Source of the DNA: Patescibacteria group bacterium
Lineage (GTDB): Bacteria; Patescibacteriota; Minisyncoccia; Phycocordibacterales; SBAW01
DNA: 64,000 nt
Assembly (NCBI GenBank): GCA_028864875.1
Contig: JAGWLV010000001.1
Coordinates: 8,288 to 72,287 of the forward strand
Reading direction: 5' to 3'
Shown here: piece by piece, positions 1 through 64,000 of the stretch
How the letters are laid out: the number at the start of each line of letters is the position of its first letter
Position numbering within the stretch: position 1 is the first letter of the stretch
Notes under the pieces: model-generated
The model's input: the letters and a program-made list of their open reading frames with translations, nothing else
Told to the model about the DNA's origin: nothing
Database searches by the model: none
Made by a program: the position numbers and the translations under genes

Positions 1-1620
1 GGCATCACCATTAAGATGCAGCCGGTGCGTATGGCGTGGAAGAGACACGTGCTCAACCTCATCGACACGCCCGGGCACATCGACTTTAGCTACGAGGTGT
101 CCCGCGCGCTGAGCGCCGTTGAAGGCGCAATACTTCTTGTGGACGCGACACAGGGCGTACAGGCTCAGACGCTCACGGTGTTGCGCAGTGCGCGGGACTT
201 GGGGCTAGCTATTGTGCCTGTGATTTCTAAAATCGACTCACCGCTCAGCGATGTGCCCAGTGTGCGTGCACAAGTCGCAAAACTCCTCGGCATTTCCGAG
301 GACGGAATTCTTTTGTGCTCCGGCAAAACAGGGGAGGGGGTCGAGCACGTGCTTGATGAAATTGTTGTGCGCGTCCCGCCGCCTAAAGCCGGCGGCTCCG
401 TGCCACAGGCACTTATTTTTGACTTCCAGTATTCTGACCACCAGGGTGTCATCGTATATGTGCGCATGGTAGGCGGCGAGATTAAAAAGAATACGCCGCA
501 AGAGTTTGCGGCAAGCGGCAAAACTTTTAACACGCTCGATGTCGGCACCTTTTCTCCCGAGCCGAAATCTACCGGGGCGCTCAGCGCCGGGGAGATAGGC
601 TACATCACCACAGGCATCAAAGAGCCCGGTTTTGCGCGTGTGGGCGACACCATCAGGGGCAAGGGCAGCACCACGCCCGCGCTCGCCGGCTATGAGCCGG
701 CCAAGCCGGTGGTGTGGGCGAGCGTGTACCCGGAGAGCCAAGACGACTTTGTGGCGCTCCGGCAGTCGCTCGAGCGCCTGCGCCTCAGCGACTCCGCACT
801 CTCGTTTGAAGAGGAGTCTTCCAGCGTGCTCGGCCGCGGCTTCCGCTGCGGACTCCTCGGCATGCTCCACCTCGAAATTGTGACCGAGCGGCTGCGCCGC
901 GAGTTCAACTTGACACTCATTGTCACGACTCCGACTATTCAATACGAAGTGGAGACCAAGCGCGGGCAGCGGCTCACCGTGTACTCGCCGTCGCTGTTTC
1001 CGCCCTTCGGAGACATCGCAGCGGTGTGGGAGCCAATGATAGAAGCGCAGCTCCTCCTGCCGAGCGACTACCTGGGCGCAGTGGTGCCGCTTTTGTTTGA
1101 GCATGAGGCGGTGACTGAGGCAACAGAAAACTTTTCTGAAGGGCGGCTCTTGTTGCGCGTGTCTATGCCGCTGCGCGAACTTATGCGCGGCTTTTTTGAC
1201 AAGCTCAAGAGTGCAAGCCGCGGCTACGCGTCCCTGTCCTGGCAAATGGGTGAGCTGCGTGCCGCGGATGTTGTGCGCCTCGATCTTGTGGTGGCGGAGG
1301 AGCTTGTGCCGGCGTTTTCGCGTATCGTGGCACGCGGCAGGGTGGAGTATGAGTCAAAGGCCGCCGTGGAGAAGCTCTACACCGTGCTGCCGCGGCAGAT
1401 GTTCGCTACCAAAATCCAGGCGCAGGCGCTCGGGCGCATTATTGCGAGCCGCACGCTCTCAGCCATGAGCAAGGACGTCACCCAGCACATGTACGGCGGA
1501 GACATCACCCGCAAAATGAAGTTGCGCGAAAAGCAAAAAAAGGGCAAGGCAAAAATGAAGGAGCGCGGGAGGGTCACTATCCCTCACGACGTGTTTCTGA
1601 AGATGGTCAAAAGCGAATAA
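1..1620 (+). CDS. lepA: Elongation factor 4 (LepA), 5' end cut by window edge
   Basis: ORF runs in frame from base 1; GTPase G-motif region NLIDTPGHIDF, EF-G-like domains and conserved LepA C-terminal domain; stop at 1618-1620. Confidence 0.93.
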   Translation, partial: GITIKMQPVRMAWKRHVLNLIDTPGHIDFSYEVSRALSAVEGAILLVDATQGVQAQTLTVLRSARDLGLAIVPVISKIDSPLSDVPSVRAQVAKLLGISEDGILLCSGKTGEGVEHVLDEIVVRVPPPKAGGSVPQALIFDFQYSDHQGVIVYVRMVGGEIKKNTPQEFAASGKTFNTLDVGTFSPEPKSTGALSAGEIGYITTGIKEPGFARVGDTIRGKGSTTPALAGYEPAKPVVWASVYPESQDDFVALRQSLERLRLSDSALSFEEESSSVLGRGFRCGLLGMLHLEIVTERLRREFNLTLIVTTPTIQYEVETKRGQRLTVYSPSLFPPFGDIAAVWEPMIEAQLLLPSDYLGAVVPLLFEHEAVTEATENFSEGRLLLRVSMPLRELMRGFFDKLKSASRGYASLSWQMGELRAADVVRLDLVVAEELVPAFSRIVARGRVEYESKAAVEKLYTVLPRQMFATKIQAQALGRIIASRTLSAMSKDVTQHMYGGDITRKMKLREKQKKGKAKMKERGRVTIPHDVFLKMVKSE

Positions 1621-1821
1621 GCGAAACAAGAGTCGCTCCGGAAAGCGTTCCTGTTATGACCTGAAGCTTGGAGGAGCGGACTTTTGTGCAGCTTTAAAAA
1701 AGGAGGGCGAAGTAGGCAAAAATCATCGAGGCAATAACGACAACGGCCAAAGCTCCGCCGAGTATTTTATTATTTCGGTCGCGGTTCTTACTGTTGAACA
1801 TGGGAGCAGTATACTAAAGGT

Positions 1822-2205
1822 ATGCGCGAGTTTCAAAGGCGCCGCGGAGAGGGGAAGGTGAAGGCAGCACTCGCCGTGCTGGGGGTGGTGACACTCGCGG
1901 TTGTCGCGGTTTTTGCCGCGCAAGGGGTGTGGGGGATGTATCAAAAATTTGCCTCTGCGAGCGCCGACGACGCCGCGGCCCAAGCACAACTAGGCACGCT
2001 CAAAGATCAGTACCAAAAACTCGATGCCGCAGTAACCGCCTACCAGAGCGGCCGGGGAGTGGAGGCCGCAGTGCGCGAGCGCTGGGGGGTCGCCCGCCCC
2101 GGAGAGAGCGAGATAGACATCATCCGCGTTGCAACTACAAGCGCCCCGATCGCCGTTGAAGTCGGCTTTTGGGCGCGCCTCTGGCACGCCATTTTTGTGT
2201 GGTAA
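1822..2205 (+). CDS. Septum formation initiator family protein (FtsB/DivIC-like)
   Basis: N-terminal TM helix, coiled-coil stretch, conserved ERWGVARPGE-type motif typical of FtsB/DivIC. Confidence 0.6.
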   Translation: MREFQRRRGEGKVKAALAVLGVVTLAVVAVFAAQGVWGMYQKFASASADDAAAQAQLGTLKDQYQKLDAAVTAYQSGRGVEAAVRERWGVARPGESEIDIIRVATTSAPIAVEVGFWARLWHAIFVW

Positions 2206-2210
2206 TTTTC

Positions 2211-2284
2211 TGGTGCGGGTACGGAGAATCGAACTCCGACCTACTGCTTGGGAAGCAGTCGTTCTGCCACTAAACTATACCCGC
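2211..2284 (-). tRNA. tRNA-Gly (anticodon CCC)
   Basis: Cloverleaf read by hand: acceptor GCGGGTA/TACCCGC, anticodon loop TTCCCAA, T-loop TTCGATT, 3' CCA encoded. Confidence 0.85.
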
Positions 2285-2327
2285 GGCGTGAGCTTGAAAT
2301 TCGACTCTTGGATGATACAATATCGCC

Positions 2328-2573
2328 ATGGAAACCAAAAGCGTGACTATTTATTCGACCCCGACGTGCCACTTCTGCAAAATGGCGAAGGATTTCTTCG
2401 CCGAGAAGGGCATCACCTACACCAACTACGACGTCTCTACCGACGCTCAAAAGCGCGAGGAGATGATTAAACTCACGGGGCAGCTCGGGGTGCCGGTCAT
2501 AGTCGTCGGCGACTCCATTATGGTCGGGTTTGACCGCATGAGGTTGGCGGACAAGCTCGGTATCGCGGCCTAG
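2328..2573 (+). CDS. Glutaredoxin-like protein (NrdH/Grx family)
   Basis: 81 aa thioredoxin-fold protein with CHFC active-site motif near N-terminus. Confidence 0.75.
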   Translation: METKSVTIYSTPTCHFCKMAKDFFAEKGITYTNYDVSTDAQKREEMIKLTGQLGVPVIVVGDSIMVGFDRMRLADKLGIAA

Positions 2574-2580
2574 GGCGGCC

Positions 2581-2652
2581 GCCCTCGTAGTTCAATGGAT
2601 AGAACAGCCCCGTCCTAAGGGGTAGATGTGGGTTCGATTCCTGCCGAGGGCG
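2581..2652 (+). tRNA. tRNA-Arg (anticodon CCT)
   Basis: Acceptor GCCCTCG/CGAGGGC, anticodon loop GTCCTAA with U33 and A37, T-loop TTCGATT. Confidence 0.8.
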
Positions 2653-2670
2653 CACGGTATACTTCTCTAC

Positions 2671-2952
2671 ATGGACACGGAGATTCAATCGCTCAAAAAA
2701 GAGGTGGATGAGCTCAAGTCGCTCACGCTCGACACCAACCGCACGGTGCACAAAATGCGCCGTGCCGCGTGGTGGGGGAGGCTTTGGGGTATAGTTTGGT
2801 GGCTTCTTATATTCGGTGCATCGGGTGCGGCGTACTACTATTATGTTCAGCCGTATGTAAACACAATTATGAAAGAGTACGGCAATGCAAAGGACTTGCA
2901 GCTGCAAGTACAAAACTGGTTCGCCCAGTTTGGCCACACCACCTCGCAATAG
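2671..2952 (+). CDS. Small membrane protein, hypothetical
   Basis: ATG just after tRNA-Arg (the longer six-frame ORF overlaps the tRNA); one hydrophobic TM segment WWGRLWGIVWWLLIFGASGAAYYYY. Confidence 0.45.
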   Translation: MDTEIQSLKKEVDELKSLTLDTNRTVHKMRRAAWWGRLWGIVWWLLIFGASGAAYYYYVQPYVNTIMKEYGNAKDLQLQVQNWFAQFGHTTSQ

Positions 2953-2984
2953 CGGGTGTGTTTTGATACAATCGTTCGGTATTG

Positions 2985-3056
2985 CTTGGGTAGCTCAGTT
3001 GGTAGAGCATCTCCCTGAAGAGGAGGGGGTCGCCGGTTCGAGCCCGGCCCCAAGCA
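2985..3056 (+). tRNA. tRNA-Phe (anticodon GAA)
   Basis: Acceptor GCTTGGG/CCCAAGC, D-arm GCTCAGTTGGTAGAGC, anticodon loop CTGAAGA (G at position 37), T-loop TTCGAGC. Confidence 0.82.
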
Positions 3057-3551
3057 CTAGTTTGATTTGACCTTGAGTTTGGCTTGGCGGCCTTTGTCGA
3101 GCTTGGGAAGTTTGATTACCAAAAGTCCGTGCTTTTCGGTCGCTTCGGCCTCTTCTATTTCGACTTCCTGCGGGAGCATGATGGTGCGGGCGAAAGAGCC
3201 CCAGTAAAGCTCTTGGAAGAAAAAGTCCCCGGCCTGCCCCTCGGTGGCGCGCTCACGCTTGCCGCGTATGGTCACGGAGTCGCGGGTGATAGAAACATCA
3301 AGGTCGTCCGGGCGCACGCCGGCAATCATCGCCTTGATGATGATGTGGGTGGGCGTTTGGTGCATGTCGATGGCCAACTCACCCACGGCATCATCCTCGG
3401 ATGAAAAGGCGAGCGGCTCGTCGTCCTCTTTGGTGATGGGGATTTTTTTGCTGCCGCGGGGTGCGGGGGTAGCAACTTCGAGTTCGTCGAAATTAAAATC
3501 GTCAGCACTTTCGCCGCCGGTGAGCCAGTCTAGGAGTGAGCGTTTAGCCAT
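3057..3551 (-). CDS. Hsp20/alpha-crystallin family small heat shock protein
   Basis: 164 aa, alpha-crystallin domain core with conserved GVL-type segment near C-terminus. Confidence 0.8.
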   Translation of the reverse strand: MAKRSLLDWLTGGESADDFNFDELEVATPAPRGSKKIPITKEDDEPLAFSSEDDAVGELAIDMHQTPTHIIIKAMIAGVRPDDLDVSITRDSVTIRGKRERATEGQAGDFFFQELYWGSFARTIMLPQEVEIEEAEATEKHGLLVIKLPKLDKGRQAKLKVKSN

Positions 3552-3561
3552 AGTATAGTTA

Positions 3562-4257
3562 TCAGCAATAGTCGCGGGCCGGTTGTTTTATGCGCTCGAC
3601 CATGAGGAGGAGCGCCACAATACCGAGCCAGATGGCCAGGAAGACCCAAAATGTAGAGTCTCCGCCGCCTGACCCAAGTATAAAAAAGTTAAAGGCTGTG
3701 TGCAATGAGATGGCAAGGATAACTCCCAGGAGCGCGGCGAAGCGGCGCACCGATGCGCGGTAGCGCCATGCGAGCGCCATCGAGATGCCGATTGACGCCG
3801 AGGCGAGCGTGTGGAGGAGCGACGCTCCGATAAAGCGCAAGTCGCCCGTAATAACCCCGCGCAGGACCTCACTTTGCGACAAGGGCCCCCACAAAAACAT
3901 CGCATTCTCGAGCGCGGAGAAGCCGAGTGCCGCTGTGACAAGGTACACCACGGCATCCAAGGGCTCGTCGAAGGCGCGCGTGCGCAGAGCGCCGAGGAAT
4001 GCCGCCGAAAACTTGAGTATTTCCTCCGTCGCAGCCCAGATGATGAGGAGGGGGAGCGATCCGAGCGGATAGAGTGCCTCGGCGCTCTGCTCAACAACGA
4101 GCGCAATAGGCACGCACACCATGCCGAGCAGAAAGCACAATAAAATGTAGCGCTTGGGCTCGGGCTCGCAGCGGTCCTCGAGCATCCAAAAGGCGAGCCA
4201 CAGGAGCGCGGGCAAGAGCCCGCCGAGGAGTGCGATGAGGATTACCGGACTGGCCAT
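3562..4257 (-). CDS. PrsW-family intramembrane metalloprotease
   Basis: Polytopic membrane protein with EExxK (ATEEILKF), FxxxE (FSALENAMF) and HxxxN (HTAFNF) motifs characteristic of PrsW proteases. Confidence 0.7.
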   Translation of the reverse strand: MASPVILIALLGGLLPALLWLAFWMLEDRCEPEPKRYILLCFLLGMVCVPIALVVEQSAEALYPLGSLPLLIIWAATEEILKFSAAFLGALRTRAFDEPLDAVVYLVTAALGFSALENAMFLWGPLSQSEVLRGVITGDLRFIGASLLHTLASASIGISMALAWRYRASVRRFAALLGVILAISLHTAFNFFILGSGGGDSTFWVFLAIWLGIVALLLMVERIKQPARDYC

Positions 4258-6353
4258 TCCTCGACCATTATAAGGCCCAATTTATTATTTGAAGAGGCGC
4301 CGGGCACAGACGACCAAATCTCCTCGGTAATAAAGGGCATAAAAGGGTGCAGCAGCTTGAGCGCGCCTTCGAGGATGTAATACAACGTTCCGCCGTACTC
4401 CGGTTTGCCCTTGCTCTCTTCTATAATCTGCGCGGCAAAGCGGTCCCAGAGGTAGTGGTAGAGCTTTTCGCCCGCGAGGTAGATGCGGTACGCCCGCAGA
4501 TCCGCAGTCACGTCGCGCGCGAGCGCATCGAACTCGTCCTTGAGGTCTTGTTTTATCCCGCCCGCGCGCTCTTGGGAGAGTACGTAGCGCGCGATGTTCC
4601 ACACCTTGTTGGAGAAGTTTTTGTACCCGCGCACGCGGTTTTCGTCGAGCTTGATGTCGTTGCCCGGCGCCGCGCCCATAATAAGCGACAGCCGTGTCGC
4701 ATCCGCGCCGTAGCGGTCTATCATATCGAGCGGGTCAATGATGTTGCCTACACTCTTGCTCATTTTGCGGCCCTTGTGGTCACGCACGAGCCCGTGGAGG
4801 TACACGTTTTTAAACGGCACCCGCCCCAGCAAAAACTGGCTCATCAATATCATGCGCGCCACCCAAAAAAAGAGAATATCGTAGCCCGTTTCAAGCAGCT
4901 CTGTAGGGTGGTAGATCTTAAGATCAGCCGTCTGCTCCGGCCACCCCAGGGTCGAGAAGGTCCACAGTCCGGAGGAAAACCACGTGTCGAGCGTATCCGG
5001 GTCCTGCTCCCACCCTGCGCCGGGGGAGTTGGCCTGCACTTTTAATTCTTCGCCGCGATACCACACGGGGATGCGGTGGCCGAACCAGATTTGGCGGCTG
5101 ATGCACCAGTCGCGCAAGTTTTCTATCCAGTGGAAGTAAATCTTTTCGAAGCGCTCCGGGGTGATAGTTGTGGCGCCACTCTGGACCGCCTCGCGCATCA
5201 AATCTTTAAGCGACTTGCCCCCGCGCTCTTTGATGGGTTTGTTGACGTCCACCCACCACTGGAGCTTGGGGAGGGGCTCGATGACGGCCCCTGTGCGCTC
5301 GGCGGTCGAGACGTTTTGTTTAATCTTTTCTTCTTTGATGAGCAAGCCCTGCTCGCGCAGCCACTCTACGACCGCCTCGCGCGCCTCGAGCACCTTTTTG
5401 CCCGCCATCGCGGGGCCCGCTGCGTCGGTCATCCGCGCGTACTCGTTGATGACTTGTACCAAAGGCAGGTTGTTTTTTTGTGCGATGTCCCAGTCTTGCT
5501 GGCTGTGCGCGGGGGTTACGCCGAGCGCCCCTGTACCAAAGGTCGGGTCGACCGACTCGTCGGCAACAATAGCGATGGTGAGCGTCGTGCCTGCAAACGG
5601 CACTTCGAATGTCTGCCCGATGTAGCCCATGTAGCGCGCGTCTTGGGGGTGGACGGCGACCGCGGTATCGCCAAGTTTGGTTTCGGGGCGCGTCGTTGCA
5701 ACCGCGATGGGGAAGTCGGGAGCATATTTAAACGTGTAGAGCGTTGTGTCGCGCTCTTCGTACACCGTTTCGTCGTCGCTGATGGTCGTCTGACCCTTCG
5801 GGTCCCAGTTGACAATGCGATTGCCCCGGTAGATGAGCCCCGCATTGTACATGCGCACAAACGCCTCCATGACCGCCTTGTAGCGCGGAGGATCCATCGT
5901 GTAGGCGTAGCGGCTCCAGTCGAGCGAGCTCCCCATCCGTTTTAATTGGTTGAGGATTATGGACTCGCTTTCTTTGACAAACACGTCGATGCGCTCAAGG
6001 AGTCCTTCGCGCCCCACATCTTTGCGGCTCAAGCCCTCTTTCTTTTCCATTTCTTTCTCAACTTTGCTCTGAGTTGCTATGGCCGCAGAGTCCGTGCCCG
6101 GGATCCACAACACCTTCTTCCCCTGCATGCGCTCAAAGCGCACGATGATGTCCTCGACGGCCAACATCGCCGCGTGCCCCATGTGGAGCGTGCCCGTGAC
6201 ATTGGGGGGCGGCAGGACTATGGAGAAGGGTTCACCGTCTTGTTTGGGGAGATTGTCAGGATTGAAGTAGCCGCTGTCCTCCCACTTCTTATATATAGGC
6301 CCTTCGACCGCGGAGGGGTCATAGGGCTTCAAAAACTTATCCGGCAGAGCCAT
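4242..6353 (-). CDS. valS: Valine--tRNA ligase (short form, 703 aa)
   Basis: Class I aaRS HMGHA (HIGH) and KMSKS motifs, DWCISRQIWFGHRIPVWY signature of ValRS; lacks long C-terminal coiled coil. Confidence 0.9.
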   Translation of the reverse strand: MALPDKFLKPYDPSAVEGPIYKKWEDSGYFNPDNLPKQDGEPFSIVLPPPNVTGTLHMGHAAMLAVEDIIVRFERMQGKKVLWIPGTDSAAIATQSKVEKEMEKKEGLSRKDVGREGLLERIDVFVKESESIILNQLKRMGSSLDWSRYAYTMDPPRYKAVMEAFVRMYNAGLIYRGNRIVNWDPKGQTTISDDETVYEERDTTLYTFKYAPDFPIAVATTRPETKLGDTAVAVHPQDARYMGYIGQTFEVPFAGTTLTIAIVADESVDPTFGTGALGVTPAHSQQDWDIAQKNNLPLVQVINEYARMTDAAGPAMAGKKVLEAREAVVEWLREQGLLIKEEKIKQNVSTAERTGAVIEPLPKLQWWVDVNKPIKERGGKSLKDLMREAVQSGATTITPERFEKIYFHWIENLRDWCISRQIWFGHRIPVWYRGEELKVQANSPGAGWEQDPDTLDTWFSSGLWTFSTLGWPEQTADLKIYHPTELLETGYDILFFWVARMILMSQFLLGRVPFKNVYLHGLVRDHKGRKMSKSVGNIIDPLDMIDRYGADATRLSLIMGAAPGNDIKLDENRVRGYKNFSNKVWNIARYVLSQERAGGIKQDLKDEFDALARDVTADLRAYRIYLAGEKLYHYLWDRFAAQIIEESKGKPEYGGTLYYILEGALKLLHPFMPFITEEIWSSVPGASSNNKLGLIMVEEWPVR

Positions 6354-6407
6354 GTCCCTAAATACTACCTAAAATAAGGGCTTTTTGGGAGGCCTAAAGC
6401 TAGCCAT

Positions 6408-6437
6408 TGACTTTTATATATATTTCGTTGTACAATA
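6408..6437 (+). promoter_or_regulatory. sigma70-type promoter (TTGACT-N18-TACAAT) for the downstream AT-rich ORF
   Basis: Near-consensus -35 and -10 hexamers in an AT-rich spacer, about 55 bp upstream of ATG 6493. Confidence 0.5.
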
Positions 6438-6492
6438 AAAAATAAGTTCAACCACGGCCGTCTTGTGGCCTATTCACATAGGGAGACCACCG

Positions 6493-6768
6493 ATGAAGCT
6501 CAACTTTATTGTTAAACCACCGAAGGAACTCGAAGATAAAGAAGACTCGAAACAGCTGAGCGATGTGGAGTGGCCAGCGCTCCCACTGAAGGGTCACTTT
6601 ATAGATCTGGCACCCCAAGGATATGTTGGCGGAGTGGGAGCTAGAGTGATTGATGTACAGCATTGGCTGGGGTGCGGTGATATTGATATCATTTGCACCA
6701 TCGAAGCGAAGCAGGAAGCAGCTAGTCTCTTCCATTCATTGAAGAAAGAAGATGGTTGGAAGGATTGA
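6493..6768 (+). CDS. Hypothetical protein (91 aa), low-GC ORFan
   Basis: SD-like AGGGAG 7 nt upstream of ATG, about 40% GC versus about 64% flanks, followed by rho-independent terminator. Confidence 0.5.
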   Translation: MKLNFIVKPPKELEDKEDSKQLSDVEWPALPLKGHFIDLAPQGYVGGVGARVIDVQHWLGCGDIDIICTIEAKQEAASLFHSLKKEDGWKD

Positions 6769-6783
6769 GCCTCAACACAGAAA

Positions 6784-6820
6784 AGCCCCTGCGCGAAAGC
6801 GCGGGGGCTAGTTCTTTGTT
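6784..6820 (+). terminator. Rho-independent terminator (GC hairpin plus T-tract)
   Basis: gcccctgcgcg-aaa-gcgcgggggc followed by tagttctttgtt; overlaps tsaD stop on opposite strand. Confidence 0.6.
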
Positions 6821-7863
6821 ATGGAGAGATTGCCGACGGCGCGCAAAGTTTCCGCACCGTCTTCTTTTTTGCCCGAGAGGGCGCGGGTGAGCGCGCACTG
6901 AGCGATCATCACCGCATTGTCGCCGGTTATGGCGAGGTGGGGGAGGCGAAAGTCGCAGTCGGGGAATTCGTCGAGCACCAACTGCTCTAGCCGCTCGCGC
7001 AGGTAGCGGTTGGCTGCGACCCCGCCGCCTATGACAAACGTTTTTGCCCCCGTGTCGTTGAGCGCTTGGCGTGTTTTTTGTACAAAAATATCACCGACCG
7101 CCTCTTCAAACTCCGCCGCAAAGGCGGCTTTTTCGTCTGCAGAAAGTTTTTTGTCCCGCAGCGAGTACAGCGCTGCGGTCTTGAGCCCTGAAAACGAGAC
7201 ATCGCACGTTCCCGTGTGCAACATCGGGCGTGGGAGTTTAATGTCTGAAACAAGTTTTTTCTCCCGCGCTGCAGTTGCATGTTTTGAAATTTCCGGCCCG
7301 CCGGGGTAGGGCAAGTCGAGCATGCGCGCCACTTTATCAAACGCCTCACCGACCGCGTCGTCGAGCGTTTTGCCTATGACTTTATACTGCAGCCACTCCT
7401 GCATGAGCACAAACTCCGTATGCCCGCCGGAAATCAACAGCGCCAGTACAGACATTCCAACATTCTCAAGAATGTAAGAATGTTCAGTAGTGGGTTTGGC
7501 GAGCGAGGAGAGCAAGTGCGCCTCCATGTGGTTGATAGGGAGGAGCGGCACGTGTTTGTCGCGCGCGACGCGCTCGGCAAACTCGATACCCTGCCACAGT
7601 GCCGGCTCGAGCCCGGGGCCGACAGTCACTGCAACGGCGTCGTACTCGTCATCGGCAAACTCTTTGTAGAGCGCGGGGAGATTTTTTTGATGTTCGCGCT
7701 TCGCTAAGTCGGGGTACACACCGCCATAGGGCGCGTGGAGTGCCGCTTGCGAGAGGAGCGCTTGGCGCAGCACTTTGAACTCAAATGCGTCACCGCTCTT
7801 TTTGCCCTCGACGAGCGCAATGCCCGTCTCGTCGCACGAGGTTTCAAACGCGAGGATTTTCAT
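6808..7863 (-). CDS. tsaD: tRNA N6-adenosine threonylcarbamoyltransferase TsaD
   Basis: MKILAFETSCDETGIALVE N-terminus, Kae1/TsaD family throughout; start taken at internal ATG (the long ORF extension overlaps the upstream gene). Confidence 0.9.
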   Translation of the reverse strand: MKILAFETSCDETGIALVEGKKSGDAFEFKVLRQALLSQAALHAPYGGVYPDLAKREHQKNLPALYKEFADDEYDAVAVTVGPGLEPALWQGIEFAERVARDKHVPLLPINHMEAHLLSSLAKPTTEHSYILENVGMSVLALLISGGHTEFVLMQEWLQYKVIGKTLDDAVGEAFDKVARMLDLPYPGGPEISKHATAAREKKLVSDIKLPRPMLHTGTCDVSFSGLKTAALYSLRDKKLSADEKAAFAAEFEEAVGDIFVQKTRQALNDTGAKTFVIGGGVAANRYLRERLEQLVLDEFPDCDFRLPHLAITGDNAVMIAQCALTRALSGKKEDGAETLRAVGNLSITKN

Positions 7864-8704
7864 TTTTGATATAGGTGAAGGGGAGCGGAGTATCGAGCGG
7901 GAGTCTGAAGCTTGCTGCGCCGATGTGGCCGTTGCCCCCGTATTTTTGGGCAATCTTGGCGAGATCGACCGTCCCGTCCCCACGCATGGAGAATCCGCGC
8001 GCGACCGAATCTTCATTCCAAATGATGGCGAAGGGGCGCTGTTGGCGGCGGTAGAGGCGTATGCCGATTTCGTCGCGCATTATTTGCGTGCCTTTTACAT
8101 TAACCGCAAACACATGGTGGCCTTCAAACTCAACCTCCTCGGCTTTGGCGGCAAGAAAGTCGCAGGTGGCCCCGAGGTATTCGCCGTAGGATTCTCCGGT
8201 CTGGCAGACCTCCCTGAATCCCTCCTCGGTCTGTAGCAGATGTGCCAGGCGGTCGTAGTGGGGGAACTCGCGCGGCTGGATGCTCATAAATATAGACATT
8301 TCCTGTGTGTGGGGGAGCGCATCACGGAAGAGGTCCGCGTCTTCGATATAGCTGATCATCCTCGGCACCGGCTCGGCCGGATGGAAGTAGCGCCACGCAA
8401 GGCCGGCGCCGGATTGGTCATTGTCGAACACATGCTCGCGCACAGCCTCGGTGGCATCCTTGGCGCCAATGTGGTGGTCGAGCACCATAAGCTTCTTGAC
8501 CTTCTGCTCGAGCGCAAGCATCGTGTCTTTGGTGTAACTGTAATCGATGAGGTATACCTCTTTTTCCTCAAGGCCCTCAGGAGGCACGGTGCCGTGGTGG
8601 CCGGCGATGTAGTCCGCAGAGTCGCCGAATTTTTTCCACGCGGCATAGGCGCCCCCAAAACCGTCTGGACAGTTTGCGTGATAGATAACAACGATATCTT
8701 TCAT
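7844..8704 (-). CDS. DHH-family phosphoesterase (NrnA-like oligoribonuclease/pAp phosphatase)
   Basis: DHH motif (LDHH), DHHA1 GGNGH motif; 20-nt overlap with tsaD start. Confidence 0.8.
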   Translation of the reverse strand: MKDIVVIYHANCPDGFGGAYAAWKKFGDSADYIAGHHGTVPPEGLEEKEVYLIDYSYTKDTMLALEQKVKKLMVLDHHIGAKDATEAVREHVFDNDQSGAGLAWRYFHPAEPVPRMISYIEDADLFRDALPHTQEMSIFMSIQPREFPHYDRLAHLLQTEEGFREVCQTGESYGEYLGATCDFLAAKAEEVEFEGHHVFAVNVKGTQIMRDEIGIRLYRRQQRPFAIIWNEDSVARGFSMRGDGTVDLAKIAQKYGGNGHIGAASFRLPLDTPLPFTYIKNENPRV

Positions 8705-8705
8705 G

Positions 8706-8778
8706 TGCGCGGTGGAGGACTCGAACCTCCGACCCTCCCCACGTCAAGGGGATGCTCTACCAACTGAGCTAACCGCGC
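8706..8778 (-). tRNA. tRNA-Val (anticodon GAC)
   Basis: Acceptor GCGCGGT/ACCGCGC, anticodon loop TTGACGT, T-loop TTCGAGT. Confidence 0.85.
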
Positions 8779-8873
8779 GAGTGAGGCATCCATCGAACGC
8801 TTGCGTTCGGTTGGACCGAACGAGCGCGGTTATTGAATGCCTGTGATAACCGCCGACAGCGCAGATGATAGCG

Positions 8874-8904
8874 CAAAAAAGCCGCTCTTCAAAGCGGCTT
8901 TTTT
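8874..8904. terminator. Bidirectional rho-independent terminator
   Basis: aaaaaagccgct-cttcaa-agcggctttttt, with A/T runs on both sides. Confidence 0.7.
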
Positions 8905-8905
8905 G

Positions 8906-9238
8906 CTAGTGCTGAATGTGTCCCGAGTGGGTGGAGAAGAGGTCCCTCCAGTGGAGCTTGGCCACCGCAAAGAGATAGATAATTTCGAGGATGCCAGCAG
9001 TATTGACCACTAGCATTATCACAAACCACCAGTACTGCCCGCGGCGCGCCGCGTGCCAGAGCGCCAAACCCTTCCAAAACACCGACCAGAGCACGACTAA
9101 AAGAATAAACGGCGCCAGTATGGCAAAGAGGGCAAACACCCACTCCGGCGGCGCGCCCGCCGCACCGAACCCATACCCGCCCCCGCCCCACGTGTGCATA
9201 TTGTACATACAAAAAGTATACACCTTTTCTAAGCGCAC
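8906..9238 (-). CDS. Small membrane protein, hypothetical
   Basis: Gly-rich N-terminus then two hydrophobic helices; start ambiguous (several Met codons); terminator directly downstream. Confidence 0.45.
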   Translation of the reverse strand: MRLEKVYTFCMYNMHTWGGGGYGFGAAGAPPEWVFALFAILAPFILLVVLWSVFWKGLALWHAARRGQYWWFVIMLVVNTAGILEIIYLFAVAKLHWRDLFSTHSGHIQH

Positions 9239-9300
9239 GACGAGTGGTATTTTAAGTGGGTTCTACAAGTCGCGGCGTCGTGAAAGGACACTGCTCATAT

Positions 9301-9387
9301 GGAGAGGTGGCTGAGTGGTCGAAGGCACCTGACTCGAAATCAGGCGTGGGGGCAACCTCACCGTGGGTTCGAATCCCACCCTCTCCG
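9301..9387 (+). tRNA. tRNA-Ser (anticodon CGA)
   Basis: Long variable arm, acceptor GGAGAGG/CCTCTCC, anticodon loop CTCGAAA. Confidence 0.85.
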
Positions 9388-9388
9388 C

Positions 9389-9463
9389 GGCCCTATCGTC
9401 TAACGGTTAGGACACGGCTCTTTCAAGGCCGGAATCCGGGTTCGATTCCCGGTAGGGTCACCA
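9389..9463 (+). tRNA. tRNA-Glu (anticodon TTC)
   Basis: Acceptor GGCCCTA/TAGGGTC, anticodon loop CTTTCAA, T-loop TTCGATT, CCA encoded; separated from tRNA-Ser by 1 nt. Confidence 0.85.
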
Positions 9464-10184
9464 GGTTAGAATTTTTATCAGCATTTGGCTGATTAAGCTC
9501 GTAAACTAGGGACATTTTCTTGGTTCCAAATTTTTGCCCATCAAATTCAACTTTTCCAGGAAATACGTGATTTTGGAATCGTGCCCGATATTCTGGGTAT
9601 GCAGCCAACTCTACCCACGTCTTTGCAGTCTCCCTCACAAACCGGAAGCAATATTCAAGAGCGACATCCATATCAAACTCCTCAATTTGATTGTCTTTAA
9701 GAAAAGCCTGCTTTTCACGAAGCTTGAGATTAACTAGGTTTTTCTGCTCCTTACGGAGTTCTTCTTTTTTGTATCCCGCTTTCACTCGTTCAGCCGCTTG
9801 AAGGATTTCATCCACTTTCTTTTTTGCTTCAGGGTCAGCCGCAAACCGCTTCTTGAACTCTTTATGCACATCCTCATTGGAAAATAATACTTTATATCGT
9901 CTCGCTCGTATTACCCAATCGAACTCGGCGAATTTTTGGGCGCGCCCTCCTGTTTCATCCTGGAAAATATATTCGGTCGTAATGGCCAGTTCAAAAAGGG
10001 TGCGGGAAAGTACCGCTGCGTCCTCTCCATATCCCTGTTCGCAAAGAAGCACGATTGCCGCATGAGTCTTATACGCCTTCCCGAGCGCAAAAAGTACGTG
10101 TCCCTCGCGGAGGTCCTCCGGCGGCCGGTGGTGATCTAAAACACTCTCGACGAGGGTGGTGACGGGCCCCGGCCCCAATGACAT
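9423..10184 (-). CDS. Hypothetical protein (about 253 aa) on a low-GC insertion; C-terminal codons read antisense through tRNA-Glu
   Basis: Continuous ORF from ATG about 10184 (MSLGPGPVTTL...) to stop inside tRNA-Glu; GC falls from about 65% to about 40% along the gene; Lys/Glu-rich C-terminal half. Confidence 0.45.
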   Translation of the reverse strand: MSLGPGPVTTLVESVLDHHRPPEDLREGHVLFALGKAYKTHAAIVLLCEQGYGEDAAVLSRTLFELAITTEYIFQDETGGRAQKFAEFDWVIRARRYKVLFSNEDVHKEFKKRFAADPEAKKKVDEILQAAERVKAGYKKEELRKEQKNLVNLKLREKQAFLKDNQIEEFDMDVALEYCFRFVRETAKTWVELAAYPEYRARFQNHVFPGKVEFDGQKFGTKKMSLVYELNQPNADKNSNLVTLPGIEPGFRP

Positions 10185-10449
10185 CGCGGCGGGGAAGGTG
10201 ACTATGGAAAACGTCGGCATCAACGGCGGCATGATGAAGGCAAATGCGCAGAAGCCCGCCGCCGGCTCGGGCCCCAACTCGTTCGTCTCTATCATCGGGA
10301 TTAAAAACATCGACGAGATGATGAAGAAGATTGAGGCGGCGGGCGGAGTGCCACAGACCGACAAAATGGATGTGCCGAACGTCGGGCAGATCCGCTACTA
10401 CAACGATACGGAAGGGAATATGTTCGGCATCATCGAGCCCAAGATGTAA
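10156..10449 (+). CDS. VOC/glyoxalase-family domain protein, short (possible remnant of a longer gene)
   Basis: C-terminal GGVPQTDKMDVPNVGQIRYYNDTEGNMFGIIEP resembles a VOC beta-alpha-beta-beta-beta module; only 97 aa; 5' end overlaps the opposite-strand island gene. Confidence 0.45.
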   Translation: MVTGPGPNDIAAGKVTMENVGINGGMMKANAQKPAAGSGPNSFVSIIGIKNIDEMMKKIEAAGGVPQTDKMDVPNVGQIRYYNDTEGNMFGIIEPKM

Positions 10450-10464
10450 AACAAAAGCGCGGGC

Positions 10465-11118
10465 TCATTGAGCCCGCGCTTCGGGAGAACGCCACTCCCA
10501 GTACCTTTTCTTTTTGACAAAACCGAGTTGACGCGCGGTCCCGTCATAGCGCCGCCGCATACGCCGACGGTGTTCATCACGCTCCCTTTTGTACGCGACG
10601 ATGTTTTTTGTCTGTATATCAGGGCGATAGTAGAACATGCCCTGATCGGCTCCATAGAGTCGCAGTACAAACCTGTGCCTGTGCGCAAATTCCATGCACC
10701 CGTAGACCAGGAACTTCGGCCACTGAGAGATCCCGCCCCGGGTTTGGATTCCAAAGACTCCTTGCATCTGTCTGATGGAGAGCACGTTCCCCAGCAATTC
10801 AACCCCTAACCCACAAATGGGAGTCTGGGGTTTGCCGACAAAGACAGTGATTCCTGCGGGCGCCTCCCAGCATATCGGGTGTGTTATTACGCCCGCCACG
10901 CTCGTTTCGTAGCCGCTGCGTCCCATGATTGCCCACCGGACACCGACGGGACCACCGATTTCTTCGTGGAAGCACTGCCCGACTAGGCAAGCAAGTGCTT
11001 CGACTTCATCACTGCGGCGGCTAGTGAGCCGGGACATGATATAGAAGCGCGCTCGTAAACGCAGAACCTCCGCACGGGACACCATGCGGATGAGAAGACG
11101 GAGAATTTTCTCTCGCAT
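10465..11118 (-). CDS. Hypothetical protein (start uncertain, 190-217 aa)
   Basis: Long ORF with basic Arg-rich C-terminus; GC about 55%; terminator hairpin overlaps stop codon. Confidence 0.45.
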   Translation of the reverse strand: MREKILRLLIRMVSRAEVLRLRARFYIMSRLTSRRSDEVEALACLVGQCFHEEIGGPVGVRWAIMGRSGYETSVAGVITHPICWEAPAGITVFVGKPQTPICGLGVELLGNVLSIRQMQGVFGIQTRGGISQWPKFLVYGCMEFAHRHRFVLRLYGADQGMFYYRPDIQTKNIVAYKRERDEHRRRMRRRYDGTARQLGFVKKKRYWEWRSPEARAQ

Positions 11119-11203
11119 GGAGCACCTGCTCTATTCTTCAGCCGCATTTCTTATACGCTTTTGTGGCCGCCCATGCAAGCGGGAGAGGGGGTATACTTGG
11201 GGT

Positions 11204-11626
11204 ATGGACGAGGGCGATGTAAACATCCCCGAAGACACAGATATGGTATCTATGCCTGAGCGGGGGGTACGGCACTATTACGGCGACATTGTGCGCTGGC
11301 TGTTTGTGGCGGCGGCGCTGGTCATGATAGTGGCGCTGCCGGTGTACCCGGACCTTATCGCCTATCCGGTGTCGCTCCAGTTGGCGTGGGCGGTGGTGCT
11401 TATTGTCTTTGCGGCGCTCACGAGCCCGCGTAGAGCGTGGCCGAGCTTCGGCGATGCGATTCTTGCGGTGCTAGGGCTCGTGCTTTTTGAAACAATAGCA
11501 ATAAGCGCGTACGAGGGGAGTGCATGGGTCCCGTTTATGTTGCGCGAGGGCTTTGCGGTGCTCTACGCACTTGCGCTCTACTTCAGCATCAAGACAGTGC
11601 GCGCGCGGGTGATGGGGCGGAGCTAA
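11204..11626 (+). CDS. Hypothetical membrane protein (4 predicted TM helices)
   Basis: Start taken at MDEGDVNIPED; hydrophobic helices throughout; 3' end overlaps trxB-like stop region. Confidence 0.5.
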   Translation: MDEGDVNIPEDTDMVSMPERGVRHYYGDIVRWLFVAAALVMIVALPVYPDLIAYPVSLQLAWAVVLIVFAALTSPRRAWPSFGDAILAVLGLVLFETIAISAYEGSAWVPFMLREGFAVLYALALYFSIKTVRARVMGRS

Positions 11627-12551
11627 CCACCGGTTGGGATTTGATCCAAAAGTATGCGTCTTCGAGCGCCTTGACCGCATCGCCCGCGGCGATGTTGTTT
11701 TGGTGGTAGAGTTCGTCGGTGCAGTCGCCCGCGGCCCACACGCCCTCGGCACTCGTGCGCTGGCTCTTGCCATCTACTTTAATCCGGCCCCACTCGTCGA
11801 GTTGGACGAGCCCTGTGACCAAGCCGGTCGCGGGGACCATCCCGATTTCTACAAAAATTCCTGTCACAGGGAGCTCGGTTTGCGCGCCGGTGTCCACATT
11901 TTTGACCACGAGGCCTTTCACAAACGGGCCGCCACGCATCTCAACGGGCACGCTGCTCGTGAGCACCTTCATGTTGGGGTGCGCGGTCACCGCGTCCACC
12001 GTCGCCTTATCGGCCTTGGTGCAGGTTGGACCACGGTGGATGAGCGTAACCGATTTGCAATAGGCGAGGAGTTGCGCCGCGGTTTCGAACCCCGCGTTGC
12101 CGCCGCCGACGACCGCGACGTCTTGCCCGGAGAAAAGCGGCCCGTCGCACGAAGCACAGTAGGTGAGGCCTTTGTTTTCAAACTCGCGCGCGCCGGGGAT
12201 GTCGAGCGTGCGGCGCACGCCGCCTGTCGCCACAAGCACGGCGCGGGCTTGATACGTTTGGCCCGCTTCGACAGAAAAACCGCCCGCAATCTTGGAAACT
12301 TTGGTGGCGCGGGTGCCGAGTTTGATCTCCAAAACATCGCCCGCGTACTCCTTTAAGTGCTTTTCGAGCGCGGATTGCAACTCAAGCCCCGCGATGTGCG
12401 TTGTACCTATCCAATTTTGGATATCTTGGGAGTCTATCGACTGGCCACCTATCGCTTCAGCAATAAAAATGGTTTTCAGCCGCTTGCGCGCCGCGTACAC
12501 ACCTGCCGCTGTGCCCGCCGGCCCGCCCCCGATTATTGCAAGATCATACAT
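11589..12551 (-). CDS. trxB: Thioredoxin-disulfide reductase-like FAD/NAD(P)-dependent oxidoreductase
   Basis: GGGPAG FAD motif at N-terminus, redox-active CASCD, GGGNAG NAD(P)H motif, C-terminal FAD-binding GD motif. Confidence 0.85.
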   Translation of the reverse strand: MYDLAIIGGGPAGTAAGVYAARKRLKTIFIAEAIGGQSIDSQDIQNWIGTTHIAGLELQSALEKHLKEYAGDVLEIKLGTRATKVSKIAGGFSVEAGQTYQARAVLVATGGVRRTLDIPGAREFENKGLTYCASCDGPLFSGQDVAVVGGGNAGFETAAQLLAYCKSVTLIHRGPTCTKADKATVDAVTAHPNMKVLTSSVPVEMRGGPFVKGLVVKNVDTGAQTELPVTGIFVEIGMVPATGLVTGLVQLDEWGRIKVDGKSQRTSAEGVWAAGDCTDELYHQNNIAAGDAVKALEDAYFWIKSQPVVSSAPSPARALS

Positions 12552-12642
12552 AGTTAGAAGTATACAGCGAAGCGAGCCGAAAGAAGTCGATTAGACTTGG
12601 CCTAGCGGCCCGGAGCGCCGACTTCGTCGGCTTGCGAGCGAA

Positions 12643-13824
12643 CTACTTTATTTTTGGGCGGCGCAGGAAGCTCGGCACCGCGCCCCACTCTTCCTCTTCT
12701 TCCTCCTCCACTTTCTTGGGGGTTAAGACAGGCTCGGGCATCTTTAGTGTGCTCGGGCGCTCGTCTTCGGCGACTTTCTTTTCCTTTGCAAGGGGCTTCA
12801 GCGGCGCTTCGTCCTTTTCGCGCGAGCCGAATGCGGCAAAGAGCGGCGTGCCGCGCGGTGCGACCCCCGCGGCGGGGAAGCCTGTGGCAATCACGGTCAC
12901 CTTTATTTCGCCCTTCTTGAGCTTGTCGTCCTTGATGGCGCCGAAGATTATTTTGGCGTTGGGGTCTACCGACTCGGTGATTATCTTTGCAGCTTCGTGG
13001 ACTTCAAGCATGCCGAGGTCGTCGCCGCCTGCGATGGCAAAGAGCACACCCTTGGCGCCATTGATAGAGAGTTCAAGGAGCGGGGAAGACACGGCGGCCT
13101 TGGCTGCCTGGGCGGCGCGGTGCTCGCCCGAGGCGATGCCGATGCCCATGAGCGCGGAGCCCGAGTTTTGCATAACGGCGCGCACATCGGCAAAGTCGAC
13201 GTTGATGATGCCGGGGTGAGTGATGAGGTCGGAGATGCCCTCGACGGCCTGCTTGAGCACGTCGTCGCACATCGCAAAGGCCTGCTTGAGGGTCGTCTCC
13301 TTGCCGACGGTTGCCAATAGGCGGTCGTTGGGGATGACGATGAGCGCGTCCACCTCCTTGCGCAGGTCTTCGAGGCCCTGCTCGGCGATACGCATGCGCT
13401 GAGCCCCCTCAAAGGAGAAGGGTTTGGTGACCACCGCTACCGTCAGGGCGCCGAGTTCGCGGGCGGTACTCGCAATAACGGGCGCCGCACCGGTGCCGGT
13501 GCCGCCGCCCATGCCGCAGGCGACAAAGACCATGTCGGAGCCTTTGATGGATTGCTGGATTTCCTCTTTCGTCTCTTCGCTGGCGCGCTTGCCGAGTTCC
13601 GGATTCATCCCTGCACCGAGCCCGCGGGTGAGGTTTTTGCCTATGTGGATTTTTTTGCGGGCTTGGGAATTGTGGAGGTCTTGCGCGTCGGTGTTGATGG
13701 TAACAAAATCAACGCCGCGCACCTTCTCCTCTATCATGTGGTTGATTGCGTTCTTGCCCGAGCCGCCCACGCCTATAACTCGAATCCTCGCGAACGCCTC
13801 GATTTCCGGTTGAATCTGCGCCAT
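12643..13824 (-). CDS. ftsZ: Cell division protein FtsZ
   Basis: Tubulin signature GGGTGTG, full FtsZ N- and C-domains, C-terminal conserved peptide. Confidence 0.95.
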
Positions 13825-14101
13825 GATAATTAATTAGTCTCTATTTATTAATTGGCCCCGATTAATATCTACACAACTGTACACCTGGGTGTTCGCTTTG
13901 CAACTACTACCGTGAAGGGATTTTTTGTGTTGTACACACAGCTCGCGAACTCAAACAAAATGGCTCAACCACAACTTTATTTTGTTGATATACAAAACTA
14001 CTGTTCACACATATTCCACACACAAACGGTGAGAGTATTGACTGGCAGCACCAAAACTGCTACAGTATCTCGCAACGAGGCAGACAATCCAGGAGCGCTC
14101 C

Positions 14102-14356
14102 ATGCACATTCTTTCGCCAAGAGGTTTGGCAGCGGAGCGGACACTCGTCTGCGTCGCTGCGGTTAGCTTGCTCGCTGCTTTCCAAGGGTCACTTCCCAAG
14201 GAAAAAGTCGAGCAACAGATCGAAACGTGGGAAGGGCAACTCGGTCCTGACAAAATCGCGCTCGCTCGCAGAGCTGCGCAGAGAATGCAGATCGACAAAG
14301 CCCAACCAGGCGACGTCTACAAGTACGTCGAAGAAGCACAACAGCCGCTCAATTAG
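14102..14356 (+). CDS. Hypothetical small protein (84 aa) in ftsA-ftsZ spacer
   Basis: ORF only; sits between ftsA and ftsZ on the opposite strand, followed by a strong terminator. Confidence 0.3.
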   Translation: MHILSPRGLAAERTLVCVAAVSLLAAFQGSLPKEKVEQQIETWEGQLGPDKIALARRAAQRMQIDKAQPGDVYKYVEEAQQPLN

Positions 14357-14365
14357 CGGCATCAA

Positions 14366-14398
14366 TAAAAAAGCCCGGCGGAAACGCCGGGCTTTTAC
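14366..14398. terminator. Rho-independent terminator downstream of ftsA
   Basis: aagcccggcg-gaaa-cgccgggctttt with flanking A-run, so it functions on both strands. Confidence 0.7.
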
Positions 14399-14405
14399 CT
14401 TGCTT

Positions 14406-15581
14406 TTATGGCAAAAACTTTTTAAGCCAGCGCCAGGTGCTTGAGAGGGGGGTGGTGGCGTTCTCTGCGGAGGCAACCTCCATCGAGGCGCCCTCGCCGC
14501 CGCCCCATACCGTGAGCCCGCAGGCTACCGCCCACGAAGCGTCGCGCAACTCGAGTGTGCGGGCGAGCGCCTCGGCCGCCGAGGCCGTGCGGGAGGGGAG
14601 CCGGAGCGAGCTTTTTGCTATTTCTGCAATATTGGTGAGTGCCGAGGAGCCGCCAGTGATGACGACACCGGCGGGGAGGAGCTCGTCTTTGTGGATTTTT
14701 TTGAGGTGGGTTTCGACGAGCTTAAACATGTCCGCGATGCGCCGCGCGATGATGTCGTCTATTTTGCGCTTGGGGAAGGGGGCGCCGAGTATCGCGCCGT
14801 GCTTGAGCTGCTCAGCCTCCTCAGGGATGATGCGCAATCCGAGTGCGAGGTCGTTGGTGATGTCCGCCCCGCCTACAGGAAACACTTTGACCGAAATGGG
14901 GATTGAGTCTTCAAACACGGCGATAGAAAGAGTTTCGGAGCCGACGTTTGCAAGCACGCAGCCCACGCGCTTCTGCATTTTGGAGAGGACGACGAAAGAG
15001 GCGGCGATAGGCGAAGCTATGACGTCGTCGACTTCGACCCCGGCCTCTTCGACCGCGGCAACAAGGTCGTGCATGTGACGCTCGAGGGCCGTAATAAAGA
15101 GCATGTCGACCGCAAGGCGCGCGCCCTTGAGGCCGACAGGCGAGCGGCCCAAAACGCGCGCGCCATCGACAAAAAAGCGCAGCGGGATTTCGTGTATGAC
15201 GCGGCGATTGAGCACCGCGGCCGGGGGGAGCGCCGCGCGCGCTTGTGCCACCGCGCGCGGGATGTCGCGCGCCGTGACCTCGGAGTCGCCGCGCTCGACC
15301 ACCACCTCCCCGCGGCTCGTCGCCTCCTCGAGCCCTAGGCCGCCGATGCCGATGTAGGCGCGCTTGGGCCGCACGCGCGCGGCGCGTGCGGCCTGATTGA
15401 GCGCCGCGGAAATCGAGCGCGCCGCCTCCGGAACCGAGAGCACGTACCCTTGGCGCATGCCGCGGGACTCTGCATATCCTGTGCCCAAAATGCGCGGGGC
15501 ACTGCGGCCGCTTTCGAGTTCGGCTATGACGACTTTAACGTTGTAGGTTCCAACATCGATGCCTGTAACAACTTTAGCCAT
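14406..15581 (-). CDS. ftsA: Cell division protein FtsA
   Basis: Actin-like ATPase fold, N-terminal VGIDVGTYNVKVV phosphate-1 motif, adjacent to ftsZ. Confidence 0.9.
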   Translation of the reverse strand: MAKVVTGIDVGTYNVKVVIAELESGRSAPRILGTGYAESRGMRQGYVLSVPEAARSISAALNQAARAARVRPKRAYIGIGGLGLEEATSRGEVVVERGDSEVTARDIPRAVAQARAALPPAAVLNRRVIHEIPLRFFVDGARVLGRSPVGLKGARLAVDMLFITALERHMHDLVAAVEEAGVEVDDVIASPIAASFVVLSKMQKRVGCVLANVGSETLSIAVFEDSIPISVKVFPVGGADITNDLALGLRIIPEEAEQLKHGAILGAPFPKRKIDDIIARRIADMFKLVETHLKKIHKDELLPAGVVITGGSSALTNIAEIAKSSLRLPSRTASAAEALARTLELRDASWAVACGLTVWGGGEGASMEVASAENATTPLSSTWRWLKKFLP

Positions 15582-15650
15582 ATGAAAAAAGCGGTGTGTG
15601 TCCGCTCATTCTAACCTGATTTTGTGTATCTCCGCTCTACAAAGAGTGGA

Positions 15651-15905
15651 TTAGCGGCGTCCGCGGCCGCGTGGCGCGCGCTCGACCATTTTGCCGAGCT
15701 TGATGAGTTCCTGAACTTCCTCGCGGCGCTTAATAACTTTGAGCGCGTGCTTGCGCTTGACCTGCTTGGACTTCGGGCGGGCGAAGTAGCGGCCCCCGCG
15801 CACGGCGGGGATTACCTGGGCTCCCTGGACGCGACGCGAAAAGCGGCGGATGAGATTTACCGCCGACTCACCCTCGTTCTTGGTGACTTCTGCATTGGTC
15901 GCCAT
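15651..15905 (-). CDS. rpsU: 30S ribosomal protein S21
   Basis: AEVTKNEGESAVNLIRRFSRRVQGAQV...RGGRYFARPKSKQVKRKHA matches bS21 pattern; start set at internal ATG (MATNAEV). Confidence 0.7.
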   Translation of the reverse strand: MATNAEVTKNEGESAVNLIRRFSRRVQGAQVIPAVRGGRYFARPKSKQVKRKHALKVIKRREEVQELIKLGKMVERAPRGRGRR

Positions 15906-15950
15906 TGCGCAGAGGACTATACCATATAGATACGCACTTCGCAAAATCCC

Positions 15951-16014
15951 TCTGCTCCGGAGAGATGTACACGACCCCAACTCCTCCGCAGAGGGATTTT
16001 GCTCCGCTTTTATT
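15951..16014 (-). promoter_or_regulatory. Long imperfect hairpin (about 19-bp stem) between hisS stop and rpsU start
   Basis: gcaaaatccctctgc(tcc)ggag ... ctccgcagagggattttgc inverted repeat, no T-tract. Confidence 0.4.
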
Positions 16015-17125
16015 TGAGCGTTTTTAAAAACTTGGGCAGCTGGAGAAGAGGGACTATATCTTGCGAGGAATTTTTGATTTGCCGGACGATGACGGTGCCG
16101 TCGAGCACCTCGCGCTGGCCCATGATGATGAGATGCGATACCCCCGCCACAGTAGCCTCGCGCAGCTGGTCGCCGAGGTGCGCGGGATTAAACGAGTGGA
16201 GCACGGGGATGTGCGCGCGCCGCAAGTCCTCCAGCACCGAGAGAGCGCGCAGCTTCGCGGGGAGGCCGAGCTGCACGAAGTAGAGTTTGGCGCGCACAGC
16301 GCGCGCGCTCGGCAGCCCGGAGGAAGAGAGGCCTTTCTTGCGGAAGAAAACGCTCGCGCCCACCGCGGGTATCTGCCGGCCGGTAGAGCGGCGGGCAAAC
16401 TCGTCGAAGCGCCCGCCGAGCGTGCCCACAACGGTCGCGTCCTCCACCTCGGTGTCGAGTGCAAAGAGTATGCGCGGGTCGCGCTCGTCGCTCGCAAGCA
16501 GGTCGTCGAGCTCGTAAGGGAGCCCCAGGTGCTCGAGGTGCTCGAGCACCGTGCGGAAGTGCACGCGGCTCTTTTCGGTCAAAAAGTTGACCGGTCGCGG
16601 CCCTGTTTCGACAATGGTGCGGCAGGCCTGGCTCGTGCAGGTGTAGGCGCGCAGCGGATTGTGGCTCAAGGAGTTGCGACACGCCTCGTCGAGGTGCTCG
16701 GCCTTGCGCCGCAAGTACGCGGTGAGCTCGCGCTCAAAGCGCGCGCGCGAATCCTTGTCGCCGAGCGCGTTGAGCCGCACGCGCACCGGCGTGGCGCCCC
16801 ACTCGCCGAGCATCGTCCAAAGCACTTTCATGAGCATTACTTCACCGACGCTCTCTTCGGAGCCGACGACCTGAAGTCCGACTTCGCCCACGTCGCGCGC
16901 AACGCTGCCCGCGGGCGTGTGGCTGGGGTTGGTGCTCGCGTAGTAGTAGAGGAGCGGCACGCCGGCGGAGGCGCGCACGCCCACCTGGAGTGCGGAGGCG
17001 AATGTCGGCGCGCTGAAGCGCCGCCCCTCCGGCAGGTCGCGCAGCGGTTTGAAGCCGTAGTAGCCCGCGACGTCCTGCGCATGTTTGACGAATGCCGACG
17101 GCGTGCGCGGGGTGCCTTTGGTCAT
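16010..17125 (-). CDS. hisS: Histidine--tRNA ligase
   Basis: Class II aaRS core with GGRFDEF (HisRS GGRYD-like) motif and C-terminal anticodon-binding domain (HLIIMGQREVLDGTVIVRQI); start set at ATG overlapping lepB stop. Confidence 0.8.
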   Translation of the reverse strand: MTKGTPRTPSAFVKHAQDVAGYYGFKPLRDLPEGRRFSAPTFASALQVGVRASAGVPLLYYYASTNPSHTPAGSVARDVGEVGLQVVGSEESVGEVMLMKVLWTMLGEWGATPVRVRLNALGDKDSRARFERELTAYLRRKAEHLDEACRNSLSHNPLRAYTCTSQACRTIVETGPRPVNFLTEKSRVHFRTVLEHLEHLGLPYELDDLLASDERDPRILFALDTEVEDATVVGTLGGRFDEFARRSTGRQIPAVGASVFFRKKGLSSSGLPSARAVRAKLYFVQLGLPAKLRALSVLEDLRRAHIPVLHSFNPAHLGDQLREATVAGVSHLIIMGQREVLDGTVIVRQIKNSSQDIVPLLQLPKFLKTLK

Positions 17126-17694
17126 GGCAATTGTGCCTTGCCCGGGAAGATACTCACAGAAGTGATGGGGAGGAGCCGTACGAAGACGCGCCCGACAATA
17201 TTTGTGCGCGGCAAGGGCCCCCACACGCGGCTGTCGCTAGAAGCAGGTCTGTTGTCGCCGAGCACAAAGTACTCGTCGCCTCCGAGGGTATATGTGGCGT
17301 CGGAACCGTTGCCCTGATTGACGACGTAGGACTCGTCGAGCACCACATTTTGGCCGCTTGCTTCCTTTACCGAGATAGCGCCACCGGAAATAGTCACTGT
17401 TTCATTAGGGAGGCCTATGATGCGCTTGATAAAGAACTGCGAGGGGTTGCGCGGGTAGCGGAATACGATGACGTCGCCGCGCTGAGGCACCTCAAAGTGG
17501 TACGTAAGCTCATCGATGATGAGGTACTGGCCGTCTTTAAAGGTCGGCTCCATCGATGAGCCGGAGACGACATAGGGCTTGGCTACAAAAAGCCGCACCG
17601 GGGCGACGATGATGACCGCAAGAACGAGAAACTTCAGCAATTCCACCAAGAGACTACTGCGACGCTCTTGGTTCTGCGGAGGCATGGAGGGCAT
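17122..17694 (-). CDS. lepB: Signal peptidase I
   Basis: Catalytic Ser box SGSSMEPT, Lys box, GDNRPASSDSR box E; start ambiguous (ATG 17694 or GTG 17775). Confidence 0.85.
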   Translation of the reverse strand: MPSMPPQNQERRSSLLVELLKFLVLAVIIVAPVRLFVAKPYVVSGSSMEPTFKDGQYLIIDELTYHFEVPQRGDVIVFRYPRNPSQFFIKRIIGLPNETVTISGGAISVKEASGQNVVLDESYVVNQGNGSDATYTLGGDEYFVLGDNRPASSDSRVWGPLPRTNIVGRVFVRLLPITSVSIFPGKAQLP

Positions 17695-17722
17695 TGTACG
17701 CCTCGCGGTGTACAATGCAAGG

Positions 17723-18253
17723 GTGAGCTGGACAATTGTAGGTTTAGGGAATCCGAAAGATGAGTATGAAGGCACGCGTCACAACGTCGGGCAGGATGTG
17801 GTGGCAGAAATTGAGGAGAAATTGCCCTCCGGAGCCAAGGTACGCGCGCTCAATGTATATATGAACAACTCCGGCGGGGCGGTGCGCGCGCTCGTGCCCT
17901 CCGCAAAGGCCGCACAGAAGCTCGTTGTGGTGCACGACGAGCTCGACCTGCCCCTGGGGAAGATAAAGATATCAACCGGCGGCTCCGGGGGAGGACACAA
18001 CGGGGTCAAATCAATCATCCGCGCCCTCAAGACGGAGGATTTTGTGCGCGTGCGGATAGGGATCAGTCCCTCGAGCCCCGCGGGCAAGCCCAAACGCCCC
18101 GACGGGAAGAAGGTCGTCGACTTTGTGTTGGGGAAGTTCCGCCCGCCCGAGCGCGAGAAGCTCAAAAAAGTAAAAAAGCTGCTCTCCGAAGCGCTCGCGC
18201 TCATCGTTGAGCACGGCGTCGACCGCGCCCAGAGCGAAATCAACGCGCGCTAG
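17723..18253 (+). CDS. pth: Peptidyl-tRNA hydrolase
   Basis: IVGLGNPKDEYEGTRHNVG N-terminal signature; start ambiguous (GTG 17723 or ATG 17684). Confidence 0.85.
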   Translation: MSWTIVGLGNPKDEYEGTRHNVGQDVVAEIEEKLPSGAKVRALNVYMNNSGGAVRALVPSAKAAQKLVVVHDELDLPLGKIKISTGGSGGGHNGVKSIIRALKTEDFVRVRIGISPSSPAGKPKRPDGKKVVDFVLGKFRPPEREKLKKVKKLLSEALALIVEHGVDRAQSEINAR

Positions 18254-18321
18254 GGGTTGCAAACTCCCCGTCCACGAAGTACTTTCAATAGTGGCTGAAA
18301 TATACATCATGAGGTCTGCAC

Positions 18322-18651
18322 ATGTCCGAGAACATACCAGGCAGGGACGCACCTCACACCGTTAGGATTGGGGAGCTCTCCGTGCATCTGCTGGAGCCGG
18401 TGGTGCACTTCAGGGGCACCAGGTTTAAGACGACGCCCTTTGAATATGAAGTGCTGCGCTATCTTGTGCTCAGGAGCCCGACCCCCGTCTACGCCAAGAA
18501 GGTAATCGAACACATCACCGTCCCGGGCGAAGTGCCGCACTTGGCCCCGGTGCTCTCCCTGGCCGTCAGCCGGATGCGCAAACGCCTCGGCATCGCATAC
18601 CTGCCTCCGCGGGGGCGGGGGTATGTACTGCGCGCACCGGCGGTCGACTAA
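18322..18651 (+). CDS. Stand-alone OmpR/PhoB-type winged-helix DNA-binding protein
   Basis: Trans_reg_C-like segment FEYEVLRYLVLR...VYAKKVIEHI...LAVSRMRKRLG...RGRGYVL without receiver domain. Confidence 0.65.
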   Translation: MSENIPGRDAPHTVRIGELSVHLLEPVVHFRGTRFKTTPFEYEVLRYLVLRSPTPVYAKKVIEHITVPGEVPHLAPVLSLAVSRMRKRLGIAYLPPRGRGYVLRAPAVD

Positions 18652-18667
18652 GACCGTCCATGTTGAT

Positions 18668-18705
18668 AAAAAACCGCCGGCTGACGCCGGCGGTTTTGCT
18701 TTCTA
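18668..18705. terminator. Bidirectional rho-independent terminator between wHTH gene and rpsA
   Basis: aaaaccgccggc-tga-cgccggcggttttgctttc. Confidence 0.7.
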
Positions 18706-18707
18706 AA

Positions 18708-19802
18708 TTATTTTTTTGCGCCTGAAAAGTTGAGCGCCATGCGCATGTCCTTGGGCTCAAAGAGCGCAATGGTAAAGGGGTAGCGCTTGCCCAACTCCAA
18801 GTTGCGGCGCAGCGCCTCCTCGGAGCCGAATTCGGAAACGTGCACCAAGCCCGCGATGCCCTCCTCGATGCTCGCCAGCGCGCCGTGCTTGTTAAACTTG
18901 ATGACCACGCCCTCGACCTTGTCGCCCTTTTGGTACTTCTGCGCGCTCGTAACCCACGGGTTGTCTTTGAGCTGCTTGACCGACAGCGAAATCTTGCCGT
19001 CCTTGATGTCAATTATTTTGACCTTGATGCGCTCGCCGACCTTAAAGAAGTGCCGCGGATCGTCGACGAGGCCCCAGTCGATTTCAGAAATATGCACGAG
19101 CCCTTCGAGACCCTCTTCGAGCTTCACAAAAACGCCGAAGTCGACCATGCCGGTGACCTCGCCCTCCATCGTGTCGCCCACGGCGTAGGTTGCAACAAGC
19201 TCGCGCTTTTCTTTGTCGTCCTGGCCCTTCTCGCTGAAAATAAGTTTGCCTTCTTTGGGTTCGGCACCGATGATGGTGACGCCGAGGCTCTGGCCAACAA
19301 GCTTGCGCAGGGCTTCAAGAATTTTGTCCTTGTCGCCGTCCTGGACGCGCGGGTAGTGCTCGGGCTTCAGCTGGCTTGCGGGGATAAAGCCCGCGAGCCC
19401 CTGCCACTCGACGATAAGCCCACCCTTGTTGGCCTCTTTGATTGGAAGTTGGAACTGCGTTTTGTTTTTGAGCGCCTCCTCCGCCTGGGCCCACATAATT
19501 GCTTGGCGCGCCTCCTTGAGCGAGAGCTCGATGTAACCGTCTTTGGTGCGCAGTGAGAGCACTTTGGCCGCCACCGTGTCGCCCAGGTTGGTGCGCTTAA
19601 TCACTTCGCGCGCGTTGAGGTACTCGCGGCCGAAGATGACCCCGGTGCCGAAGGGCGGGAGGTCGATGTAGAGCCGCGCGCGCTCGAGCGCAATAACCGG
19701 GCCCTCGACGATGTCACCGACTTTAGGCGGCGTCGCCGCGCGCTCCAAAAAGTCCTGCATCACAGATATAACTCCCTCTTGTTTGAGTTCAGCAGCTTCC
19801 AT
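18708..19802 (-). CDS. rpsA: 30S ribosomal protein S1 (4 S1 domains, 364 aa)
   Basis: Four tandem S1 RNA-binding domains (GxV, fGvFV, GLvHiSE motifs). Confidence 0.9.
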   Translation of the reverse strand: MEAAELKQEGVISVMQDFLERAATPPKVGDIVEGPVIALERARLYIDLPPFGTGVIFGREYLNAREVIKRTNLGDTVAAKVLSLRTKDGYIELSLKEARQAIMWAQAEEALKNKTQFQLPIKEANKGGLIVEWQGLAGFIPASQLKPEHYPRVQDGDKDKILEALRKLVGQSLGVTIIGAEPKEGKLIFSEKGQDDKEKRELVATYAVGDTMEGEVTGMVDFGVFVKLEEGLEGLVHISEIDWGLVDDPRHFFKVGERIKVKIIDIKDGKISLSVKQLKDNPWVTSAQKYQKGDKVEGVVIKFNKHGALASIEEGIAGLVHVSEFGSEEALRRNLELGKRYPFTIALFEPKDMRMALNFSGAKK

Positions 19803-19899
19803 ATTTGTTGTTGTTGCCCCTGGTCCCGTGTGCTGTCCGGATTAATCCTGGTGGCGTTAATAAAGAGACTGCTCTTTATTGATAGCGACTATAGCACAG

Positions 19900-19934
19900 C
19901 CTCTGTAGAAAAAGCAAAACCCCCGCCCAAGTGT
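19900..19934 (-). terminator. Rho-independent terminator downstream of the porin-like small gene
   Basis: cccccgcc-loop-ggcggggg hairpin, followed on the minus strand by ttttgctttt. Confidence 0.6.
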
Positions 19935-19983
19935 GGCGGGGGTCTGTGGGTTGTGTGCCCAGTAGCTCGACGACAGACCGTCG

Positions 19984-20289
19984 TCAGCCCGGGTTGTACT
20001 TCGGGTCGGTGCCGAACGGCGCGCCGAGCGTGATGGTCTTGGTGTGAACGACCAGGCCAGCACCGGAAGCGTTGATGATCGGTTCGACCGGCATGTTCAG
20101 AACCGTACCACCGTCGAGTTTCAACACCGTGTCAGCGCCCGGAATGTAATAGAATCCGGTGCCGTAGAGACTGGAGACCTTCACATACTGGACCGGCTTG
20201 GCCTTGACGGGAAGATCGGCAGCGTACGCTCCGGCAGTAGCGACGAGACCCGCCGCCGTGCCCAACAATAGGCTCTTCACCATCTTCAT
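19984..20289 (-). CDS. Small secreted protein (101 aa); N-terminal 60 aa resemble Rhizobiales Porin_2-family OMPs
   Basis: SD GAAAGGA 6 nt upstream of ATG; signal peptide MKMVKSLLLGTAAGLVATAGAYA then ADLPVKAKPVQYVKVSSLYGTGFYYIPGADT, recalled as closely matching Bradyrhizobium/Brucella-type porin N-termini; remainder unrelated; own terminator. Confidence 0.55.
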   Translation of the reverse strand: MKMVKSLLLGTAAGLVATAGAYAADLPVKAKPVQYVKVSSLYGTGFYYIPGADTVLKLDGGTVLNMPVEPIINASGAGLVVHTKTITLGAPFGTDPKYNPG

Positions 20290-20492
20290 GGTGTATCCTT
20301 TCTCGCTTGTACGTCGTCTGGTCCTGTATAGCCAGGCACTTTTACTCTACACAATTAAGACCTCAGTCGCTAGGGGAGGGCGTGTATAAGAAAATGCCCC
20401 CGCTTGGTGATTCAAGCGGGGGCGGGGGACCATGCAGTGTCCTTTGGTTGTGCCGGTAATCACCCCGGCGGCGATTAGGCCGACCAGCCGGA

Positions 20493-20744
20493 CTAGGCCG
20501 GACAGTTCCGGTAGCTGCCGATCGTGGAGTTGATGGTACCGGTCACCGGGTCGCGGGTCACCTTGTTGACGGAGCCGAAGACGGCGCCGACAACGGCCGA
20601 GCCGAGCGACAGCGGACAGGTCAGGACGGAAGCGATGGTCGCTTGCTTGGGCTGCGCCTTCTTGGTGGCGTGCTTGGCGAAGGCCGGATTTCCGAGACTC
20701 AGGGCGACCGCCGCGGCGGTTGCGAGCAAAAGGACTTTTTTCAC
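20493..20744 (-). CDS. Small secreted protein (83 aa), hypothetical
   Basis: Perfect SD AAGGAGG 8 nt upstream of GTG start; signal peptide MKKVLLLATAAAVALSLGNPAFA; two Cys in mature part. Confidence 0.5.
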   Translation of the reverse strand: MKKVLLLATAAAVALSLGNPAFAKHATKKAQPKQATIASVLTCPLSLGSAVVGAVFGSVNKVTRDPVTGTINSTIGSYRNCPA

Positions 20745-21391
20745 GAGAAGAACCTCCTTGGTTTCAAGCGCCCTAAAGACGCGCCCGCACCTTACATGAA
20801 GGCGCTATGCAAGTCAAGACTCATAGTGAAAGCCCCCGACCTGCAACGCAGGCGGGGGCTCAGGTTGGCCGGAGTCGCACTCGCCGGCCGTGCTCTCAAC
20901 TGGAGCGTTTCCTCCCGCGACTAACTTGCGTGGTGGCCTAGGCGGCCATCGGCACTTGTTCGGTCTTTGGTTCGAAGTCGAAGCTCATTTGATTGCGCCT
21001 CATCACGAGCTCCTGGTAGTCCTCTTCGGACCGGATGCCCGCTTGGAGCACCGAGTCCGGTTCGATACCGTGGATGCCATACGCCTTGCCTTGCGGCACG
21101 GTGTGGCCCCGCAGACTTGTCGTACTCATCGAAGTGGATCCTCCTGCTATGGCCTTCCCGTATATGAAAAAGGCCGAAGAACTGCTCCATGCATCATCCC
21201 CAGGGTTATACACACCTGTAGGGCACGGACTGGAGATAGTAACCCACCCCTAGTGAGGTGTCAATGAAGCGGGGCGGGCAAAGAAAAAGGCCGGTAGTTT
21301 TTGTCCCTCCCGGCCTTCTTTACGTGCTATACGCTACACGTACGCAGTACTTGTACAAAACGCTTGTGACTCAACGCAAACGCTACATTAC

Positions 21392-21497
21392 GCGTGGATT
21401 TATGATGATACAAGGAGTGTATAAATAGTCAATGAAGACAAATGTGGATAACTCCCGACATCTGTGGATAACTTTGGCCGACGGGAAAAGTGGATTG
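21392..21497. promoter_or_regulatory. DnaA-box cluster (two perfect TGTGGATAA 9-mers plus two 1-2-mismatch boxes) next to an AT-rich stretch
   Basis: TGTGGATAA at 21443-21451 and 21463-21471; GTGGATTTA at 21394-21402; AGTGGATTG at 21489-21497; about 38% GC segment at 21340-21440. Confidence 0.55.
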
Positions 21498-21529
21498 AAA
21501 ATAAGGCGATTTTTTGCTAAAATGGTGAG

Positions 21530-22150
21530 GTGGTAATCAACTACGCAGGGGGGCAGTGCTTCAAGGTGAGCCAGGGGGACTTGACCCTGGCATTTAATCC
21601 GCCCGGCAAGGGGAGCAGCCTCCAGGGCTCCAAGTTCGGTGCCGACGTCGCGTTTGTGTCGCTCGACCACCCGGACTTCAACGGCACAGACAACGCGCGC
21701 TTCGGCGAGCGCGCACCTTTTTTGGTACAGGGCCCCGGCGAGTATGAAATCAAAGGCGTCTCCGTGCGCGGCTACGGCACGCCGACGACCTACGCCGGAG
21801 AAAAATCAATCAACACGGTGTACTCCGTGCAGCTTGAGGGGATGAAGCTCTGCTTCCTCGGCGCACTCGGGAGCCCGGAGCTCCCCGCGGCCGCGACCCA
21901 AGAACTCGACGACATCGATGTGCTCTTTGTGCCGGTCGGTAACAAAGACGTGCTCGACTATGCGCAGGCGTACAAGCTTGCGGTAAGCCTCGAGCCCAAG
22001 GCCGTCATCCCCATGCACTACGACACGGCGACGCTCAAGAGCTTCCTCAAAGAGGCGGGGGCCGAAGGCACAAAGCCGGTAGAAAAGCTCACTATCAAAA
22101 AGAAAGACCTCGAGGGCAAGGAGGCCGAAATAGTCGTGCTCCAATCCTAG
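21530..22150 (+). CDS. MBL-fold metallo-hydrolase
   Basis: Metallo-beta-lactamase-like fold with UlaG/YtnP-like layout; GTG start. Confidence 0.65.
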   Translation: MVINYAGGQCFKVSQGDLTLAFNPPGKGSSLQGSKFGADVAFVSLDHPDFNGTDNARFGERAPFLVQGPGEYEIKGVSVRGYGTPTTYAGEKSINTVYSVQLEGMKLCFLGALGSPELPAAATQELDDIDVLFVPVGNKDVLDYAQAYKLAVSLEPKAVIPMHYDTATLKSFLKEAGAEGTKPVEKLTIKKKDLEGKEAEIVVLQS

Positions 22151-22379
22151 TATGTACACGCGTTACATTACACACATGCACACGCGCACACCCCACCAGC
22201 GGCGCAACCACGCACTCCTGGTCGCGGGTGGACTCACGATACTTTTGGCGCTCGCGTGGCTCGCGACACTCCCGCTGCGCACGGCATCGGGCACCGCGCT
22301 CGACCAGGGACAGCAAGACGCGTCGGCGGCGGTCGGCAATGCCACACTCATCGTTCCGCAAGACTCTTCTCAATAACTC

Positions 22380-24926
22380 ATGGCCAAGGACGATAAAAAA
22401 TTGCCGCCCGCAAGCGGTGACATAGGCGATGACCCGTCTCGCCGAGGCGAAGCCGAGGCGGAACACACGGGCATAGTCCTGCGCAACATTTCGACCGAAA
22501 TGCGCGAGGCGTACCTCGACTACGCGATGTCGGTCATCACAAGCCGGGCCCTCCCCGATGTGCGCGACGGACTGAAACCCGTGCACCGCCGCATCCTCTA
22601 CACTATGCACCGGCTGGGGCTCACGCCGACGAGCCGCTTCCGCAAATCGGCGCTGGTCGTCGGTGACGTGCTCGGCAAGTACCACCCGCACGGAGACTCC
22701 GCGGTGTACGACGCGATGGTCAAGATGGCGCAAGAGTTCACCATGCGCTACCCGCTTGTGCTCGGCCAGGGCAACTTCGGTTCAATCGACGGCGACGCCG
22801 CCGCGGCCATGCGCTACACCGAGGCCAAGATGTCGCCGATGGCGATGGAGTTGCTGCGCGACTTGGAAAAAGAGACCGTCGACTGGCTCCCGAACTACGA
22901 CGGCACGCTCAAAGAGCCGAAGGTCCTCCCCGCAGCGGTGCCGAACCTCCTCTTAAACGGCACGCTCGGCATCGCGGTCGGTATGGCGACCAACATCCCG
23001 CCGCATAATCTTAAAGAACTCTCCGACGCTATCATCCATCTCATCGACAACCCGAGCGCGACGGTTGAAGACTTGATGCAGTTTGTGACGGGGCCGGACT
23101 TCCCGGTCGGTGCGGTGGCATTTAATAAAAAAGACCTCCTCCACGCATACTCAACCGGCCGCGGGCCTGTGTCGGTGCGCGGTGTTGCAGACATCATCGA
23201 GGGCAAAAAAGGCGACTTCCAAATCATCATCACCTCGATCCCGTACCGGGTTAATAAAGCCGACCTCATTGTGCGCATCGCCGACCTGGTCCACGAGAAA
23301 AAGCTCGAAGGCGTGCGCGGCTTGCGCGACGAGTCGACCACAGACGTCCGCATTGTCGTCGACCTCAAGCAGGGCGCCCACCCGCAAAAAGTGCTCAACT
23401 ACCTCTACAAGCACACGTCGCTCGAAGACCCGTTCCACTTCAACATGGTTGTGCTCGTTGACGGCGTGCCGCAGACGATGTCCCTGAAGGGCATTTTGCA
23501 GGAGTTTATCAAGCACCGCCGCACGGTGGTCGGGCGCCGCAGCCAGTTTGACCTCAAAAAGGCACAGGACCGCGAGCACATTTTGGCCGGCCTCAAAAAG
23601 GCGCTCGATCACATCGACGAAGTCATCAAGACTATCCGCGCGAGCAAGGATGTCGCCGAAGCGGAGGTCAACCTCATCAAAAAGTTTAAATTTACCGAGC
23701 TCCAAGCCAAGGCAATTTTGGAAATGCGGCTCAGCCGGCTCGCCAACCTCGAGCGCAAAAAAATAGAAGACGAGCTCTCCGAAGTGCAGGCGGCCATTGC
23801 CGAGTTGAGCGACTTGCTGAAGAGCGAAAAGAAGATGTTCGGCGTGGTCAAAAAAGAAACACAAGATATTTCGGCGAAGTTTGGCGATGAGCGCCGCACC
23901 AAGGTGCAGAAGGGCGCCGCGGGCATCATCTCCGAGGAAGACATGGTCGCCGATGCCGAGCAGGTGCTCACGCTGACCGCGGGCGGCTATATCAAGCGCA
24001 CCAACCCGGAGGAGTTCCGCCGCCAAAAGCGCGGGGGTGTCGGCGTCATAGACCTCAACACCAAAGAGGAGGACTTTGTCACCACATTCCTCACCACCTC
24101 GACCCACAGTGACCTGTTGTTCTTTACCAACGCGGGGAAGGCGTTCCAACTCAAGATGTATGAAATCCCGGAGGGCAAGCGCTCGACCAAGGGCAAGGCG
24201 CTGGTCAACTTTCTTTCAATCGGTACGGACGAAGCGGTGACGAGCATTTTGCCGATGCGCAAAGAATATAAAGGCGACCCGTCTCGCCGAGGCGAAGCCG
24301 AGGCGGGGCGCTACCTTGTATTGGTGACCAAAAAGGGGACTATAAAGAAGACCGATGCGGCGGCGTTCCGCGATGTGCGGCGCTCGGGCTTGATTGCGCA
24401 GAAGTTGCAAAAGGGCGACGAGTTGATTGCGGCGCTGTTGGTAGAAAAAGGCGACGATATCTTTTTGAGCTCCGCGAAGGGGCAGTCGATACGGTTTAAA
24501 GAGGCGGACGTGCGCGCGATGGGCCGCGCCGCCGGAGGCGTGCGCGGGATGAAGCTCGGCGCGGGCGACTCGGTCGTCGGGGCGGACGTGGTGCCCAAAG
24601 GCAAAGCGGGCGACAAGCTCGAAGTGCTCGTCGTATCGCGCAACGGCTACGGCAAGGCGACCCCGACGACCGACTACAAAACCCAGGGCCGCGGCGGCTC
24701 GGGCATCAAGACCATGAGTGTGACCGCGAAGACCGGCCCCTTGATCACCTCGCGCATCATCTCCCGCGGCGAGGGCGGGGAGGAGGAGATAGTGGTCGTG
24801 TCCAAAAAAGGCCAAATCATCCGCACGGGGCTCAACGAAGTCAAAACCCAGTCCCGCGCCACGCAGGGCGTGCGCATCATGCGCCTGCGCGACTCCGACT
24901 CCATCGCCTCCTTCGTTTGTTTGTAA
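22380..24926 (+). CDS. gyrA: DNA gyrase subunit A
   Basis: [31 protein letters not shown] signature with catalytic Tyr region, QRDR-like segment, C-terminal beta-pinwheel repeats. Confidence 0.95.
22441..22471 (+). repeat. 31-bp direct repeat copy 1 (gacccgtctcgccgaggcgaagccgaggcgg) inside gyrA
   Basis: Exact match to 24276-24306; encodes [10 protein letters not shown] in frame in the N-terminal tail. Confidence 0.8.
24276..24306 (+). repeat. 31-bp direct repeat copy 2 inside gyrA
   Basis: Exact match to 22441-22471; encodes [10 protein letters not shown] in frame in the C-terminal domain. Confidence 0.8.
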
Positions 24927-24933
24927 ACAAAAT

Positions 24934-25674
24934 ATGCCCGAGCCTTTTTCTCCTACACCAAGTCCTGCTCCCGAACCTCAACCTGGAATCAACAGGTCAA
25001 TATCTTCTGTGGATCAGCCCAGAGTGTATAGAGCCGTACGAGCTGTTGGAGTGGTTAAGCCGATGTTTAATCCAACAAACCAACAGTTTGGAAATAACTT
25101 TCAAGTTACTGGGACAGCTTTTTGGCTCTCAGAGTACCGAGTTTTGATAACTTGTGCCCACGTGGTCCAGGGATTATTGCTGGGAGACGCAGTTCAGACA
25201 GGACTCCTGATGATTGGTAACATGGGTGATTATAGTAGAGCGGCCATTGCTTCCCTCGATTTAGCCCATGATTTAGCCGTTTTAAAAATTATTGATAAAC
25301 CCGATTCTTTTATAGATAGTGAAGCAAAGACAGGGGTTTCTATTTTGGAGCGCTACCCTCAAGTTGGTGAGGCTGTAGCATACGCCGGCTTTCCGCTCGG
25401 TTCTCAACTACTTAACTCAGCTCATGCCCCCACATTTTCTGATGGTGTAGTAGCAGTACAGTTGAGAGAGTCTCCTCTTAGAAAAGAAATTCAAGTTACT
25501 GGTGCTGTCGTGGGAGGCTATAGCGGAGCCCCCGTGGTTCTTAGAGAACCAGACTCGAGTCGCCTGATTGGAGTGTTGGCGCGCGGCCCAAGTTCTTCAG
25601 AGACACAAGGCAATATATTTATGGCCATTTCCTGGGAGCACGTTAAAGCCATAGCGGAGTTAGCGACCTCCTAG
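24934..25674 (+). CDS. Trypsin-like (S1 family) serine protease, low-GC gene
   Basis: Catalytic triad context TCAHVV (His), DLAVLK (Asp), GYSGAPV (Ser); GC about 48% versus about 65% in adjacent gyrA. Confidence 0.75.
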   Translation: MPEPFSPTPSPAPEPQPGINRSISSVDQPRVYRAVRAVGVVKPMFNPTNQQFGNNFQVTGTAFWLSEYRVLITCAHVVQGLLLGDAVQTGLLMIGNMGDYSRAAIASLDLAHDLAVLKIIDKPDSFIDSEAKTGVSILERYPQVGEAVAYAGFPLGSQLLNSAHAPTFSDGVVAVQLRESPLRKEIQVTGAVVGGYSGAPVVLREPDSSRLIGVLARGPSSSETQGNIFMAISWEHVKAIAELATS

Positions 25675-25810
25675 TTTTTGCTGAAACTTTGCAGCTTCAT
25701 CCAAGTTTTATATTACGGACAGTGCGGTGAGCGGGGCCGCTTCGGCGGGATGCATAGCGCCGACGGGGCCCGGCTCACTAGGGAGCTTGGGCATAACCAA
25801 GGAGATGGCT

Positions 25811-25969
25811 ATGTCACAGTACAAGCGCGGCCGTTTCGATGGTGAAAACCGCCGCACGTATCGACCGCCGCACGATGGGTTTATCGAGCGGGTGTTCCAA
25901 AGCCCACGGCAAGCCCGCGACCGCGGCAACTACCGCTCCGGGTATCGTCACGGCCGTGGTTGGTGGTAA
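25811..25969 (+). CDS. Small Arg/Gly-rich basic protein (about 52 aa), hypothetical
   Basis: AAGGAG SD immediately upstream; MSQYKRGRFDGENRRTYRPP...GYRHGRGWW; strong terminator follows. Confidence 0.5.
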   Translation: MSQYKRGRFDGENRRTYRPPHDGFIERVFQSPRQARDRGNYRSGYRHGRGWW

Positions 25970-25987
25970 TCCTCCCCGCCACCAACC

Positions 25988-26024
25988 TCCGCCCGCCTCT
26001 TTACGGGGCGGGCGGTTTGTTTTC
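25988..26024 (+). terminator. Rho-independent terminator
   Basis: ccgcccgcc-tctttac-ggggcgggcgg followed by tttgtttt. Confidence 0.7.
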
Positions 26025-26048
26025 ACTATGATATATCATAGTGAAAAC
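26019..26048. repeat. 30-bp perfect palindrome gttttcactatgatatatcatagtgaaaac (core recurs inside miaA)
   Basis: Self-complementary 30-mer; 19/20-bp core CACTATGATATATCATAGT(G) also at 42148-42166. Confidence 0.8.
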
Positions 26049-26112
26049 AGTACTGGAAAAACGCCGGTCACAGTGCTAGGGTGGGGGCGGCTGCAGGAGT
26101 GGGAGAAGTCTC

Positions 26113-26340
26113 ATGTTCTGGCTCAAGCACGGCCTTATCGTCGCAGGCATCATCGTTTTTCTTGTAGTGATGTTGGCTCTCGGCATTGTCTACAAGCCGG
26201 CGGGCGTCCCCAGCACCGCCGCGGGGTGGGCGTTCATCCTCCTTGGGGTAGGAATCGTAATCGAAATAGTCTACGGCATGTTCGACTTTGCCAAGGAAAC
26301 TTTTCGGAGCCTCCCTATGCAAGACATCGACAGCCGCTAA
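26113..26340 (+). CDS. Small membrane protein (75 aa), hypothetical
   Basis: Two hydrophobic helices; ORF only. Confidence 0.4.
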   Translation: MFWLKHGLIVAGIIVFLVVMLALGIVYKPAGVPSTAAGWAFILLGVGIVIEIVYGMFDFAKETFRSLPMQDIDSR

Positions 26341-26395
26341 TTCAAATAAAGAGGCCCGGCACAGTGCCGGGCCTTTTGCGCGCTACAATAGCTCC

Positions 26396-26737
26396 ATGAT
26401 TTTCAACTGGGCGCTCTATATTGTGCTCGCGGCGCTCTCTTATATAGGTATCTCGCTCATGGGACAGCTCGGCGGCGCGCCCGCCTCGGGGACGCTCGGC
26501 GTGCTCATCAATGCGTACAAGCCGCTCACGCTCCTTGTTATGCTGGTGGCCAACGGCTTGTGGATTGTGGCGGTGTACTACGGTTTACAAGAAACACGCA
26601 CCGCCATTCCGGCCGCGATTGCGCTCGGCGTTGTGGTGAGCTTTGTATACTCGCTCGTATTTTTGGGCGGCACGGTCACCCCGCTGCGGGTGGGCGGACT
26701 TGTGCTCATCCTCGCGGGCATCTACCTATTGGCGTAG
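26396..26737 (+). CDS. Small 4-TM membrane protein (SMR/EamA-like fold?), hypothetical
   Basis: 113 aa, four hydrophobic helices, size and topology of small multidrug-resistance-like half transporters. Confidence 0.5.
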   Translation: MIFNWALYIVLAALSYIGISLMGQLGGAPASGTLGVLINAYKPLTLLVMLVANGLWIVAVYYGLQETRTAIPAAIALGVVVSFVYSLVFLGGTVTPLRVGGLVLILAGIYLLA

Positions 26738-26794
26738 GTACGCAGCACTGGCTTTTGCTATACTCAATCCGAACAGCCCTTTGGAGGTAGCAGC

Positions 26795-27133
26795 ATGCTC
26801 ACAACACGGTTTTGGCGCGCTCCGCGCCCCGGCGACAGGCGCCACGGTTTTAGCGGCGCAATCTCAAACAGTATCGAAAAGCTCAACGAGCAGTCCGCAA
26901 AGCTCGCGGCGTATACGGCAGAGCGCAAGGCGGCCGCCGCGCGCGCGGACGCGCGCGAGCGGGCGGAGGATGCCGAGCGCCGCGAGCGCATGGTCGAAGT
27001 GGCCAAAGCGGTGCCCACCATCATCACTCAAGATGACAAGCGCCGGGTCACCATGACCCCGCGGGGTAAAAAGGTCAAAACCCGCACCAAGCGCACCGCG
27101 CAAAAGTTGCGGCTTACGCGCACCAAAAAATAA
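26795..27133 (+). CDS. Basic Ala/Arg/Lys-rich protein (112 aa), hypothetical
   Basis: GGAGGT SD 6 nt upstream of ATG; coiled-coil-like ERKAAAARADARERAEDAERRER; C-terminal KRTAQKLRLTRTKK. Confidence 0.5.
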   Translation: MLTTRFWRAPRPGDRRHGFSGAISNSIEKLNEQSAKLAAYTAERKAAAARADARERAEDAERRERMVEVAKAVPTIITQDDKRRVTMTPRGKKVKTRTKRTAQKLRLTRTKK

Positions 27134-27234
27134 TCCCCGGCTTCACGGCCGGGGATGTTGCTCGGTGGACAATTCATTTGACGCTGCAGCGGGCGGCGGT
27201 ATGATTGGGGCGGCTGGGCAGTGGAGGCATTACT

Positions 27235-27372
27235 ATGTCAACACTTGATGTCGGCCGCTCGATCACAGAGCGCACAATCACGGTCGGCACGTTCTACCGC
27301 AACTGGCACTGGATCTCAGCGCTGACTGCGGCGGGGTTTGCGGCTCTGATTTACGCCCTTGGTCCGATTTGA
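27235..27372 (+). CDS. Small membrane peptide (45 aa), hypothetical
   Basis: GGAGG SD 7 nt upstream; single TM WHWISALTAAGFAALIYALGPI; terminator follows; below ORF-track size cutoff. Confidence 0.4.
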   Translation: MSTLDVGRSITERTITVGTFYRNWHWISALTAAGFAALIYALGPI

Positions 27373-27376
27373 TACC

Positions 27377-27418
27377 GAAAGCCCGCGCCGGTTCTACCGG
27401 CCGCGGGCTTTTGCTTTA
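27377..27418 (+). terminator. Rho-independent terminator
   Basis: aaagcccgcg...ccgcgggcttttgctttat. Confidence 0.65.
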
Positions 27419-27630
27419 TCTCGTCGCGACCACTGCCGAGCCCTGGCCGTCCGAAAGCTTGTGCGAGTGCAAAAGGGTGGAGGCCCACACGCTGTAGGCC
27501 ACGACCGTCGCGGCCGCTATCGCGCATACCGCCGGGACGCCTATTTTTTCTACAAATCTCACTCTCATACAACCTATGATGCACAAGAGAAGTGATTCTT
27601 ACATGAATCAGTGCGCTGTATAATAAAGGC

Positions 27631-28185
27631 ATGGAAAGTTTCTTTTTGGTCCCCGGGGAGGCGCTGCGGAGCGCGGGTCTTGCCGAAGGCATGAAGGTGG
27701 CCGATTTGGGCTGCGGCGGGGGCTTTTTTGCGCGCGCGGCCGCGCGCGCGGTAGCGCCGGCGGAGGTGTGGGCTGTGGACCCCAACCGCGAAATACTCTC
27801 GCGGGTCAAGAACCTCGCCTTGGGCGAGGGGCTCCACAATGTCGAGGTGCTCTCCGGCACGCCGCAGGCGAGCAATCTCCCGGCAGGGCGGTTCGACGTT
27901 GTTATTGTGGCCAATACCCTCTTTGCCGAAGCTCCGGAGGAGCGCGGCGCGGTTGCCGGAGAGGCACACCGTTTGCTCCGCCGTGGCGGCAAAGTGGTCG
28001 TCATAGACTGGAGCGGTAGCCACGGCGGGCTCGGGCCCCACCCAAACCACATTGTGGAGGAAAAGGTGGCCCGCGCGCTCTTTGAGCGCGCGGGCTTCGG
28101 CTGGGAGCGCGCGCTCCCCGCGGGCTCCTACCACTGGGGTGCGCTATTTAAGAAAGGCGGGCATAGCATTAAGAAGGTACAATAG
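27631..28185 (+). CDS. Class I SAM-dependent methyltransferase
   Basis: Motif I VADLGCGGGFFA, Rossmann-fold MTase layout (Methyltransf_11/25-like). Confidence 0.8.
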   Translation: MESFFLVPGEALRSAGLAEGMKVADLGCGGGFFARAAARAVAPAEVWAVDPNREILSRVKNLALGEGLHNVEVLSGTPQASNLPAGRFDVVIVANTLFAEAPEERGAVAGEAHRLLRRGGKVVVIDWSGSHGGLGPHPNHIVEEKVARALFERAGFGWERALPAGSYHWGALFKKGGHSIKKVQ

Positions 28186-28193
28186 AAAGAGCT

Positions 28194-29516
28194 ATGGGTT
28201 CGATGTCAACCTTTCAGTTGTTGGTCATAGGCGCGTTTATCATCCTCGCCATCGTGGGGGTGGGGGCCTTTGCTGTGTTTGGCGGCGCGCTCGGCGGCTC
28301 GGGCGTGGGGCCGGTAGTCGTATGGGGAACGCGCAGCCAAGACGAGATGACCACACTCATCGAGTCCCTGCGCTCGCAAAACAAGGCCTTCGAGCAGGTC
28401 ACGTACGTGGAGAAGGACCCGTCGACCTACACCAAAGAGTTGGTGAGCGCGATGGCCGCGGGCACGGGGCCGGACCTCTTTTTGATCGACCAGGAAAACT
28501 TGGGCGCGTTTGTCGACAAGGTTGGCATTATCCCGTACGGCGCGATTTCCCAAGGCACGTTTGCCAACAGTTACATCGACGAGGGTCAGGTGTTTCTTTC
28601 GCCGCAGGGTGCCTATGCGCTCCCGTTCCTCATCGACCCGATGGTCATGTACTGGAACCGCGACCTCTTTGCCCAAGCGGGGCTTGGGCAACCGCCGACT
28701 TTGTGGAGTGACTTCACCAAAGCGGACGGCATCCCGACCAAAATCAGCGCCATCGACACCTCGCAAAATGTAAAGCGCTCCGCAGTCGCAATGGGCGCGT
28801 GGGACAATGTTGCGAACGCCAAGGCGATACTCTCGACACTCTTTATGCAGTCCGGCGACCCGATTGTGGGGCGCGACTCCTCGACGGGCAACTTGATATC
28901 GGTCTTCGGCCGCACGCCGAGTGCGGCGGCGGAGAATCCGGCATCATCAGCGCTGCGCTTTTATACCGAGTTCGCCGACCCCGGCAAGTCGACCTACTCG
29001 TGGAACCGCGCGCTCCCGCTGTCGACCAACGCGTTTGTTGCGGGCGACGTGGGCGTGTACTTCGGCTTTGCGAGCGAGTATCAAAGCCTGCTGCAGCGCA
29101 ACCCCAACCTCCACTTCGGCGTTGATGTGGTGCCCCAGCTCCAAAATGCGCCGCAGATGACGTACGGCCTTTTGACCGGCGTCGCCATCTCGCGCACCGC
29201 GCACAACGTCAACGGCGCGCTCGTTATTGCGGAGGCCCTGACGGCCCAAACGGCGAGCGCGGTAGAAGCGCGCACCACGGGCTTGCCGCCCGCGCGCCGC
29301 GACGTGCAAGTGGACACCTCGGGCAATGCGGCCGCGGCGACGTTTGTGCGCTCGGCCTTGATTGCGCGCGGGTGGCTCGACCCGGACCCGGCGTCGACCA
29401 ACTCCATCTTCAAAGGCATGATAAACTCGGTCGTATCGGGCGCCTCGACTCCGGACGCCGCCGTCTCGGACGCCTCTCAAGAAATGAGCCAGCTCTTTAC
29501 TCCAAATGCTCAATAA
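28194..29516 (+). CDS. Extracellular solute-binding protein (ABC-type, family 1), membrane-anchored
   Basis: N-terminal TM anchor, MalE-like periplasmic binding-protein fold over 440 aa. Confidence 0.7.
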   Translation: MGSMSTFQLLVIGAFIILAIVGVGAFAVFGGALGGSGVGPVVVWGTRSQDEMTTLIESLRSQNKAFEQVTYVEKDPSTYTKELVSAMAAGTGPDLFLIDQENLGAFVDKVGIIPYGAISQGTFANSYIDEGQVFLSPQGAYALPFLIDPMVMYWNRDLFAQAGLGQPPTLWSDFTKADGIPTKISAIDTSQNVKRSAVAMGAWDNVANAKAILSTLFMQSGDPIVGRDSSTGNLISVFGRTPSAAAENPASSALRFYTEFADPGKSTYSWNRALPLSTNAFVAGDVGVYFGFASEYQSLLQRNPNLHFGVDVVPQLQNAPQMTYGLLTGVAISRTAHNVNGALVIAEALTAQTASAVEARTTGLPPARRDVQVDTSGNAAAATFVRSALIARGWLDPDPASTNSIFKGMINSVVSGASTPDAAVSDASQEMSQLFTPNAQ

Positions 29517-29928
29517 GTATAAACACATCGCCGCGGGCATAAGCATCGGAGCGCTCGCGCTCCTCCTTTCTCCCGCATTTACGTTTGCACAAAGCGCTCA
29601 GCCGGCAAACTGCGGCGGCGGTACCTGCTCGATTGCCAATCCGCTCAACACACTCAGTTTCTGCGGCTTGGTCAAAAATGTGTTGGGTGCGGTTATTGCG
29701 ATAGGCATCCCCATTGCAGTTATTATGCTCGTGTATGTTGGCGCACAGTTTGTGTTCGCGCAAGGGAGCCAGGATGGCATTAAAAAAGCCAGAGAAAATT
29801 TAAAGTACACCGTCATAGGCATCGCCATATTCCTCTCCGCGTGGCTCATCGCGCAAGTCATCGCCAACACGGTCAACAACCTCATGCAAGGCACAGGCGT
29901 CAACCCGTTCATCTCATCGTGTAACTAA
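29506..29928 (+). CDS. VirB2/TrbC-like pilin-type small membrane protein, paralog 1
   Basis: Signal peptide, Cys-pair motif (CGGGTCS...FCG), two hydrophobic helices; pattern typical of CPR T4SS-pilin-like proteins. Confidence 0.6.
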   Translation: MLNKYKHIAAGISIGALALLLSPAFTFAQSAQPANCGGGTCSIANPLNTLSFCGLVKNVLGAVIAIGIPIAVIMLVYVGAQFVFAQGSQDGIKKARENLKYTVIGIAIFLSAWLIAQVIANTVNNLMQGTGVNPFISSCN

Positions 29929-30273
29929 ATGTTTGGACCAGGAGACACATTCAGATCGGTCGTCACAGCCCTCGTCGGGCTCATCGACATGATTATCCCG
30001 GTCTTGACCGCGGCGGCCATCGTATTCTTTTTCTACGGACTCGCGGTCAAGTACATGAAGGCACCCACAAACAAAGAAAATTGGAACATGGTGCTCTGGA
30101 GCCTCATCGCGCTCTTCATCCTCTTCTCCATTTGGGGGATACTGCGCGTGCTGCAAAACACGTTCCTCGGCGGGGTGGGGAGCGGGGTCAACTGGGGCGG
30201 GCCGGTGCACACCTTTAGTACCCCAAGCGGCAATGCCAACAGCGGCCTGTGCCTGTTTGGCAATTGCTACTGA
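29929..30273 (+). CDS. VirB2/TrbC-like pilin-type small membrane protein, paralog 2
   Basis: Same two-helix architecture; start abuts previous stop; C-terminal Cys pair (CLFGNC). Confidence 0.55.
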   Translation: MFGPGDTFRSVVTALVGLIDMIIPVLTAAAIVFFFYGLAVKYMKAPTNKENWNMVLWSLIALFILFSIWGILRVLQNTFLGGVGSGVNWGGPVHTFSTPSGNANSGLCLFGNCY

Positions 30274-30326
30274 TATCCACACAGGGGCCTTCGCGGGGCA
30301 TATTTAGAAGTACAATTACTATATAT

Positions 30327-30689
30327 ATGAAAAAGCTTTCCATACTCTCGGCCATACTTTTGGCTGCGCCGGCGGTTGCCTTTGCCCAAACGCCGACTGA
30401 CCTGCGGTCGCTCATCGCCTTTGTGGGCAATATTCTTAATGCACTCATTCCGCTTTTGATCGCATTGACCCTTGTTGTTTTTTTCTACGGCCTCTACAAA
30501 TATGCGCTAAATCCTGGTGGTGGTGGCGGTAAAGAGGGGGGCGGCAACACCAAGCTCCTTTGGGGTGGGCTCGTCGCGCTCTTCATTATGGTGTCGGTGT
30601 GGGGTATCATCCGCATCGCGCAGAACACCTTCGGGGTCAACAACTCCGCTCCCATCACCATCCCGCAAGTCCCGCAGGCAGTGCACTAA
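30327..30689 (+). CDS. VirB2/TrbC-like pilin-type small membrane protein, paralog 3
   Basis: Signal peptide MKKLSILSAILLAAPAVAFA, helix, Gly-rich loop, second helix. Confidence 0.6.
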   Translation: MKKLSILSAILLAAPAVAFAQTPTDLRSLIAFVGNILNALIPLLIALTLVVFFYGLYKYALNPGGGGGKEGGGNTKLLWGGLVALFIMVSVWGIIRIAQNTFGVNNSAPITIPQVPQAVH

Positions 30690-30692
30690 CAC

Positions 30693-30959
30693 GTGTCCAA
30701 CAATTCGTTCATAGGTACGGTGCTCGGCAACTTTGTCTCATACATCGTCAATCCGGCGCTCTTGTTGCTGTTTGCTGCGGCATTTCTTGTATTTGTGTAC
30801 GGATTGGTAAAGTTCATCGCCAAGACCAACTTCAGCGGCCAGGTTGATACGGACGGCAAAAAACAGATTTGGTGGGGGATAGCGGGGATGTTTATTATGG
30901 TCTCCGCGTGGGCCGTCATTATGCTCATCCGCAACACGATAGGACCGGGCTCGTTTTAA
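30693..30959 (+). CDS. VirB2/TrbC-like pilin-type small membrane protein, paralog 4
   Basis: Two hydrophobic helices, same spacing as paralogs 1-3. Confidence 0.55.
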   Translation: MSNNSFIGTVLGNFVSYIVNPALLLLFAAAFLVFVYGLVKFIAKTNFSGQVDTDGKKQIWWGIAGMFIMVSAWAVIMLIRNTIGPGSF

Positions 30960-31026
30960 ATAAAAGAAAAAGGGCGCCCTCAACTTTTTAAGTAGTGGGC
31001 GCCCTTGTTGCCTGCGCGGTGCTGTG

Positions 31027-31326
31027 TCAGTAGCGCCGCGGCGGCCGTTCATAGTAGTGCAACCACCGGTCGATCATGCCCGGCTCGGTCTTTGGAGTAG
31101 AGACATACCGTGGGGTGGAGTAGGACCCCGGGCGGGTATGGACCCCGCTCGTGGGATAGTACGCGCTGACGAAGGGCGTACCAAGGACCGCGATACCCGC
31201 GACAATCACCAAAGCCCAGGTGATCCGGCCGAGCGACTTTTCCGCTTGGATAGCGGCGTCGTCAATCACTTCCGAGGGGACTTTGCGGGTTGGCTTCTCT
31301 TTGGGGTCGTTGATCGTATCAGCCAT
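31027..31326 (-). CDS. Small membrane-anchored protein, hypothetical
   Basis: 99 aa, one TM; start overlaps stop of upstream gene (operon). Confidence 0.5.
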   Translation of the reverse strand: MADTINDPKEKPTRKVPSEVIDDAAIQAEKSLGRITWALVIVAGIAVLGTPFVSAYYPTSGVHTRPGSYSTPRYVSTPKTEPGMIDRWLHYYERPPRRY

Positions 31327-32552
31327 TATTGACCTCCGGGAGATTGCGGTTGTGCGCCGCCGCGGAGTGCTTGCGCGAGCCTTTCAACAAAGCTCGCGAT
31401 GCCCGCCGCAGTGGTGTTAAGGTTCGAGCTTGCCCGCTCGCCGAGCTCGAACTCGAAGGTCTCGCGGTTTGTCTTGCCAACGTTCGCCATGGCGATGTTG
31501 ACCGCCTCGCCGTGAGTAACCTTCGACCCTTCGGTAGTGCCGCTCTTCTCGATATCCTTGGCGGTTTCGAGGATTTGCGTCATTGCCACCTTTCCTTCGG
31601 TGGCTTTGTTGTACTCCTCCGAAGGAGTCGGGACCCCGAAAGGCACTGTCTCGGCAATGACGCCGTACTGTGCTTCGAAGGGGAGCCCTTTGGTGTCGCG
31701 GTGTCGCGGGTCCGACTCGCCGCTTTCAGTCACGCCCTCGAGTGCCAAGATGAGCGTATCTTCGAGTTTGGAGAGCGTCTCGGCTTGCTGGACATTCTCG
31801 AGCGGAGTGTCGAGAATTTCGTCGTTCATTGCGTTTTGCACGATGTTGGTCGCCGCCTGCTCGATAGACTTGATGTCGTGGCTTGCGTTGACCAACAGGA
31901 GCGGCGGGAAGACCCGCATACGCAGCATCGGGTGCTCGAATGTCACCCGCACCTTGTCGCTTGTCCGGAAAGTTGCCGGACGGGACACAATGCTGCTGCG
32001 TATGGTCAAATCATCAGTCTTCGGGTCCAAAGTTTCCAATGGACCAAAGGTGATGTTGAGGCCCTGCAAGTAGACATGCACCCGCCGGGTGAAGAGCTGC
32101 ACCGCCTTTGCACCCGTGAGTTGAGGCACAGCGATGATCCAATTTACTCTCTGCGCCGCCCAAAAGACGGCCGGCGCGGCGAGTGTGGCGACGAGCACGC
32201 CCTGGTACCACCACGGTATGTAGTGGCCGGAGAGACGTGCGATGGTGTCGAACACAAAGACCACCGCGTACGTGAGAGTGGACACGGGCAGGACGAGACC
32301 CACTATAAAGAAGAGGACCCGTCCCCACGTGTTGCCCACTTTGCCGCTGATGCGGTAGCCGTACGCTGCGCCGATGTGGCGCAATTGACGGGCCGACATC
32401 AACTCAAGCGGCGAACGCCGCTTACCTTCGGTTCCGGGCAGCGATGAGCCGGAGCCCTTGCTTGAGTCCGACCACAAAGCCGCCACCGCTCCCGCCAGTA
32501 TGGCGAAGACGATTGTCAGCCAGAACCAGTTGTCCGCCAAGAATTTCATCAC
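31326..32552 (-). CDS. Membrane protein with SPFH/band-7-like central region (tentative)
   Basis: N-terminal TM helices, then beta-rich segment resembling SPFH/stomatin core, acidic C-terminus. Confidence 0.45.
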   Translation of the reverse strand: MMKFLADNWFWLTIVFAILAGAVAALWSDSSKGSGSSLPGTEGKRRSPLELMSARQLRHIGAAYGYRISGKVGNTWGRVLFFIVGLVLPVSTLTYAVVFVFDTIARLSGHYIPWWYQGVLVATLAAPAVFWAAQRVNWIIAVPQLTGAKAVQLFTRRVHVYLQGLNITFGPLETLDPKTDDLTIRSSIVSRPATFRTSDKVRVTFEHPMLRMRVFPPLLLVNASHDIKSIEQAATNIVQNAMNDEILDTPLENVQQAETLSKLEDTLILALEGVTESGESDPRHRDTKGLPFEAQYGVIAETVPFGVPTPSEEYNKATEGKVAMTQILETAKDIEKSGTTEGSKVTHGEAVNIAMANVGKTNRETFEFELGERASSNLNTTAAGIASFVERLAQALRGGAQPQSPGGQ

Positions 32553-32636
32553 GGCGCACTCCTTTTGATGTTGTGGGCAAGGTGCCCATTCAGCCGAGGC
32601 AACCTTACCACTTAAAAATGAGTATTGTCAATAGCT

Positions 32637-32726
32637 GTGCCGGGGGAGCGACTCGAACGCTCACGAGGATTTTTAGTGCCTCCCGGGATTTTAAGTCCCG
32701 TATGTCTACCAATTCCATCACCCCGG
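32637..32726 (-). tRNA. tRNA-Leu (anticodon TAA)
   Basis: Long variable arm, acceptor GCCGGGG/CCCCGGC, anticodon loop CTTAAAA. Confidence 0.85.
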
Positions 32727-32737
32727 CATTTTTTCTT

Positions 32738-32809
32738 GAGGCCACGGAGGGATTCGCACCCTCGCATAACGGTTTTGCAGACCGTCGCGTTGCTTCTTCG
32801 CCACGTGGC
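32738..32809 (-). tRNA. tRNA-Cys (anticodon GCA)
   Basis: Acceptor GGCCACG/CGTGGCC with discriminator U, anticodon loop CTGCAAA. Confidence 0.8.
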
Positions 32810-32811
32810 CA

Positions 32812-32884
32812 GTCCGCCCAGTAGGACTCGAACCTACAACCAACTGCTTAAGAGGCAGCTGCTCTACCAATTGAGCTATAGGCG
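32812..32884 (-). tRNA. tRNA-Lys (anticodon CTT)
   Basis: D-arm GCTCAATTGGTAGAGC, anticodon loop CTCTTAA, T-loop TTCGAGT. Confidence 0.8.
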
Positions 32885-32912
32885 GATATACAATAAAGTA
32901 CCATAGCACGAA

Positions 32913-32994
32913 TGCCCTCGTGGCGGAATTGGTAGACGCGCGTGGCTTAGGACCACGTAGAGCAATCTGTGGAGGTTCGAGTCCTCCCGAGGGC
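32913..32994 (+). tRNA. tRNA-Leu (anticodon TAG)
   Basis: Long variable arm, acceptor GCCCTCG/CGAGGGC, anticodon loop CTTAGGA. Confidence 0.85.
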
Positions 32995-32995
32995 A

Positions 32996-33304
32996 CTAAG
33001 AAGTAAGTTCATCTAACCGCTGGCGGTTTTTTTCGCCGCGGTCGAGCACAAACTCCGTGTGCGAGGGCGGCATCCCTTTGACCCGCTTTTTGTGGTAGAG
33101 GATAAAGTCCCGCCCGCGGCGGTTGAGGAACTCTATCGCACGCTCCTCGTGCGCTTCGGGGAAGACGGTGACAAGCACGGTCGCTTTGGTGCCCGCGTCG
33201 TTGAGCCGCACACCGGTGACGGTTATCATCGATTGGCGGTTCGTTTCTTGGTTGATGAACTCCGCCGCGGACTCATGCAGTGCTTGAATGTGGCGCTCTC
33301 TCAT
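32996..33304 (-). CDS. rbfA: Ribosome-binding factor A
   Basis: RbfA KH-like fold pattern, conserved context downstream of infB. Confidence 0.75.
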   Translation of the reverse strand: MRERHIQALHESAAEFINQETNRQSMITVTGVRLNDAGTKATVLVTVFPEAHEERAIEFLNRRGRDFILYHKKRVKGMPPSHTEFVLDRGEKNRQRLDELTS

Positions 33305-33332
33305 ATATTTTCGCTTTGCTCACGCATAGAAT

Positions 33333-34889
33333 TTATTTAAACGCTATCTCAAAGGGCTCGAGCCGGTCGCCCGCGGCGGGCAGTGCGTCGGTTTTAAGTT
33401 GCGCGCCGAACTCGGCCCCTTTCTCCACCTCTTTGACCTCGCGCTTTTGGGACTGGAGCGACAGTATTTTGCCCGTCCCCAACTCGACATCACGCCGCCA
33501 AATTTTTAGTTCATCGCCGAGCCGCAGGCGCCCGTCATCCACGCGCCCGCCGAGCACGATGCGCCCGCCCTTCCACACGGTAAATATCTTGACCACGCGC
33601 GCGGAGCCGCGGACCTCCTCGACGCGCTCGCGCGGGCGGCGCGCCTCGATGCGCCCGCCGAGCCACTCGGCGAGTTTGTAGATGATGTCGAATGTTTTGA
33701 CTTCGATCCCGTTGCGCTCGGCCAAGTCCGCCGCCTCGCGCTCGATCTTGACGTTAAAGCCGACCACAATGCCGCCCGGGCCGGCCAGCTTGATGTCACC
33801 GTCGGTTATAGAGCCGACGCCGCGCGCGAGCACGCGCACCTCGTAGGGCATAGTTGCCGACGAGGGGAGCGTGGCGAGCACTTTGTCGAGCTCGTGCACG
33901 ACGGCCTCGGCGGTGCCGGCGACGTCGGTTTTTATAACAAGCGGGAGTATCGTGAGCTTCGGTTCTTCTCCCTCCGGCGCACCATCCGCTCCGCTCCTCG
34001 TTGCCTGCTTCGCAGTCGCACTACGGGGCTGCGCGGACGGTGCGCCTTCGGCGTCCTCCTCTGCCTCGCGCTTGGTTTCGACCGACTTCCACGGGTCGCC
34101 CACGCGCGGGAGTGCGGAGAAGCCGACCACCCGCACCGGTTGCCCGGGGCGCGCCTCACTCATCTTTGTGCCCAAGAAATTTTCCATGATGCGCGTGGGC
34201 GCCCACGTGCCGCCCGCAACGACGAATTCGCCCGCCTCGAGCGTCCCGTTTTGGACGATGAGCGTCGCGGTATTGCCGCGGCGCGGGTCAACGTGCGCTT
34301 CAATAACAACTCCGCTCCCTGGGAGTGTTGCGTCGGCCGCAATTCCTTTAAGCTCCGCCGCAAGCAAAATAAGGTCGAGCAGGTCGCTCACACCCTCGCC
34401 GCTTTTGCCCGAGACCGCCACAAACGGCACATCGCCGCCCATGCCTTCAAGAAATACCTGGCTCTCGAGCATGCTCATCTTGGCGCGCTCGAGGTTTGCG
34501 CCCGGCTTGTCTATTTTGGTGAAGGCGACGACATAGGGGATACCCGCCTCCTGGATAAGCTTGAGTGCCTCGAGTGTTTGGGGCTTGGCCCCCTCCTCGG
34601 CACTTACGACCAAAATCGCGACATCGGCGATCCCGAGCCCGCGGCTGCGCATCGCACGGAAGGCTTCGTGCCCTGGCGTATCAAGAAACGTGATAGAGCC
34701 CTCGACGCCCTCCTTTGTTGTGTGCGGCGCTTCGTAGGCCGAGAGGTGCTGGGTGATGCCCCCCGCCTCGCCCTCCACCACGGAAGTTTTGCGGATGTAA
34801 TCGAGCAACGTCGATTTACCGTGGTCGATGTGTCCGACAACGGCAACAATGGGCGGTCTGCCGACCGCTATGGTCTTTGGCCCTGGCAT
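33333..34889 (-). CDS. infB: Translation initiation factor IF-2 (short form, 518 aa)
   Basis: G-domain [24 protein letters not shown]-2 domains II-IV; lacks long N-terminal region. Confidence 0.9.
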
Positions 34890-34912
34890 AGCAAAGATGA
34901 GTATACTCTAGA

Positions 34913-36097
34913 GTGATGTGGTTTAGAAAGAAGCGGATTTATGCCGATGCGGCGGCTGCGACGCCGTTGAGCGAGAAAGCGCGCGCGGAGATGCTGCGTT
35001 TGCTACCTCTGTATGGCAACCCGGGTGCTATTCATACAGAGGCGCTCGAGGCCAAGCGTGAGCTCGACCTCGCCCGCGCGCGCATCGCGCGCGCAATCGG
35101 CGCGCACGCAGACGAAATCGTCTTCACCGCAAGCGGCACCGAGGCCAACAACCTGGCCCTCCACGGCGCGCGCGGGCACGCCATAACGTCCGCCATAGAG
35201 CACCAGTCGGTGCTCGAGCCCCTGCGCGCGACCGGCGCATCTGTAACCGAGCTGCCGGTAGATAGAGAAGGTGTTATTGATATCGCGCAGTTCAAAGAGT
35301 CGCTGCGCGAGGATACGTCCATCGTTTCAATCCAGTTGGTCAACAGCGAAGTGGGCACGATTCAACCGATACAAGAGCTACGGCGACATATCTCTCGCCG
35401 ACGGCGCTCCGGGCCGCTAGGCCAAGTCCTACCGTCGCCTCAAGATGTGTCGCCTCCACTTTTTCATACGGATGCATCACAGGCGCCGCTGTGGCTGCCT
35501 GTTAATGTCGAGGTGCTCGGGGTCGATCTCTTGACGCTCGATGCACAAAAGATGCTGGGGCCGAAGGGCGTGGGCGCTCTATATATAAGAAGGGGCGTGG
35601 AAGTGCAGCCACTCATACGCGGCGGGGGGCAAGAAGGCGGCCTGCGTGGCGGGACGGAGAATGTGCCCCTCATCGGCGCATTTGCGGTTGCGCTAGAAGA
35701 AGCGCAAAAAGATGTAGAGGCGCGCGCCCTGGGCACAGCCGCCGTGCGCGACTACCTGTGGGGCGAAATCAAGCGCCTCATTCCCGGTGCAATTTTAAAC
35801 GGCCCCGCGCAGGGCGCGCGCCGGAGTCCGAATAATCTGAACATTTCCATCCCTGGACTCGAGGCGCAGATGGCCGTAGTGTCACTCGACGCACAGGGTA
35901 TAGCCGCAGGCACCCGCAGTGCTTGCGACTCGGGGGATGAAGACCCCAGTCACGTTATTGTGGCGCTCGGCACACCGCCTGCGCTCGCAACAAGCGCGGT
36001 GCGCATCACCCTTCTGCCCACGGCGACAGAGGTCGATGCCCGCGCCATCGCCGCGGCCCTCGCGCACGCCGCGGCGCTATACCGGGCGGAGCAATGA
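34913..36097 (+). CDS. Cysteine desulfurase (class V aminotransferase, IscS/NifS-like)
   Basis: PLP-fold, HTDASQA pyridoxal-lysine region, catalytic-Cys loop ...AAGTRSACDSG...; contains an Arg-rich low-complexity insertion. Confidence 0.85.
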   Translation: MMWFRKKRIYADAAAATPLSEKARAEMLRLLPLYGNPGAIHTEALEAKRELDLARARIARAIGAHADEIVFTASGTEANNLALHGARGHAITSAIEHQSVLEPLRATGASVTELPVDREGVIDIAQFKESLREDTSIVSIQLVNSEVGTIQPIQELRRHISRRRRSGPLGQVLPSPQDVSPPLFHTDASQAPLWLPVNVEVLGVDLLTLDAQKMLGPKGVGALYIRRGVEVQPLIRGGGQEGGLRGGTENVPLIGAFAVALEEAQKDVEARALGTAAVRDYLWGEIKRLIPGAILNGPAQGARRSPNNLNISIPGLEAQMAVVSLDAQGIAAGTRSACDSGDEDPSHVIVALGTPPALATSAVRITLLPTATEVDARAIAAALAHAAALYRAEQ

Positions 36098-36128
36098 TTT
36101 TATAATGCACCTATGATACAGTGGCCTC

Positions 36129-36941
36129 ATGGACATAGAGAAGCTGACTAAACATCAGATAGTGCTTCTCACTCTGCTGGTCAGCTTTGTGACCTCTATA
36201 GCGACCGGCATAGTGACCGTCGCGCTCATAAACCAGGTGCCTCCCCAGGTGCGCCAGACCATCAATCAAATCGTCGAGCACACGGTCGAGCAGGTTGCGC
36301 AAGCGCCGGCGGCTGTCGTTTCCTCTGCAACCGGCGGCACCATTACAAAACAGACCACCGTCGTTGTCAAAGATGACGACCAGGTCGCGCTCTCGATTGC
36401 GCAGGCGCAAAAGGGGATAGTGCGCATCGTGAGCACCAATGACCCCCAGACGCTCCTTGCGCGCGGCATCATCATCGACAAACAGGGCACCGTGCTCTCC
36501 GACCGCGGAGTGCTCGAGCCGATGGGCACACTCCAGTTCGAAGCGTATCTCCCCGACGGCAAGTTGGTACCCGCCGTCATGCGCGTCCCGCAGGGGACGA
36601 GCACCATCGCGGTCCTCGATCTTTCTATTGCATCAAGTTCCGCGGCGAGTATTGTACCTATTGCCCTTGCCGATTCCGGTAAGCTTGCGCTCGGCTCGAG
36701 CGTCATACGCATCGGCGGCAGCGGCGGAGACACCGTGGGCGTGGGTGTCATCGCAAAAATTCCGTCCGCGATGTCGGACGCTCATCGCGACCTCATCGAG
36801 AGCACGGTAACGTCCTCTACACCGGGTTCGGTCATCATCACGCTCTTCGGCGATGCGGTCGGGCTCACCACCGGCGACTCCTCCTCCTTGGGCAGCGACT
36901 TCTACACGGTAGCGAAAGTTCCTCCGACCAAGAATCAATAA
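36129..36941 (+). CDS. Membrane-anchored trypsin-like (S1C-type) domain protein, possibly catalytically inactive
   Basis: N-terminal TM, HtrA-like beta-barrel pattern but His position replaced (LSDRGVL); GGSGGDT at Ser position. Confidence 0.45.
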
Positions 36942-36945
36942 TCAT

Positions 36946-39660
<2,715 letters not shown>

Positions 39661-39662
39661 AG

Positions 39663-39692
39663 CAAAACCCGCCCTTCAGAGCGGGTTTTGTT
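39663..39692 (+). terminator. Rho-independent terminator after clpB
   Basis: aaacccgc-ccttcaga-gcgggttttgtt. Confidence 0.7.
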
Positions 39693-39693
39693 A

Positions 39694-39779
39694 TGGTGCG
39701 TCGGGGAGGATTCGAACCTCCGTAGCCCGAAGGCGACAGGTTTACAGCCTGTTGTAATTGACCACTCTACCACCGACGC
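39694..39779 (-). tRNA. tRNA-Tyr (anticodon GTA)
   Basis: Long variable arm, acceptor GCGTCGG/CCGACGC, anticodon loop CTGTAAA, CCA encoded. Confidence 0.85.
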
Positions 39780-39843
39780 AGACCCACACAGAATACAATA
39801 ATTCCACCTCTCCCGCAAAAATCTGGTGCTACAATTTGGATGT

Positions 39844-40791
39844 ATGAGACGCCGAGTGGCGCTGTGGTACTTTGCGATTCCTATCGTGTGCTTGCCGCTT
39901 TTTGCGACGGCGCAAGGGCTCGTGCCCTGTAGCGGGCTCAACTGCCGCCTGTGCGACCTGGCCGCGCTCGCTCAAAACATCATCAACTTCCTCATCGGGC
40001 TCTCGATCCCCATCGTGGCGTGCCTGTTTGCCTACGCGGGCTTTTTGTATGCGACCTCGGCCGCAAGCCCCGCCAATATCGACACCGCCAAAAACATCTT
40101 CAAGCAGGTGCTCTTCGGCTTTCTCTTTGTGCTGGGCTGCTGGCTCATCATCCAGACTGTTCTCAAAGTCGCGCTTAACTCAAGCTACAACAACTGGAAC
40201 ACCATTCAGTGCAACGACAACCGCCCGATGCAATCCCAACCGAGCGACCTCCTGTCGCAAGTGAGCCCGGTCCAGGCGCCGATTGAAGTGTCTCCCACGC
40301 CCGGATATCTAGCGCAACCGGGCGGACCCCAGCTAGTTGCGCCCGCCGGTGGCGGTTGCGATTCCTATCTTGGGGTGTGTTGGGACGCCAATAACAATGT
40401 AGTGGATGCAAAAAGCGGTTCAATCGCCAACGCCGCATCGCTCTACTATGGGACAAATACTTCTGCTGGTCCCGATAACGGAAATCTTGCCTGTGCTTGG
40501 GCGGTCAATAATGTGCTTCAGAGCGCGGGGGTAGCTCCCATAGACGGTGCAAGCGTCTCCGGTATGGAACAGGCACTTGAAAACGGTCGCGGCACACCCA
40601 TTGATACCACAAGCGCACAGCCCGGTGATATCATAGTGTGGAAAAGCGACACAGTGAGCCACGTAGGCATCTGTCAAAATGCCGGGTGCAGCAGCGCCAT
40701 TTCAAACTCTAGTGCAAATGCATCTTTTACTAACGTAAGTGGGTCGACTCTTATGGGAGTCCCCGGACGTGTGTATCACGTCAACAAATAA
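39844..40791 (+). CDS. Fusion protein: VirB2/TrbC-like pilin-type N-terminal module + C-terminal CHAP-domain peptidoglycan hydrolase
   Basis: N-terminal two-helix module with Cys motifs like the 29.5-31 kb paralogs; C-terminal CHAP Cys (LACAWAVNNVL) and His (VSHVGIC); GC falls from about 62% to about 50% near 40250. Confidence 0.65.
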   Translation: MRRRVALWYFAIPIVCLPLFATAQGLVPCSGLNCRLCDLAALAQNIINFLIGLSIPIVACLFAYAGFLYATSAASPANIDTAKNIFKQVLFGFLFVLGCWLIIQTVLKVALNSSYNNWNTIQCNDNRPMQSQPSDLLSQVSPVQAPIEVSPTPGYLAQPGGPQLVAPAGGGCDSYLGVCWDANNNVVDAKSGSIANAASLYYGTNTSAGPDNGNLACAWAVNNVLQSAGVAPIDGASVSGMEQALENGRGTPIDTTSAQPGDIIVWKSDTVSHVGICQNAGCSSAISNSSANASFTNVSGSTLMGVPGRVYHVNK

Positions 40792-40794
40792 TAT

Positions 40795-41247
40795 ATGAAC
40801 CGCAATCTGATTATCGGAATAGTTTTGGTCGTCGTATTGGCGCTCGTCGCAATATTTTTTGTCTTTTCCGGGTCATCCACTCCCGCACCACAGCCTTCCA
40901 ATGGGAATCCCACAGTGACCTATCCGAGTGACAACACGGGGCTCCCCAATACACAGAGCGGCACTACCGCACAACAACAAGCCGTACAGGCAGCATTTCA
41001 GAGTCGCCTTCCCGCTGATAACCCCAATCACACCAAGCTATATGCGACTGTCATAGTTGGCGACTATGCTCTGCAGGTATGGGCAGGAGACGTGATGGGG
41101 GGTGAGGCAGTGCTCAAGTACAACACAGGCACGAACAAATGGGAGCTTATTGATGCAGGGGGAGGGGCGTGGAGCGTTGATACTCTTGCGGGCATAGGTG
41201 TGCCCACCACCACAGCCCAATCTCTTTTAAACCAACTACCGCACTAA
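40795..41247 (+). CDS. Membrane-anchored hypothetical protein
   Basis: N-terminal TM, Thr/Gln-rich linker, C-terminal beta-rich region; lower GC. Confidence 0.45.
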   Translation: MNRNLIIGIVLVVVLALVAIFFVFSGSSTPAPQPSNGNPTVTYPSDNTGLPNTQSGTTAQQQAVQAAFQSRLPADNPNHTKLYATVIVGDYALQVWAGDVMGGEAVLKYNTGTNKWELIDAGGGAWSVDTLAGIGVPTTTAQSLLNQLPH

Positions 41248-41314
41248 CTTGCGCCTCTGGTGCCTATAAGGTATATTCCTTTTGTTGCCGGCTGCCTGCC
41301 GGCCTTTCAATACC

Positions 41315-41473
41315 ATGTCTCAAGAACGCCTCATAGGACTCAAATGCAGCAAATGTAAGCGCGTAAATTACATTACTGACAAAAATAAGAAGCTCGTTAC
41401 GCGCAAAATAGAGCTAAAAAAGTTTTGCAACTGGTGCAGGGCTTCTTTGGTGCACAAAGAGACGAAGATATAA
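41315..41473 (+). CDS. rpmG: 50S ribosomal protein L33 (zinc-ribbon form)
   Basis: CSKCKR...CNWC zinc ribbon, 52 aa, followed by tRNA-Trp as in many bacteria. Confidence 0.8.
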   Translation: MSQERLIGLKCSKCKRVNYITDKNKKLVTRKIELKKFCNWCRASLVHKETKI

Positions 41474-41483
41474 GACCTGCGCT

Positions 41484-41554
41484 ATACTCAGCGCAAGGGC
41501 GCTTGGTGAAATGGTATCACAACGGTCTCCAAAACCGTTAGTGGGGGTTCGATT
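41484..41554 (+). tRNA. tRNA-Trp (anticodon CCA)
   Basis: Acceptor GGGCGCT/AGCGCCC, anticodon loop CTCCAAA, T-loop TTCGATT. Confidence 0.85.
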
Positions 41555-41557
41555 CCC

Positions 41558-42400
41558 TCAGCGCCCGCTCAGGAATTGTTTTGAAAGTTCGAGAGCTTCG
41601 GCTTTGGTTTTGACCCAGAGGATGTCTTTATTGCGCTTAAACCAGCGCAGTTGGCGCTTGGCGTACTTGCGCTCACCGTTGGCGATTTTGCCGATGAGTT
41701 CTTTTTTTGATATTTTTTTGTCGATATAGTCGCCGAGTAAGTCAAACTCAAACCCCAGTTCCATGTACCGGCGGCGTGGAAGCGCCCCACGCAGTTTTTT
41801 AGCCTCGGCGAGTATGCCGCGCCGCAGCCGGGCTTCTACCCCCGCGCGGAGGTTTCTAGATTCGCGCAGGCCGAGCCACAGCACCTTGTAGCGGCCGTGC
41901 GGTTGCGGCGCGGGCACAGAGCCGAGGGCGCGCGCGACTTCTATAGCGCGGATAAGCCGCACTGTGTTGTGCGGGTCCACGCGCGCGGCGCTCTTCGGGT
42001 CGAGCTGGCGCAGGCGTGCGAGGAGCTGCACCGGCGTCTTTTTGTTCAAAGAAGCACGGAGTTTTTTGTTTGGCACTACCTCCGGCAATCCACCGCGCAG
42101 CAGCGCTTCCGCATAAAACCCCGTCCCGCCGACGACAATGGGGATTTTTTTACTATGATATATCATAGTGATTTTTTTGGCGGCCAACGCGGCGTACGCG
42201 CCCGCGCTCATGGCGCGGCGGGGGTCGGCGATGCCGACCATGTGGCCCGCTTCGGCACGCGAAATGACCTTCATACCTTTGTAAATTTGCCGACTGTCGG
42301 CGGAAATTACTTCGCCGCGCAATTTTTGTGCAAGAAAATCGCCGAGGGCGGACTTGCCCGAAGCGGTGGGGCCAACGACTGCTATTACCTTTGGGCGCAT
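41558..42400 (-). CDS. miaA: tRNA dimethylallyltransferase MiaA
   Basis: P-loop VVGPTASGKS, ADSRQIYKGMKV, IVVGGTGFY motifs of MiaA. Confidence 0.9.
   Translation of the reverse strand: MRPKVIAVVGPTASGKSALGDFLAQKLRGEVISADSRQIYKGMKVISRAEAGHMVGIADPRRAMSAGAYAALAAKKITMIYHSKKIPIVVGGTGFYAEALLRGGLPEVVPNKKLRASLNKKTPVQLLARLRQLDPKSAARVDPHNTVRLIRAIEVARALGSVPAPQPHGRYKVLWLGLRESRNLRAGVEARLRRGILAEAKKLRGALPRRRYMELGFEFDLLGDYIDKKISKKELIGKIANGERKYAKRQLRWFKRNKDILWVKTKAEALELSKQFLSGR
42148..42166. repeat. 19-bp copy of the CACTATGATATATCATAGT palindromic core, in frame inside miaA
   Basis: Matches the 26019-26048 palindrome core; encodes ...ITMIYHS... flanked by Lys-Lys (A-runs). Confidence 0.75.
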
Positions 42401-42453
42401 GGTGGGTAGCATAAACCCCGGCTCCCTGTTAGGGAAGCCGGGGTCAATTGTTG

Positions 42454-43179
42454 TCAGGCCGCTTTGCGTTGCAGAAACACGTTCATATCCTGCAGAAAGC
42501 GGCGCACGGCATCAAGTTCGTCGGCGGCGACGAAGCCCTTTTCCTTGGCTCGCACCACGACCTGGCGGACAAGGAATATATTGTGAGGCTCCACACCCAG
42601 GCTTTGCAAGCGGCTTGCACCGTCAAACCCGTAGGTGAGTACGGTGAGAAACTGCTTGACGATATAGCCAGCCTGCCGCACGCGATGGACCGCGCTCTGG
42701 CCGATGGTTGCGTGGGTGAGCACATCGTCGATGGGGAGCACGACACTCCCGCGGGGGCACTCTTTGAGCATCTCCTTGGTAGTCTCCACGCGGGCTATCT
42801 CGCTTGCCCCTCCGGCCGTTTCTACCTTTGTGAGGGGCAGGAGAGGGATGTGTTTGCCCATCTGGTGGCGCACCGAGCGCTGCATGCTCACGGCGATTTT
42901 GTGGCCGACGTTTGGAATGCCGGTCACGACGGAGTCGTCGAGCCCGTGGTGCAAGGCATAATCATCGAGGACCTCGCCCATGAGCGTGAGGTCCTCTTCG
43001 AACATGCGTCCATCCTTGCGGGTCTTGTTGTCCGCAAGGTTGAACTTGATGGGCGAGCGGGGCGCCTCAGGATAGACCTTGTGGAGGCGGAATTCGAAGC
43101 CTTTCTCGATGTCGATATCCATGCCGCGCGCGGCGATGGCATCCATCAAGTCGTTGAGTCTCTCGGCAGTGAATGCCAT
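42454..43179 (-). CDS. Phosphoribosyltransferase-family protein (type I PRTase fold; orotate PRTase-like)
   Basis: PRPP-binding motif VVLPIDDVLTHATIGQSA; 241 aa. Confidence 0.5.
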   Translation of the reverse strand: MAFTAERLNDLMDAIAARGMDIDIEKGFEFRLHKVYPEAPRSPIKFNLADNKTRKDGRMFEEDLTLMGEVLDDYALHHGLDDSVVTGIPNVGHKIAVSMQRSVRHQMGKHIPLLPLTKVETAGGASEIARVETTKEMLKECPRGSVVLPIDDVLTHATIGQSAVHRVRQAGYIVKQFLTVLTYGFDGASRLQSLGVEPHNIFLVRQVVVRAKEKGFVAADELDAVRRFLQDMNVFLQRKAA

Positions 43180-43243
43180 TGTGTACCCCTATACCTATTT
43201 CAGCCACATCGAACGTAGCACAGTGGGGCTCAAAAACAAAATG

Positions 43244-43323
43244 TGCCGGGGGAGAGAATCGAACTCTCATGACCTTGCGATCGCGGGATTTTGAGTCCCG
43301 TGCGTCTACCAATTCCGCCACCC
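43244..43323 (-). tRNA. tRNA-Leu (anticodon CAA)
   Basis: Long variable arm, acceptor GCCGGGG/CCCCGGC, anticodon loop CTCAAAA. Confidence 0.85.
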
Positions 43324-43362
43324 CGGCAAATACCTTGAGACTGTCGTGTTAGAATATCGCCA

Positions 43363-44409
43363 ATGTCGCAGTTTTACAACAACGCGATTTTTTGGGTCGA
43401 GGTGGACAAAATCCGCCCCAACCCGTTCCAACCGCGCCGCGAGTTCGACGAGCACAAGCTTCAGGACCTTGCGCGCTCCATCCGCCAGTACGGCGTCATT
43501 CAGCCCCTGACCGTGACCCGCAAAGAGCTCGAGCGCGACGACGGCGGGCTCTCCACCGAGTATGAACTTATAGCAGGGGAGCGCCGGCTGCGCGCGGCGC
43601 GCCTGGTGGGCCTGCGCGAAGTGCCGGTCTTAATCCGCGGTGGGCACGACGACGACCAGACCAAGCTTGAGTTGGCAATAATCGAAAACCTCCAGCGTGA
43701 GGACCTCAACCCCATCGACCGCGCCAAAGCATTCGACAAGTTGGTCAAAGAGTTCGGCTTCAAACATGCCGAGGTCGCACAGAAGGTGGGCAAGAGCCGC
43801 GAGTACGTGAGCAACACACTGCGCCTCTTGGCGCTGCCCGAGGAGATGCAAAACGCACTCTCTGACGGCAAAATAAGCGAGGGTCACACGCGGCCACTCC
43901 TGATGCTCGCCGAGCGCCCCGACGAGCAGCAAACACTCTTCCACGAAATCATGCTCAAAAAGGTAACAGTGCGCGATGCCGAGGCCATTGCGCGGCGCAT
44001 CGCCTACGACCGCGTGCGCAAAAAAGAGTACCTGTATGCGCCGGAAATTTTGGACATGGAGCGGCAATTGAGCGACGCGCTCCACACACGCGTCATGATC
44101 GAGCCGAAGGAAAACGGCGGCAAGCTCTCAATCGACTTCGGCAACGAGGACGACCTCCGCACTATCTTTACACAACTTGCTTCGGGCTTTGCGGGCGCTC
44201 CGGAGCAGCACCCTGCACATGTGGAGCGGGAGATTCCTGGACAAAATGGTCTGGCCTCGCCGGCGCGCCCGCATGAGCGAGCAGCGCCGGACGAGGAGAA
44301 CCGAGGACCTTTTGGAAAGGAATCTCCCGTGGAACCAATCGATGACCGCACGAAAGAAGAAAAAGACCGCGACGAAAACACCTTCGACCCCTCCAACTTT
44401 TCTATCTAG
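43363..44409 (+). CDS. parB: ParB/Spo0J-family partition protein with long disordered C-terminal tail (no adjacent parA)
   Basis: ParB N-domain [14 protein letters not shown]...[14 protein letters not shown] region, 348 aa. Confidence 0.85.
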
Positions 44410-45939
44410 CTACTTTTTGTGCTTGTCGAGTGCGAGGCGGATGTGGCGGCGCGCGAGGGTCGTCTTGGCGAAGTCGAGCCATTTGTGGGTCGGCACGGCC
44501 GACTTTTTGGTCACAATTTCAACTATGTCGCCGTTTTTAAGCCGCGTGTCGAGCGGAACCATTTTGCCGTTGACTTTGACGCCCGCGATGTGGTCGCCGA
44601 TATCGGAGTGTATCGCGTAGGCAAAGTCGACGGGGGACGAGTCGACGGGGAGATCGACCACGTCGCCTGTCGGGGTAAAGACGAACACCCGATGGGTAAA
44701 GAGGTCCGTGCGCAGAGTCATCTCAAAGTCCGGATCCTCCGCCTCCTCGCCCAACTCCTCGAGCCACTCGGGGCCGCCCTGGGCCCCGTAGCGGGAGCGG
44801 TTGAGCTCAACCTTGCCACTCTTCTCCGCAGCGACCTGGCGCGCGGAGCCGAGGCCCGGAATGAGTGACTTGATCCAGTCGAAGCTCGAGCCCGCCCCTA
44901 GGCGCTTGTCGCCCTCTTTGTAGCTCACGTGTGCGGCGATACCATACTCGGCCTCGGTATGCATTTGCTGTGTGCGGATTTGTACCTCGACGATGCCGCC
45001 GTCGCCGGAGAATACGGTTGTGTGGAGCGATTGGTAGCCGTTCGGCTTCGGGAAGGCAATATAGTCTTTGATTTTGTTGGGGAGCGGCTGGTACTGCTGG
45101 TTGACGATACCCAATACGCGGTAGCAGGTGGCCACATCCGGCACAATGATGCGCAGCGCCGCGACGTCGTAAATTTTTTCTACGTCGCCCTCTTTGCGCT
45201 GGAGCTTGCGCCACAGCGAGTAGAGCCCTTTGATGCGGTAGTCCGTGTGGAAGTCCTTAATTCCTTCTTTGGCTAAGTCTTTTTGGAGCGCGCGCGACAT
45301 CTTTTTGAGCCGCTCGAGCGTCGTTTTGCTCGCCGAGGTCATTATTTTTTTAGTCTGCGCGTATTCTTCGGGGAAGGCGTACTCGAAGGCAAGGTCCTCG
45401 AGCTCGCGGCGCACCAATCCCATACCCAAGCGGTGGGCTATCGCGGCATAAATTTCGAGCGTCTCGAGCGCGATACGCTTGCGCTTGTGTTCGGGGACAA
45501 ACTTGAGCGTGCGCATATTGTGGAGCCGGTCCATCAGTTTGATTATGAGCACACGCGCATCCTGGCCCGTTGCGACGAGCAGCTTGCGGAGACTTTCGCG
45601 GTGCCTCTCCGCCCCACGGTATTTAAGCCGGCCGAGCTTGGTCACACCCTCGACCATAAAGCGCACTTCTTTGCCGAACTCTTTTTCAAGCACTTTTGGG
45701 TCGACACTAGCGTCTTCAATAGTGTCGTGCAGCAATCCTGCCACAACAACGCGCGCACTCATCCCCATGCCCGCCAAGCCGCGCGCGGTCTCCACAACAT
45801 GGGTGACGTACGGGTCGCCGGAGAAGCGCTTCTGCCCCTCGTGGGCGCGGGCGGCAAACTCGTACGCCTTTTCCACCAGCGCCAAGTCCTCCTTGCTCGG
45901 CACCCCCATCTTTTCAAGTACTTCCTTCACCCCCTCCAT
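44410..45939 (-). CDS. RelA/SpoT-homolog (p)ppGpp synthetase/hydrolase, short form
   Basis: HD hydrolase domain (HD motif), RelA_SpoT synthetase domain, TGS region; start set at MEGVKEVLEKM to avoid overlap with topA. Confidence 0.9.
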   Translation of the reverse strand: MEGVKEVLEKMGVPSKEDLALVEKAYEFAARAHEGQKRFSGDPYVTHVVETARGLAGMGMSARVVVAGLLHDTIEDASVDPKVLEKEFGKEVRFMVEGVTKLGRLKYRGAERHRESLRKLLVATGQDARVLIIKLMDRLHNMRTLKFVPEHKRKRIALETLEIYAAIAHRLGMGLVRRELEDLAFEYAFPEEYAQTKKIMTSASKTTLERLKKMSRALQKDLAKEGIKDFHTDYRIKGLYSLWRKLQRKEGDVEKIYDVAALRIIVPDVATCYRVLGIVNQQYQPLPNKIKDYIAFPKPNGYQSLHTTVFSGDGGIVEVQIRTQQMHTEAEYGIAAHVSYKEGDKRLGAGSSFDWIKSLIPGLGSARQVAAEKSGKVELNRSRYGAQGGPEWLEELGEEAEDPDFEMTLRTDLFTHRVFVFTPTGDVVDLPVDSSPVDFAYAIHSDIGDHIAGVKVNGKMVPLDTRLKNGDIVEIVTKKSAVPTHKWLDFAKTTLARRHIRLALDKHKK

Positions 45940-45964
45940 AGTGGGCTCAGTATAGCAAAATCCG

Positions 45965-48163
45965 CTACTCTTTTTTCTTGCGGGCGAAGCCGCGTTTCTT
46001 TTTGGGCTCCTTGAGGATTTCGAGCGCTCGCTCAAGAGTGATGTCGTACACCGAGTCGGTCTTCAGCGAGCGGAAGTCGGCATCGTGCACGATGTACGGG
46101 CCGAAACGCCCTACGCTCGCAGAAATCATTTTGCCCGACTCCGGGTGCACGCCGAGCTCGCGGGGGAGCGAAAGGTACTTCACCGCATCGGCCACCGTGA
46201 CTTCCTCCAGGTTTTTATCTTTGGGGATGCTCGCACGCTTGGGTTTGAGTTTACTGCCCTTCTTTTGCTCGCCCAATTGTACATATGGGCCGAAGCGTCC
46301 GCTCAAAACATAAATGTCCTCGCCCGACTCCGGATGTTTGCCGATGGGCTTAGAGGGTTCGTTGCTCAGCACCAGCCCTTCTGCAGTGCGCGCGCCGGTG
46401 CACTTCGGGAAGCGCGCGCAGGACATAAACTTGCCGCCGCGCGAGAGTTTGTACACCATCGTGCTCCCGCAGATAGGGCACATAAATTCCGCGGGTGCCG
46501 GACCCAAGTCGGTTATTTTGCCGGCCTCTTTGTCTTTTTTCTTAACTTCCTTTTGGAACGGGCCGTAAAAATCTTTGAGCGTTTTTTCATACTGCCGCTC
46601 GCCGCTCGCAATTTGGTCGAGCTCATCCTCCATCTCGGCGGTAAAGGTGTCTGAAATGTATGTGGGGAAGTAGGTCTCCAGGAACGTCGACACAACGTCG
46701 CCTGTGTCGGTCGGTTTGAGGCTCCGGCCCTCCTTTGTCACGTAGCCGCGTGCTTCGAGCGTGCGCATAATGCTCGCGTAGGTGGAGGGCCGGCCGATGC
46801 CGCGCTTCTCGAGCTCTTTGATGAGTCCCGCTTCGGTGTAGCGTGGCGGAGGTGTCGTCTGTTTTTCTTCCGAGGAGATGTCTTTGACCGCAAGCGTCTC
46901 GCCCCCGCTGACTTTGGGGAGCTCGACGTCCTCGCCGCGAGCGGCCACATCGGCCGCGAGCCACCCGTCGAAGATGACACGGCTGCCTGTCGCGGCAAAA
47001 GCCGGAATAGAAGTATCTTTCGTGTGCGCCTCGACTTTAGTGCGCATAATTTTGGCGTCGGCCATCTGGCTTGCCACGGTGCGGCGCCAAATCAATTCGT
47101 AAAGCTTTTTCTGCTCGGGGGTCGTGCCTGCGGCGAGCTTGTCGACGTGCGTGGGGCGGATGGCTTCGTGCGCTTCCTGTGCGTTTTTGCTCTTGGTGGC
47201 GAACACTCTAGGCTGCACGTACTCCTTGCCCCACTTCTTTTCTATGAGCCCGAGCATAGCTCCCCGCGCTCCCGCCGAAAGATTGAGCGAGTCCGTGCGC
47301 ATGTAGGTAATGTGCCCCGCTTCATAGAGCCGTTGGGCTATCTGCATCGTGCGGGAGGGCGAGAAGCCGAGCCGGCTCGAGGCCGACTGCTGGAGGGTCG
47401 AGGTGGTGAAGGGGGGGCGCGCGGCGCGCTTGGCCTCGGCCTCGGTCACGCTTGAAACGGTGAGCCCGTCTTGTTTAACCGCATCGAGTATCTTTTCGAC
47501 GAGTTTTTTGTCGCGCGGCTCCTCCGAACAGGTGAGCGTCAGGTCTGTTTTTGCTTTTGTCTTTGTTTGTGCGGTGATGACCCAAAAGGTCTCCGGCACG
47601 AAGGCGCGGATTTCGCGCTCGCGCTCCATCAAAATGCGCAGTGCGGGGCTTTGCACGCGCCCGGCGGAGAGGCCGTAGCGCACCTTCTTCCACACCAGGC
47701 CCGAGAGGTCGTAGCCCACCAAACGGTCGAGCACGCGGCGGGCTTCTTGCGCGTAGCGCAAGTTGTCGTCTATTTTGCGGGGAGACTTGAGCGCCTCGGC
47801 GATAGCCTCGGGCGTGATTTCATAAAACACGATGCGCTCCGGAGACTTCAACCCCAACTCCTGCGCAATGTGCCAGGCTATAGCCTCGCCCTCGCGGTCG
47901 GGGTCGGTTGCGAGGAGCACCCCGTCGGCTTTTGCGGCGAGCGAGGAGAGTTCGGAAATTACTTTCTGCTTGCCGGGCACGACCTCATAGTGGGGGACAA
48001 AACCGCCCTCGATGTCTATCGCTTTTTTATTGCTCTTGGGGAGGTCGCGCACGTGGCCCACCGACGCGCGTACGATAAAGTTACCCGAGGGGTCCACCTC
48101 GGACAGATACTTTTCAATAGTCTTCGCCTTTGCGGGCGACTCAACGATGACGAGTGTGGACAT
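45965..48163 (-). CDS. topA: DNA topoisomerase I
   Basis: TOPRIM N-terminus MSTLVIVESPAKAKTIEKYL, catalytic Tyr region, C-terminal Cys4 zinc ribbons. Confidence 0.9.
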   Translation of the reverse strand: MSTLVIVESPAKAKTIEKYLSEVDPSGNFIVRASVGHVRDLPKSNKKAIDIEGGFVPHYEVVPGKQKVISELSSLAAKADGVLLATDPDREGEAIAWHIAQELGLKSPERIVFYEITPEAIAEALKSPRKIDDNLRYAQEARRVLDRLVGYDLSGLVWKKVRYGLSAGRVQSPALRILMEREREIRAFVPETFWVITAQTKTKAKTDLTLTCSEEPRDKKLVEKILDAVKQDGLTVSSVTEAEAKRAARPPFTTSTLQQSASSRLGFSPSRTMQIAQRLYEAGHITYMRTDSLNLSAGARGAMLGLIEKKWGKEYVQPRVFATKSKNAQEAHEAIRPTHVDKLAAGTTPEQKKLYELIWRRTVASQMADAKIMRTKVEAHTKDTSIPAFAATGSRVIFDGWLAADVAARGEDVELPKVSGGETLAVKDISSEEKQTTPPPRYTEAGLIKELEKRGIGRPSTYASIMRTLEARGYVTKEGRSLKPTDTGDVVSTFLETYFPTYISDTFTAEMEDELDQIASGERQYEKTLKDFYGPFQKEVKKKDKEAGKITDLGPAPAEFMCPICGSTMVYKLSRGGKFMSCARFPKCTGARTAEGLVLSNEPSKPIGKHPESGEDIYVLSGRFGPYVQLGEQKKGSKLKPKRASIPKDKNLEEVTVADAVKYLSLPRELGVHPESGKMISASVGRFGPYIVHDADFRSLKTDSVYDITLERALEILKEPKKKRGFARKKKE

Positions 48164-48267
48164 ATATAGAGGCAGGTAATACCGTACTAGGGTAGCACAT
48201 GTCAAATCTGTGAACACGAAAAGGGCTCTGCAGAAGTGTGCAGAGCCCTGTGCCCGGTCCGCCGCAG

Positions 48268-48759
48268 TTATCCGCGGAAGGGGCGGTGTTCGCGACGATA
48301 GGCGGCAAGCGGTTGGAATGCCACACGGCTGTGATACGCGCAGTACGGCAGGCTCTTTGCAGCTTCGCCGCCGCAGAAAAAGAAGTCGCCCGAGCCTGGG
48401 TCGCCGACCGGCCAGCGGCACGTGTCTTCGGCCAGTTGCAGCAAAGTCTTGCGCTGCTCGACCGGAATCCCGAGCATTTCCGGTTCCGGCTCGTAGCCAT
48501 CGGGTTCGAGAGCGAGCGCGGTGTTGGCGCGCATCGACGGCCGCGAAACACGGAACATGCCCCCCGAACTGCGCGCTTTGCGCGGGCGCGGGGATGAACT
48601 CGACGGTGCCTTTGCCCGCCCGGAAAGCCCCATCCGGTGCACTTTGCCCATGACGCCATTGCGGGTTACGCCGCCTAGTTCGGCGGCGATTTGACTGGCG
48701 GAGAGCCCGTCAGCCCACAGCTTTGCACACAATGCGCTACGCTCTTCGGTCCATGACAT
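48268..48759 (-). CDS. gcrA: GcrA-family cell-cycle regulator homolog (164 aa)
   Basis: GGGAGG SD 5 nt upstream of ATG; N-terminal MSWTEERSALCAKLWADGLSASQIAAELGGVTRNGVMGKVHRMGL and C-terminal CRWPVGDP...DFFFCG...PYCAYHSRVAFQP match both conserved GcrA blocks. Confidence 0.8.
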   Translation of the reverse strand: MSWTEERSALCAKLWADGLSASQIAAELGGVTRNGVMGKVHRMGLSGRAKAPSSSSPRPRKARSSGGMFRVSRPSMRANTALALEPDGYEPEPEMLGIPVEQRKTLLQLAEDTCRWPVGDPGSGDFFFCGGEAAKSLPYCAYHSRVAFQPLAAYRREHRPFRG

Positions 48760-48819
48760 AGCGACCTCCCACTTGTGTTGCGTCAGCAATCAGCCGTTTT
48801 TAATATAGCCTTGATTTCC

Positions 48820-48839
48820 TGTGGATACCAAGTGGATAG
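48820..48839. promoter_or_regulatory. Two DnaA-box-like 9-mers (TGTGGATAC, AGTGGATAG) in the gcrA-like promoter region
   Basis: 8/9 and 7/9 matches to TGTGGATAA, 60-80 bp upstream of gcrA-like ATG; adjacent AACCTGTT direct repeat. Confidence 0.45.
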
Positions 48840-48899
48840 CCCAGTACAACCTGTTTGTAACCTGTTGGCAACAAACGCCCCACGGTGTGGGGCGTTTAT

Positions 48900-49181
48900 C
48901 TAGCGCACAGCACTCTTGAGACGCGCAAGCAGCGGGTCGTCCTTGGGTATGACGGGCATACGCTCCGAAGGAGCAGACACTATGCGGCGGGGGCGGAATT
49001 GATATGTCCCGTCAGGAGCTGCATCGGGACGGTACACGATACCTGCAACTTTGTTCCTATTAAGTCCTGCGCCCCGGATACGGCGGTTTACTTCTTCTGC
49101 GGTTTTGGAGTAGGACAACTCTTCAACCAATTGCAAAACAAGCCTTCGGACCTTCGGGGGATGGGCTTTTGGGATGGGCAT
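48900..49181 (-). CDS. Hypothetical protein (93 aa)
   Basis: AGGAGG SD 4 nt upstream of ATG (MPIPKAHPPK...); terminator downstream at 48873-48898. Confidence 0.5.
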   Translation of the reverse strand: MPIPKAHPPKVRRLVLQLVEELSYSKTAEEVNRRIRGAGLNRNKVAGIVYRPDAAPDGTYQFRPRRIVSAPSERMPVIPKDDPLLARLKSAVR

Positions 49182-49234
49182 GTAGCCTCCTGGGAGAGAA
49201 TGAGCGAGCCACTTTAGTCTACCACGCACAATCT

Positions 49235-50098
49235 CTACACACGTTCGACTTTCCCCAACCTTTCAACAATGAGGCCGCGGATAAGGAGCGAGGAGAGCGC
49301 CACGTTTGCCTCTTGGGCCGAGAGCCCCGAGTGCTCGATAAGCTCGTCGCGCACCAAGGGCTCGACGAGCGCGTGGAGCGTCTTCATCTCCGAGGGGGAT
49401 AGGTCGGTGGGGAGCGTAGTTTGGGTCGGTTTGTCGGAGGGTTTGAGGTTGAGCGCCTGGAGCACATCGTCTGCATTGCGCACCAAGGTCGCCCCGTCGC
49501 GGATGAGCTGGTTGACCCCGGCACCTGTCTCGCGCCCCAACTCGTGGGGCACGGCCAAAACCTCGCGGTTGTAGTCGAGCGCCAGGCGCGCCGTGATGAG
49601 CGTGCCCGACTTTTCGCCCGCCTCGATGATGAGCGTGGCGCGGCTCATCCCTGCGCCGATGCGGTTGCGCTTGGGGAAGTCGTGAATCATCGCCTTGTGC
49701 GCAGTGCCGTACTCGCTCACAAGCGCGCAGCCGCGCGCAAGGATGCGCGCGGCGAGCGCTCTGTTGGTCGACGGATAGATGGAGCGGTCGTCGAGCGAGG
49801 AGGGGAGCACCGCAATGGTCGGCAAGCCGACATCGAGTGCGCTCGTGTGCGCTTGCGAGTCGATACCGAGCGCCATGCCCGAGACTATCGCGACGTTGTA
49901 CCCCGCGAGCCCGGAGATAATACTCATGCACATGCGCCGGCCGTACGGAGTTGTTGCGCGGCTCCCGACCACGCACAGGTACTCGCAGTCCTTCGGCGGC
50001 ATCTTCCCGCGCACATAGAGCTCCGCGGGCATGTCGGGTATCTCGCGCAGCATGGGCGGGTAGTCTTTCTGCGCGAGCCGCTTGATAGGGTGGTCCAT
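49235..50098 (-). CDS. dprA: DNA processing protein DprA (Smf)
   Basis: Rossmann-like DprA core GLALGIDSQAHTSAL...LPSSLD and C-terminal winged helix. Confidence 0.85.
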   Translation of the reverse strand: MDHPIKRLAQKDYPPMLREIPDMPAELYVRGKMPPKDCEYLCVVGSRATTPYGRRMCMSIISGLAGYNVAIVSGMALGIDSQAHTSALDVGLPTIAVLPSSLDDRSIYPSTNRALAARILARGCALVSEYGTAHKAMIHDFPKRNRIGAGMSRATLIIEAGEKSGTLITARLALDYNREVLAVPHELGRETGAGVNQLIRDGATLVRNADDVLQALNLKPSDKPTQTTLPTDLSPSEMKTLHALVEPLVRDELIEHSGLSAQEANVALSSLLIRGLIVERLGKVERV

Positions 50099-50125
50099 GG
50101 GGGATATTGTACAATTCTATCTACC

Positions 50126-51409
50126 ATGCTCGACCTGCAATTTATACGCGACAATATCGACATCGTGCGCGCAGCGCTCAAAAATAAGCGCCGCGAGGTC
50201 GACCTCGACCGCGTGCTCGCACTTGCAGACGAGAGAAAAACAGCCTCGGCGGCCGTGGCCGAGATCAACCGCAAGCGCAACGAGGTACAGAAGACCCGCG
50301 ATGCCGAAGCGGGCAAGCGCCTTAAAGATGAGTTGAAGGCCGCCGAAGAAACGTATCAAACACTCGAAAAAGAGCTTGTTGCGCTCCTCATCAAAATCCC
50401 TAACATCCCCTCCGCCGACACGCCTGTGGGTCCCGACGAGACGGGCAACAAAGTGGTGCGCAGCTGGGGGGAGGCACGGCAATTTAGTTTTGCGCCGAAG
50501 GCGCACTGGGATATAGGCAAGGATTTGGGTGTCATCAATACCGAAAAGGCGGCCGAAGTCTCGGGTGCGCGCTTTGCATACCTCCTCGGCGACCTCGTCC
50601 TGCTGCAGCAAGCGCTCATACAATTTGTATTCGGCATTCTCACCAGCCGCGATGCACTCGCGGGGATTATCAAGGAAGCGAAGCTCGATGTGAGTGACAA
50701 GCCGTTTGTACCTGTGAGCATCCCGCTCATGATGCGCAGCCAGGTGATGAACCGGATGGCGCGGCTCGACCCGATAGACGAGCGCTACTACTTTGAAAAG
50801 GACGACATGGTGCTCGTCGGCTCCGCCGAACACACGCTCGGCCCCTTGCACATGGACGAGACTATTCCCGAGGCGCGACTGCCGCTGCGCTACGTGGCGG
50901 TGTCGCCCGCATTCCGCCGCGAGGCGGGGACGTACGGCAAGGACACCAAGGGCATTTTGCGCCAGCACCAGTTCGACAAAATCGAGATGGAGAGCTTCAG
51001 CAAGCCGGAGGACGGATTCTCCGAGCAGGAGTTTTTTGTCGCAATCCAAGAACACATCATGCGCGCGCTGAAGATCCCGTACCAAGTGGTACTCATTTGT
51101 ACGGGGGACATGGGCTTCCCCGACCAGCGGCAGTTCGACATCGAGGCGTGGATGCCGGGGCAACAGGCCTACCGCGAGACGCACACCGCCGACTACGTGG
51201 GCGGCTTTCAGGCGCGCCGGCTCAACACCAAGGTCAAGCGCGCGGACGGGACGACCGAGCCCGTGCACATGAACGATGCCACCGCCGCAGCGATAGGCCG
51301 CACGCTGATTGCGATTATAGAAAACTATCAACAAGCGGACGGCACTATTGCGGTGCCCGAAGTGCTGCAGAAATTTGTCGGGAAGAAGGTGATAGGGAAG
51401 GTAGAATAA
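50126..51409 (+). CDS. serS: Serine--tRNA ligase
   Basis: N-terminal coiled-coil arm, class II motifs 1-3 (FRREAGTYGKDTKGILRQHQF...). Confidence 0.9.
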   Translation: MLDLQFIRDNIDIVRAALKNKRREVDLDRVLALADERKTASAAVAEINRKRNEVQKTRDAEAGKRLKDELKAAEETYQTLEKELVALLIKIPNIPSADTPVGPDETGNKVVRSWGEARQFSFAPKAHWDIGKDLGVINTEKAAEVSGARFAYLLGDLVLLQQALIQFVFGILTSRDALAGIIKEAKLDVSDKPFVPVSIPLMMRSQVMNRMARLDPIDERYYFEKDDMVLVGSAEHTLGPLHMDETIPEARLPLRYVAVSPAFRREAGTYGKDTKGILRQHQFDKIEMESFSKPEDGFSEQEFFVAIQEHIMRALKIPYQVVLICTGDMGFPDQRQFDIEAWMPGQQAYRETHTADYVGGFQARRLNTKVKRADGTTEPVHMNDATAAAIGRTLIAIIENYQQADGTIAVPEVLQKFVGKKVIGKVE

Positions 51410-51413
51410 GTGG

Positions 51414-52229
51414 GTGGCTCGCGTAGATATTTCTTCCGGATTGCGGATACGGCGCCGTAGACGCCGTGCATGGGCGCTCGCCGGCGTCGCGCTGGTGCTT
51501 ATAGGACTTGTCACAGGTGCCGCCGCGTTCTCGCACGCGCCCTTTTTGCGCATCACGCGCATTGAGATAGTTGGTGCACAGACGGTCGCCTCATCGACGA
51601 TCATGGACACGGTTCAGCAACAACTTTCGGGCTCGTACTTCTTTATATTTGCGCGCGACAACATCTTTCTGTATCCAAAGAGGGGGATAGACAACGCACT
51701 TCTCTTTCTCTACCCGCAGCTCAAGTCGGTTGATGTGCACGCGGGAGACTTCAACTCCATTGCCGTATCAGTCGTCGAGCGTGCGCCCAAAGCGCTGTGG
51801 TGTGGCAGCGGGCCGGGCGTGGGCGCGTGCTCCTATGTCGATGAGGACGGGGTTGTGTATGCTCAAGCGCCGGATTTCAATATGCCGCTATATGTCGAGT
51901 ACCTCGGCGTCGCAACCGGCACCCCCGTTTCTGACTCCGCGCTGCAATTTTTGACCTCCGAACAGTTCCACTCGCTTGCGGCACTCATCGACGCACTCAC
52001 GACGCCCGAGAATCAGGTGCACACCGTTACGGTTGACGACGTTGGCGATGTACGCGCATACTTTCAAAACAATTTCATCCTCATCTTTTCGCTGGGCGAC
52101 GAGGGAGGGGACATCTACGAGCGCTACAAGCTGGCGCTCCAAAGCGATCCGTTTAAAAACCACACGATAGCGGACTTCGAGTACCTCGATCTGCGCTTCG
52201 GCGACAAGCTGTATTACAAATTGAAATAA
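51414..52229 (+). CDS. FtsQ/DivIB-like cell division protein (POTRA domain)
   Basis: N-terminal Arg-rich cytoplasmic tail, single TM, POTRA-like then beta domain; GTG start. Confidence 0.55.
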   Translation: MARVDISSGLRIRRRRRRAWALAGVALVLIGLVTGAAAFSHAPFLRITRIEIVGAQTVASSTIMDTVQQQLSGSYFFIFARDNIFLYPKRGIDNALLFLYPQLKSVDVHAGDFNSIAVSVVERAPKALWCGSGPGVGACSYVDEDGVVYAQAPDFNMPLYVEYLGVATGTPVSDSALQFLTSEQFHSLAALIDALTTPENQVHTVTVDDVGDVRAYFQNNFILIFSLGDEGGDIYERYKLALQSDPFKNHTIADFEYLDLRFGDKLYYKLK

Positions 52230-52230
52230 C

Positions 52231-52266
52231 AAAAGCCCCGTCACACACTGCGTGACGGGGCTTTTG
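52231..52266. terminator. Bidirectional rho-independent terminator
   Basis: aaaagccccgtcac-acactgc-gtgacggggcttttgg. Confidence 0.7.
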
Positions 52267-52270
52267 GGTG

Positions 52271-52456
52271 TCAGTCGGTAACGTTGGTATGCCACCAGAC
52301 TCGCAAACGCTCCCCAATGTTGAGGGCAAATTTTTTGAGTGGGGACATTACAGGGATTTTGCGCTTAAGGCGTGCTTTGCGGTCTTTTTTCGCGCACTCC
52401 TCGATCCATGCACCCATTTCCGGTGTCCAGAGTTGGATATCGGACGGTTGAATCAT
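52271..52456 (-). CDS. Hypothetical small protein (about 61 aa)
   Basis: ORF only; weak SD. Confidence 0.3.
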   Translation of the reverse strand: MIQPSDIQLWTPEMGAWIEECAKKDRKARLKRKIPVMSPLKKFALNIGERLRVWWHTNVTD

Positions 52457-52518
52457 TTGGTGACCCCATGCAATTTGCAGCCGTTGACCATAATGCAAAC
52501 TTTACATAGAGTTGTCAA

Positions 52519-53523
52519 ATGTCCGGTGCGCAAAACTTTTGGAAGGGGTTACGCAAGCCTTTTTTTGTTTTGGCCCCTCTTGCGAATGTTACCGACGCGG
52601 CGTTTCGCAGCATTATTGCCAAGTACTCCAAGCCCGTAGGGCCCGATGTATTTTTTACGGAGTTTGTGTCGGCAGACGGAATTTTTAAGGGCAACCTGCC
52701 TCGGCACGCCGGAGGCAAGACGGGCCGCGACGTGCTGATACGCGACCTGCAATTTTCTCCCGCAGAAAAGCCGGTTGTCGCACAATTTTTTACGAGCGAC
52801 CCAACTATGATGGAGCGCGCTGCGGCGCTTGCGGCGGAGATGGGCTTCAGCGGGGTGGACATCAACATGGGCTGCCCGGACAGGAGTGTAGAGAAGCAGG
52901 ATGCCGGGGCGAAATTGATTTTAAATCCTGAACGGGCGGTTGAATTAATCGCCGCAGCCAAGCGCGGCGGTGCGGGCCTGCCCGTGTCGGTCAAGACGCG
53001 CTTGGGGTACAACAAAGATGTGCTCGACGAGTGGCTCCCGGTGCTTTTGCGGGCAGAGCCCGCGGCGGTGACCATCCACGCCCGCACGCGCAAAGAAATG
53101 AGCAAGGTCCCCGCGCGCTGGGAGCGCGTCGCGCGCGCGGTAGAAATCCGCAACGAGCTCGGCGCCGACACGCTTATTGTGGGCAACGGTGACCTGTGGG
53201 GCGTTGAAGATGCGCGCGCTAAAGTACAAGAATCAGGGGCGGATGGTGCCATGTTGGGCAGGGCGATTTTCGGCAAACCGTGGCTGTTCAAAGCTTCGGA
53301 AAATCCTCCGCTTACACAACGCCTGCACATTTTAGTAGAGCACACCAAGCTGTTTGAAGAGATTCTCGGCGACATAAAAAACTTTGCCATTATGAAAAAG
53401 CACTTCAAGGCGTATGTCGAGGGGTTTGACGGCGCGCGCGAACTGCGCGCGCGCCTCATGGACACGCGCAGCGCGGCCGAGGTTGAGCAGATTGTCGGCG
53501 AGTTTCTTGCCAACCACCCGTAG
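52519..53523 (+). CDS. tRNA-dihydrouridine synthase
   Basis: Dus TIM-barrel, VDINMGCP motif with catalytic Cys. Confidence 0.85.
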   Translation: MSGAQNFWKGLRKPFFVLAPLANVTDAAFRSIIAKYSKPVGPDVFFTEFVSADGIFKGNLPRHAGGKTGRDVLIRDLQFSPAEKPVVAQFFTSDPTMMERAAALAAEMGFSGVDINMGCPDRSVEKQDAGAKLILNPERAVELIAAAKRGGAGLPVSVKTRLGYNKDVLDEWLPVLLRAEPAAVTIHARTRKEMSKVPARWERVARAVEIRNELGADTLIVGNGDLWGVEDARAKVQESGADGAMLGRAIFGKPWLFKASENPPLTQRLHILVEHTKLFEEILGDIKNFAIMKKHFKAYVEGFDGARELRARLMDTRSAAEVEQIVGEFLANHP

Positions 53524-53599
53524 CAGTTTGTGTATTGCCTGCACGACACGCAGGCGCTATAGTCGACAGTGGCTGCAATAAATTCCTTGGAGGCAGAAT

Positions 53600-54781
53600 A
53601 TGACAGAAACGTCGGCGACAGATGGCCCCAGGAGCATCACGCTCCCCGGCGGCGATGTTGTGTCGGTGTCAGATGATCCGGAGGAGTGGTGGTCGAAGCA
53701 CAACGCCACCGGTTTTGTGGATCCGCACTATATCGCTCCGGATCCAAAGAATCCGCGCCGTCGACTCAACCCCGCGCGGCAAAAGGAGCTCGAAGAAAGC
53801 ATCAAAGCCCGTGGCGTCAGGCAAGCACTCATTCTTACTCCGCGGCACTGCGCGCCGTGGGCCCCGGTCGAACCGCAGTATAAAAAGTGCTTCTTTCTTG
53901 CGGTAGGCGGACATCGCCGTCGCGCCGGATCCATCGCCACCCAAATCGGAGCCGTTCCGGTTATGGTGAAGATCTACCCATCCGAAAAAGAACACCGGAT
54001 GGATGTCTCGCTACTCAACAAGGGGCAGGATGATCTCACGCCGCTTGAAGAGGGTGAGGAGATGATGAGTCTTCAGAGCCTCGGTTGGAAAGTCGAAGAA
54101 CTGTGTGAAGCCTTCGGTTATGCTACGCCGCAGCTCTACGACCGGATGCATCTCACCAAACTCGATCCTAGACTCCAGAAATGGCTGGATCCGGAGCTCC
54201 CGCGTCGCCAACGGATTCCGATTACCTTGGGCGGAACTTTGGGCGGAATACCGGTGCCGACTCTCGAAGAGCTCGTCGAAGTCTATGACGGGCTCAACGA
54301 CACGGTGCGTATTCTTAAGACCGATGAGTACGTCCCTGCCGAAAAACTCGAGGACTTGGATCAAAAGGGACGCCGCTTCGCACTCCAACGGTTGCTGTTT
54401 GCCGTAATACAACGGCGGAACTTGCCATCTCCCCGCGCCATTGAGTTCATCCGCGATCGTAAACTTAAACTCGCGGGAGGCAAGTCGGCAGGCGGAAGGC
54501 CGACTCAGCGATACAGACCCAACCGCCGTAAAGATGTTCTCGATACGGTGATCAAGGAGATCAGCAGTTCGCTCGTCGTAGATTGGCCGGAAGCGGAATG
54601 GCAGCGGATCTTCGGCCTTGCTCCCCGCGAGGAGGTCGAGGACTATATGAAGAAAGTGCAGAATGCTCAAAAGACCCTGACTATGTGGGAAAGCATTCTC
54701 GGTCGCATCCGCGATTCCAAGAAAGCCACTCGACCTGAAGTGCTGGAGATACTTCAGCGCAAAAAGGCCGTTGGCCAATGA
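53600..54781 (+). CDS. ParB/Srx-like nuclease-domain protein (second ParB-like gene), lower GC
   Basis: GGAGG SD; ParB N-domain hallmarks DPKNPRRRLNP...LAVGGHRRRAGSIATQ...VPV; own terminator; GC about 58%. Confidence 0.65.
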   Translation: MTETSATDGPRSITLPGGDVVSVSDDPEEWWSKHNATGFVDPHYIAPDPKNPRRRLNPARQKELEESIKARGVRQALILTPRHCAPWAPVEPQYKKCFFLAVGGHRRRAGSIATQIGAVPVMVKIYPSEKEHRMDVSLLNKGQDDLTPLEEGEEMMSLQSLGWKVEELCEAFGYATPQLYDRMHLTKLDPRLQKWLDPELPRRQRIPITLGGTLGGIPVPTLEELVEVYDGLNDTVRILKTDEYVPAEKLEDLDQKGRRFALQRLLFAVIQRRNLPSPRAIEFIRDRKLKLAGGKSAGGRPTQRYRPNRRKDVLDTVIKEISSSLVVDWPEAEWQRIFGLAPREEVEDYMKKVQNAQKTLTMWESILGRIRDSKKATRPEVLEILQRKKAVGQ

Positions 54782-54783
54782 GT

Positions 54784-54816
54784 AAAAGCCCCGCCGGCAA
54801 CGGCGGGGTTTTTCTT
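54784..54816 (+). terminator. Rho-independent terminator
   Basis: aagccccgccg-gcaa-cggcggggtttttctttgtt. Confidence 0.7.
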
Positions 54817-54859
54817 TGTTATGTATACTGGGCTCATGGTCAAAAAGGGGGAGGAACGG

Positions 54860-55882
54860 ATGGTCGAAGCTTTGTATCGTAAATACCGCCCGGGCGACTT
54901 CGACGAAGTGCGCGGGCAAGACGAGGTGGTCGCCGTACTGCGCGCTGCGGTCAAGAAGGGGGTACCCGCCCACGCCTATTTGTTTGCGGGTGGGCGGGGC
55001 ACGGGCAAGACGTCGATGGCGCGCATTTTGGCAAAGGCGCTCGGCACGAGCGACTCGGATGTGTACGAAATGGATGCCGCGAGCAACCGCGGCATAGACG
55101 AGGTGCGTGAGTTGCGCGAGGGTGTCGCCACACTCCCGTTTGAGTCGACGTACAAGTTCTACATCATCGATGAGGCGCACGCGCTCACCAAAGATGCGTG
55201 GGGGGCATTGCTGAAGACTCTTGAAGAGCCGCCCGCGCACGCTATTTTTGTGCTCTGCACCACCGAGCTCGACCGTGTGCCCGAAACTATCCGCTCGCGC
55301 TGCCAGGTATTCAGTTTCAAAAAGCCGGGGCACGAGACGCTCAAAAAAATTGCCGTTGATGTCGCCAAAAAAGAGGGCGCGACGCTCGAGCCAGCGGGGG
55401 CGGAACTCATCGCGCTCATGGGCGAGGGGTCCTTCCGCGACGCGCTCGGCATTTTGCAGAAAGTGCTCACGGTCTCCGGCGACAAAAAACTCACCGAAGA
55501 CGAGGTGGCCAAGGTTGTGGGTGCGCCGGGGAGCCGTACACTCAACGAGTTTATACAAGCACTTGGACACAAAGATATTGCTGCAGCACTCGCAGCCTTC
55601 CACACCGCAGTCGGCGCGGGGTCGGAGCCGCGCATCTTTACGCTCCTTGCGATGGCTCGCGCGCGCGGCGTGCTCCTCCTGCGCTTTGCCCCGAAGCTTG
55701 AAAAAGAACTCTCCGAGCAGTTCGGCGAGGATGACCTCAAAGTGCTCAAGGTGCTCGCCAAAGAGGGCCTTGCGCTCAATGCGGCGCTCCTTGCGGAGCT
55801 TATCGGCGCCTACATCGACATGGCCCGTGCGCCACTCCCGAGCGTGCCGCTCGAACTCGCGCTCTATCGAGCGCTCGGATAA
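54860..55882 (+). CDS. dnaX: DNA polymerase III subunit gamma/tau (short form, about 340 aa)
   Basis: AAA+ clamp-loader: RPGDFDEVRGQ, Walker A GGRGTGKTS, DEAH-like FYIIDEAHAL, sensor motifs. Confidence 0.85.
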   Translation: MVEALYRKYRPGDFDEVRGQDEVVAVLRAAVKKGVPAHAYLFAGGRGTGKTSMARILAKALGTSDSDVYEMDAASNRGIDEVRELREGVATLPFESTYKFYIIDEAHALTKDAWGALLKTLEEPPAHAIFVLCTTELDRVPETIRSRCQVFSFKKPGHETLKKIAVDVAKKEGATLEPAGAELIALMGEGSFRDALGILQKVLTVSGDKKLTEDEVAKVVGAPGSRTLNEFIQALGHKDIAAALAAFHTAVGAGSEPRIFTLLAMARARGVLLLRFAPKLEKELSEQFGEDDLKVLKVLAKEGLALNAALLAELIGAYIDMARAPLPSVPLELALYRALG

Positions 55883-55903
55883 TTTGATATCCTCAAACGG
55901 TAT

Positions 55904-55978
<75 letters not shown>

Positions 55979-56009
55979 ACACATGACAAGTCAGGTGACT
56001 ATGACGCGT

Positions 56010-56095
56010 CTATATTTTTCAACGTATTTTTAGCGTTCGGTTCGAGACCATGACGCGTCATGTGTCTCAGTCTCGAACCGCAAAAGAAAAATTAC
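56010..56095. repeat. Palindromic att-like site (ggttcgagac-catgacgcgtcatg-tgtctc..cgaacc) with duplicated TGACGCGTC motif
   Basis: Imperfect inverted repeat around a central CATGACGCGTCATG palindrome, adjacent to the serine recombinase gene 3' end. Confidence 0.45.
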
Positions 56096-56118
56096 CCGGC
56101 GAGGTGATTTTTCTTTGG

Positions 56119-57411
56119 CTACTCCATCGTCACTTTCTTGTCTTTCAGGAATAACTTGCTCTGCAAGCATCCAAGCAATTCCCGTTTCTCTACCAGGGTT
56201 CCTTCCCTGAGCAGGTACTTCGTGTAATTCCGAACGTCCACGTCTATCTCGACTTTGTCCTGCTTGTGCCCGAGTACTCCTGACTGAAATTTGTTGAACC
56301 GCCGTATTTCTTCTTCGATCCGTGTCCGTACTCCCAACTCATCCAAATTTACCGTATCCATCAATCCAATTAGTTCATCAATCAGGCTCGGCTCGTTGAT
56401 CGGTGGATTCTTGCAATCGATATTCCGAGCCTTTGTGCAGAAGTAATATACATGGCGATTCACACCGCCACTCTTGAGCTTCTTGAATTTTTCGTCAGCT
56501 GATATACCCGAGCCGCAGTAGCCGCATCGCACGAGCTTGGTGAAGGCGAACTCCTTGCTCTCGGTTTTGGGTATGAAATTTTCGTTGAGCGTCATCTGTA
56601 CCTTCTCATACAGCTGTTTGTCGATGATTGGCGTATGCTTGCCGGTGTACCATTGACCACCCCCGACCGGGTATTCAAATTCACCCGAGTAGAAGGGGTT
56701 CCGCAGAATGACGTAGACATTCGCGAGCACGAGCGGTTTTCCTCCCGTTGTTTTGAAGTCAATCTCTCGGAGCCATCGGTATACTTTCCGTCCGCTCCAC
56801 TGTTCGTGCGCTACCTTCTCGAACATCTGTTTGATCACAGGCGCGCGCTTTGGGTCGATCCGGCACTGACATTTCTTGTCGACATGCTTTTCATTGAGAT
56901 ACCCAGTCGGGGCAGGGCCGGGCCTCCAACCCATCTCGCATCGTGTTCTCAGCCCGCGCTTCACGTTTACCGCCTTGTTGTCGTTTTCGAGCTTCGCCTG
57001 CGAACCCAGAATCATTAGTAGGAATTTTTCGTTCGGATTGTTTGTGAATCTCTGTCCGTATGTACGGATTTCATGGAGTAACTTTTGGTCCATCAGGTCC
57101 ACGACTGACCCCAGGTCACCGGCATTGCGACTCAGGCGATCTGGTGCCCACGTGAGTATTGCGTTGAACTTCTTCGACCGGATATCCTCCAACATTTGGT
57201 TGTAGACCGGACGTTGGCCGACCTCTTTAGATGAGTGGGCCTCACGCTTAATCTCGACAATATGCAAACACTCTCGCTCGGCTAGCGCCTGCATTTCTTT
57301 CACCTGGCTCTCGATTGATAATGCTTGCTTATCTTCCGCCTCAGTACTTTTGCGTGCATAGAGGCAGTACCGTAAGGCCTCCTGTGGTTGTGTTTTTTCC
57401 ATACACCACAA
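56119..57411 (-). CDS. Large serine recombinase (phage-integrase type)
   Basis: Resolvase catalytic domain YARKSTEAE...SIESQ, recombinase domain, C-terminal zinc ribbon CGYCG...YYFC; 430 aa; AT-rich codon usage. Confidence 0.9.
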   Translation of the reverse strand: MWCMEKTQPQEALRYCLYARKSTEAEDKQALSIESQVKEMQALAERECLHIVEIKREAHSSKEVGQRPVYNQMLEDIRSKKFNAILTWAPDRLSRNAGDLGSVVDLMDQKLLHEIRTYGQRFTNNPNEKFLLMILGSQAKLENDNKAVNVKRGLRTRCEMGWRPGPAPTGYLNEKHVDKKCQCRIDPKRAPVIKQMFEKVAHEQWSGRKVYRWLREIDFKTTGGKPLVLANVYVILRNPFYSGEFEYPVGGGQWYTGKHTPIIDKQLYEKVQMTLNENFIPKTESKEFAFTKLVRCGYCGSGISADEKFKKLKSGGVNRHVYYFCTKARNIDCKNPPINEPSLIDELIGLMDTVNLDELGVRTRIEEEIRRFNKFQSGVLGHKQDKVEIDVDVRNYTKYLLREGTLVEKRELLGCLQSKLFLKDKKVTME

Positions 57412-57927
57412 GGAATGACGCCACCCTCCTGAGGAGTCCAGGACTCCTCAGGAGGTGGAAGTAGATAACATTTGACTCCTCAAGGAAGCCCTATATACTT
57501 GGGGTATGAGTCTACCGATCCCTAAAGAGCCGACCGACGTCAAAGATTGGATCCACCGGATTGAAGGAATGGGAGGTAAGTCTGGTGAGATCAATTGGGA
57601 TTCTCTGAACGTTTGGTACGGGAACAAATTGCCACAATACTTGTGGAATGAATGGAAGGACTCACTCAAACCCTCAGGAGGGTGAGCTCCGCCTCAACTC
57701 GCGCTTGCTTAAGGCGCTTCACAAATATTGCTCGTTCATTGGTATGAATGGACTTCTTCATACCTATAAGCCTGTATTCCGTATTGGGATATTCCAAAGT
57801 GGAATATCCCATGCTATGCTTGAAATGGCCCCGTTAGGGCACTGTTGGTAACTCCGCTTCGCAAGGCCTTGAAACTAAGTTAGGAAACACAAAGTCAGTC
57901 TTTATTAGCTCATATTTAGTAAGTGCT

Positions 57928-58479
57928 ATGGACACAGAAGTAAAACCCAAGAAGAAGTTTTATAAGCGCTGGTGGTTCTGGGTCGGTGCCGTTCTTGTGC
58001 TGTTCGTGATTATCGGCATGAGCGGCAATTCAACACCTACCACGAGCGTTCCGGCTCCTAACGAAAGCGCTGGTACCGCCTCAGCGCAAACTCAAGCCGC
58101 GCCTGAGCAAAAGTCGGTGCCTGCCCCAACAGAGTCCCAATCAGCTCCTGCCCCCTCGCAGCCGATCAGTAAGCCTGCACCGGCTCCTGCCGCCATGCAG
58201 ACCCTGCTCGATATCTCCGGCAGCGGCAGCAAGACGACTGAGTCGTTCACGGCTGCCGGCGCGTGGAATCTCATCTGGAGCTACGACTGCTCTAACTTCG
58301 GCAGCAAAGGCAACTTCCAGGTATTTATCTACGACGGCAACGGTAACATGTCGTTCGACAACTCAGGTGTGAACCAACTTGGCGCTTCCGGATCAGATAC
58401 CGACTACTATCACGTGGGTGGCACCTACTACCTCGAGGTCAACTCCGAGTGTAGCTGGCATGTCACCGTGAAAGGCTAG
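57928..58479 (+). CDS. Membrane-anchored secreted protein with Pro/Ala-rich linker and C-terminal beta domain, hypothetical
   Basis: N-terminal Lys-rich tail and TM; architecture like prophage-encoded surface or exclusion proteins (DUF4352-like, tentative). Confidence 0.45.
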   Translation: MDTEVKPKKKFYKRWWFWVGAVLVLFVIIGMSGNSTPTTSVPAPNESAGTASAQTQAAPEQKSVPAPTESQSAPAPSQPISKPAPAPAAMQTLLDISGSGSKTTESFTAAGAWNLIWSYDCSNFGSKGNFQVFIYDGNGNMSFDNSGVNQLGASGSDTDYYHVGGTYYLEVNSECSWHVTVKG

Positions 58480-58533
58480 TGTAGACAACTCGCTTCGCAA
58501 TACCTCCGTTCTAAGCTGGAATGGAGGTGTTGC

Positions 58534-58740
58534 ATGTCCATACTGTCACCACAAAGCGCTTGCGAACTTCGTCGGATCATCAAAGAGTCGACCGGTCGCG
58601 ACATCTCGCAGGGTGAGGCCTACGCCATCTGGCACTACCTCATCAAACTTCTCCAGCTCTTGTGGCGCGTAGAAACACGCAAAGAGATACCGCCTCCGCC
58701 TCATCAGCTCAGCCTATTTCACTCTAGCAAGAAGCCTTAG
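58534..58740 (+). CDS. Hypothetical small protein (68 aa)
   Basis: ORF only. Confidence 0.3.
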   Translation: MSILSPQSACELRRIIKESTGRDISQGEAYAIWHYLIKLLQLLWRVETRKEIPPPPHQLSLFHSSKKP

Positions 58741-58754
58741 AACTTTCTGCTGCA

Positions 58755-59648
58755 CTACAACGACTTCGAGTACGCGTCCCAGTCAATGTCTCCGTTCGGC
58801 TTTTTGAAGTACTCAAGGATTGCGGCCCGTTGCGCTCGCTCTTTGATCTCCGCCTCTTCGCGCTCCTTGCGTTCCTGCTCTTGTTGGTACAGGGCAATGT
58901 CATCTCTAATAGCCTGTAGACGCATGTAGTTATTGTTGCGTAGTCCTTCGGGCAACATATCAATTACCTGGCGCACGTCATCAGGCGAAAGCCGGTCCAA
59001 CTTCGGCCCCGCAGCGTCACGCTTCTCTTTGATGCGCTGGGCATAATCGAGCCAGAGCTTTTGGCTTCGTAGATTGCCACCTCGAGCTGAGGTGTAGATC
59101 TCGCCAAGTACGTCACCGGTCTTGAAGATGATCCAGTCTTCTCGGAGCGCGGCGACACGTTGCCCGAAGTCTGCACGTTGTGCCCAGGCATCGAGCAATC
59201 GTAGGCTCGGAACGCCGTACATCTTGCAGAACTGCTCGCGCGTTTGAACGCCGCGCCAGGAGCGCTCTTCGGGCGTGAGGGCGCTCCAAAGCACGAACTG
59301 CTCATACGCTTCGGCATCAGAGAGTATCTCTGGCACCGGGTGCATAGAGGCGGGTTCCGACCGTTCAGGAGCTTTCTTGTAAGGAGCTACGTTGTGCTCA
59401 AGGTAGTACCTGATAAGACGGGAGTCGCCCTCGCTGATCTTCTTGAGGAACGCCGCCGATACACGGTCGTCGGTCGTATCTTTGCCGGAGCGCCGGGCCG
59501 CGTCCGCCTTCTTGTGGAAGTCGAGGTCGCTCTTGTAGTGGCGATCGTAGAACATGCGGGACACACCCGCTCGCTTGCAGGCGACCGTAATGGTGTGTCC
59601 TTCGGCGAGGGCACTGAGAAGTACCGATACCTGATCATGCTTGTGCAT
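58755..59648 (-). CDS. HTH-domain protein resembling phage terminase small subunit / DNA-binding regulator
   Basis: N-terminal HTH ALAEGHTITVACKRAGVSRMFYDRHYKSD, second HTH-like region, Glu/Arg-rich C-terminal coiled coil; 14-nt overlap with MTase gene. Confidence 0.45.
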   Translation of the reverse strand: MHKHDQVSVLLSALAEGHTITVACKRAGVSRMFYDRHYKSDLDFHKKADAARRSGKDTTDDRVSAAFLKKISEGDSRLIRYYLEHNVAPYKKAPERSEPASMHPVPEILSDAEAYEQFVLWSALTPEERSWRGVQTREQFCKMYGVPSLRLLDAWAQRADFGQRVAALREDWIIFKTGDVLGEIYTSARGGNLRSQKLWLDYAQRIKEKRDAAGPKLDRLSPDDVRQVIDMLPEGLRNNNYMRLQAIRDDIALYQQEQERKEREEAEIKERAQRAAILEYFKKPNGDIDWDAYSKSL

Positions 59649-60498
59649 GGATCTTTACGCGCTTCTTACCAGAGAACTTTTCCCAGCGATTGAGGATGAC
59701 CTCGGCGTATGTTGGGACCTTCTCCATGAGGAAGCAGCGCCTGCCGAGTGTGTTGGCAGCGATGAGCGTCGATCCACTCCCGCCGAAGGGCTCAATGATG
59801 AGCTGCCCGCGTTTGGTGAGCGTCTTGACGTAGGGCAAGAGAATTTCGATCGGCTTCACGCCATAGATGATCGCTTGCCCAGACGACTTCTCATCAGCGG
59901 CATTGAACTCGATGAAGTCCGTTGGACAGTACTTCTTGTTCTTGCCGTAGTTCTCCCAATGGGAACCTTTGCCTTGGATCGCGAAGAGTGCGGTCTCGTA
60001 CTGGTTCTCGTACAGCCCATCCTCGGGCTCAAGATTGAGGCCACTGTGCTCCTCGCTCGTGCCTACCATCGCAATGTCGTGTTTTGAAAACAAGACATTC
60101 TTGCCGGCATAGCCCTGATTCCTCGTGGGTAGGTGCCAGACGATCATGTTGCGTACCTTCCAACCCTGCTTCTCGATGACGTCCCACTGCTCGCGGATGT
60201 TGCGCCAGTTTTCGTAGGAGATGATGGAGAAGTCCCTGTTGGCAACCCTAGCAACATTACCCATCCACTTTTCAACGAAGTCCGGCGGCAGTTCCTCGGT
60301 CTCGAGGTATCGGCGATTTCTTTTTGCACCGAAGCCGACGGTGGGGTTGCCGTTGCGCGTTTTGCCCTTCAGGTAACTGAGCCGGTACGGCATGTCAGTC
60401 ATGCACATGTCCGCTTTCTCATCACCCATGAGCAGAAGCACGTCGGCTTCGGCGGTTGAGTCGCCGCACATGAGCCGCGACCCGTCGAGGTCGTACAC
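59635..60498 (-). CDS. Beta-class DNA amino-methyltransferase (N6-A or N4-C), orphan
   Basis: Motif IV TDMPY (DPPY variant) precedes motif I EPFGGSGST, the beta-class order; ParB-MTase-like N-terminus; GTG start. Confidence 0.8.
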   Translation of the reverse strand: MYDLDGSRLMCGDSTAEADVLLLMGDEKADMCMTDMPYRLSYLKGKTRNGNPTVGFGAKRNRRYLETEELPPDFVEKWMGNVARVANRDFSIISYENWRNIREQWDVIEKQGWKVRNMIVWHLPTRNQGYAGKNVLFSKHDIAMVGTSEEHSGLNLEPEDGLYENQYETALFAIQGKGSHWENYGKNKKYCPTDFIEFNAADEKSSGQAIIYGVKPIEILLPYVKTLTKRGQLIIEPFGGSGSTLIAANTLGRRCFLMEKVPTYAEVILNRWEKFSGKKRVKIHAQA

Positions 60499-60785
60499 GT
60501 CGCCCTTCTTTACGGTGATCTGATCTATCTTGAGTTTGTCTAACTCCTTTTCGAGGTCGAACTGTTCTTCCGTTTTTTCGATCTCGAATACCGAGACAGT
60601 CAGCAGTCTAGTTTAGTATCGAAGGACCTAGAGCCGTATGGTTGGTCAGCTGTGGCGTATGGGAGTAAACTTCATTTATGAAATCCGATCCGAGAGGCTC
60701 AATCTGGCGAAAGTGGGACCTGCAGGTGCACGCACCTTTGGGTAAACTTTATGATGGGTACAAGACTTCCGACGGCTCGGATCCG

Positions 60786-60995
60786 CTAGAGGAAGTAGCT
60801 GACAGGTTTTCCGTAGAGCTTTGCAAGGCGATTGAGCCAAATAGCTTCCACCCGCAACTCACCAAGTTCTACTTTTGATACCCAAGACTGCGAACACCCA
60901 AGTTTTTCAGCTACCTCTGCTTGTGTCAGGCCGGCTTCGACTCGTGCTTTTTTGAGTTTTCCAACAAAGACGGTTCGCTCATGCGACTGGCGCAT
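60786..60995 (-). CDS. XRE-family HTH transcriptional regulator (Cro/C1-type)
   Basis: LTQAEVAEKLGCSQSWVSKVELGE helix-turn-helix; 69 aa. Confidence 0.7.
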   Translation of the reverse strand: MRQSHERTVFVGKLKKARVEAGLTQAEVAEKLGCSQSWVSKVELGELRVEAIWLNRLAKLYGKPVSYFL

Positions 60996-61006
60996 AGTGC
61001 AGCCTT

Positions 61007-61747
61007 ATGGCTCAAAAGATTTATATATACGGGAAGCATGCGGTGGGGGAGGCACTCACGCACGCGCCCAACGTGGTACTCAAAGTGCACCTCGCGGCGA
61101 ACATGGACGACGCGAAGTTGCGCGCAGCCATACGCGCGGCCGGAGTGCCGACCGAAAAGCTCGACCCCAAGCGCGTATCCTCGATGGTCGAGCACAATGC
61201 ACCGCACCAGGGTGTGGTTGCGCTCGTGTCGCTTGGCAATGTGACCGTGCCCTTCGAGCATTTTGTGGGGACCCTCAACGTCACCGATGACACGCTCCTC
61301 ATACTTTTAAGCGAGGTTCAAGACCCGCACAACGTCGGTGCGATTATCCGCTCCGCCGCGGCGCTCGGTGCCAGCGCGGTCTTGATGCCCGCACAAAAGC
61401 AATCGCCGATCACCGGTGCGGTTATCAAAGCATCGGTGGGGATGGCGTTCCACATCCCGCTTGTCGTGATGCAAAACATGCAGCAGGGCATAGCGGAGCT
61501 CAAGAAAAAGGGCATGCGCGTGTACGGACTCGACACCAAGGGCTCGCCGCTTAGCGAAGAGGAGTTCAGCGGCGCGACATTGTTCGTACTAGGCAACGAG
61601 TCGCAGGGTGTGGCGCCCGCGGCGCGCGCCCTGTGTGATGCGACACTCTCCATCCCCATGCGCGCGGGTGTCGAGTCGCTCAATGTCGCCGCAAGCGCCG
61701 CGGTCGCGTTCTACGCGTGGAATCTCAGCAAAAGTAGAAAATTTTGA
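61007..61747 (+). CDS. TrmH/SpoU-family RNA 2'-O-methyltransferase (RlmB-like)
   Basis: SPOUT fold motifs: LLSEVQDPHNVGAIIRSAAALG, LVLGNESQGV, SLNVAASAAV. Confidence 0.8.
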   Translation: MAQKIYIYGKHAVGEALTHAPNVVLKVHLAANMDDAKLRAAIRAAGVPTEKLDPKRVSSMVEHNAPHQGVVALVSLGNVTVPFEHFVGTLNVTDDTLLILLSEVQDPHNVGAIIRSAAALGASAVLMPAQKQSPITGAVIKASVGMAFHIPLVVMQNMQQGIAELKKKGMRVYGLDTKGSPLSEEEFSGATLFVLGNESQGVAPAARALCDATLSIPMRAGVESLNVAASAAVAFYAWNLSKSRKF

Positions 61748-61788
61748 CACTGAAAGGCTTTTGGGGTACAATCGTCCGGTGAAAAATC

Positions 61789-61958
61789 CGGCCAAACAGC
61801 CCACCCCCGCTACCCCTGTGCGCACCAACCATGCCTACGGCAAGGGTCCTGTGTGGCGCGAGACCAAATCGATCATTGTGATGTGCGTCTGCGGAAACAA
61901 GTACATCAAGACCCGTCCCGGACAGAGCACCTGCATCCGCTGTCTCCACAAGCACTAA
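61789..61958 (+). CDS. Possible small zinc-ribbon protein (about 56 aa)
   Basis: GTG-start ORF ending MCVCGNKYIKTRPGQSTCIRCLHKH (CxC...CxxC); weak RBS. Confidence 0.3.
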
Positions 61959-61996
61959 GCGCCGCGGGGTTTTTGCGCCGTATACTTATATATGTG

Positions 61997-63043
61997 AAGC
62001 GCCTTCAGAGCCGCGGTTTTACTCTCGTCGAAATTCTCATCACGATTGCAATTATTGCGGTCCTCACCGGCATTATCCTCATGGTGGTCAATGGGGCCAA
62101 GGGCAAGGCCCGCGACGCCAGGCGCCTTGTGGACCTCCACTCGCTCGCGCTCGGGCTCCAAGTCTATTTCAACGAAGTGGGGCACTATCCCGTTACCGAC
62201 GGGTGGGTCAGCGAGTGCGATACGCCCACGGGCAATTGGATACCCGACAGCGGTGACTACACGTGGAATGTCAAAGACCTCCCGCAGGTCCCGCGCGACC
62301 CGCTCGCGATGGGCTGCGCCCCGGGGAGCCCGTACCACTACTCCTACATAAGCACCGACGGCAAAACGTATCAATTGAGCACGCAGCTTGAGTATCCGAC
62401 GCCGGGCATCAGCAACAGCTCCGGCCCGTACGCGTTCAACGGTTCGTACTTCCAGGCCGACACGTCGCCCGTTGCGGTGAACTTCAGCACGAATGCGCAG
62501 AATCCCACGTCACAAAATCCGATCCCGCTGACTGTGTCCTTCTCCCGCGCCGTGGTCGACTTTACCCAGGCGAGTCTCTCCGTATTGCGCGGCTACATCA
62601 GCAGCTTTACTCAAGTGCTTGCGTCGCTCTTCAATATTCAAGTTACGCCGACGGACAACGACCAGGTGGTCGTGAGCATCACGGGCGGCACGGTGCATGA
62701 TGTCAACGGCGTGGGCAACACATCGGCGCAATTTTCAATCACGTACGACTCGCTTTTGCCGCACCCCGCGCTCTCGCCAGACCCGCTCCCCGGCACCGTG
62801 CAGGGCTCTTTCCAGGTGTCGGTCAACTTTACCGTTGCGGTGATCGACTTTTCAGCCGCAGATATTTCGATACAAAACGGCTCGGTGAGCACCTTAACTG
62901 GCAGCGGCAGGGACTACACCTTCACCGTTGTGCCCTCCTCGCCGGGAGTGGTGTCGGTCTTCATACCCTCCGGCGTGACACACAGCGCCGCGGGCAACGG
63001 CAACGTCGCTTCAAACCATATAAGTACCACGTACCAACCATAG
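61997..63043 (+). CDS. Type IV prepilin-like protein with two C-terminal Ig-like repeats
   Basis: Prepilin leader MKRLQSRG|FTLVEILITIAIIAVL (cleavage/methylation motif), then two ~90-aa repeats with shared FT/VS pattern; GTG start. Confidence 0.7.
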   Translation, partial: KRLQSRGFTLVEILITIAIIAVLTGIILMVVNGAKGKARDARRLVDLHSLALGLQVYFNEVGHYPVTDGWVSECDTPTGNWIPDSGDYTWNVKDLPQVPRDPLAMGCAPGSPYHYSYISTDGKTYQLSTQLEYPTPGISNSSGPYAFNGSYFQADTSPVAVNFSTNAQNPTSQNPIPLTVSFSRAVVDFTQASLSVLRGYISSFTQVLASLFNIQVTPTDNDQVVVSITGGTVHDVNGVGNTSAQFSITYDSLLPHPALSPDPLPGTVQGSFQVSVNFTVAVIDFSAADISIQNGSVSTLTGSGRDYTFTVVPSSPGVVSVFIPSGVTHSAAGNGNVASNHISTTYQP

Positions 63044-63107
63044 GGTTAATTAGTTTTTCAGGATAGGCCTGCAACCCGGTGGCCTAGGGCACGGTTAGAA
63101 TAGGAGC

Positions 63108-63404
63108 ATGAGTCGCAATCCGCTCATTAACGCACTTGCCGCAAGCGCCTACGTGTCGCTTGTAGCACTGGGCATTATGCATGTCCCGGAAAAGCAGCCC
63201 ATGTTAGCCGCGCTCGGACCGCTCATTTTTTTGTCGGTGTTTGTTTTTTCGGCCGGCCTTATAGGGTATCTTTTTTGTATGCATCCGCTCCTATTCGCAC
63301 TTCGTGGCGAGCAGCGGGCCGGCATTGTCCTGTTTCTCAAAACGCTAGGGTTCTTCGCCCTGATAACGCTTGTGCTTGTCGCAGCGTATGCCGCCCTGCT
63401 ATAG
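63108..63404 (+). CDS. Small membrane protein (98 aa), hypothetical
   Basis: Three hydrophobic helices; ORF only. Confidence 0.4.
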   Translation: MSRNPLINALAASAYVSLVALGIMHVPEKQPMLAALGPLIFLSVFVFSAGLIGYLFCMHPLLFALRGEQRAGIVLFLKTLGFFALITLVLVAAYAALL

Positions 63405-63422
63405 CCGCGCTACAATTGGTGT

Positions 63423-64000
63423 ATGTCTTCGTTGTCAGACGATCTGCGCAAGGTAGTTGAGGGCGAAGTCGACGACTCCACAAAGACGCGCGATAAGTTT
63501 AGTCGCGATGCCTCGCTGTTTCGCGTAGAGCCGGAGGTTGTGGTGGCGCCCACAAACGCCCGGGACATGTGTGCGCTGGTCGATTTTGTTCTTGAAAAGA
63601 AAAAAGTTCCCAAAACGCACCTTTCTCTGACCGCGCGCGCGGCGGGCACCGACATGGGCGGCGGGCCCCTCGGCGACTCCATTATTCTCGATATGACAAA
63701 ACACTTTGACCGGCTCATCGAGATGGGGAAGGACTACGCTGTCGTCGAGCCAGGGGTGTTTTTCAGGGATTTTGACGCAGAAACGCGGAAAAAAAACCTG
63801 GAGCTTCCGAGCTACACTGCAAGCCGCATGCTCAACACCGTGGGCGGCATGGTGGCCAACAACTCCGGCGGGGAAAAGAATCTCAAGTACGGCAAGACCG
63901 CGCGCTGGGTCGACTGGCTCGAAGTCGTACTTGGCGACGGCGCGGTGCACACGCTCGCCAACCTGCAGGGCGAAGCGCTCCGGTTGAAGTTGCGCGAGGT
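63423..64000 (+). CDS. FAD-linked oxidase (GlcD/D-lactate dehydrogenase-like), 3' end beyond window
   Basis: Open frame from ATG 63423 to window end (not in ORF track because no stop); FAD_binding_4 pattern ...ARAAGTDMGGGPLGDSIILDM...VEPGV...NTVGGMVANNSGG. Confidence 0.7.
   Translation, partial: MSSLSDDLRKVVEGEVDDSTKTRDKFSRDASLFRVEPEVVVAPTNARDMCALVDFVLEKKKVPKTHLSLTARAAGTDMGGGPLGDSIILDMTKHFDRLIEMGKDYAVVEPGVFFRDFDAETRKKNLELPSYTASRMLNTVGGMVANNSGGEKNLKYGKTARWVDWLEVVLGDGAVHTLANLQGEALRLKLRE

Follow-up and report, generated by a model that had tools for sequence, protein, structure and literature searches.

CPR/Patescibacteria receive most of their building blocks from their hosts, and how they attach to these hosts and feed on them is an open question. 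The only machine that has been experimentally implicated is a T4SS with an essential VirB2-like pilin array, and this evidence comes from Saccharibacteria. The window analyzed here, which is the whole 64 kb stretch of DNA under study, carries four small membrane-protein genes behind a gene for a solute-binding protein (SBP), and the question raised by this locus is whether these genes encode pilins of the same kind and what they may be doing beside an SBP. In this CPR bacterium, a member of the Paceibacteria (Adlerbacteria/Kaiserbacteria-like), the locus forms a chromosomal operon that is conserved and inherited vertically and comprises a methyltransferase gene, the SBP gene, and four pilin-like genes.

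The four genes, here called pilins A to D, lie back-to-back on the plus strand at exactly 29506-30959 and encode proteins of 88 to 140 aa, as the original prediction had it, and the membrane-anchored SBP that it placed beside the array is encoded directly upstream of A, with the SBP stop overlapping the pilin A start by 11 nt (Table 1). The listed ORF of pilin C begins at GTG 30249, and its start was moved to the downstream ATG because the orthologues and an MKKLSIL signal peptide indicate this position. More than 100 related loci carry orthologues of A-D in unchanged order, and the genes have dN/dS values of 0.12-0.26, which shows that they are real genes and not chance ORFs. A GC-rich hairpin directly past the D stop, which is a probable bidirectional terminator, separates the array from the convergent downstream genes. 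A promoter/terminator consensus scan gave counts near the shuffled expectation, and tRNAs were the sole Rfam matches in the window. An att repeat for a putative island at tRNA-Gln was also looked for, and none was found.

Table 1. Features of the methyltransferase-SBP-pilin locus and of the pilin-hydrolase locus in the window.
Feature	Position	Strand	Remarks
Class I SAM-dependent methyltransferase	27631..28185	+	Small, cytoplasmic; Methyltransf_25/11/31 matches; first gene of the module
Family-1 (sugar-type) SBP	28194..29516	+	N-terminal TM anchor; SBP_bac_8 4.3e-20 (73 bits), SBP_bac_1 4.4e-17 (63.5 bits)
Pilin A	29506-29928	+	140 aa; signal peptide, variable Cys-containing linker, conserved helical hairpin; KGI70_00255 (NCBI locus tag)
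Pilin B	29929-30273	+	114 aa; two-TM hairpin, variable C-terminal tail, without signal peptide
Pilin C	30327-30689	+	120 aa; ATG start; signal peptide, two-TM hairpin, conserved PQVP tail
Pilin D	30693-30959	+	88 aa; GTG start; shortest two-TM hairpin; last gene of the array
GC-rich hairpin	30967..31009	.	Inverted repeat I4; 20-nt arms, 3-nt loop, 85% complementarity
Pilin-domain + CHAP/NlpC-P60 peptidoglycan hydrolase fusion, KGI70_00335	39844-40791	+	ORF from GTG 39826
TM-anchored protein, about 150 aa	40795..41247	+	3' of the fusion gene; weak NF033672 match is the sole family match

According to hydropathy, each of A-D forms a two-helix membrane hairpin, which is preceded in A and C by a cleavable-looking Sec signal peptide (cleavage between …FA and Q) and consists in B and D of the two TM helices without a signal peptide. 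Charge analysis found the inter-helix loop of all four to be K/R-rich (3-4 K/R), and the hairpins are predicted to be N-out/C-out with a basic cytoplasmic loop, which is the topology of membrane-stored VirB2/TraA pilin. The short loop between the helices had been expected often to carry a Cys pair, which did not hold. In pilin A, the residues C36, C41, and C53 sit between the signal peptide and helix 1 and the fourth, C139, is at the C-terminus, and the CLFGNC of pilin B lies in its C-terminal tail and is absent as a conserved motif in the orthologues. Conservation of the pair C53 and C139 reaches 90% or more both in the A family and in a pilin-CHAP fusion family, and the pairs of the two families align with each other. 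Its occurrence is all-or-none, with both residues in 14 ORFs, neither in 44, and a single one in no ORF, which may reflect a single clade.

Pilin A matches the Pfam family PF18895 (T4SS_pilin) with 38.7 bits (E 1.1e-09; profile positions 9-71 of 71), above the gathering cut-off of 26.6 bits, and TrbC (PF04956) with 23.9 bits (E 4.9e-05; profile positions 11-96 of 98), under the gathering cut-off of 27.9 bits. PF18895 was matched by all 34 A homologues, and TrbC was found at E<0.01 in 28 of the 34 (best 8.1e-08). Taken singly, D reaches 24.6 bits on PF18895 (i-E 2.7e-05), just under the cut-off, B reaches 17.2 bits (i-E 0.0054), and C alone has no Pfam match, so that the Pfam search supported the predicted VirB2/TrbC-type homology directly for A on PF18895 and left B, C, and D each below threshold. 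These three are tied in by profile-profile comparison with hhalign, in which the probabilities are 99.4% for B-C, 98.5% for C-D, 97% for B-D, 94% for A-C, and 90% for A-D, and only 56% for A-B directly. The motif common to the array, VVFFxGL…Y – basic loop – K..i.W.L..lFi.vS.Wgi, excludes that they are generic two-TM proteins. Taken as sequence relationships, these comparisons establish homology among A-D and between them and the PF18895/TrbC families.

Pilin A shows the TrbC/VirB2 combination of a signal peptide, two hydrophobic helices, and a short basic loop, and its AF2 model (pLDDT 79) has helices at 6-26, 52-84, and 89-129; B and D have no signal peptide. In structure searches, the A-D hairpin was indistinguishable from any other helical hairpin. 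The A-family profile, run against PDB sequences, matched only NuoK (E 0.75) and no solved pilin, and a tblastn of pilin A against 72,556 plasmids gave no match. To our knowledge, no pilus of a PF18895 protein has ever been visualised, and the family name is a prediction. Weak matches of A, D, and the CHAP fusion were also found to NF045849 in NCBIfam, the Mbov_0395 family of Mycoplasma ICEs, and span nearly all of its 80-residue profile. Mbov_0395 is likewise a small two-TM pilin-like protein, from a monoderm MPF-FATA-type conjugation system; unlike it, the present proteins score 16-20 bits, far under the cut-off of 40, and the array context is not an ICE.

A fifth pilin copy fused to a CHAP hydrolase at 39.8 kb had been proposed as well, and is borne out by the protein KGI70_00335, which consists of a signal peptide, a VirB2-like hairpin, a disordered linker, and a hydrolase domain, in this order. 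Its scores are 17.7 bits on PF18895 and 25.2 bits on CHAP (cut-off 26), many of its 80 homologues carry both PF18895 and PF05257, and its first 131 residues can be aligned with the A family at 99.3% probability (E 7e-21). Within the C-terminal domain, Cys217 (ACAWAV) and His273 (SHVGIC) are invariant in 26 fusion sequences, and its AF2 model was matched by Foldseek to NlpC/P60 4xcm and Tae3 4hz9 (probability 1.0) and to Cg1735 (0.99), with marginal E-values of 2e-3. A match of the fusion model to the archaeal conjugative pilus 8dfu had an E of only 4 and was discarded as evidence. In relatives, a pilin domain is also joined to an SLT lytic transglycosylase, and SLT and CHAP are the two enzyme types of the two-domain VirB1-like hydrolases of Gram-positive T4SSs, such as TraG of pIP501 and PrgK of pCF10 (PMC12102498). 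Similar to these, KGI70_00335 is membrane-anchored and has a CHAP/NlpC-P60 domain with invariant Cys and His, and its relatives have a neighbouring SLT version, with pilin-SLT and pilin-CHAP gene pairs in locus L125. Unlike them, its anchor is a complete VirB2-like pilin domain and not a simple TM helix, SLT and CHAP are split over separate pilin fusions, and the gene is not beside virB4. A gene of 144-151 aa follows the fusion gene in loci L124, L125, and L126.

The SBP at the head of the array has its closest solved structures among sugar SBPs (PDB sequence matches 4r9f MBP1, 4qrz, 8art, and 1eu8). It is located upstream of the pilin genes in 35 of 36 genome loci, pilin-like genes are located downstream of it in 65 of 66 metagenome loci, and a methyltransferase homologue lies immediately before it, in the same orientation, in most genome loci and in 61 of 63 metagenome loci. 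Synteny is high throughout the whole region in these small genomes, which makes adjacency weaker evidence than in larger ones. The TM anchor of the SBP is conserved to the same degree as its globular part (0.51 vs 0.50) and contains a GVGxFAxFGG motif together with an invariant FQ. Genes for an ABC permease or ATPase of the SBP were found neither in the 64 kb window nor in the same operon. Inspection of the SBP N-terminus, which reads M(K)MSxFQIIV…, ruled out a class III/prepilin signal, since position -1 is not Gly and position +5 is not Glu. The module of a methyltransferase, a TM-anchored sugar-type SBP, and a pilin array appears to be new, and the link between SBP and array is unmentioned in a published survey of such arrays (PMC12102498).

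VirB2-like pilin arrays in Patescibacteria have been published previously (Wang 2023; Quiñonero-Coronel 2025), and the kind is therefore known. The survey, which counts 441 divergent VirB2-like tandem arrays in 383 assemblies with a mean identity among members of about 25% (maximum 54%), describes them as widespread among Patescibacteria, in line with the pilin expansion predicted for CPR genomes (PMC12102498), and an array of this kind is essential to Southlakia epibionticum (PMC10633639; PMC12857230). The survey defined an array as at least two genes, in tandem or with one non-pilin gene between them, with a VirB2 HMM i-E<0.001 and more than 50% profile coverage (PMC12102498). By this definition, A (1.1e-09) and D (2.7e-05) qualify, and between them lie B (0.0054) and C (no match), so only A and D would be called and the present array would be under-detected; by profile-profile comparison, all four qualify as array members, and their mutual identity of 28-46% agrees with the low identity of the published arrays.

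Similar to the published arrays, such as SEML1_0006-0019 of Southlakia epibionticum ML1, the present array consists of tandem divergent PF18895/TrbC-type two-helix genes in a CPR genome, with pairwise identities of about 25-45%, a chromosomal location, and no relaxase. Unlike them, it lies neither in a virB4 cluster nor close to one, it follows genes for a methyltransferase and a sugar-type SBP, and it comprises four fixed orthologous classes. The likeness to TrbC of RP4 and VirB2 of the Ti plasmid covers the long signal peptide with an Ala-x-Ala-type cleavage site, the two hydrophobic helices with a basic loop in N-out/C-out orientation, sub-threshold to significant profile matches, and hairpin ends that are possibly tied. 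However, A of the window remains under the family threshold, no virB3 or virB4 is adjacent, the host is a monoderm, and there are four classes in place of one major pilin. TrbC and VirB2 are reportedly cyclised through a peptide bond, unlike which the conserved Cys pair here is a candidate staple.

VirB4/VirB11-type ATPases were looked for and not found: VirB4, VirD4, VirB6, and VirB11 are all missing from the 64 kb window, virB3, virB4, and virB6 are not adjacent to the array, and no Walker-A protein of at least 450 aa occurs within 6-10 kb of the array in about 115 related loci. The array can therefore be tied to a T4SS only in trans and through the family name. Among the genomes listed in Table S1 of PMC12102498, as far as that listing goes, four of the five operon-bearing ones are VirB4-positive, and the single VirB4-negative one is an incomplete 0.5 Mb draft. 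In addition, an A-type homologue with 50% identity adjoins a T4CP-like ATPase and a Replic_Relax protein at locus L018.

Across genomes, orthologues within a class are 59-70% identical (mean 59% for pilin B and 65% for pilin C) vs 23-41% between classes. Among arrays that no contig end truncates, nearly all close with a D-class gene, and more distant lineages have 5-7 genes via extra A or C copies. The dN/dS of A-D is like that of the neighbouring SBP and methyltransferase genes (0.13-0.26 for the latter), and hypervariability between species is confined to the A N-linker and to the C-tails of B and D. Within the window, a 48-nt stretch of the pilin B gene is 71% identical to the C gene (repeat D1). 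These data demonstrate that A-D are four ancient, non-interchangeable classes in fixed order, with A first and D last, under purifying selection. As well, the class architectures differ in the signal peptide and the Cys pair, which favours distinct roles over interchangeable variants.

The explanation we consider most likely, with somewhat better than even confidence, is a heteromeric pilin-like surface assembly that is built in trans by a T4SS and has the SBP as its binding partner. A-D would be inserted by Sec/YidC, with A and C cut after …FA, and, once extracted, would polymerise to give a heteromeric pilus or stalk. A would be the major-pilin-like subunit, in which a C53-C139 disulfide staple might mimic the head-to-tail cyclisation of TrbC/VirB2, and B-D may be minor or adaptor subunits. 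Assembly would be carried out by an MPF-FATA-like T4SS encoded elsewhere in related genomes. The SBP, as a co-translated protein whose TM helix is unusually conserved, could dock on or beside the pilin assembly and bind host-derived glycans for attachment or nutrient capture, and the pilin-hydrolase fusion would open the peptidoglycan for the pilin structure.

An alternative, which the original prediction had put forward, is a recently expanding, diverging pilin family that gives antigenic or host-range variation to a surface appendage, an idea that has also been raised for arrays of Patescibacteria, with Bartonella and Anaplasma as the analogy (PMC12102498). The low paralogue identity, the A N-linker and B/D C-tails, which are exposed and hypervariable in length and sequence across species, and the larger arrays of distant lineages would agree with it. 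However, each position has its own orthologue, gene order is fixed, dN/dS is the same as in the housekeeping neighbours, and no recombination-type repeats flank the A-D genes, so that the comparison of copy number and sequence across relatives upheld variable linkers and tails but not antigenic switching; this reading is largely refuted and we regard it as very improbable. Equally remote is the explanation that A-D are unrelated small membrane proteins, holin-like or generic two-TM, and that the pilin label is an artefact of low complexity or TM composition. A-D do weakly match many unrelated TM families, and a protein of the related type is fused to a lytic enzyme, reminiscent of holin-endolysin pairs, but A exceeds the curated PF18895 cut-off over nearly the whole profile, the TrbC match recurs among its orthologues, and the motifs held in common include non-TM ones, namely the loop A-R-x-N and an NPL…CGL segment. 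A holin-endolysin or prophage origin itself was ruled out by the chromosomal, syntenic location in more than 100 loci, with no phage genes.

A rather unlikely but more serious competitor, which is an analogy-based reading, is a T4SS-independent envelope module centred on the SBP, in which the 4-5 hairpin proteins would scaffold or display the SBP or form its ligand-receiving membrane conduit. The coupling of SBP and pilin genes is near-absolute in both directions, with overlapping or closely spaced genes, neither an ABC permease/ATPase nor a T4SS ATPase is nearby in about 115 loci, the SBP anchor is as conserved as the globular domain and has Gly-rich packing motifs, and the fixed composition and order resemble those of a stoichiometric complex. 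Precedent for pilin-like proteins that serve SBPs is provided by the bindosome (Bas) of Sulfolobus solfataricus, in which small pilin-like proteins are needed for the surface function of sugar-binding proteins (PMC3047682). Similar to Bas, a sugar-binding protein is here tied to co-encoded small pilin-like membrane proteins, which is an analogy only, since the pilin-like proteins of Bas are of type IV (class III signal) and work with an ATPase and platform of PilB/PilC type, none of which the array has, and its SBPs bear prepilin signals, which the array SBP lacks. The small proteins of the array are of VirB2 type and not type IV pilin type, no bacterial precedent is known, and VirB4 occurs in most of the checkable operon-bearing genomes. 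The pilin domain on VirB1-type wall hydrolases and the T4CP-like neighbour at L018 indicate T4SS biology. Unlikely, and slightly more so, is the bolder idea that the module is an unrecognised surface organelle of Paceibacteria, a filament or stalk of 4-5 VirB2-like classes that would carry the SBP via its TM helix as a bacterial counterpart of the bindosome, possibly without canonical T4SS ATPases; if true, it would grip host glycans or harvest and channel host nutrients.

The locus shows a pilin array that, in the largest class of the CPR, the Paceibacteria, is hard-wired to a sugar-binding protein and not to a secretion ATPase. The array is made up of distinct, conserved subunits and not of variable copies, and pilin-tethered wall hydrolases accompany it. 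Surveys based on HMM thresholds likely count too few of these arrays, since two of the four genes here fall outside the published criteria. Together, these points offer a concrete model, open to testing, in which a heteromeric appendage has a defined component for ligand binding, and the SBP is a tractable soluble protein, whose ligand could show what these organisms recognise on, or take from, their hosts.

Four head-to-tail pilin-like genes (A to D) fill positions 29506-30959 on the + strand, which confirms the four consecutive genes of the original prediction, and they directly follow the gene of a TM-anchored solute-binding protein (SBP), the last 11 nt of which are shared with A. For gene C, the tabulated start was preferred to the GTG at 30249 given by the mechanical ORF. 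The window is a housekeeping stretch carrying gyrA, infB, clpB, ftsZ/ftsA, topA, relA, parB, and others, and comes from an NCBI "Patescibacteria group bacterium" MAG, the closest relatives of which are labelled Adlerbacteria, Kaiserbacteria, Nomurabacteria, and Paceibacterota. Convergent to the array, an SPFH/Band-7-like membrane protein of 408 aa (weak Pfam match) and a 99-aa ORF are encoded at 31027-32552 (-), and relatives keep two convergent genes (~330 aa and ~400 aa, with Band_7 in some) there. Between the SPFH gene and rbfA, four tRNA genes (Leu-TAA, Cys, Lys, Leu-TAG) are tightly clustered on both strands at 32637-32996.

Features of the pilin array, its operon, and the pilin-CHAP fusion
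Feature	Coordinates	Strand	Description
Methyltransferase	27631-28185	+	Small, SAM-dependent; precedes SBP
SBP	28194-29516	+	Family-1 solute-binding protein, N-terminal TM anchor
A	29506-29928	+	140 aa; KGI70_00255, within a 75.7 kb contig
B	29929-30273	+	114 aa
C	30327-30689	+	120 aa; start ATG 30327 according to orthologues and MKKLSIL signal peptide
D	30693-30959	+	88 aa
Hairpin	30967-31009		20-bp arms; between D and the convergent genes
Pilin-CHAP fusion	39844-40791	+	KGI70_00335; signal peptide, hairpin, disordered linker, C-terminal domain

The assignment to the VirB2/TrbC-like pilin family was supported, as A exceeds the curated threshold of PF18895 (T4SS_pilin; 38.7 bits against 26.6) and the classes are joined by profile-profile comparison of orthologue alignments (B-C 99.4%, C-D 98.5%, B-D 97%, A-C 94%, A-D 90%). 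On TrbC/VirB2 (PF04956), A scores 23.9 bits, below the threshold of 27.9, yet the match is near full-length. All 34 database homologues of A match PF18895, and 28 of the 34 match TrbC at E<0.01 (best 8e-08). Individually, B and D stay under the PF18895 threshold, at 17.2 and 24.6 bits, and C has no match in Pfam. The B and C genes still share a 48-nt stretch with 71% DNA identity. Weak matches to NF045849, a Mycoplasma ICE "pilin-like conjugal transfer protein" family, were obtained from A, D, and the CHAP fusion. Hydropathy and charge analysis predicted that A and C have signal peptides (…FA|Q) and that each of the four proteins has two TM helices, and the K/R-rich loop connecting the helices leads to a predicted N-out/C-out topology. 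In the AF2 model, A is a helical hairpin (pLDDT 79), a fold too simple for fold searches to discriminate. No sequence match was found between the A family and solved pilins, or between A and plasmids.

The original prediction also proposed antigenic variation, which our comparison does not support. The same classes occur in the same order across six related contigs, 36 genome loci, and 80 metagenome loci, same-position orthologues share 59-70% identity against 23-41% between different positions, and dN/dS is 0.12-0.26 in every pilin class, like that of the SBP (0.12-0.17) and the methyltransferase (0.13-0.26), with variability seen only in A's N-terminal linker and in the tails at the C-termini of B and D. 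Together, these features contradict an antigenic-variation cassette, and they fit a heteromeric assembly of distinct subunits. A fifth pilin class, a bare two-TM hairpin of 71 aa (70% conserved; hhalign against B, C, and D 92-95%), sits between the SBP and A in the close relatives L001, L002 (9765-9980), L004, L006, and L007, and is absent from the window and from the related locus L005. In more distant lineages (metagenome SBP loci L093, L099, L103, and L114), arrays reach up to seven pilin genes, such as A A C C C C D, through duplicated A-class and C-class genes, with D remaining last.

Starting from A-type pilins, an SBP homologue lies immediately upstream in 35 of 36 species-representative loci. 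Starting from the SBP (best 80 of 566 metagenomic relatives, 35-59% identity, 66 of them with enough downstream sequence), pilin-like ORFs begin ~0-110 nt past the SBP stop in 65 of 66 loci, and the methyltransferase is directly upstream of the SBP in 61 of 63. The SBP resembles sugar-binding proteins, and no ABC permease or ATPase was found near it. The TM anchor matches the globular domain in conservation and carries an invariant FQ and a GVGxFAxFGG motif, which hints at a specific intramembrane partner. No paper describing a linkage between an SBP and a pilin array was found in the literature.

The "fifth copy" of the original prediction, fused to a CHAP hydrolase, was verified, since its hairpin aligns to the A family with 99.3% probability and its C-terminal domain is hydrolase-like, with invariant Cys217 and His273 and an AF2 model matching NlpC/P60 and Tae3 amidases. 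With 80 homologues, the fusion represents a conserved family; the gene is syntenic after clpB and is always followed by that of a ~150-aa protein. In L125 (Kaiserbacteria CP064968.1, 8565-10879) and the related locus L124 (8403-10891), two pilin-domain fusions are paired, in the order PF18895 plus SLT lytic transglycosylase (278 aa), a ~190-aa gene, and PF18895 plus a CHAP-like domain. Gram-positive VirB1-like hydrolases have two activities, SLT and CHAP (PMC12102498), which are here split over two pilin anchors instead. A conserved Cys just before helix 1 and another just after helix 2 occur at aligned positions in the A family and in the fusion family. Of the 58 pilins in first position, 14 carry both of these Cys and 44 lack both, with no case of a single one, although this all-or-none pattern may be the effect of one clade. 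From this conservation, alignment, and pattern, we infer a putative disulfide staple, analogous to TrbC/VirB2 cyclisation. Two Trypsin_2 (trypsin-like) protease paralogues are also present after gyrA (24934-25674) and before clpB (36129-36941), the second being syntenic in relatives.

Elsewhere in the window, the gene at 61853-63043 encodes a protein in which a type IV prepilin N-methylation motif (N_methyl) precedes Big_12 Ig-like domains. This protein resembles a large type IV pilin-like or pseudopilin adhesin and has no relationship to the VirB2-like array. In the region 55905-60500, a tRNA-Gln is followed by a large serine recombinase (56119-57411, -) and then by an N6/N4 DNA methyltransferase (59635-60498) and unknown ORFs, and GC falls to 0.49 between 56 and 58 kb. 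The region is probably a mobile element that has integrated here; a search for an att direct repeat gave none.

We also searched for the VirB4/VirB11-type ATPases suggested by the original prediction, and no VirB4, VirD4, VirB6, or VirB11 gene was found in the 64-kb window, nor any Walker-A protein of at least 450 aa within 6-10 kb in ~115 related loci. The connection of the array to a T4SS is thus indirect. Five genomes with the operon appear in Table S1 of PMC12102498; four are VirB4-positive and the fifth, a 0.5 Mb draft, is negative, so that a T4SS can usually be supplied in trans. An A-type homologue without SBP (~50% identity, same core NPLG…CGLIKALL…SC) was found in L018 (CAVQBI010000001.1, 9638-13302), a 2.6 Mb contig labelled uncultured proteobacterium, where it adjoins a Replic_Relax protein, a T4CP-like TrwB_AAD_bind/DUF87 ATPase, and IS66/IS30 transposases. 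It could be a CPR-type pilin transferred horizontally on a mobile element, or the contig could be mislabelled.

According to previous studies, arrays of this kind are already known: Wang et al. (2023, PMC10633639) described an essential run of predicted pilins within the T4SS cluster of S. epibionticum, Quiñonero-Coronel et al. (2025, PMC12102498) counted 441 VirB2 arrays (2-11 genes; mean identity 25%), and a 2025 review highlighted such arrays (PMC12857230). Unlike the published Patescibacteria VirB2 arrays, the locus described here is separate from virB4, shows strict coupling with an SBP and a methyltransferase, and is made up of fixed orthologous classes, of which the published HMM criteria would miss two. 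The main alternative, which we regard as rather improbable, is a T4SS-independent module for SBP display or uptake, by analogy with the bindosome (PMC3047682). The most likely reading, held with moderate confidence, is that the VirB2-like subunits form a heteromeric surface assembly that a T4SS would build in trans; the SBP would serve as its ligand-binding partner, and the pilin-tethered hydrolases would open the cell wall.

What the first reader, a model, noticed from the sequence alone, without database searches (positions are those of the whole stretch)
48268..48872. GcrA-family cell-cycle regulator with DnaA-box-like motifs in its promoter, in a non-alphaproteobacterial-looking genome
The 164-aa protein matches both conserved GcrA blocks: N-terminal MSWTEER...LWADGLSASQIA..LGGVTRN.V.GKVHR.GL and C-terminal C.WP.GDP...DF.FCG...PYC..H...A.QP. 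It has a strong SD and its own promoter region. By established knowledge GcrA is essentially restricted to Alphaproteobacteria and their phages, where it binds sigma70 and reads CcrM-methylated GANTC sites, and where DnaA activates gcrA transcription. Here two DnaA-box-like 9-mers (TGTGGATAC, AGTGGATAG) lie 60-80 bp upstream. The surrounding genes (short ValRS, S1 and IF-2, VirB2-like pilins) look CPR-like, so this is probably horizontal acquisition, possibly together with regulatory logic, from an alphaproteobacterial host or its phage.
Basis: partly seen in the sequence, partly recalled or inferred. Interest (0 to 1): 0.75.

Follow-up and report, generated by a model that had tools for sequence, protein, structure and literature searches.

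The report
Alphaproteobacterial GcrA gene domesticated in CPR bacterium
An ultra-small "candidate phyla radiation" bacterium carries an intact GcrA regulator gene taken from soil Alphaproteobacteria, in a chromosomal slot where its relatives hold other, separately acquired GcrA genes, so this "alphaproteobacteria-only" regulator has spread further than assumed.

Summary
Window 48268-48759 (-) encodes a 163-aa full-length GcrA (Pfam PF07750, E=2.5e-49; Caulobacter GcrA PDB 7YE1, E=1e-33). A pair of DnaA-box-like 9-mers sits 61-80 nt upstream.

- **Host genome:** it is CPR/Patescibacteria. The adjacent TopA is 74-80% identical to Ca. Adlerbacteria/Paceibacterota, with conserved synteny on both sides.
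- **Origin:** the GcrA is 74-79% identical to chromosomal GcrA of Pseudolabrys/Xanthobacteraceae. Known phage copies reach only 31% or less.
- **Age:** the transfer is old and domesticated. Similarity stops at the CDS ends, synonymous sites are saturated, dN/dS is 0.08-0.18, and GC3 matches the host.
- **Same slot in relatives:** the dprA-topA slot holds other GcrA-family genes in related CPR genomes. These do not group together (CPR monophyly 0/200 bootstraps). One of them is sister to a different alphaproteobacterial GcrA (200/200).
- **Regulation:** it was not co-transferred. Donor promoters are GANTC-rich and almost free of DnaA boxes. The CPR promoter has no GANTC, and its box pair is shared with a sister CPR locus.
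- **No CcrM signature:** the window has no CcrM ortholog and no GANTC depletion, and methyl-pocket residue I37 is M.

The verdict is a new member of a known family in an unexpected phylum, of moderate to high interest.

The parts
48268..48759 (-). gcrA CDS, 163 aa. It has an N-terminal HTH DNA-binding domain (residues 1-45) and a C-terminal CCCH zinc sigma70-interacting domain.
   Evidence: Pfam PF07750 E=2.5e-49. PDB 7YE1/5YIU/5YIX matches. 74-79% identical to Xanthobacteraceae GcrA.
48765..48769 (-). Shine-Dalgarno GGAGG, 5 nt before the ATG.
   Evidence: Sequence read.
48802..48831 (-). Predicted sigma70-type promoter: -35 TTGGTA, 18-nt spacer, -10 TATATT.
   Evidence: Consensus scan, 1 found against 0.4 expected. 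Consensus match only.
48820..48828 (-). Proximal DnaA-box-like 9-mer GTATCCACA (8/9 to TTATCCACA). It overlaps the -35 hexamer.
48831..48839 (-). Distal DnaA-box-like 9-mer CTATCCACT (7/9), 11 bp upstream of the proximal box in the same orientation.
   Evidence: L083 has the same arrangement, TTATCCACA-AC-TTGTACACA.
48222..48249 (-). Intrinsic terminator of gcrA: 11-bp stem followed by TTTTCGTGTT.
   Evidence: RNA fold -28.4 kcal/mol, z=-5.1.
48873..48897 (-). Hairpin terminator ending the upstream dprA-orf93 unit. It insulates gcrA.
   Evidence: Inverted repeat I4. RNA fold -23.5 kcal/mol, z=-5.5.
48176..48205 (-). topA promoter (TTGACA, 18 nt, TATTAC) downstream of the gcrA terminator. It is conserved in CPR loci whose slot is occupied.
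   Evidence: Alignment A2 shows TTTGACATGTG...GT...GGTA shared by the window, L083, L166, L170 and L082. Coordinates.
48900..49181 (-). orf93, an orphan small ORF between dprA and gcrA with its own GGAGG. It may be a degenerate GcrA-DBD-like HTH protein native to the slot.
   Evidence: No Pfam or NCBIfam hit. hhalign alone gives 9.8% probability. A profile of four slot ORFs against GcrA gives 87.6%, E=3.5e-6, but the selection was post hoc. The AF2 model is unusable, pLDDT 46.
49235..50098 (-). dprA, the upstream border of the slot.
   Evidence: Pfam DNA_processg_A E=2.6e-65. 66-74% identical to DprA of CPR loci L081-L083, L166 and L170.
45965..48163 (-). topA (732 aa), the downstream border of the slot.
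   Evidence: Pfam. Best hits 74-80% identical, named Ca. Adlerbacteria / Paceibacterota / Patescibacteria. Start codon fixed.

Best explanation
This is a genuine GcrA-family gene, encoding an RNA-polymerase sigma70 cofactor with an N-terminal HTH DNA reader and a C-terminal CCCH zinc sigma-binding domain. A Xanthobacteraceae-like alphaproteobacterium (Pseudolabrys group) donated its coding sequence to a CPR/Patescibacteria bacterium of the Adlerbacteria/Paceibacteria type.

The gene sits as its own transcription unit (promoter, SD, terminator) in the dprA-topA slot. In related CPR genomes that slot holds other GcrA-family genes or fragments. The event is therefore best read as a further capture, or in-place replacement, within a slot that already housed GcrA-type genes.

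The transfer is old. The gene has taken on host codon composition and stayed under purifying selection, so it is used by the CPR cell.

**Inferred mechanism**
- The protein binds the CPR primary sigma factor through its zinc domain and adds sequence-specific DNA contacts to the holoenzyme.
- It does so without CcrM-type GANTC methylation. The window shows no CcrM signature, and the methyl-pocket residue I37 is replaced.
- Its own expression comes from a CPR-side promoter whose -35 region is overlapped by two DnaA-box-like sites. This would tie GcrA levels to DnaA and replication status, a wiring that resembles Caulobacter but arose on the recipient side.

**Shown:** family membership, CPR host, alphaproteobacterial origin, slot recurrence, long residence and selection, promoter non-homology to donors.
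**Inferred:** sigma binding in CPR, methylation independence, DnaA control.
For: **Family.** PF07750 at 168 bits. Full-length alignment to Caulobacter GcrA 7YE1. All four zinc ligands are kept, and so are the DNA-contact residues M1, W3, W15, S20-S22, T32, R33, N34, G38, K39, H41 and R42 (residue roles from PMC5887438).

**Host.** TopA best hits are CPR. The order dnaX/parB-like/dus/ftsQ-like/serS/dprA/topA/relA-spoT/parB/miaA is collinear with CPR contigs L081-L083. The window holds 14 tRNAs in 64 kb.

**Donor.** The top 120 homologues are 69-79% identical, and those that carry a name are all Pseudolabrys. The species-genome scan also finds Xanthobacteraceae and other Hyphomicrobiales. P0006 lies in an argD-argF-hslO context. 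The NJ tree nests the window protein inside that set.

**Not an artefact.**
- Similarity is limited to 48269-48762 at 72-77% nt identity.
- GC3 is 0.71 against 0.82-0.93 in donors.
- dS is 1.07-2.4 and dN/dS 0.08-0.18.
- No flanking repeats.

**Slot recurrence.** GcrA genes lie between dprA and topA in L083/L084 (two independent assemblies), L166 (Parcubacteria Gr01-1014_56), L170/L171 and L093. L082 has a SID-only mini-protein there (hhalign 94%).

**Independent origins.** L083+P0253 (alphaproteobacterial context) groups 200/200. Window+L083 groups 0/200, and all CPR copies together 0/200. Within CPR, L166 against L170 gives dN/dS 0.21 with dS similar to the flanking dprA.

**Regulation.**

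**No CcrM signature.** GANTC O/E is 0.89, rank 7 of 16 palindromes, against 0.63 and rank 1 in donor loci. GANTC density is 2.61/kb in coding sequence against 3.06/kb in the remaining, unannotated sequence. The only PF01555 methylase scores 45 bits against the CcrM cut-off of 830.

**Methyl pocket.** I37 is M here, while I is 100% in the close set and 90% in the wider set. The other CPR lineages have N34S plus I37L. Caulobacter I37W is methylation-independent.
Against: - No functional data exist.
- The CPR rpoD, dnaA and the rest of the genome are outside the window, and no fetched locus holds rpoD. Sigma compatibility and absence of CcrM genome-wide are therefore untested.
- The window-type GcrA is a singleton, one protein on one contig, so read-level support for the junctions could not be checked.
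- DnaA-box matches are 8/9 and 7/9 only. The motif could belong to another factor, and L166, L170 and L093 lack it.
- I37M is a conservative change and its effect is unknown.
- Why independent xenologs land in the same slot is unexplained. No mobile-element marks were found.
- The NCBIfam equivalog cut-off is not reached (144 against 280 bits), although genuine Xanthobacteraceae GcrAs also fail it at 159-169 bits.
Confidence: 0.7

Rival explanations
1. Assembly chimera or contamination. Alphaproteobacterial gcrA reads were spliced into a CPR contig, perhaps through k-mers shared with a resident GcrA-like gene.
For: The protein is a singleton on one contig. It is far closer to Pseudolabrys than to its CPR neighbours' copies. 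Coverage could not be checked.
Against: - Both flanks are CPR and collinear with CPR relatives.
- The best nt identity to any alphaproteobacterial gene is 77%, with third positions only 41-52% identical.
- GC3 is host-like.
- The gene has CPR-type flanking signals, including the topA promoter shared with L083, L166 and L082.
- Other CPR assemblies from independent samples carry GcrA genes in the same slot.
Confidence: 0.03
2. One reading: a recent one-off transfer of gcrA together with its DnaA-dependent promoter from an alphaproteobacterial host or its phage.
For: Alphaproteobacterial origin. DnaA-like boxes are present. DnaA activates gcrA in Caulobacter (PMC8203912).
Against: - No similarity to donors outside the CDS.
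- Donor promoters have GANTC sites and almost no DnaA boxes.
- The box pair is shared with a CPR sister locus that carries a different xenolog.
- dS is saturated.
- Phage copies are <=31% identical.
- The slot is occupied in several CPR lineages.
Confidence: 0.05
3. Host-directed mimic. The CPR cell is an epibiont of Xanthobacteraceae-type hosts and keeps a host-like GcrA to act on the host's sigma70 and methylated promoters, as large Caulobacter phages are thought to do. Each CPR lineage re-captures the gene of its current host.
For: - Two CPR lineages hold xenologs from different Hyphomicrobiales lineages in the same slot.
- The protein stays 74-79% identical to donors despite saturated dS.
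- A second Bradyrhizobium-type DNA remnant, a porin 5' fragment, lies in the same contig.
- Phage GcrA-like genes are described as host-takeover genes (PMC13459779).
Against: - No signal peptide or known secretion tag.
- The gene is driven by a housekeeping-style CPR promoter.
- Older CPR copies (L166, L170, L093) have drifted to 34-36% identity with the window protein yet remain under selection. That fits use with CPR machinery.
- I37M and Y148F depart from otherwise near-invariant donor residues.
Confidence: 0.1
4. A neutral passenger on its way to decay. The gene was acquired by DNA uptake, is not integrated into CPR regulation, and will degrade as the porin fragment did.
For: Patchy distribution. 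The slot is empty in L081 and many others, and it holds truncated forms in L082 and L093. A decayed alphaproteobacterial porin fragment lies in the same contig.
Against: The ORF is intact with an SD, a promoter and a terminator. dN/dS is 0.08-0.18 with saturated dS, and codon composition is ameliorated. All zinc ligands and nearly all DNA-contact residues are kept.
Confidence: 0.07

Closest known systems
Chromosomal GcrA of Xanthobacteraceae (Pseudolabrys spp.), Hyphomicrobiales
   Same: 74-79% amino-acid identity over the full length. Same length (161-163 aa) and the same C-X14-C-X10-C-X2-H spacing, with D at the Caulobacter-G129 position.
   Different: - Genomic context is dprA-topA in a CPR genome instead of argD-argF-hslO / phoB.
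- The promoter lacks GANTC and has DnaA-like boxes.
- GC3 is 0.71 against 0.82-0.93.
- L11C, A35G, I37M, L43M and R154Y depart from residues that are >=99% conserved in the close set. Y148F departs from one that is 97% conserved.
Caulobacter crescentus GcrA (PDB 7YE1, 5YIV, 5YIX)
   Same: Two-domain architecture. The DBD aligns with Caulobacter residues 1-45 without gaps. The CCCH zinc finger is kept, as are the sigma-contact residues W120, D124, F130, F132 and Y142.
   Different: - I37M in the m6A pocket.
- K119R and Y151F.
- One extra residue between the second and third cysteine.
- No CcrM partner or GANTC bias in the window.
- The host lacks the alphaproteobacterial CtrA/CcrM circuit, as far as the 64 kb shows.
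GcrA-like proteins of Caulobacter phages (phiCbK group)
   Same: Same Pfam family, and likewise found outside a cellular alphaproteobacterial chromosome.
   Different: Only 29-31% identity. The window gene is chromosomal, sits between housekeeping genes, and has no phage genes nearby.
GcrA-family genes in the dprA-topA slot of other CPR genomes (L083/L084, L166 = Parcubacteria Gr01-1014_56, L170, L093; SID-only in L082)
   Same: Identical chromosomal position, own terminator, and a conserved downstream topA promoter.
   Different: Only 34-51% identical to the window protein. They have separate phylogenetic placements. L166, L170 and L093 lack the DnaA-like boxes.

Membership tests
GcrA (Pfam PF07750) | Match to the family HMM above the gathering score over the full length. 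| tested here: met
   168.1 bits against 26.9, profile positions 1-153 of 155.
GcrA (Pfam PF07750) | N-terminal HTH DNA-binding domain with the base- and backbone-contact residues R33, N34, K39, R42, W3, W15, S20-S22, T32 and H41. | tested here: met
   All are present. Residue roles come from PMC5887438. The DBD aligns with 5YIU at E=5e-16.
GcrA (Pfam PF07750) | m6A-reading pockets formed by R33, N34, I37 and G38. | tested here: inconclusive
   R33, N34 and G38 are kept. I37 is M, a residue seen in 0% of the close set and 1% of the wide set. The effect is unknown. I37W makes Caulobacter GcrA methylation-independent.
GcrA (Pfam PF07750) | C-terminal CCCH zinc finger (C-X14-C-X9-C-X2-H) with sigma70-contact residues. 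| tested here: met
   The window has C-X14-C-X10-C-X2-H, the same spacing as donors. W, D, F, F and Y are kept. K119R, Y151F and G129D differ, and G129D also occurs in donors.
GcrA (Pfam PF07750) | Physical binding to region 2 of the primary sigma factor. | not testable with these tools
   No rpoD in the window or in any fetched CPR locus. This needs a two-hybrid or pull-down experiment.
GcrA/CcrM epigenetic module of Alphaproteobacteria | Presence of a CcrM orthologue that methylates GANTC. | tested here: not met
   Within the 64 kb only. The sole PF01555 methylase (59635-60498) scores 45 bits against the CcrM equivalog cut-off of 830. The rest of the genome was not seen.
GcrA/CcrM epigenetic module of Alphaproteobacteria | GANTC is under-represented genome-wide and enriched in intergenic DNA, with GANTC sites in the gcrA promoter. 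| tested here: not met
   - O/E is 0.89, rank 7 of 16, against 0.63 and rank 1 in donor loci.
- Density is 2.61/kb in coding sequence against 3.06/kb in the remaining, unannotated sequence.
- There is no GANTC in the 200 nt upstream, against 1-6 per 300 nt in 81 of 81 donor loci.
- The signature is defined in PMC3973325.
NCBIfam NF050816 (sig70cofacGcrA, equivalog) | Score above the curated equivalog cut-off of 280 bits. | tested here: not met
   144.2 bits. Genuine Xanthobacteraceae GcrAs also fail at 159-169 bits, so the cut-off is narrower than the family.
Caulobacter-type DnaA control of gcrA | DnaA boxes in the gcrA promoter that are bound by DnaA. | tested here: inconclusive
   A pair of 8/9 and 7/9 boxes overlaps the -35 hexamer. 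Such pairs occur 3 times against 0.13 expected, and the same layout is present in L083. Perfect boxes elsewhere in the window show that the canonical motif is used. Binding was not tested.
Patescibacteria/CPR host genome | Flanking housekeeping genes are closest to CPR, with conserved CPR synteny. | tested here: met
   TopA is 74-80% identical to proteins named Adlerbacteria, Paceibacterota or Minisyncoccia. Synteny is shared with L081-L083 and L166. The NCBI source name is a Patescibacteria group bacterium.

The most novel reading that the evidence does not exclude
A clade of CPR bacteria keeps a dedicated chromosomal slot (dprA-topA) for GcrA-type sigma cofactors and repeatedly refills it with the gcrA of the Alphaproteobacteria it lives with. 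Two readings follow.
- The xenologs run a minimal DnaA-to-GcrA cell-cycle circuit that works without CcrM methylation.
- Alternatively, they act as host-matched mimics on the host's transcription.
Either way, the xenolog would point to the identity of the CPR organism's bacterial host (here Pseudolabrys/Xanthobacteraceae).
Probability: 0.12. Interest if true: 0.85.

Novelty: new member of a known kind. Interest (0 to 1): 0.6.

Why it matters
GcrA is treated as a hallmark of alphaproteobacterial cell-cycle control, read together with CcrM methylation. In the held library no paper mentions GcrA together with Patescibacteria or CPR.

This case shows the regulator can be moved into a very distant, genome-reduced phylum and be rewired onto a recipient promoter. 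It has then been kept under selection, apparently without its methylation partner.

The recurrence of independently derived copies in one slot gives three things:
- a natural experiment on how portable a sigma70 cofactor is;
- a testable candidate for a rare transcription regulator in CPR cells, which have few;
- a possible genomic clue to which bacteria these uncultured CPR organisms associate with. A Bradyrhizobium-type porin remnant lies in the same contig.

Tried and rejected
- **Exact-protein contig look-up for the window GcrA:** nothing on record.
- **GANTC depletion:** dinucleotide shuffles suggested it (174 observed against 243 expected). A higher-order Markov control with 15 other palindromes made it ordinary (O/E 0.89), so it was rejected as a CcrM signature.
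- **The PF01555 methylase at 59635-60498 as a CcrM candidate:** it is only distantly related and lies in a low-GC recombinase island. Rejected as a partner, though its specificity is unknown.
- **Structure prediction of orf93 without an alignment:** pLDDT 46, unusable, so no fold search was run.
- **orf93 and the L173 192-aa ORF against the GcrA profile:** not significant alone (probabilities 9.8% and 3.5%). Only a post hoc pooled profile reached 87.6%.
- **Mosaic or recombination signal inside the CDS:** sliding identity against the donor and against L083 showed no clear pattern.
- **Flanking direct repeats or mobile-element marks around the gcrA unit:** none convincing.
- **Homology of the promoter to donor upstream regions:** none. 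Alignment of CPR upstream regions was poor apart from the shared box layout.
- **rpoD in the window and in all CPR loci:** absent.
- **Phage and plasmid sources:** <=31% and <=43% identity.
Full report
**1. What is at the coordinates**

The minus-strand ORF 48268..48759 encodes 163 aa beginning MSWTEER.
- It matches Pfam GcrA PF07750 over the whole model (168 bits, E=2.5e-49).
- It aligns end to end with Caulobacter crescentus GcrA in PDB 7YE1 (E=1e-33). It also aligns with the separately crystallised DNA-binding and sigma-interacting domains.

The gene is a self-contained unit:
- GGAGG lies 5 nt before the ATG.
- A sigma70-like promoter is predicted, with -35 at 48826-48831 and -10 at 48802-48807.
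- A strong terminator lies behind the gene at 48222-48249, and another at 48873-48897 closes the upstream unit.

They share one orientation, lie 11 bp apart, and overlap the -35 hexamer.
- One near-consensus box is not significant on its own (10 against 6.1 expected).
- Such a pair is significant (3 in the window against 0.13 expected).
- The window also holds two perfect TGTGGATAA boxes at 21443-21471, so the canonical motif is in use in this organism.

**2. Whose genome is this**

The adjacent TopA (45965..48163) has best hits at 74-80% identity. All named ones are Ca. Adlerbacteria, Paceibacterota, Minisyncoccia or Patescibacteria.

The gene order dnaX, parB-like, dus, ftsQ-like, serS, dprA, [slot], topA, relA/spoT, parB, miaA is the same as in CPR contigs L081-L083 and L166. 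The window packs 14 tRNAs and mostly housekeeping genes into 64 kb.

NCBI holds the exact protein as MDE2071178.1 from a 'Patescibacteria group bacterium' MAG, on a 75.7-kb contig. The whole-genome-is-alphaproteobacterial refutation therefore fails.

**3. Where the gene came from**

The 120 best homologues are 69-79% identical. Every one of them that carries a name is Pseudolabrys. The species-genome scan adds Xanthobacteraceae and other Hyphomicrobiales at 58-78%.

One of the closest, P0006, lies in the argD-argF-hslO neighbourhood typical of that order. In an NJ tree of 84 family members, the window protein nests inside this set. Known phage copies are <=31% identical and plasmid copies <=43%.

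The transfer is not recent:
- DNA similarity to donor genes is 72-77% and ends at the CDS borders.
- Third codon positions are 41-52% identical, and dS is 1.07-2.4.
- dN/dS is 0.08-0.18.
- GC3 (0.71) matches the host rather than the donors (0.82-0.93).

These facts, together with CPR flanks on both sides, argue strongly against a chimeric assembly. Read coverage could not be examined.

**4. The surprise: the slot is recurrent**

Anchoring on TopA, I fetched CPR loci from public assemblies. Between dprA and topA the loci show the following.

| Locus | Content of the dprA-topA slot |
|---|---|
| L083/L084 (same sequence, two independent assemblies) | 204-aa PF07750 GcrA |
| L166 (Parcubacteria group bacterium Gr01-1014_56) | 185-aa GcrA |
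| L170/L171 | 202-aa GcrA |
| L093 | 169-aa GcrA plus a 104-aa DBD-only ORF |
| L082 (Adlerbacteria) | 102-aa protein with only the zinc SID (hhalign 94%) |
| L081, L087-L090, L092, L101, L104, L117 | No room for a gene in the gap; in L081 dprA abuts topA |
| L091, L094, L102 | A gap with unrelated ORFs, not GcrA |
| L173 and the P0124 locus | Small unassigned ORFs |

The terminator and the topA promoter (TTTGACATGTG...) downstream of the slot gene are conserved among the occupied loci.

The CPR copies are nevertheless not each other's relatives:
- Window against L083 is 51% identical, and window against L166 or L093 is 34-36%. DprA and TopA of the closer genomes (window, L081-L083, L166, L170) are 66-84% identical.
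- L083's protein is 76% identical to P0253, which sits in an alphaproteobacterial apaG-hslO-argF-argD / phoB-phoU-pst context.
- Bootstrap support is 200/200 for L083+P0253, 0/200 for window+L083, and 0/200 for CPR monophyly.

At least two xenologs, and probably three or more, have entered the same slot. Within CPR, L166 against L170 shows vertical descent with dN/dS 0.21. I found no repeats or mobile-element marks that explain the targeting. Replacement of a resident homologue is the simplest idea, but it is unproven.

**5. Regulation was not imported**

Donor-type gcrA upstream regions (81 loci, 300 nt each) all hold 1-6 GANTC sites. Only 5 hold a DnaA box with <=1 mismatch, at scattered positions.

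The window promoter has no GANTC. Its DnaA-like pair is mirrored in L083 by TTATCCACA-AC-TTGTACACA directly after the dprA stop, with the same spacing and orientation and again overlapping a plausible -35.

The DnaA-like wiring therefore belongs to the CPR side. It resembles DnaA activation of gcrA in Caulobacter (PMC8203912), but convergently. L166, L170 and L093 lack the boxes.

**6. No sign of the CcrM partner**

With a Markov control, GANTC is unremarkable in the window (O/E 0.89, rank 7 of 16). It is the most depleted palindrome in the donor loci (0.63), the known signature of CcrM-bearing genomes (PMC3973325). There is no marked enrichment outside annotated genes.

The only beta-class methylase (59635-60498) is not a CcrM orthologue and sits in a low-GC recombinase island.

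The protein keeps every DNA-contact residue except I37, which forms the floor of one m6A pocket and is M here. The other CPR lineages have N34S plus I37L. In Caulobacter, filling this pocket (I37W) gives activity on unmethylated promoters. Methylation-independent use in CPR is thus a reasonable but untested inference.

**7. Mechanism proposed**

The protein pre-binds the CPR primary sigma factor through the CCCH domain and lends the holoenzyme an extra HTH reader. Its level is set by a promoter that DnaA may occupy. Sigma binding could not be assessed because no rpoD is available.

**8. Comparison and novelty**

It is a member of the GcrA family by every sequence test. It is not part of a GcrA/CcrM module as far as the window shows.

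Databases already label such proteins in two CPR MAGs. No paper in the library links GcrA with Patescibacteria or CPR.

I class it as a new member of a known kind. The added, unreported pattern is recurrent xenolog capture in one slot.

Noticed in passing
window 19984-20289 (-), similarity confined to 20129-20290: A 101-aa ORF whose first ~60 residues are the signal peptide and N-terminus of an alphaproteobacterial Porin_2 porin (Pfam E=7.5e-13, profile positions 1-38 of 357). It is 75% aa and 77.8% nt identical to the 5' end of a 523-aa Bradyrhizobium porin gene. This is a decayed second piece of Hyphomicrobiales DNA in a CPR contig.
   Followed up: partly
window 21194-21500: A cluster of DnaA-box-like sites: two perfect TGTGGATAA (21443-51, 21463-71), two GTGGATT, and a further pair at 21194/21206. 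It lies in a 1.7-kb stretch without a convincing gene, upstream of an MBL-fold gene and gyrA. It could be oriC or a DnaA-controlled promoter.
   Followed up: partly
window 56119-60498: A low-GC island (GC 0.49 at 56-58 kb). It holds a large serine recombinase (56119-57411), two unassigned ORFs, and a beta-class N6/N4 DNA methylase (59635-60498) only distantly related to CcrM. It is probably an integrated mobile element.
   Followed up: partly
window 48900-49181 (-): orf93, an orphan small ORF with its own GGAGG between dprA and gcrA. It carries an HTH-like stretch (LSYSKTAEEV...LNRNKVAGIVYR) that recalls the GcrA DNA-binding helix. Support is weak alone and 87.6% only in a pooled post hoc profile.
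   Followed up: partly
L082 5555-5863; L093 3588-3902: Single-domain relatives of GcrA in the same CPR slot. L082 has a 102-aa protein with only the CCCH sigma-interacting domain (hhalign 94%). L093 has a 104-aa protein with only the DNA-binding domain (79%), next to a full-length copy.
   Followed up: partly
L167 5001-5591: A 196-aa GcrA-family protein (P0250) on a 68-kb contig among RecT, SSB and primase-like genes. This is a phage-like context with an unknown host.
   Followed up: no
window 61853-63043 (+): A type IV pilin-like protein, with a prepilin N-methylation motif plus Big_12 Ig-like domains. The small secreted ORF at 20493-20744 gave only a non-significant TrbC/VirB2 hit, E=0.26.
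   Followed up: no
window, whole: 14 tRNA genes are scattered through 64 kb of mostly translation, replication and division genes, as expected for a very small genome.
   Followed up: no
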